A stretch of 24,409 nt of DNA from Gammaproteobacteria bacterium (GCA_023383735.1 JAHDYN010000001.1:1-24409); one strand, 5' to 3'. Shown: positions 1-24,409, numbered from the stretch's first letter. The notes: generated from the sequence alone by a model not told the origin. Numbers and translations: made by a program.

Positions 1-1012
1 AGATCCTTGTGCGCGGATCGCGCGAGGCAAAGAGGTCCGAGCGGGCGATGGCATTGCCCACGGCCACCGCATCGGTCAGGATTTTCTTCATCCGCGCGTC
101 AGGCGCGAAAGCTTTGCCCTTCTGGATGCCGATCGCCGCATACAGGCCGACGGTGTCCGCATCTACCCAATCCGCCGGTTCGTGCTGTACCACTGCATTG
201 AGTTCTTCATAAAAGCTGAAGTCATTCGCGCTGATGGTATTGAATTTGACGCCCGAGACGTTGACGAAGGTGGTTGCGGGTGGATTGGCCACCCTGGAGA
301 GGGGGAAGACTGCTGCCTTGGCCTTGACGCCCGCCACAGCTGCCGCGATGTCACCTTTTTCCACGAAGGCGCGATAGAAGACGAAGAGGCGGTTGGTGCG
401 TGGCTTTGCGACGAAATAGCCCTCTGTCGGTACCGTGCCCTTGTAGCCGGGAGGCACGAACAGGTAATCCCCGCCAGCTCCCTTGTCCGGACCGGTGAGG
501 CCTACGTCGGTGACCCAGCGGAAATCGGCGTCATCCACCGGACCGAGAACCCTCGGCGGCACCCGCACTACTACCGGTCCATCGCTCAGGTCCACTGACA
601 GCATGGCGTAGACGGTGGTGGTGTTGGCTGTCAGAAAGAGCGAGCGGGCATCGAGCAGATCTTCGGCGATGCCAATGCCCTGGTTGGGCTTGATGCCTGC
701 TGCCTCGACTCCGCGACTCAGCGCATAGATCGAGGTGGCCGACATGCCCTTGAGGAATGCGTCCGTGCCCCGGTTGAAATCCAACTGGTCGTAGGCCAGT
801 TATACGGTTGCGGCATCCGGCGTTCCGTCCTGGTAGCGCAGCGTGCCGATCCGGGTTTCGACCGTGTCGGGGGTCGTAATCCTGGTCGGCAAGTCAGGCG
901 AAAACTTCGGTGAAGCGCCTGGTGTCTGGGCATTGGCGGAAATTGCCACCCATGTGGTGAACAACGCACCGGCAAGAAATCTGCAGCTGTTTCGAGTGTT
1001 CGTTGCACTCAT
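1..1012 (-). pseudogene. DUF1254/DUF1214-family secreted protein, interrupted by an in-frame TAA at 800-802; 3' part runs off the window
   Basis: ATG at 1012 overlaps the upstream stop (ATGA). Signal peptide, then ...ITTPDTVETRIGTLRYQDGTPDAATV*LAYDQLDFNRGTDAFLKG... Hand translation continues in the same frame through LFLTANTTTVY and GPDKGAGGDYLFVPPGYKG, which are typical DUF1254 motifs. Confidence 0.8.
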
Positions 1013-2484
1013 GGCTGTCCCCCGGCCAAGACAACGCCCGGTGGCTTCCAGCTGCCCTTCCCGATGGGGAGGATGGACGGGGCTTCGGTCTTGGGCCAAT
1101 ACAGGCGCATCACCAGGTAGATCGGGCCATCAGGGGCCGGCAGCCAATTGGCTTCCCTGCTCTTGCCTGGCGAATCCTTCTGGATGTAGAGCGTCAACGA
1201 TCCATCGACATTCTTCTTCATGCCAGGCAGCATCGGCGAGTTGACCAGGTAGCGGTCGATCGGGTTCTTGATCAGCAACTGCGTTTTCGCGTCATACATG
1301 GTGATGGACCAGAAGGCGTTGACGGGCGGGAGTTGGCCTGCCGGGAAGGTCAGTTCGTAATCGTGTTTGCTGCCGTCGAGGACTTCGCCATTCGCCAGCC
1401 ATTTGGTCATCGGGTAAGAAGCTTCCTCGGCATCGTTTCCGTATATGCCAGCCTTGGCGCCCGCAGCGCGCAACAGCCAATCGCCGTTGTAGAAGGCGCG
1501 GTCACCAAACCAGGAAGCAACCCGCCAGCCATTGAGGTCCGTGCCGGCCGCCGCCATTTTTTCCTCAACCTTCTTCTCACCAGCTTTCATGCCCGCGATG
1601 ACGGCATCTTTTTGTTCGGGGCTGAGGCTCTTGAAGTCACGCGTTTTGCCGGCGCCGATGCCAATGCGCGCAAGCTGAGCGCGAATGCCTGCTTCTTCTG
1701 GTCCAGGGGGTGCGAACTGGAGAGCGAAATCGAGGTAGCTGAAAAAGTCCTGCTTCACCAGTTCCTCGTTGATCTTGGGGAAATCAATGGCGGGTGCAGC
1801 AGGCGGGGCGGTTTGGCCAAGGAAAGCCGATAGTGGTTGCACCTTGTAACCCGCCTGAATTGCTTCAACGTTCGGCATGTCTGCCGGGTTGAACAGTTGG
1901 GTGCGGAAGCAGATCAGCGAGAACTGCGTTGTCGAATAGAACACTTTCTCGATGCCAGCGGGCTTTTCACCTTTCCAGTCCGGGCCGACCACGAGGTAGT
2001 TGCCGGCATCATTGCCGGTGGTGCGACTGCCCATGTAGCCGTAGTTGAAGGTATTTCCATCGGTGAGCATCACCGAGTAGTAGCGGGCTTTCTCAATGGC
2101 CGGAACCGAGATCACAATCGGTTCGGCACGCAGATCCAGATAGCCGAGCGAATAAGGTGTGTCGCTGTTGGGCGTGACGACAGAGGTATCCTTGTAGGTG
2201 AACGTGCGATGTTCGTTGTAGAAGGCGTTGAAAGGCGCTTTCCACTGACCGGAGTCCTTGTCCACGGCCCATTCATACATCACGGAATATGCCATCACGA
2301 TCGGCAGGCCATAGATATAACCCTCCTCGGCGATGGTCCGGGTTTCCTCGATGCCGGGTGCAGAGACGTCGGCCTGGGCCGCAGCACTCGCGGGGTCACC
2401 CTTCTTCGCGCAGCCTGCAAGCAACACGAGGGCAATGGCAGTTGCCGTCGCCAGTTTTCCAATGACTCTGAATGCTTTCATCAT
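1009..2484 (-). CDS. DUF1254/DUF1214 domain lipoprotein
   Basis: 491-aa ORF. Lipobox LLAGC; motifs TPNSDTPYS, DLRAEP, RYYSVML, FWSITMY, RYLVNS, NWLPAP. GGAG ribosome-binding site upstream. Confidence 0.88.
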   Translation of the reverse strand: MMKAFRVIGKLATATAIALVLLAGCAKKGDPASAAAQADVSAPGIEETRTIAEEGYIYGLPIVMAYSVMYEWAVDKDSGQWKAPFNAFYNEHRTFTYKDTSVVTPNSDTPYSLGYLDLRAEPIVISVPAIEKARYYSVMLTDGNTFNYGYMGSRTTGNDAGNYLVVGPDWKGEKPAGIEKVFYSTTQFSLICFRTQLFNPADMPNVEAIQAGYKVQPLSAFLGQTAPPAAPAIDFPKINEELVKQDFFSYLDFALQFAPPGPEEAGIRAQLARIGIGAGKTRDFKSLSPEQKDAVIAGMKAGEKKVEEKMAAAGTDLNGWRVASWFGDRAFYNGDWLLRAAGAKAGIYGNDAEEASYPMTKWLANGEVLDGSKHDYELTFPAGQLPPVNAFWSITMYDAKTQLLIKNPIDRYLVNSPMLPGMKKNVDGSLTLYIQKDSPGKSREANWLPAPDGPIYLVMRLYWPKTEAPSILPIGKGSWKPPGVVLAGGQP

Positions 2485-2502
2485 CGACTCCTGTGTGTCT
2501 TC

Positions 2503-3906
2503 TTATTTCACTGTTTCCAGCGCAGGCTGCTTCCAGCTGCCATCCAGGGCGGCTTCTGCCGGCCAGTACAGGCGCATGTACATGGCGAACGGTCCCTTTG
2601 GTGCGGGCAGCCAGTTGGACTCCTTGTCCTTGCCAGGGGATTCGTTCTGGATATATAGAGTGAGCCCGCCATCCGCATCCTTCTTCAGGTCCGGCAGCAT
2701 CGGCGAGTTGATCAGGTAGCGATTGATCGGGTTGGCGACCAGCAGGCTCTCCGGCAGCTTGTACATGGTCAGCGACCAGAACGCATTCACCGGCGGGTAC
2801 TCGCCTTTGTTGAAGTGCAGGGTGTAGCGGTTGGTACCGGTTAGCGGCTTGTCTTCCGCGTCGATACGATAGACGGGATACATTGCTTCCTGCCTGGAGT
2901 TACCGTAGATGCCGAGTGCGGCGCCGCCCATGCGGTAGAGATAGTTGTTCTTCAGAAATGCCCGCGAGCCGAAGACATCGCCGGAAGTCACCTTTCCTGC
3001 GTCAATTTGTTTGACCAATCCACCAAATTCAGCCCAGGCGTCGGCCATGCCGCCTTCGATGGCCTTCTTGATTTCAGGGGAGAGTTTGCTGGCGTCGAAC
3101 GACCTGCCTGCGCCCACGCCGATCCTGGCGAGCCGCGTCATGAGGTTCACCTCGGAAGGATCTGTCGGGCAGTACCGCAGCACGAAGTTCAGGATATTGA
3201 AGAACTCCAAAGAGCTCTTTTCAGCCTCGGGGGTGAGCGGCTTGATGAAATCGATGGTGGCTGCCTTGGGTGCAGGCGTGCCGAGGAAGGCAGACAGCGT
3301 CTGTGCCTTGTAGCCCGCCTGCACCTTCTTGACGTTGTCGAGGTCGCCGAGATCGAACAATTGTGTGCGGAAGGCGGCGAAGACAAACTGCGTCTCGGCG
3401 CGGATCACTTTCTTGATGCCCTTGGGGGTCTTGCCTTTCCACTCCGGCCCGGCGATCAGGAAGCTGCCGGCGTCGTTGCCCGTGGCACGGCTACCGATGT
3501 AGGCGAAATTGAAGGTATAGGCATCGATGAGCTGGATACTGTAGTAGCGCCTTTTCTCGATCTCCGGGACGGTAATGACGATCGGCTCGGCGCGCAGGTC
3601 CATGCCCAGCCAGGAATAGGGCGTGTCCGAGTTGGGCGTCTGGATCGCGGTATCTGCCGGTGTGTACACGCGCGGGATGTTGACGAGATGGTTCCAGGGC
3701 GCTTTGAACTCGGCGCTCTTGTCGTCCACGAAGTAGTCGTACTGGATACGGTAGTTGTCCACAAGCGGGAAACCATAGACATAGGCTTCCTTGGCGATGG
3801 CGCGCGCTTCTGCGGGCGTTACCGACTGTGCATGGGCGGGCAGAGTGGTTGCAAGGAACGCCAGAGCGGCGACTGCGCATCCCGTCAGCGTGTGCTTGAC
3901 TGTCAT
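2503..3906 (-). CDS. DUF1254/DUF1214 domain secreted protein
   Basis: 467-aa ORF. Sec signal (PAHA|Q); motifs TPNSDTPYS, DLRAEP, FWSLTMY, RYLINS, NWLPAP. Clear paralog of 1009-2484. Confidence 0.88.
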   Translation of the reverse strand: MTVKHTLTGCAVAALAFLATTLPAHAQSVTPAEARAIAKEAYVYGFPLVDNYRIQYDYFVDDKSAEFKAPWNHLVNIPRVYTPADTAIQTPNSDTPYSWLGMDLRAEPIVITVPEIEKRRYYSIQLIDAYTFNFAYIGSRATGNDAGSFLIAGPEWKGKTPKGIKKVIRAETQFVFAAFRTQLFDLGDLDNVKKVQAGYKAQTLSAFLGTPAPKAATIDFIKPLTPEAEKSSLEFFNILNFVLRYCPTDPSEVNLMTRLARIGVGAGRSFDASKLSPEIKKAIEGGMADAWAEFGGLVKQIDAGKVTSGDVFGSRAFLKNNYLYRMGGAALGIYGNSRQEAMYPVYRIDAEDKPLTGTNRYTLHFNKGEYPPVNAFWSLTMYKLPESLLVANPINRYLINSPMLPDLKKDADGGLTLYIQNESPGKDKESNWLPAPKGPFAMYMRLYWPAEAALDGSWKQPALETVK

Positions 3907-3977
3907 GATTGGCGCCTTTTTTGGGATTATATGATTGGGGTGGGGTGTGTATCCAGTCTAAACCTGTCGTTCGTCAG

Positions 3978-5594
3978 CTATGAATTCTTTCTCATCCGTA
4001 TGGCCATCGGGTCCAGCCTGGAGAGGTATTCCTCATACCCGCCGTGGAAGTCGACGATCTTGTCGGTCTTCATCTCGATCACCCTGGTCGCAAGTGACGC
4101 GACGAATTCCCGGTCGTGGCTGACGAATATCAGCGTGCCGGCATAATTTTCCAGCGCCAGGTTCAGGGCCTCGATGGATTCCATGTCCAGGTGATTGGTG
4201 GGCTCGTCCATGAGCAATACGTTCGGCTTCAGGAGCATCATCTTGCCGAACAGCAGGCGGCCTTCCTCGCCACCCGAGATCACCTTCACTGATTTCCGGC
4301 TCTCGTCCTTCGAGAACAGCATGCGGCCGAGCGTTGCGCGCAGCGCCTGCTCGTCGTCAGTCTTCTGCTGCCATTGGCTGATCCACTCGAACAGTGTCAG
4401 GTCGTTGGCGAAATCGTCGCCCCGGTCCTGGGGGACGTAGCCGATCGTCACGTTCTCCGACCACTTGACCGTACCCTGATCCGGCTCCAGTTCCTGCGCA
4501 AGGCACTTCAGCAGCGTGGTCTTGCCCACGCCATTCGCACCGATGATGGCGATCCGTTCGCCCACCTCGACCTTCAGGTTCAGTCCCTTGAACAGTGGCT
4601 CTGCCTCGTAGCCCTTGCTCAGCCCCTCGACCTCCAGCGCCAGGCGGTAAAGCTTTCGCGACTGGTCGAAGCGGATGAACGGGCTCACCCGGCTCGAGGG
4701 CTTCACGTCGGCCAGTTCGATCTTCTCCATCTGCCGCGCACGGGACGTGGCTTGCCGGGCCTTCGACGCATTGGCCGAGAAGCGGCTGACGAAGGTCTGC
4801 AGTTCGGCGATCTGCGCCTTCTTCTTCGCGTTGTCCGCCAGCAGCTGTTCGCGGGCCGCGGTGGATGCCGTCATGTACTGGTCGTAGTTGCCCGGATAGA
4901 TGCGCAGCTCGCCGTAGTCGAGGTCGGCCATGTGCGTGCAGACGCTGTTCAGGAAGTGCCGGTCGTGGGAGATGATCACCATCGTGCAGTCGCGGGAGTT
5001 GAGCAGTTCCTCGACCCAGCGGATGGAGTTGATGTCCAGGTTGTTGGTGGGCTCGTCGAGGAGCAGCACGTCCGGATTGCCGAACAGCGCCTGTGCCAGC
5101 AGCACGCGCAGTTTCCAGCCGGGCGCCACCTCGCTCATCAGGCCGGTTTCCAGTTCTGCCGGAATGCCCACGCCGCGCAGCAGCTCGCTGGCACGGGACT
5201 CGGCCGTGTAGCCGTCGAGTTCGGCGAACAGGGTTTCAAGTTCGCCGACCCGCATCCCGTCTTCCTCGCTCATCTCGGGCAGGGCATAGATGCGATCCCG
5301 CTCCTGCTTGATGGCCCAGAGTTCGGCATGCCCCATGAACACCGTATCGAGTACCGGATATTCCTCGAAGGCGAACTGGTCCTGGCGCAGCTTGCCGAGG
5401 CGCGCGCCGGTATCCAGGTCCACGTTGCCTGCGGTGGGGGCCAGGTCGCCGCCCAGGATCTTCATGAAGGTGGACTTGCCGCAGCCGTTGGCCCCGATCA
5501 GCCCGTAGCGGTTGCCGCCGCCGAACTTGGCAGAGACGTTCTCGAACAGCGGCTTGGCGCCGAATTGCATGGTGATGTTGGCGGTCGTGATCAA
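3978..5594 (-). CDS. ybiT: ABC-F family ATPase, YbiT-like
   Basis: Two ABC domains (GANGCGKS ... [11 protein letters not shown]; GANGVGKT ... SGGE ... [10 protein letters not shown]) and no membrane segments. N-terminus [28 protein letters not shown] closely resembles YbiT as I recall it. TTG start with AGGA upstream. Confidence 0.9.
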
Positions 5595-5707
5595 GGCGAA
5601 ATCCTGTCGGGGGGCTGAAGCGGAGGGGGGCGAATGCTACACGCCACCCCGGGGAATAGCACATGGAGCCCGTGCACAAGCCGGATATGACACGCGGAAG
5701 CGAGTCG

Positions 5708-7810
5708 CTAGTTGTCGATTTCGATGGCTCCGATGTCGGCACGCTGGTCTGCCGGCCGGCGATTGCCTGACTGATCCCGGTTCAGGGGACTGACGCCGAG
5801 AGTCCTCCCGGTGAGCCGTACCGTGATGCCATTGAAATAGCTGATGCCCTGGCCAAAGAGCGATGTCCAGACATCGTCGTTGACAAGCGCCGGTCCCAGG
5901 TTGCCGATCTGATCCACGCTGACTCCGGCTATTTCGTTGGCAAGCGCCGCGTCGAGATGATGCCAGAACCAGATATAGGCGTGGTTGTATTCAAACTGCG
6001 GCCATGTGCGTGCAGGGCCGCACCAGTAAGCCTGCTCCAGGGTGTTTATGGTGACGTTGTTGCAATTGGCATATTGCTGGGCGCCCTGGGTATCCGGGTC
6101 AACATCGGCCAGAAACTGCTCAAAGTGATTCCGGAACTGACTCGCGAAACCGGTTTGACCGTAGACGGTCTCGATGCGATCCAGTATCAACGGCAGGAGC
6201 AGGGGGTTTCTGCCTCCATTGGATGTTCCGACCAGTTCACCGAGAACCTCGTTCACGTTGTAGCCATTGGCGGGTACCCGGTCCAGCGCGCTGCCCAGCG
6301 GCTCATAGGCAAGTACCGCAAATGGATCGGCTTCAACACCGGCGGAACGGATCTCCGTGGACAGCGTCACGCTGCCGAGCACGTCGTCCGGAACCAGGCC
6401 GTCCTCGTCATCCACTTTCGGATAGTGCTTGCGGGACAATGACGCCCAGCCGGGTTCGCCAACCGGCACCAGTATCTGACTGAAATCGATCACACCGATC
6501 CGGTTGTATCCCATGCTGCGGAACTCGAACACGGATCCGGTGAATACATCGTGCGGATATGCGTTGCCGATCACATAGGCGCCTGGTCCGATGCCGGTGA
6601 TCTCGTGAACGGTGTTCCCCACGACAATGGAATGCCCGATGATCATGTCTTCGACTGCGTGCGCATTGCCGATGGTCGCGGCAATGCCGCCTGCCATGTT
6701 GGGTTTTGCCAGCTCGGTGGTTCGCGGTTTTCCGGATACCTGGTTCTCGACTACGGTACTGCCTTGAACCTGCATGAATCCGTTGGACATGTACAGCCCG
6801 CCACCTCGCCAGTATCCGATGTCGAGCAGACCGAACAGGAAGGCCGGGAGCAGCGGCGGTCCGACCAGGTTTCTCGCGATGGTGCTGTTTTCGACATGCA
6901 GTCGTGTCGACTGTCCGATGCCACCACCGTCCGAGTACACGCCGCCGCCGTAGGCAAAGAGCCCGGTGATCCGGTTTTCCGTGATCACGGACTGGCTGAT
7001 TGAAGAGCGATCAACGCCCGTGTCGCGTCCGCCGACCGAGAAGATGCCGCCGCCGGCTGCACCTCCGCCGTAAACGGTATTGCCGCTGACAATGCAGTTG
7101 TTCATCACGACAGTGTCGGCATAGACACCACCGCCGTAAGCGCCGCCGTCACGGGAGGTGTCAGTATCGTCACCAACCGCATGATTGTCGTGGATCCTGC
7201 AGTCAGTCAGGGTCGCAACGCCCCAGACGGCAAGCCCCGCGCCCCTTGCCAGCGTGGAGGTCTGGTCGTCGTCCGGATGCTGGCCCACATCCGCTGCCGC
7301 CGAAAAAACGCTGTTGCCACCCGTGATCGAGACGTTTGTCAGGGCAAGATCGCCGGATACGGCCAGAACTCTTGCGGAGTCGCCACCGCTCCAGCGCAGC
7401 GTGATGCCGTCAGGCAGCGCCGATGCATCGATGACGACGTCCTTGTCGGCAAAGAGCGCTGACCTGCCGTAGTCCCGGGGGAAATAGCCCACGAGGTAGG
7501 AGATGTTGTTGGCGTTGTCAAAGCCCATCACCTCGCCGACGAGTGCGGTGTGATCCTCGCCCACGAAGATCAGATCGATCGTGCTGCCGTTCAGGCTCTG
7601 CTCAAAAGTTATGCGTTGACCCGATTCGGCCTGCGCGAGGGCTGACCGGAGCGTCATGGTCCCGGCCGGCGGTGATGCATCATCGATCAGGCTGTTGACG
7701 ACGATCGCAGGCTGCGCAGAACTGCCTCCGCCACCACCGCCGCAACCCGACAGCACTGCCAGCGCCGCGAGACACAGGAGTGCCATGCCGCCAGACCGTT
7801 GACTTCTCAT
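5708..7810 (-). CDS. Large lipoprotein with predicted right-handed beta-helix repeats and a choice-of-anchor-Q-like C-terminus
   Basis: Lipobox LSGC plus poly-Gly linker; CSLREA-like VNSLIDD..TLRSAL; repeated GGGVY/GGGIF/GGGLY and xxNxV motifs; C-terminal DQSGNRRP...DIGAIE. Start placed at ATG 7810 because GGAGG lies 5 nt upstream. Confidence 0.7.
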   Translation of the reverse strand: MRSQRSGGMALLCLAALAVLSGCGGGGGGSSAQPAIVVNSLIDDASPPAGTMTLRSALAQAESGQRITFEQSLNGSTIDLIFVGEDHTALVGEVMGFDNANNISYLVGYFPRDYGRSALFADKDVVIDASALPDGITLRWSGGDSARVLAVSGDLALTNVSITGGNSVFSAAADVGQHPDDDQTSTLARGAGLAVWGVATLTDCRIHDNHAVGDDTDTSRDGGAYGGGVYADTVVMNNCIVSGNTVYGGGAAGGGIFSVGGRDTGVDRSSISQSVITENRITGLFAYGGGVYSDGGGIGQSTRLHVENSTIARNLVGPPLLPAFLFGLLDIGYWRGGGLYMSNGFMQVQGSTVVENQVSGKPRTTELAKPNMAGGIAATIGNAHAVEDMIIGHSIVVGNTVHEITGIGPGAYVIGNAYPHDVFTGSVFEFRSMGYNRIGVIDFSQILVPVGEPGWASLSRKHYPKVDDEDGLVPDDVLGSVTLSTEIRSAGVEADPFAVLAYEPLGSALDRVPANGYNVNEVLGELVGTSNGGRNPLLLPLILDRIETVYGQTGFASQFRNHFEQFLADVDPDTQGAQQYANCNNVTINTLEQAYWCGPARTWPQFEYNHAYIWFWHHLDAALANEIAGVSVDQIGNLGPALVNDDVWTSLFGQGISYFNGITVRLTGRTLGVSPLNRDQSGNRRPADQRADIGAIEIDN

Positions 7811-7992
7811 CCTTGCCTCCACATCGTCGTTTCACTCTCGTACCGGAAGCGCCTTGCGCGTGCCGCCGCACGTGGCTGTCGCCTGTCCACCATGCAGCCC
7901 GCAAGGCATGCGGCAGGGATCATTCTACGGTACCGCCCGGCCGACTCATGGCGAACAGCGATCGCCGGGCAGCCGGTAGTTTCCGGCGCTGT

Positions 7993-8030
7993 GTCAACCT
8001 CGGGTCAACTTCAGGTCAATGGCGGTTCAT
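7993..8030. promoter_or_regulatory. Phased 11-bp direct repeats (GTCAA x3 plus one degenerate copy), probable OmpR/PhoB-family binding array
   Basis: GTCAA at 7993, 8004 and 8015, and TTCAT at 8026, in the intergenic region between divergent genes. Confidence 0.5.
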
Positions 8031-8128
8031 CAGGTGCCGCAGCCGCCTCTTGTTCTGGACATCCCGGCTCCGATTCACGTAGCCTCGACATTCCTGACTA
8101 CATGGTCTTGTGGCGATAACTCCCGGCA

Positions 8129-8500
8129 ATGATGGGTTCCCGAACCAGGCTGCTTGTATTTGCGCTCTTCTGTAGCGCGCTGCTCCTGCCGCGGCTCGGT
8201 GGTCCGCACCTGCACCTGTGTCTGGATGGTGAGGCGCCAGCCGTCTATCTGCATGTCGCGGATGACGTTGGCAGCAGCCAGCTGCCGGACGCAGACCACG
8301 ATGACCCGTCCATCAACATGCCGAGCCCCGTGATCGGCAAGCTGTCCTCGCAGGGATCAGGTGCCCTGCTGGTGTCCGCTGTTCTGCTGATGTTTGTTGC
8401 CCTGCGACAGACGCTGCTGCTGTTGCCGCTCATGCCCGGTGCCGCGGTGCCAACGGCACCACCTTTTCTCCGGCCGCAGTTGCGGGGGCCGCCGGCCTGA
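8129..8500 (+). CDS. Small DUF2946/CzcI-like putative metal-binding membrane protein
   Basis: 123 aa. Hydrophobic N-terminus, HLHLC...HV..DHDD cluster, second hydrophobic segment, C-terminal RPQLRGPPA (DUF2946-like RxPP ending). Sits directly upstream of czcC. Confidence 0.6.
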   Translation: MMGSRTRLLVFALFCSALLLPRLGGPHLHLCLDGEAPAVYLHVADDVGSSQLPDADHDDPSINMPSPVIGKLSSQGSGALLVSAVLLMFVALRQTLLLLPLMPGAAVPTAPPFLRPQLRGPPA

Positions 8501-8564
8501 TTCCCTGACGTTCTGTCGACACTCGTGCCGCATGCGACCGCGGCTTTCGGACCGGGAGATCCCG

Positions 8565-9869
8565 ATGCTTCTTTTCCCTACACGCGCAACCGGCGCGTTC
8601 CTGCTCATTACCGGCCTGGCGCTGCAGGGCGCGGCGCAAGCGCAGACAGCCGCTGCGGAACCCGCCAGCCTGACCCTGGGTCAGGCGGTGGAGCGTGCAC
8701 TGGCCGGCAATCCGGCCTTGCAGGGCTTTGCCTATACCCTGCAGGCGCAGGATGCCCGCATTGCCGCTGCCGGCCAGCGGCCGGCCACCGAGGCCTCTTT
8801 CGAGCTGGAGAACTTTCTCGGCAGCGGTGACTACGATGGTCTGGATGCGGCCGAAGCCACCTTTGCCCTCTCGCAGGTGGTCGAGCTGGGCGACAAACGC
8901 CGGCTGCGTACCGCGGCTGCCGAGGCGGGGCGGGATCTCCTGTCCATCGAGCGCCAGGCAGCGCAGCTGGATGTGCTTGCCGAGGTGGCGCGGCGCTTCA
9001 TCCATGTCGCAGCCCTGCAGGAGCAGCTGGAGCTGACGATCAGCGCCACGGCGCTGGCAGGCAGTATCGTCGCCGACGTCGAGCGTCGCGTGCAGGCGGC
9101 GCGCTCGCCGGAAGCTGAACTCCTGCGTGCACAGGCCGCGCTGGCCACGGCGGAGATCGATGAGCGGCACGCAAGGCGGCAGCTGGCTGTGGGTCGGCGA
9201 CAGCTGGCCGCGACCTGGGGCGCAGAGGAGGATGCCTTCGGGCCGATCAAGGCCGATCTCTACCGCTTCCCGGCCGACACCGATTTCCCGGCACTCGTTG
9301 AGCGGCTGGACGCCAATCCTGATTTTCTGCGCTTTGCCTCCGAGGCGCGGCTGCGCGATGCGGAGCTGCGCCTTGCGAGCAGCCTGAGCCGGCCGGACCT
9401 GTCGTTCTCGGCGGGCGTGCGGCGCATTGAAGGGCCGGACGACCAGGCGCTGGTCTTCGGTGTTTCCGTGCCGCTCTTCTCCGGTCAGCGCGCGGCACCG
9501 GCCCGTGCCGAGGCAAGCGCGCTGCGCGAGCTGGTGAGCGCTGACCGGCAGACCGCCACGATCAGGGCGCGCAATCAGCTCTTTCAACTGCACCAGGAGT
9601 TGCAGCAGGCTGTCGCGGAAACCCGCACGCTCCAGACCGAGGTCATGCCGCGTCTCGATCAGGCGCTGAAACAGACCCGCTATGCCTACGAGCGTGGACG
9701 CTACAGCTACCTGGAACTCGTGGATGCGCAGCAGGCCTGGCGCGCGGCGCACTACACGCTGATCGACGCGGCCGAGCGTGGCCAGACCCTGCAGGTGGAA
9801 ATAGAACGGCTGACCGGTGAGTCCCTCGAAACGGCGACGGGACTGCCCGGCGGGAGCGAGAGCCGGTGA
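8565..9869 (+). CDS. czcC: TolC-family outer membrane factor of a heavy-metal RND system
   Basis: Signal peptide, LTLGQAVERALAGNP, YERGRYSYLELVDAQ. ATG 8565 follows GGAG and is in frame with the tracked 8394-9869 ORF. Confidence 0.85.
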   Translation: MLLFPTRATGAFLLITGLALQGAAQAQTAAAEPASLTLGQAVERALAGNPALQGFAYTLQAQDARIAAAGQRPATEASFELENFLGSGDYDGLDAAEATFALSQVVELGDKRRLRTAAAEAGRDLLSIERQAAQLDVLAEVARRFIHVAALQEQLELTISATALAGSIVADVERRVQAARSPEAELLRAQAALATAEIDERHARRQLAVGRRQLAATWGAEEDAFGPIKADLYRFPADTDFPALVERLDANPDFLRFASEARLRDAELRLASSLSRPDLSFSAGVRRIEGPDDQALVFGVSVPLFSGQRAAPARAEASALRELVSADRQTATIRARNQLFQLHQELQQAVAETRTLQTEVMPRLDQALKQTRYAYERGRYSYLELVDAQQAWRAAHYTLIDAAERGQTLQVEIERLTGESLETATGLPGGSESR

Positions 9870-9895
9870 GCAGCATGAGAATCAGAGGACAAGAC

Positions 9896-14292
<4,397 letters not shown>

Positions 14293-14299
14293 TTCCGCG

Positions 14300-16265
<1,966 letters not shown>

Positions 16266-16318
16266 GATCGGCGCGAACCGTAGCACGCAGGCTCTGGCCG
16301 GGAACAGGTTCCGGTGTG

Positions 16319-16371
16319 ATTTTTAATATTCGGGTTTATGTAAAAGTATATAAAAAACAATATATTACAAT
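16319..16371. promoter_or_regulatory. Extremely AT-rich divergent promoter region with an IHF-like site
   Basis: Almost pure A/T tract in a GC-rich context. AAACAATATATTA at 16355-16367 matches WATCAANNNNTTR with one mismatch. Confidence 0.45.
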
Positions 16372-16460
16372 GAGTATCCACACTCACTGTCAGGTCAGCT
16401 GACCGACCCGGGGCCAGCGATTTCCGTTATTGTTCAGTCCCCGCCAGCAGTACCGATGCC

Positions 16461-16793
16461 ATGAGCCAGAGCGCAAGACCGTCCGGATCAGCCAGCAGTG
16501 ACTGGCGCAGCCTGTGCCGGGCGCGCCGGATTGATCCTGACGAGGTCGAGATGGTTGCCAGCCGTTACCTGGCCTACCGCAACTACATGCAGCCCCGCGG
16601 TGGCGGCCTGTCGCTGGCCGGGTGGTTCCGCTTCTACTGCCAGGAGAAGGCCTCCGAGAGCGGTGACCAGACCGGCGGGGTGGTCAGCGAGTGCTCGGCG
16701 ACCGGTGAGGCCATCCAGCAGACCATGCTCGGCGATCCGCGGACTTTTCTGGAAATCCTCCACCTGCAGCTCGAAACGGTGCATTCAACCTGA
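16461..16793 (+). CDS. Hypothetical protein (110 aa)
   Basis: Host-like codons with G/C third positions; fills the gap between the AT-rich region and the tRNA promoter; no family recognised. Confidence 0.6.
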   Translation: MSQSARPSGSASSDWRSLCRARRIDPDEVEMVASRYLAYRNYMQPRGGGLSLAGWFRFYCQEKASESGDQTGGVVSECSATGEAIQQTMLGDPRTFLEILHLQLETVHST

Positions 16794-16826
16794 CGCCACG
16801 GCGCTGAATACCTATAATGCGGCGCC
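16790..16826 (+). promoter_or_regulatory. Sigma70 promoter of tRNA-Ser with GC-rich discriminator
   Basis: -35 CTGACG (16790-16795), 17-bp spacer, -10 TATAAT (16813-16818), then GCGGCGCC, the pattern of stable-RNA promoters. Confidence 0.75.
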
Positions 16827-16837
16827 AGCCTGAAACC

Positions 16838-16927
16838 GGAGGGATGCCGGAGAGGCTAAACGGCCCTGACTCGAAATCAGTGGGGGGCGCAAGCCCCACG
16901 GGGGTTCAAATCCCTCTCCCTCCGCCA
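16838..16927 (+). tRNA. tRNA-Ser (anticodon CGA), 90 nt, CCA encoded
   Basis: Acceptor stem GGAGGGA/TCCCTCC; D-stem CCG/CGG; anticodon loop CTCGAAA; long variable arm GGGGC-GCAA-GCCCC; T-loop TTCAAAT; discriminator G plus CCA. Confidence 0.95.
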
Positions 16928-16928
16928 T
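16913..16928 (+). repeat. attL core (tRNA 3' end)
   Basis: CCTCTCCCTCCGCCAT, repeated exactly at 21452. Confidence 0.9.
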
Positions 16929-16960
16929 ACAAGCCCCCGAGGCAATCCGAGTAAGTCCAT

Positions 16961-16990
16961 AAGCCCGCGTAATTGCGGGTTTTTCTTTGT
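16961..16990 (+). terminator. Rho-independent terminator after the tRNA, supplied by the element
   Basis: AAGCCCGC-GTAATT-GCGGGTTT followed by TTCTTTGT. Confidence 0.75.
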
Positions 16991-17031
16991 CTGTAGCATC
17001 TAATGGGGTCTGAGGAATCCCGGTTGAAGCC

Positions 17032-17125
17032 GGGGGCATCACGGGGCATATTAGGGGGCATGAGCGGTTTTCGATGCCCCCAAGCCAGGGGATGCCCCCA
17101 TTCACGGAAGGAATGCCGATGCCCC
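17032..17125. repeat. GGGGCAT direct repeats and inverted ATGCCCC copies, probable integrase arm-type sites
   Basis: GGGGCAT at 17033, 17043 and 17055; ATGCCCC at 17074, 17092 and 17119. Confidence 0.6.
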
Positions 17126-18342
17126 TTACCGATGCCCGCGTAAAGGCTGCCAGTCCACGCGAGAAACCCTATAGGTTGTGGGATGCCCACGGGCTGTATT
17201 TGGAGGTGAGTCCTGCCGGTGGGCGGTTATGGCGGTTCAAGTATCGGGTCGCCGGTAAAGAGAAACGATTGGCTCTAGGCGCTTACCCAGAGGTTGGGCT
17301 AAAGGAAGCCCGTGAGAAGCGCGACGATGCCCGGCGGCTCAAGCGGGATCATGTAGACCCTGGTGCGGCTCGCCGGGATGCCAAGTCCGCGAAGATTGCC
17401 GAAGAACGGATAGCCGGTGCCACGTTCAAGGTTCTTGCCGAGGAATGGCTGGCAAAAAATACTCCCCGCTGGTCTGCTGGCCATGCCGGGACGGTGCGGG
17501 ATCGGCTCACAACTAACGTTTACCCGTGGATCGGCAGCAAGCCCATTGCCGCCATCGAGTCTCCTGCTGTCCTGTCTGTCATTCGCCGTATCGAGGCGCG
17601 TGGGGCACCCGAGGTAGCCCGCCGGGTGTTGCAGGTTGTTACGCAAATATTCACATACGCGATTGCGACGGGTGCAGCTATCCGAAATCCTGCCGCTGAT
17701 CTGCGTGGAGCAATTCCGCCACCGCCCAAAGGCCATCACGCCAGCATCACAGACCCCCGAGGGGTAAGCAGTTTGCTCAAGGCGCTGGATGGCTATAGCG
17801 GCGCGTTTGTTACCCGTTGCGCCATCAAGTTGGCTCCACTGGTCTTTGTCCGCCCCGGTGAGTTACGGCGGGCAGAGTGGGCAGAGTTCGATACAGACAA
17901 CGCAGAGTGGCGTATTCCTGCCGAGAAGATGAAGGCACGAGCTGTGCATATCATTCCCCTGAGTAGGCAGTCCCTCGCCATCATCGAGGAACTGAGGCCG
18001 CTAACTGGCGATGGCAAGTACCTGTTTCCATCGGTGCGTTCACCGTCCCGGCCAATGTCAGAAAACACCGTTACCGGTGCTTTACGCCGCTTGGGCTATA
18101 CGGGTGAGGAAATGACCGGGCACGGCTTCCGCAGCATGGCGAGTACCCTTCTGAATGAGCAGGGCTGGAACCGGGACGCTATCGAGCGACAACTAGCCCA
18201 CGGTGAACGAGACAAGGTGAGAGGCGCTTATAACTACGCTGAGCATCTGCCCGAACGTCGCCGCATGATGCAGGCATGGGCTAACTATCTGGACGGCCTC
18301 CGCAATCGTGAGAACGTTGTGCCGTTTCTGCGGGAAGCGTGA
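17119..18342 (+). CDS. P4-family tyrosine integrase (N-terminal arm-binding domain)
   Basis: MPLTDARVK...DAHGLYLEV..GGRLWRFKYR..GKEKRLALGAYPEVGL; catalytic R (VRPGELR), K (EKMK), HGFR, LAH, and Y (AYNYA). Reading frame intact. Confidence 0.95.
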   Translation: MPLTDARVKAASPREKPYRLWDAHGLYLEVSPAGGRLWRFKYRVAGKEKRLALGAYPEVGLKEAREKRDDARRLKRDHVDPGAARRDAKSAKIAEERIAGATFKVLAEEWLAKNTPRWSAGHAGTVRDRLTTNVYPWIGSKPIAAIESPAVLSVIRRIEARGAPEVARRVLQVVTQIFTYAIATGAAIRNPAADLRGAIPPPPKGHHASITDPRGVSSLLKALDGYSGAFVTRCAIKLAPLVFVRPGELRRAEWAEFDTDNAEWRIPAEKMKARAVHIIPLSRQSLAIIEELRPLTGDGKYLFPSVRSPSRPMSENTVTGALRRLGYTGEEMTGHGFRSMASTLLNEQGWNRDAIERQLAHGERDKVRGAYNYAEHLPERRRMMQAWANYLDGLRNRENVVPFLREA

Positions 18343-18343
18343 A

Positions 18344-18838
18344 ATGCCCGCACCCAAGCGCAGGAAGCCATCAAAGATCATTCCACCTGATCCGCCCGGC
18401 GGAAGCCCTGAGCAGGCGATTGCAGCTTTTTGTATGGCTGCATGGAAAGGCATACCGCCGCCGCCAAGGGTTACGCAGTGGATAGCGGACTGCTTGGCTG
18501 AGATCGAGAATGACCCCAATCATTTTGCGCGTCGTGCATTCGGCATGACAGCCAAGGGTGCGCCGAAAGATAGCGGTACAAGTGTTGATTACCTTCTCTT
18601 TGTAGGACTAGCTCGACGATACGGCCACACGCTCGATGATGCCGTTGCCCATGCGGCGGACGTTTTCAAGAAATCGTCAGATACCATTAGCAAAGCTGTC
18701 AGAGGCATGAGAACCCATAGGCTAGAAGGTCTCCGCACAGACATGATGGAACAGGCGTTACTTAAGCATGGTCGGTCGTTGCCATTACCCCCGGGGAAAT
18801 TAACCAAAGCCAAGAGGCGAACCCCCGCCAAGAAATAG
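18344..18838 (+). CDS. Hypothetical protein (164 aa) with possible C-terminal HTH and basic termini
   Basis: ATG 1 nt after the integrase stop; segment TLDDAVAHAADVFKKSSDTISKAV looks HTH-like. Confidence 0.6.
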   Translation: MPAPKRRKPSKIIPPDPPGGSPEQAIAAFCMAAWKGIPPPPRVTQWIADCLAEIENDPNHFARRAFGMTAKGAPKDSGTSVDYLLFVGLARRYGHTLDDAVAHAADVFKKSSDTISKAVRGMRTHRLEGLRTDMMEQALLKHGRSLPLPPGKLTKAKRRTPAKK

Positions 18839-18913
18839 CCGTCAATTATTGGCTCTCTCGCGTCCAAGTCCGATCGCATTTAATCGGTTCCGTGGTTCAA
18901 CGGAGTAAATGCG

Positions 18914-19117
18914 ATGACCAGTGCAAATGAGAAAGTAATCCGCCGTCCCGAGGTTGAAGCGCGTACTGGGCTGCCCAGAAGTACCCTCTATGACGCGATA
19001 AAGCGTGGCTCGTTTCCTCGCCCTATCAAACTCTCGGAAAGGTCCGTGGCATGGGTTGCTTCGGAGGTTGATGCGTGGGTTGCGGCCCGTATTCACGAAG
19101 CCCGCAGGGTAGCCTGA
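18914..19117 (+). CDS. alpA: AlpA-family excisionase / transcriptional activator
   Basis: IRRPEVEARTGLPRSTLYDAIKRGSFPRPIKLSERSVAWVASEVDAW, the canonical AlpA pattern; GGAG upstream. Confidence 0.92.
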   Translation: MTSANEKVIRRPEVEARTGLPRSTLYDAIKRGSFPRPIKLSERSVAWVASEVDAWVAARIHEARRVA

Positions 19118-19344
19118 TGGCAATTCCGCTTCCCCACGGTTCCGCCCGTTGCCTCTGCCGGGCTTGTGGCGAGTATTTCTCCACGCCAGGCACCTTCGAC
19201 CGGCACCGCCAGAATGGGGCTTGTTTAGCCCCGGAGCGGGTGGGGCTGGTACGCGACCCTATCGGGGTCTGGAAACGCGCTGAAATCCGTACTCCGGAGG
19301 CTCTGGCGCGAATCCACGCCGTTACCTTGGGGGCGCAGCTATGA
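19117..19344 (+). CDS. Small FDxHR-type zinc-binding protein (75 aa)
   Basis: CRAC-GEYFS-TPGT-FDRHR-QNGAC. ATG overlaps the alpA stop (TGATG) and its own stop overlaps the next ATG (ATGA). Confidence 0.7.
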   Translation: MAIPLPHGSARCLCRACGEYFSTPGTFDRHRQNGACLAPERVGLVRDPIGVWKRAEIRTPEALARIHAVTLGAQL

Positions 19345-19805
19345 GCGAGTTCACGGTTATCGGTGGCATCCCGCCGCTACTGCCAGAAGGGAGTTACCAA
19401 CTCGCCTACCTTGGTAATCGGACGATTGCAGGGTTTGCCGGTTCAAAGTCCAATACACGCGGACACAAGGCCGGAAAGCTGCGGATCGATTTTCGGGTAG
19501 TAGACGTTGGTGAGTATTTCGATGTGGAAGTTCCCACCTTTTTCAACGTCCTGGTGCCTATGCAGGCCAGCTTTGGGCGGAACGGTGCCTTTGCGCTAGT
19601 GCCGAATAGTAGCTTCCTGCGCGCCTACCTAAAGCTGTTCGGTCGGGTGAAGCGACGCGATCGCTTGTCGCTGCGGCGATTCAAGAACGTGGTGATTGAG
19701 GCCAGCGTCAGGACGGTTAAGCAGGATCGCAATCAGAAGCCGCTGGCTGAGTCCTGCCACTACTCCGTGGTGGATGAGTTGATACAGGTGGTGGCCGGAT
19801 CATGA
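19341..19805 (+). CDS. Hypothetical protein (154 aa), possible OB-fold / ssDNA-binding
   Basis: Coupled by ATGA overlap; beta-rich, aromatic and basic; PLLPEGSY...KLRIDFRVVDVGEY is reminiscent of DUF669-like phage SSBs (by eye only). Confidence 0.6.
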   Translation: MSEFTVIGGIPPLLPEGSYQLAYLGNRTIAGFAGSKSNTRGHKAGKLRIDFRVVDVGEYFDVEVPTFFNVLVPMQASFGRNGAFALVPNSSFLRAYLKLFGRVKRRDRLSLRRFKNVVIEASVRTVKQDRNQKPLAESCHYSVVDELIQVVAGS

Positions 19806-20032
19806 GTCTGTTGCCTTTCCTTTCCCGTCCTTTCCCATCCCAGCCTATCCCATCCTACTTCCTTCGAACCTGTACCCCGGCTGCAGCCCTTGAGGCTATT
19901 AGCTCTCATACGTTCAGGGCGTTGGATTGTTTGGCAGAAAACGGGCGGAGGTTTTTCAAGAATTGTTGGCTGTGCAGGCCGACGCAACGAATTCAGCCTT
20001 TGGGTAAAAGCGGGCTGAATGACATCCAGTAG
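19802..20032 (+). CDS. Doubtful 76-aa ORF overlapping the pentamer repeat and a hairpin
   Basis: ATGA overlap with the preceding stop, but the translation is low-complexity and unrecognisable. Confidence 0.2.
   Translation: MSLLPFLSRPFPSQPIPSYFLRTCTPAAALEAISSHTFRALDCLAENGRRFFKNCWLCRPTQRIQPLGKSGLNDIQ
19813..19857 (+). repeat. Nine tandem degenerate pentamers (consensus TCCYW)
   Basis: GCCTT TCCTT TCCCG TCCTT TCCCA TCCCA GCCTA TCCCA TCCTA. Confidence 0.8.
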
Positions 20033-20227
20033 CCAACTGCTTTCCCCGGGTAGCGGTGTACGCCGCCAAGTGTCCACCGCCCCGGGGTCCAAGAAGGTAA
20101 GCGGAACTGATTGTAATGGACGGACGGCATGACGCGAATCTTCTAATAGATCGTGACTTCCGGAATTTTCTGACCAGTACGCGTAAGGGGGTAATCCCCC
20201 CTTTATTAGCTCTTGGCAGAAGTGGAG

Positions 20228-21061
20228 CTAAGCGGCCATCGCCAGTTTCTGTATCGGGGTGATGCCGCCGATGGCCATATTCGGACGCTCGTGGTTGTAA
20301 GTCCAGAGCCAGCGAGTAGCTGATTCCCGGACGTCATTGATGGACTCGAACAAGGTCTGGCTCAGCCAGTCGTAACGCACGGTGCGGTTATAGCGTTCAA
20401 CGTAGGCATTCTGCTGCGGCTTCCCGGGCTGGATATGTTCAAGGTGGATACCGCGGCTCCGCGCCCAGTCCCGCAAGGCTTCGCTGATGTACTCGGGACC
20501 GTTGTCGCAGCGGATCACCGTCGGCGACCCGCGCCACTCGATGATCTGCTCCAGGGACCGGATCACGCGAGCTGACGGCAATGACAGATCCACTTCGATG
20601 CCCAGTCCTTCGCGATTGAAGTCGTCCAGCACGTTGAACAGGCGGAACGTTCGCCCATCACTCAACTGGTCATGCATGAAGTCCATGGACCAGACCTGGT
20701 TGATCGATGCCGGCACGGTCAGTGGTTGCGGCTTCTCGCGCACCAGGCGTTTCCGCGGCTTGATGCGCAGGTTCAGCTCCAGTTCCCGGTAAATCCGGTA
20801 CACGCGCTTGTGGTTCCAGCCAAAGCGCTTCACGTTGCGCAGGTACAGGTAGCACATGCCGAAGCCCCAGTTCTTCTGGTTGAAGGTCAGCCGCAGCAGC
20901 CAGTCGGCAATGACGGCGTTCTCGTCCGATAACCGCCGTTGGTAGCGGTAGCAGGTCTCGCTGACCGAGAAGTCAGCGCAGGCCTGGCGAACGCGGGCCC
21001 CGCGGACCTCGACCGCCCATCTGGCCATCTCACGCCGCTGAGATGGCCTCACCATTTTTTT
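20228..21061 (-). CDS. IS3-family transposase OrfB (DDE/rve), expressed as an OrfAB fusion by -1 frameshift
   Basis: [23 protein letters not shown]. Slippery A7 at 21055-21061 with a downstream 10-bp hairpin. Confidence 0.92.
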
Positions 21062-21315
21062 GTGAGGGCCTCCTTCATGATCTCGGCCCGCATCTGTACC
21101 TCGGCGTACATCTTCTTCAAGCGCCGGTTCTCTTCTTCCAGTTCCTTGATCCGGGACATCATCGGCACATCCAGGCCGCCGTACTTCGCCCGCCACTTGT
21201 AGAACGTGGCGCTGCTGATGCCATGCGTCCGGCACAGCTCCGGAACCGGGCTACCGGCCTCCGCCTGCTTCAAAATGCCAATGATCTGGCTGTCGGTAAA
21301 TCGCGATTTCTTCAC
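21049..21315 (-). CDS. IS3-family transposase OrfA (HTH)
   Basis: [21 protein letters not shown]...[17 protein letters not shown]; GTG start after GAGGAG. Confidence 0.92.
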
Positions 21316-21451
21316 GGGAATCTCCTCGACTCAGATTACGAGAAAATTCCACTTCTGGCTTCAGCTAAATTCAGGGGGGATTACCGGCATTCTCGGGGGC
21401 AAATTCTTACAAGCCTGCCTGTAACCATTGCTAATACTGATTATTCGCGTT

Positions 21452-21467
21452 CCTCTCCCTCCGCCAT
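21452..21467 (+). repeat. attR core
   Basis: CCTCTCCCTCCGCCAT, identical to the tRNA-Ser 3' end. Confidence 0.9.
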
Positions 21468-21626
21468 TCATTTTTCTATTCAACAGAATAGTACTTGGCC
21501 CGATTTCGTCGGGCCGGGAATTCCCCCGACATCAGGAAAGAGGACATGCATGATGGCCGGCTTGCTTGCCAGTGCATGGGCTTTCCAGACGCGATACCGG
21601 CTATCACACTGACCGGACGCGGATTC

Positions 21627-21643
21627 CTTAAGGCAAGCTTCAG
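21627..21643. promoter_or_regulatory. PmrA/QseB-type box upstream of the response regulator
   Basis: CTTAAG-GCAAG-CTTCAG, one mismatch to YTTAAK-N5-YTTAAK, 42 bp before the GTG start. Confidence 0.55.
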
Positions 21644-21685
21644 GAATCCAGTCCACAGTCCACGTTAAAGGAGGGCAAAGGTCCC

Positions 21686-22342
21686 GTGTATCTGCTGCTC
21701 GTGGAAGACGATCTCGGCCTCGGCCAGGCATTGCACAAGCTCCTGTTGCGCCACTACCGTGTCCATTGGGTCCGGTCGCTGGCTTCGGCCCGGCGTCATT
21801 TCGATGCGGCGGAGTATGACGCCATGCTCCTTGACCTCGGTTTGCCTGATGGTGATGGCGTCGATTGGCTGCGTACGCTGCGGGCCGAAGGATGCCTGAT
21901 GCCGGTGCTGATAATTTCTGCCCGCGACCAGCTGGATGATCGGGTGAAGGGTCTGGACACGGGTGCCGACGACTACCTCGTCAAGCCCTTTGAACCTGAT
22001 GAGCTGCTGGCGCGGATCCGGGTCCTGCTCCGGCGGCAATCCGGGGTTGCGCAGCCGCGAATCACCTCCGGCGCACTGAGCTTTGCGACGGAGTCCCGTC
22101 AGTTCTACCTGAGTGATGAAGCGGTGAACTTTTCTCCGAAGGAACACCAGATCCTTGCGGTGCTCATTCAGGCTGGCGGCAAGCCAGTGAGCCGGGAGCG
22201 GCTCACCCAGCAGCTCTACGGTCTCGGTGATGCTGCGGACTCCAACACGCTGGAGGTCCACATTCACGCCCTTCGGAAAGTGCTGGGCAAGGACCGGATA
22301 GAGACCTTGCGTGGCTTTGGTTACCGGCTGGTCGCCCGATGA
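21686..22342 (+). CDS. OmpR-family response regulator, QseB/PmrA-like
   Basis: LLVEDD, LLDLGLPDGDG, GADDYLVKPF, winged helix SNTLEVHIHALRKVLG...TLRGFGY. Confidence 0.92.
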   Translation: MYLLLVEDDLGLGQALHKLLLRHYRVHWVRSLASARRHFDAAEYDAMLLDLGLPDGDGVDWLRTLRAEGCLMPVLIISARDQLDDRVKGLDTGADDYLVKPFEPDELLARIRVLLRRQSGVAQPRITSGALSFATESRQFYLSDEAVNFSPKEHQILAVLIQAGGKPVSRERLTQQLYGLGDAADSNTLEVHIHALRKVLGKDRIETLRGFGYRLVAR

Positions 22343-23643
22343 GGTTCCGCCTCTCTCGCCTGGCCCTGCTCATCGCGACGACTATCGTCGCCGTCGGCGC
22401 CATGGGGGTATTCGCCACTTATCGGGAGGCCGGGGACGAGCTGCGCGACATCCTGGACGACGATCTGGAGAAGCAGTGCCGGATGCTGGCGAGGTTCCTT
22501 GCTGCCGATCCGGCCGGGCTGGAAAAAAAGGAGCTGCAGACCCTGCTCACCAGGTCGTTCCGGCCGGACGATGAGGAAACCCTGTGGGTAAACGTCTACA
22601 ACCTCGAAACCGGGCAGCTGGCGAGCAACCAGGAACACGCCCTGCAGCTTGCAGGTCCTGATAGCGGCGCACTGACCTTGCGGTGGAATGGTTACACCTG
22701 GGAGGGATACCAACGGCGTGAAGGTGGGCTGGTCGTTCAGCTCCTCCGTCGGACGGACCTCTACGAGGAGGTGCAGGGCGAGATCCTGGAGGAAATCACC
22801 ATGCCCGTCATCGCCGGCACCGGCGTCACGCTGCTGCTGCTGGCCACTTTGATCGGTTTCATGCTGGGGCCTCTCTCGCGCCTGGTCCGGCAGCTCGAGA
22901 CGCGCAATGCCGACTCGCTGGCGCCCCTGAACATCTGGACGCCGACCATCGAGGTAAACATCCTCGTCGCCACGATCAACCGCCTGATGAGCGGCGTGGA
23001 TTCGGTATTGCAGCGTGAGAGGCAGTTCGCCAACGACGTGGCTCATGAGTTGCGCACACCCCTGACGACACTGAAGGTCGAACTGGCCGGACCGGAGCCG
23101 GATCTGCCCGCCATCAAGGCGGAGGTCGACCGGCTGGCCCGACTGGTTGAACAGTTGCTCACGCTCGCGCGGCTGGAGCAGGGACGGTGGCACGCCAGTT
23201 TCAGCGAGGTGCCACTGCATGACGTCTGGGCCCGGGAGTCCGGACGCTTCGCGGGCGCAGCGGAACAGGCCGGAATGACCCTGTCGAGCGACGTGCGCCC
23301 GACCGTCGTCAACGGTGACCCGACATTGCTCCAGGTGCTGCTCCGGAACCTGATCGGCAACGTACTGCGCCACTGTCCGACTGGCACGCGCATACACGTT
23401 GCCATCGGTACCGAGTCCGGTCCGGACACACTCGTCGTGCGCGACTCGGGTCCTGGTATTCCAGCGGACCAGCGCGCGCAGATGAATGCCGGTTTTGCGC
23501 GGCTGGACAGTCGAAGCGAGGGCCTCGGTCTGGGGCTGGCGATCTGCCGGAGGATTGCCGAGGTGCACGGCGCCGAACTGCAGTTTCTGGCGAACAGCGA
23601 CGGGAGTTCCGGGCTCCGGGTGGAAGTTCGCTTTCCACCTTAA
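22339..23643 (+). CDS. Sensor histidine kinase, QseC/PmrB-like
   Basis: Two membrane segments; H-box FANDVAHELRTPL; N-box LRNLIGN; DSGPG; GLGLGLAI. ATGA overlap with the response regulator. Confidence 0.92.
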   Translation: MRFRLSRLALLIATTIVAVGAMGVFATYREAGDELRDILDDDLEKQCRMLARFLAADPAGLEKKELQTLLTRSFRPDDEETLWVNVYNLETGQLASNQEHALQLAGPDSGALTLRWNGYTWEGYQRREGGLVVQLLRRTDLYEEVQGEILEEITMPVIAGTGVTLLLLATLIGFMLGPLSRLVRQLETRNADSLAPLNIWTPTIEVNILVATINRLMSGVDSVLQRERQFANDVAHELRTPLTTLKVELAGPEPDLPAIKAEVDRLARLVEQLLTLARLEQGRWHASFSEVPLHDVWARESGRFAGAAEQAGMTLSSDVRPTVVNGDPTLLQVLLRNLIGNVLRHCPTGTRIHVAIGTESGPDTLVVRDSGPGIPADQRAQMNAGFARLDSRSEGLGLGLAICRRIAEVHGAELQFLANSDGSSGLRVEVRFPP

Positions 23644-23655
23644 GGTTGCTTTAAG
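23639..23655 (+). promoter_or_regulatory. PmrA/QseB-type box upstream of the YgiW-like gene
   Basis: CTTAAG-GTTGC-TTTAAG, an exact YTTAAK-N5-YTTAAK match overlapping the kinase stop codon. Confidence 0.7.
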
Positions 23656-23710
23656 CAAGCCCGGGCAGACTGGGCCCGTATCCACTCACATCACTGAACG
23701 GAGTTACTGC

Positions 23711-24073
23711 ATGAAAACGCTGCTTTCCATCACCCTGCTGACACTGGCTGCGGGTCCCGTCCTCGCCAGTGACAAGGCCGTCGACGCCGGCGGCTTTACC
23801 GGCCCTGATACTGTCCAGCTCGTGTCGGTCGCGACCGCTCTCGATCTGCCCGACGATAGCCTGGTCAAGCTCCAGGGCTACATCATCCGATCGCTCGGTG
23901 ACGAGAAGTACGAATTCCGTGACGACTCGGGCATGCTGACCGTCGAGATCGACAACGACGACTGGCGCGGCGTTGAAGCAACGCCTGATGTGAAGGTCGA
24001 ACTGCTGATCGAGGTCGACCGTGACTGGCGCAAGGCTGAGTTCGAGGTTGAGTCTGTCCGGCTGGTCGACTGA
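23711..24073 (+). CDS. YgiW/YdeI-family periplasmic OB-fold (BOF) stress protein
   Basis: Signal peptide; GGFTGP; DDSLVKLQGYIIRSLGDEKYEFRDDSGMLTVEID..W; GGAG upstream of ATG 23711. Confidence 0.88.
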   Translation: MKTLLSITLLTLAAGPVLASDKAVDAGGFTGPDTVQLVSVATALDLPDDSLVKLQGYIIRSLGDEKYEFRDDSGMLTVEIDNDDWRGVEATPDVKVELLIEVDRDWRKAEFEVESVRLVD

Positions 24074-24079
24074 TCCCTG

Positions 24080-24101
24080 GTCCGGGCGGCGCCGCCCGGA
24101 C
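24080..24101. terminator. Perfect 22-bp GC-rich palindrome between convergent genes
   Basis: GTCCGGGCGGC|GCCGCCCGGAC; no U-tract on either side. Confidence 0.4.
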
Positions 24102-24184
24102 TCAGGAGGCGAGCCTTTGCTGCTCGATGGAGCAGCGAGCGCTGGATCAGGGAGACCGATGCCCGTGGTTGGTCATCCCCCTCG

Positions 24185-24409
24185 TCAGCTTGCGCTCATG
24201 GCTTGAGCCGGCTTTGCGGCCGCACCGGTGCGCACCTTCTTCTCGATGCGTTGTCCGACATCGGCGTCGATGCGTTTCCAGTAGTCGAAGGCGCGCTCCA
24301 GGACAGGGCTGCGCACGCCGCCCAGCAGACTGCCGGCAACCTGCTCAACCAGCGCAGTGCGCTGGGCATCGTTGAAAACCTCGCGCACCAGAGCACCGGC
24401 CTGGCCGAA
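24185..24409 (-). CDS. Monofunctional catalase, C-terminal fragment (gene starts outside the window)
   Basis: [59 protein letters not shown] matches the catalase C-terminal helical domain as I recall it. Confidence 0.8.

Follow-up and report, generated by a model that had tools for sequence, protein, structure and literature searches.

The phage-inducible chromosomal minimalist islands (PICMI) of Vibrionaceae have the layout int-iolg-alpA-up1-prim-up2 and have as their defining gene a DUF3987/DUF5906 primase that is needed for their replication and mandatory in the published model (PMC10803314). As judged from sequence, PICMI minus this mandatory primase is the closest known kind of element to a locus within a 24,409-nucleotide stretch of a Gammaproteobacteria genome (GCA_023383735.1, JAHDYN010000001.1:1-24409; hereafter, the window). 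Like PICMI, the element is very small, and its co-oriented genes comprise int, a gene abutting or overlapping int (iolg/icg in PICMI), alpA, a small gene, and a main early gene. The int and alpA genes are co-located, capsid-remodelling and packaging genes are absent, and some members of the family carry anti-phage cargo. In contrast to PICMI, scans of the element's ORFs and of related-context genes found no DUF3987/DUF5906 primase, and the primase slot is taken by a predicted OB-fold protein of 154 amino acids (orf154) and a conserved repeat-tract/hairpin module. While PICMI lie next to fis, this element is integrated at tRNA-Ser(CGA), and its relatives at tRNA, tmRNA, or mnmE. The backbone is 3.3 kb, about half of the 6.1 kb of PICMI115.

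Gram-negative PICIs (EcCICFT073 type) and SaPIs likewise pair an integrase with an activator of the AlpA type and occupy a chromosomal att site, and some relatives of the window's element resemble them in encoding TerS. However, PICIs and SaPIs span 8-15 kb and possess packaging-redirection genes as well as a primase/replicase next to an ori, whereas the window's element has neither a primase/replicase with ori nor terS, ppi, cpm, or rpp. Satellite P4 and P4-like elements share the P4-type arm-binding integrase, the tRNA target, an AlpA-family gene, and a defence cargo slot, the last found in the relatives, but the window's element has no cos, and Pfam and PHROG scans of it found no alpha primase-helicase, sid, psu, or delta. 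On balance, we lean towards reading the locus as the cargo-free backbone of a family of small islands, widespread and unnamed, that depend on a helper and lack a primase. The family resembles the smallest known phage satellites, with a small, putative OB-fold protein and a conserved DNA signal that would replace the primase.

The locus is a bounded mobile island of 3.3 kb without its insertion sequence (IS), integrated at a serine tRNA gene (Table 1). As in tRNA-targeting tyrosine-integrase genomic islands, an integrase gene adjoins the tRNA gene, whose 3' end is repeated at the far end of the element. This 16-mer occurs exactly twice in the window, 4,539 bp apart, and none of 100 shuffles contained any match. 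Directly 3' of attR, TCATTTTTC resembles the CATTTTC found 3' of the tRNA gene in several relatives that lack an integrase at this site. All 30 genus relatives searched possess tRNA-Ser(CGA); in 16 of them, 800 nt or more can be read downstream, and no integrase occurs at the site in any of these. Hairpins similar to the terminator-like hairpin on the element's left end follow the tRNA gene in three genomes (G019, G013, G002). The initial annotation had placed att repeats, integrase, orf164, alpA, FDxHR zinc finger, orf154, and IS along this stretch, and each lies where it was put; the size without the IS is 3,343 bp, with no cargo. Pfam and PHROG scans agree with its further statement that the element has no recognisable primase, helicase, relaxase, terminase, or capsid gene, and neither TerS nor a recognisable packaging signal is present in it.

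Table 1. Features of the element and its integration site, in window coordinates
Feature	Position	Strand	Basis or remark
tRNA-Ser(CGA), integration target	16838..16927	+	ARAGORN; Rfam tRNA, 45.9 bits
attL core (tRNA 3' end)	16913..16928	+	exact 16-mer CCTCTCCCTCCGCCAT
Terminator-like hairpin 3' of tRNA, on element's left end	16961..16982	+	terminator scan
Six GGGGCAT arm-type sites, attL to int start	17033..17125		3 per strand; motif count
int, P4-type tyrosine integrase, 408 aa	17116..18342	+	PF13356, PF22022, PF00589; phrog_1, E 3.5e-66
orf164, integrase-contiguous	18344..18838	+	position of PICMI iolg/icg
Segment lost in natural IS-adjacent deletion variant, 1,664 bp	18526..20189		metagenome contigs
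17-bp inverted repeat I5, just upstream of alpA	18873..18915		88% complementary; candidate operator
alpA, AlpA-family HTH protein, excision factor/regulator	18914..19117	+	PF05930, E 8.9e-20; phrog_2790 excisionase/regulator
FDxHR zinc-binding protein, 75 aa	19117..19344	+	PF24071, E 3.8e-8
orf154, family signature gene	19341..19805	+	putative OB-fold, DUF669/PrgE-like
Conserved non-coding block	19806..20120	+	includes nominal 76-aa ORF, 19802-20032
Pentamer repeat tract CCYNW, ~9-10 units	19814..19865	+	strand-asymmetric, iteron-like; top score
GC-rich hairpin	20044..20087	+	CCCCGGG-TA-GCGGTG ... CACCGC-C-CCGGGG, then TCCA and GATTGTAA
P' arm (attR side), left part	20121..20189	+	ends ..AAGGG, first half of split arm-type site
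IS3-family insertion sequence, 1,196 bp	20190..21385	-	HTH_Tnp_1, rve/rve_3
IS orfB	20228-21235	-	rve
IS orfA	21049-21315	-	HTH_Tnp_1
P' arm, right part	21386..21451	+	intact arm-type site at 21395-21404
attR core	21452..21467	+	second copy of 16-mer CCTCTCCCTCCGCCAT

The integrase comprises Arm-DNA-bind_3, Phage_int_M, and Phage_integrase domains and is 74% and 79% identical to the integrases of relatives L006 and L010, respectively. Substitutions per codon position, counted against the 75%-identical relative L006, mark int (85/57/227), orf164 (36/28/72), alpA (11/5/27), and orf154 (17/10/43) as coding, and the zinc finger less clearly so. Arm-type GGGGCAT sites cluster at each end of the element, and one is cut in two by the IS. 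Six of the eight GGGGCAW matches in the window fall within 93 nt between attL and the int start, and the element of relative G028 has a cluster of the same arrangement. On the attR side, the IS lies inside a tandem pair of P' arm-type sites: its left flank joined to the sequence from 21386 onward reads GGGGGCATTCTCGGGGGCAAAT, matching the tandem pair GGGGGCATTTCTGGGGGCATAT located 53-65 nt before attR in L010, and in G028 the tandem pair is intact and as far from attR as in the window's element. The two IS flanks thus belong to a single pair of arm sites, which bears out the bounded element of about 3.3 kb that had been proposed.

The start of orf164 lies 1 nt past the int stop, as it does in L006. 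Homologues of orf164 are few, and it has no Pfam or PHROG match. In its AF2 model (pLDDT 70), residues 73-145 resemble HTH/winged-helix domains weakly (Z ≤6.4, a level flagged as common), and the protein is probably an HTH DNA-binding protein. The intergenic stretch before alpA is 85% identical to that of L006, compared to 70-79% for the adjacent genes. The integrase (PF00589) and AlpA (PF05930) domains are 572 bp apart on one strand. The FDxHR protein is kept in L006, L074, and L026; PF24071 was neither recorded nor found in the same-slot small genes of the more distant family members scanned.

About a dozen related contexts were examined (L006/L074, L010, L011, L019, L020, L021, L023, L024, L070, L071, and the P0020 contig). 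On every contig that extends far enough upstream, the gene order is int, a gene with no Pfam match, a small AlpA/HTH-type gene, zero to two small genes, and the OB gene. Scanned or precomputed against Pfam, the related-context genes yielded no primase domain, and none lies in the slot occupied by the IS. Downstream of the OB gene, variable genes follow, including defence systems, PEP-CTERM proteins, TerS, and, once, terminase and tail genes. Both ends are defined in three elements, of 3.34 kb at tRNA-Ser(CGA), 5.43 kb at tRNA-Ser(TGA), and 9.27 kb at tRNA-Sec; relatives measure 5.4 kb, 9.3 kb, and >8.7 kb and are integrated at tRNA-Ser(TGA), tmRNA, tRNA-Sec, tRNA-Arg, and mnmE. The initial annotation had held that homologues consistently larger and carrying a primase or packaging genes would speak against a stripped-down satellite. 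Homologous elements are indeed consistently larger, all close relatives having additional genes past the non-coding block, but they are larger because of variable cargo, not replication genes, and no primase or fixed packaging module is among the extra DNA.

TerS occurs in only two relatives. In L021, it is encoded directly 3' of the OB gene (PF03592, E 1e-13; phrog_51), and in L020 the gene after int is TerS-like (phrog_4044, E 2e-29). One phage-like contig carries the same early module alongside Terminase_3 and Phage_tail_S. The element belongs to a conserved family whose gene order is fixed and whose layout is PICMI-like. We infer satellite status from TerS in two relatives, the module in the phage-like contig, and structural neighbours resembling phage single-stranded DNA-binding proteins (SSBs). 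Searches that reach no further than close relatives found no OB-family members in the phage collection or among 72,556 plasmids (tblastn), nor in IMG/VR (pattern scans).

The product of orf154 is a putative ssDNA-binding protein with a DUF669/PrgE-like OB fold, modeled by AF2 at medium confidence (pLDDT 77). Its best PDB match is PrgE (VIA Z 7.8, Foldseek E 0.038), and 45 viral models match at E ≤1e-3 in Foldseek, many of them DUF669/SSB models (E 1e-5 to 1e-3, TM 0.5-0.6); a DUF669 model in AFDB matches at E 3e-4. Scores for the OB assignment are middling, a TM of 0.5-0.6 and a Z of 7.8 that is at a level flagged as common. DUF669 proteins are phage SSBs (PMC4889955, PMC13687109). The OB fold predicted for orf154 is close in size and topology to those of DUF669/N4-type SSBs and of PrgE of pCF10. 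Unlike the phage proteins, it lacks a PF05037 (DUF669) match, which was found in none of 57 family members even at E ≤1, and its partner is a fixed non-coding repeat tract rather than a Sak4-type ATPase. The acidic C-terminal tail typical of SSBs is also absent. The family has no Pfam or PHROG model, and a profile search returned at least 1,188 clusters (50% identity, E ≤1e-3), with 718 at E ≤1e-10.

The repeat tract, 13 nt past the orf154 stop, is the top-scoring such tract in the window. Equivalent strand-asymmetric tracts of 5-6-nt repeats lie 13-75 nt past the OB gene, by score at 7 of the 11 loci whose OB gene is intact and by eye in all 10 distinct relatives. These iteron-like periodic repeats, adjoining the OB gene across the family, would suit a self-sufficient miniature integrative plasmid that replicates without a helper, in which the tract supplies iterons and the OB protein, aided by the zinc finger, orf164, or both, is a new kind of initiator. 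Among the winged-helix domains that orf164 weakly resembles are those of Cdc6/ORC initiators, but this resemblance is at a Z level flagged as common, neither the fold nor a motif of a known initiator was detected, no run contained a free circular contig, and the plasmid search, which reaches close relatives, gave no member of the OB family, which makes such a plasmid very unlikely.

The surrounding non-coding block is 92-95% identical to that of L006, compared to 67-85% for genes, and in the window's clade it is better conserved than every gene, with about 150 nt invariant across five sequences. It has no Rfam match. Homology stops abruptly near 20120-20125, with three different continuations in relatives. 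A 76-aa ORF called here in relatives was rejected: with substitutions of 7/7/5 and no third-position bias, the stretch behaves as conserved non-coding DNA, as the initial annotation had held for this structured 3' region. Conservation of the block could partly stem from recent recombination rather than selection. The GC-rich hairpin is kept with one compensatory change, G-C to A-T, in the G028 element, although the OB protein there shares only 30% identity with orf154.

Sites of the oriT type usually consist of a GC-rich hairpin and, after it, a short conserved motif, and the conserved hairpin and short motif here fit this description. Alternatively, then, the locus could be an integrative mobilisable element moved by conjugation, with hairpin and motif mimicking oriT for a helper relaxase and the OB protein coating the transferred strand as a plasmid-type SSB (PrgE, plasmid Ssb). 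PrgE, the best solved-structure match, belongs to the conjugative plasmid pCF10 and fits this alternative equally; the lack of a packaging gene in the window's element and of OB relatives in viral collections is also consistent with it. However, none of the contexts examined contained a recognisable gene for a relaxase, a coupling protein, or a MobI-like protein, and the tblastn search of the plasmids, which reaches close relatives, gave no OB relative. TerS homologues in two relatives, terminase and tail genes in one, and the predominance of phage DUF669/SSB models among the structural neighbours of orf154 point away from conjugation as well, and we regard it as distinctly unlikely.

In the helper-dependent island that we favor, the backbone comprises, from the left, attL with arm sites, the P4-type integrase, orf164, an AlpA-type excision factor/regulator, and a small accessory protein, followed by the predicted OB-fold protein, a presumably cis-acting non-coding module, cargo (in relatives), the P' arm, and attR. 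We speculate that a helper, most likely a phage, turns on the alpA operon, and that Int, AlpA, and perhaps orf164 then excise the circle. The OB protein could work on the repeat tract and hairpin, which may serve as a primase-independent origin or as a packaging/transfer signal. Given such a module, we propose that copying would fall to host or helper enzymes and transfer to the helper.

Judging from its IS-split arm sites and from a natural IS-adjacent deletion in populations of the same host, the element is probably immobilised here and eroding. Contigs of two runs from different studies (X3 and X8) join 18525 to 20190, while a third (X2) has the full form, so that the deletion is present in two of three independent metagenomes examined. 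It takes away everything from the 3' part of orf164 through alpA, the zinc finger gene, and orf154 to the non-coding block. Depth in X8 is 0 over 18537-20039, and likewise in X3 except for a faint 1.7-2.6 over ~19370-19705, with flanks beside the deletion at 20x and 5x. Ten other runs contained only ~60% of words, the share expected of the shorter form. The element had been described as complete, which overstates its condition given the split P' pair and the deletion. Contigs of four runs held no attP circle or attB empty-site junction, a weak negative as contigs drop rare forms, and no virion-associated copy was seen.

The same erosion would be expected of a decayed, non-mobile remnant of a larger island that has lost the genes at its distal end and at present does not function as a unit. 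The split arm sites, an imperfect target duplication (GGG versus GGC), the deletion, the ten runs consistent with it, and the extra genes of all close relatives beyond the non-coding block are in keeping with a remnant. Against this, all five genes are intact, the IS flanks fit together into tandem arm sites that are intact in G028, and the three continuations at which relatives diverge at the block end are the pattern of a cargo slot, not of backbone loss. Only 135 bp separate the conserved block from attR, which favours a clean insertion into an element without cargo over a large deletion. We therefore consider a remnant fairly unlikely as an account of the locus; as a description of the present state of this copy, it is compatible with the family-level explanation.

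The IS itself has the features of the IS3 family, with orfA and orfB on one strand, terminal inverted repeats, and a 3-bp target duplication (CAG in L029). Its ends, GGTAATCCCCCC...GGGGGGATTACC, were verified on other copies in the genus, and in metagenomes it is multi-copy (depth of 145 versus 20).

On balance, we lean toward reading the element in the window as the cargo-free backbone of a family of primase-less, helper-dependent islands, most likely satellite-like, in which the OB protein encoded by orf154, together with a repeat tract and hairpin, would form a replication or packaging module; this copy would have been inactivated by an insertion sequence (IS). The element lies on contig C239 of a metagenome-assembled genome (71% complete) and is bounded by two copies of the 16-mer CCTCTCCCTCCGCCAT (16913-16928 and 21452-21467), which has no third copy in the window and was matched in 0 of 100 shuffles. 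Between the two copies, int, orf164, alpA, the zinc-finger gene and orf154 all run in the same direction. Each feature listed in the initial annotation (tRNA, att repeats, int, orf164, alpA, FDxHR, orf154 and IS) was recovered where it had been placed, and its inference of a unit devoid of primase and packaging genes was borne out for the window's element.

Features of the element in the window, with substitutions at 1st/2nd/3rd codon positions relative to the metagenome contig L006
Feature	Coordinates	Strand	Substitutions	Remarks
tRNA-Ser(CGA)	16838-16927			only tRNA found by ARAGORN in the window
P4-type integrase (int)	17116-18342	+	85/57/227	Arm-DNA-bind_3, Phage_int_M and Phage_integrase domains
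orf164	18344-18838	+	36/28/72	
AlpA protein (alpA)	18914-19117	+	11/5/27	PF05930, E 9e-20
FDxHR zinc-binding protein (zinc finger)	19117-19344	+	21/20/33	PF24071, E 4e-8
orf154	19341-19805	+	17/10/43	
Repeat tract	19814-19865			
IS3-family IS	20190-21385	minus		ends verified on further copies from the genus
Intact right-end arm-type site	21395-21404			

Comparison with L006, which begins at the same tRNA and is collinear with window positions 16802-20120 at 75% identity, separates coding from non-coding sequence. Counted by codon position, the substitutions in int, orf164, alpA, the zinc finger and orf154 follow coding patterns, though the zinc finger does so less clearly. A 76-aa ORF at 19802-20032, called in four relatives, was rejected as a real gene for its lack of third-position bias (7/7/5), although it may still be translated. 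The block at 19806-20120 is 92-95% identical to L006, compared to 67-85% for the genes, and about 150 nt of it are unchanged across five sequences from different samples; past this block, homology breaks off sharply at around 20120-20125 and gives way to three different continuations. An Rfam search of the non-coding block returned no match. Folded whole as RNA, its stability was not significant (z -0.57), so that a single long structured RNA is unsupported, while local hairpins are supported. The GC-rich hairpin at 20044-20087 also occurs in the element of the congeneric genome G028 (locus L010), with one compensatory change from G-C to A-T, despite an OB protein only 30% identical; an exact-pattern search for the invariant hairpin in metagenome and genome contigs found none.

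Putative integrase arm sites lie at both ends of the element. Six GGGGCAT motifs are clustered within 93 nt between attL and int, out of eight GGGGCAW matches in the whole window. Next to the intact right-end site, a second is cut by the IS, whose left flank ends in ..AAGGG and whose right flank starts with GGCATTC... Joined, these flanks read GGGGGCATTCTCGGGGGCAAAT, and the G028 element carries GGGGGCATTTCTGGGGGCATAT at an equal distance from its own attR; this makes the IS a simple insertion that landed in tandem sites of the P' arm, on the attR side. The target duplication of this IS is imperfect (3 bp, GGG versus GGC, compared to a clean CAG duplication by the same IS elsewhere) and is ambiguous as a test of clean insertion, so the arm-site reconstruction told more. 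IS fragments and ends are scattered over many genomes of the genus, and locus L029 (G007:C8, ~1502-1938) contains a ~437-bp internally deleted, MITE-like derivative of the same IS that has kept both terminal repeats and is flanked by a clean 3-bp CAG duplication. Without the IS, the element measures 3,343 bp, with only 135 bp from the conserved block to the attR core, and is a backbone without cargo.

About a dozen further contexts of the OB gene were examined, with gene order read where the contig reaches far enough upstream. A tyrosine integrase is followed by a gene of 130-290 aa without a Pfam match that abuts or overlaps int, then by a small gene and zero to two small ORFs before the OB gene; in most contexts the small gene encodes an AlpA, HTH_17 or HTH_39 protein. 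Locus L019 has this layout as well. In none of the contexts did a gene with a Pfam scan or precomputed Pfam matches show a primase domain. What follows the OB gene varies between loci: PEP-CTERM proteins (L006/L074 and L010), an OLD-like ATPase (L011), a PLD nuclease and a large helicase (L020), a type I R-M system with GmrSD (L070), HsdM (L024), DUF3102 and others (L023), Phage_tail_S and a large terminase (contig P0020) or, directly 3', a terminase small subunit (L021; PF03592, E 1e-13; phrog_51). At L020, the int-abutting gene in the position of orf164 (8860-9387, genome G183) is a TerS homologue (phrog_4044, E 2e-29) with no detectable relation to orf164. The idea that orf164 is itself a hidden TerS was rejected, with an hhalign probability of 2% and only generic HTH similarity in a fold search.

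Both ends could be defined in three elements: 3.34 kb in the window, at tRNA-Ser(CGA); 5.43 kb at tRNA-Ser(TGA), with 18-nt repeats (17/18 identical); and 9.27 kb at tRNA-Sec, with 23-bp repeats. In the L006/L074 lineage, no attR was found within the 7.6 kb of L074, which, given the overlap of L074 with L006, puts this element at >8.7 kb. The initial annotation had raised the prospect of larger relatives with primase or packaging genes at the position of the IS. The relatives are indeed consistently larger, but no primase or fixed packaging module occupies that slot; their extra DNA is cargo that differs between them and sits past the conserved block. The PEP-CTERM-type secreted proteins that follow the backbone (L006 4263-6091, L074 3100-5716, L010 12086-12922), with the C-terminal VPxPAAVWLFGSALGLMG..RRK, are not what small integrative islands usually carry. 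Those of L010 lie inside the att repeats and so are cargo, whereas those of L006 and L074, where no attR was found, are only candidate cargo.

The closest published kind of element is the PICMI, with the order int-iolg-alpA-up1-prim-up2 (PMC10803314). Gene order and an integrase-abutting gene are common to both, but the window's element lacks the mandatory primase and does not target fis, and is therefore not a PICMI.

The AlphaFold model of orf154 is an OB-type barrel (pLDDT 77) whose best solved neighbor is PrgE of pCF10 (VIA Z 7.8; Foldseek E 0.038). It is matched by 45 viral models at E 1e-3 or better, many annotated as DUF669 or SSB, and by DUF669 among the AlphaFold DB clusters (E 3e-4); a language-model look-up also led to viral clusters, including one that is DUF669 in part. 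Proteins with DUF669 are SSBs of phages (PMC4889955, PMC13687109). None of the OB family members tested gave a sequence match to PF05037. With moderate structural scores, orf154 probably has an OB fold and binds ssDNA, but is not assigned to DUF669. Searched against 1.84 billion representatives, the profile of the orf154 family matched 1,188 clusters (E 1e-3 or better), and 4 of 395 high-quality genomes sampled from the class had a family member; no match to orf154 was found by tblastn in phage and plasmid collections, or by single-protein scans of IMG/VR and genome contigs. As called in the window, orf154 starts (19341) 12 residues later than the four homologues closest to it, which have 166 aa; the 5' difference is 36 nt and in frame.

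What most sets the family apart is that its OB gene is paired with a repeat tract. The gap 3' of the gene, usually 120-420 nt, contains strand-asymmetric repeats with a 5-6-nt period, CCT-type on one strand and AGG-type on the other. Among 11 loci whose OB gene is intact, 7 had the tract as the top-ranked one of the whole locus (5-24 kb) by a crude score, 13-75 nt past the stop codon, and it was seen by eye in all 10 distinct relatives inspected. It is the best candidate for the acting site of the OB protein. The tmRNA-integrated relative L011 has a second, iteron-like array upstream of its early operon, in which the 8-mer ATCTCACC is repeated five times in tandem (10758-10813) between the 292-aa gene on the integrase side and the small gene ahead of the OB gene.

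In several lineages, a GC hairpin follows the OB gene and repeat tract. A live alternative is that this hairpin is oriT-like and that the islands are mobilized by conjugation. The link of the family to phages is circumstantial: two relatives have TerS, a phage-like contig shares the early module, and the structure is phage-SSB-like. To our knowledge, how many genomic islands are transferred is not known, and small helper-dependent elements are suspected behind a large share of them. The recurrent, compact backbone of this family carries defense-system and surface-protein genes and encodes neither primase nor relaxase. If, as in the satellite-like reading we prefer, the OB protein and its repeat tract and hairpin enable islands to be copied or packaged, satellites would have a new way to replicate, and a mobile island could be as small as ~3.3 kb. 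More speculatively, and in our estimation rather unlikely in full, the OB-fold protein, strand-asymmetric repeat tract and hairpin could be a new primase-independent replication or packaging module that defines a large, unnamed family of mini phage satellites (>1,000 protein clusters, ~1% of genomes in the class) ferrying defense systems between bacteria, with the 3.3-kb backbone the smallest known. The copy in the window is useful in displaying the backbone free of cargo.

Near-identical DNA occurs in many metagenomes from wastewater, bioreactors, sludge, landfill and soil. We compared the contigs of four runs with the locus. The landfill run X2 contains the window's form. In the bioreactor run X3 and the soil run X8, from different studies, a contig joins 18525 straight to the left end of the IS at 20190, with the right IS junction as in the window, the signature of an IS-adjacent deletion, which cuts away the 3' part of orf164 along with all of alpA, the zinc finger, orf154 and the non-coding block. 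In X8, whose flanks are at host depth (5x), depth falls to zero across 18537-20039; in X3, with flanks at a host depth of 20x, it does so too, save for a faint 1.7-2.6 at ~19370-19705 that would fit a full form present as a minority. Ten other runs, compared by word content, contained ~60% of sampled words, the share expected of the shorter form. Intact form, IS insertion and IS-adjacent deletion constitute a natural series of how such islands are inactivated. No attP or attB junctions were seen in the contigs of the four runs. In RNA contigs of the source sample, int and the 3' end of orf154 are covered at a low depth equal to that of the host flanks, a signal too sparse to show transcription and one that DNA carry-over would resemble.

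An attempt to locate an empty attB by conserved synteny in genus relatives failed: the tRNA locus is conserved and its downstream neighbors are not, so a short CATTTTC flank similarity is the sole support for the right boundary from the relatives' side. Directly downstream of attR lie an OmpR-type response regulator and a histidine kinase (21686-23643), whose orthologues in genus relatives are not beside tRNA-Ser; synteny of this junction is thus not conserved. Three relatives (L052, L054 and L056, in G019, G013 and G002) have no integrase within 1.5 kb of tRNA-Ser(CGA), and in each a terminator-like hairpin similar to the left end of the element (16960-16995) comes right after the tRNA; this hairpin could be a native terminator captured by the element or the scar of a former occupant. 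Metagenome contigs matching 16960-16994 run on into other sequence at higher depth. A 110-aa ORF without a Pfam match lies directly upstream of tRNA-Ser(CGA) (16461-16793), and each of the 30 genus relatives searched has DNA matching this ORF and the tRNA.
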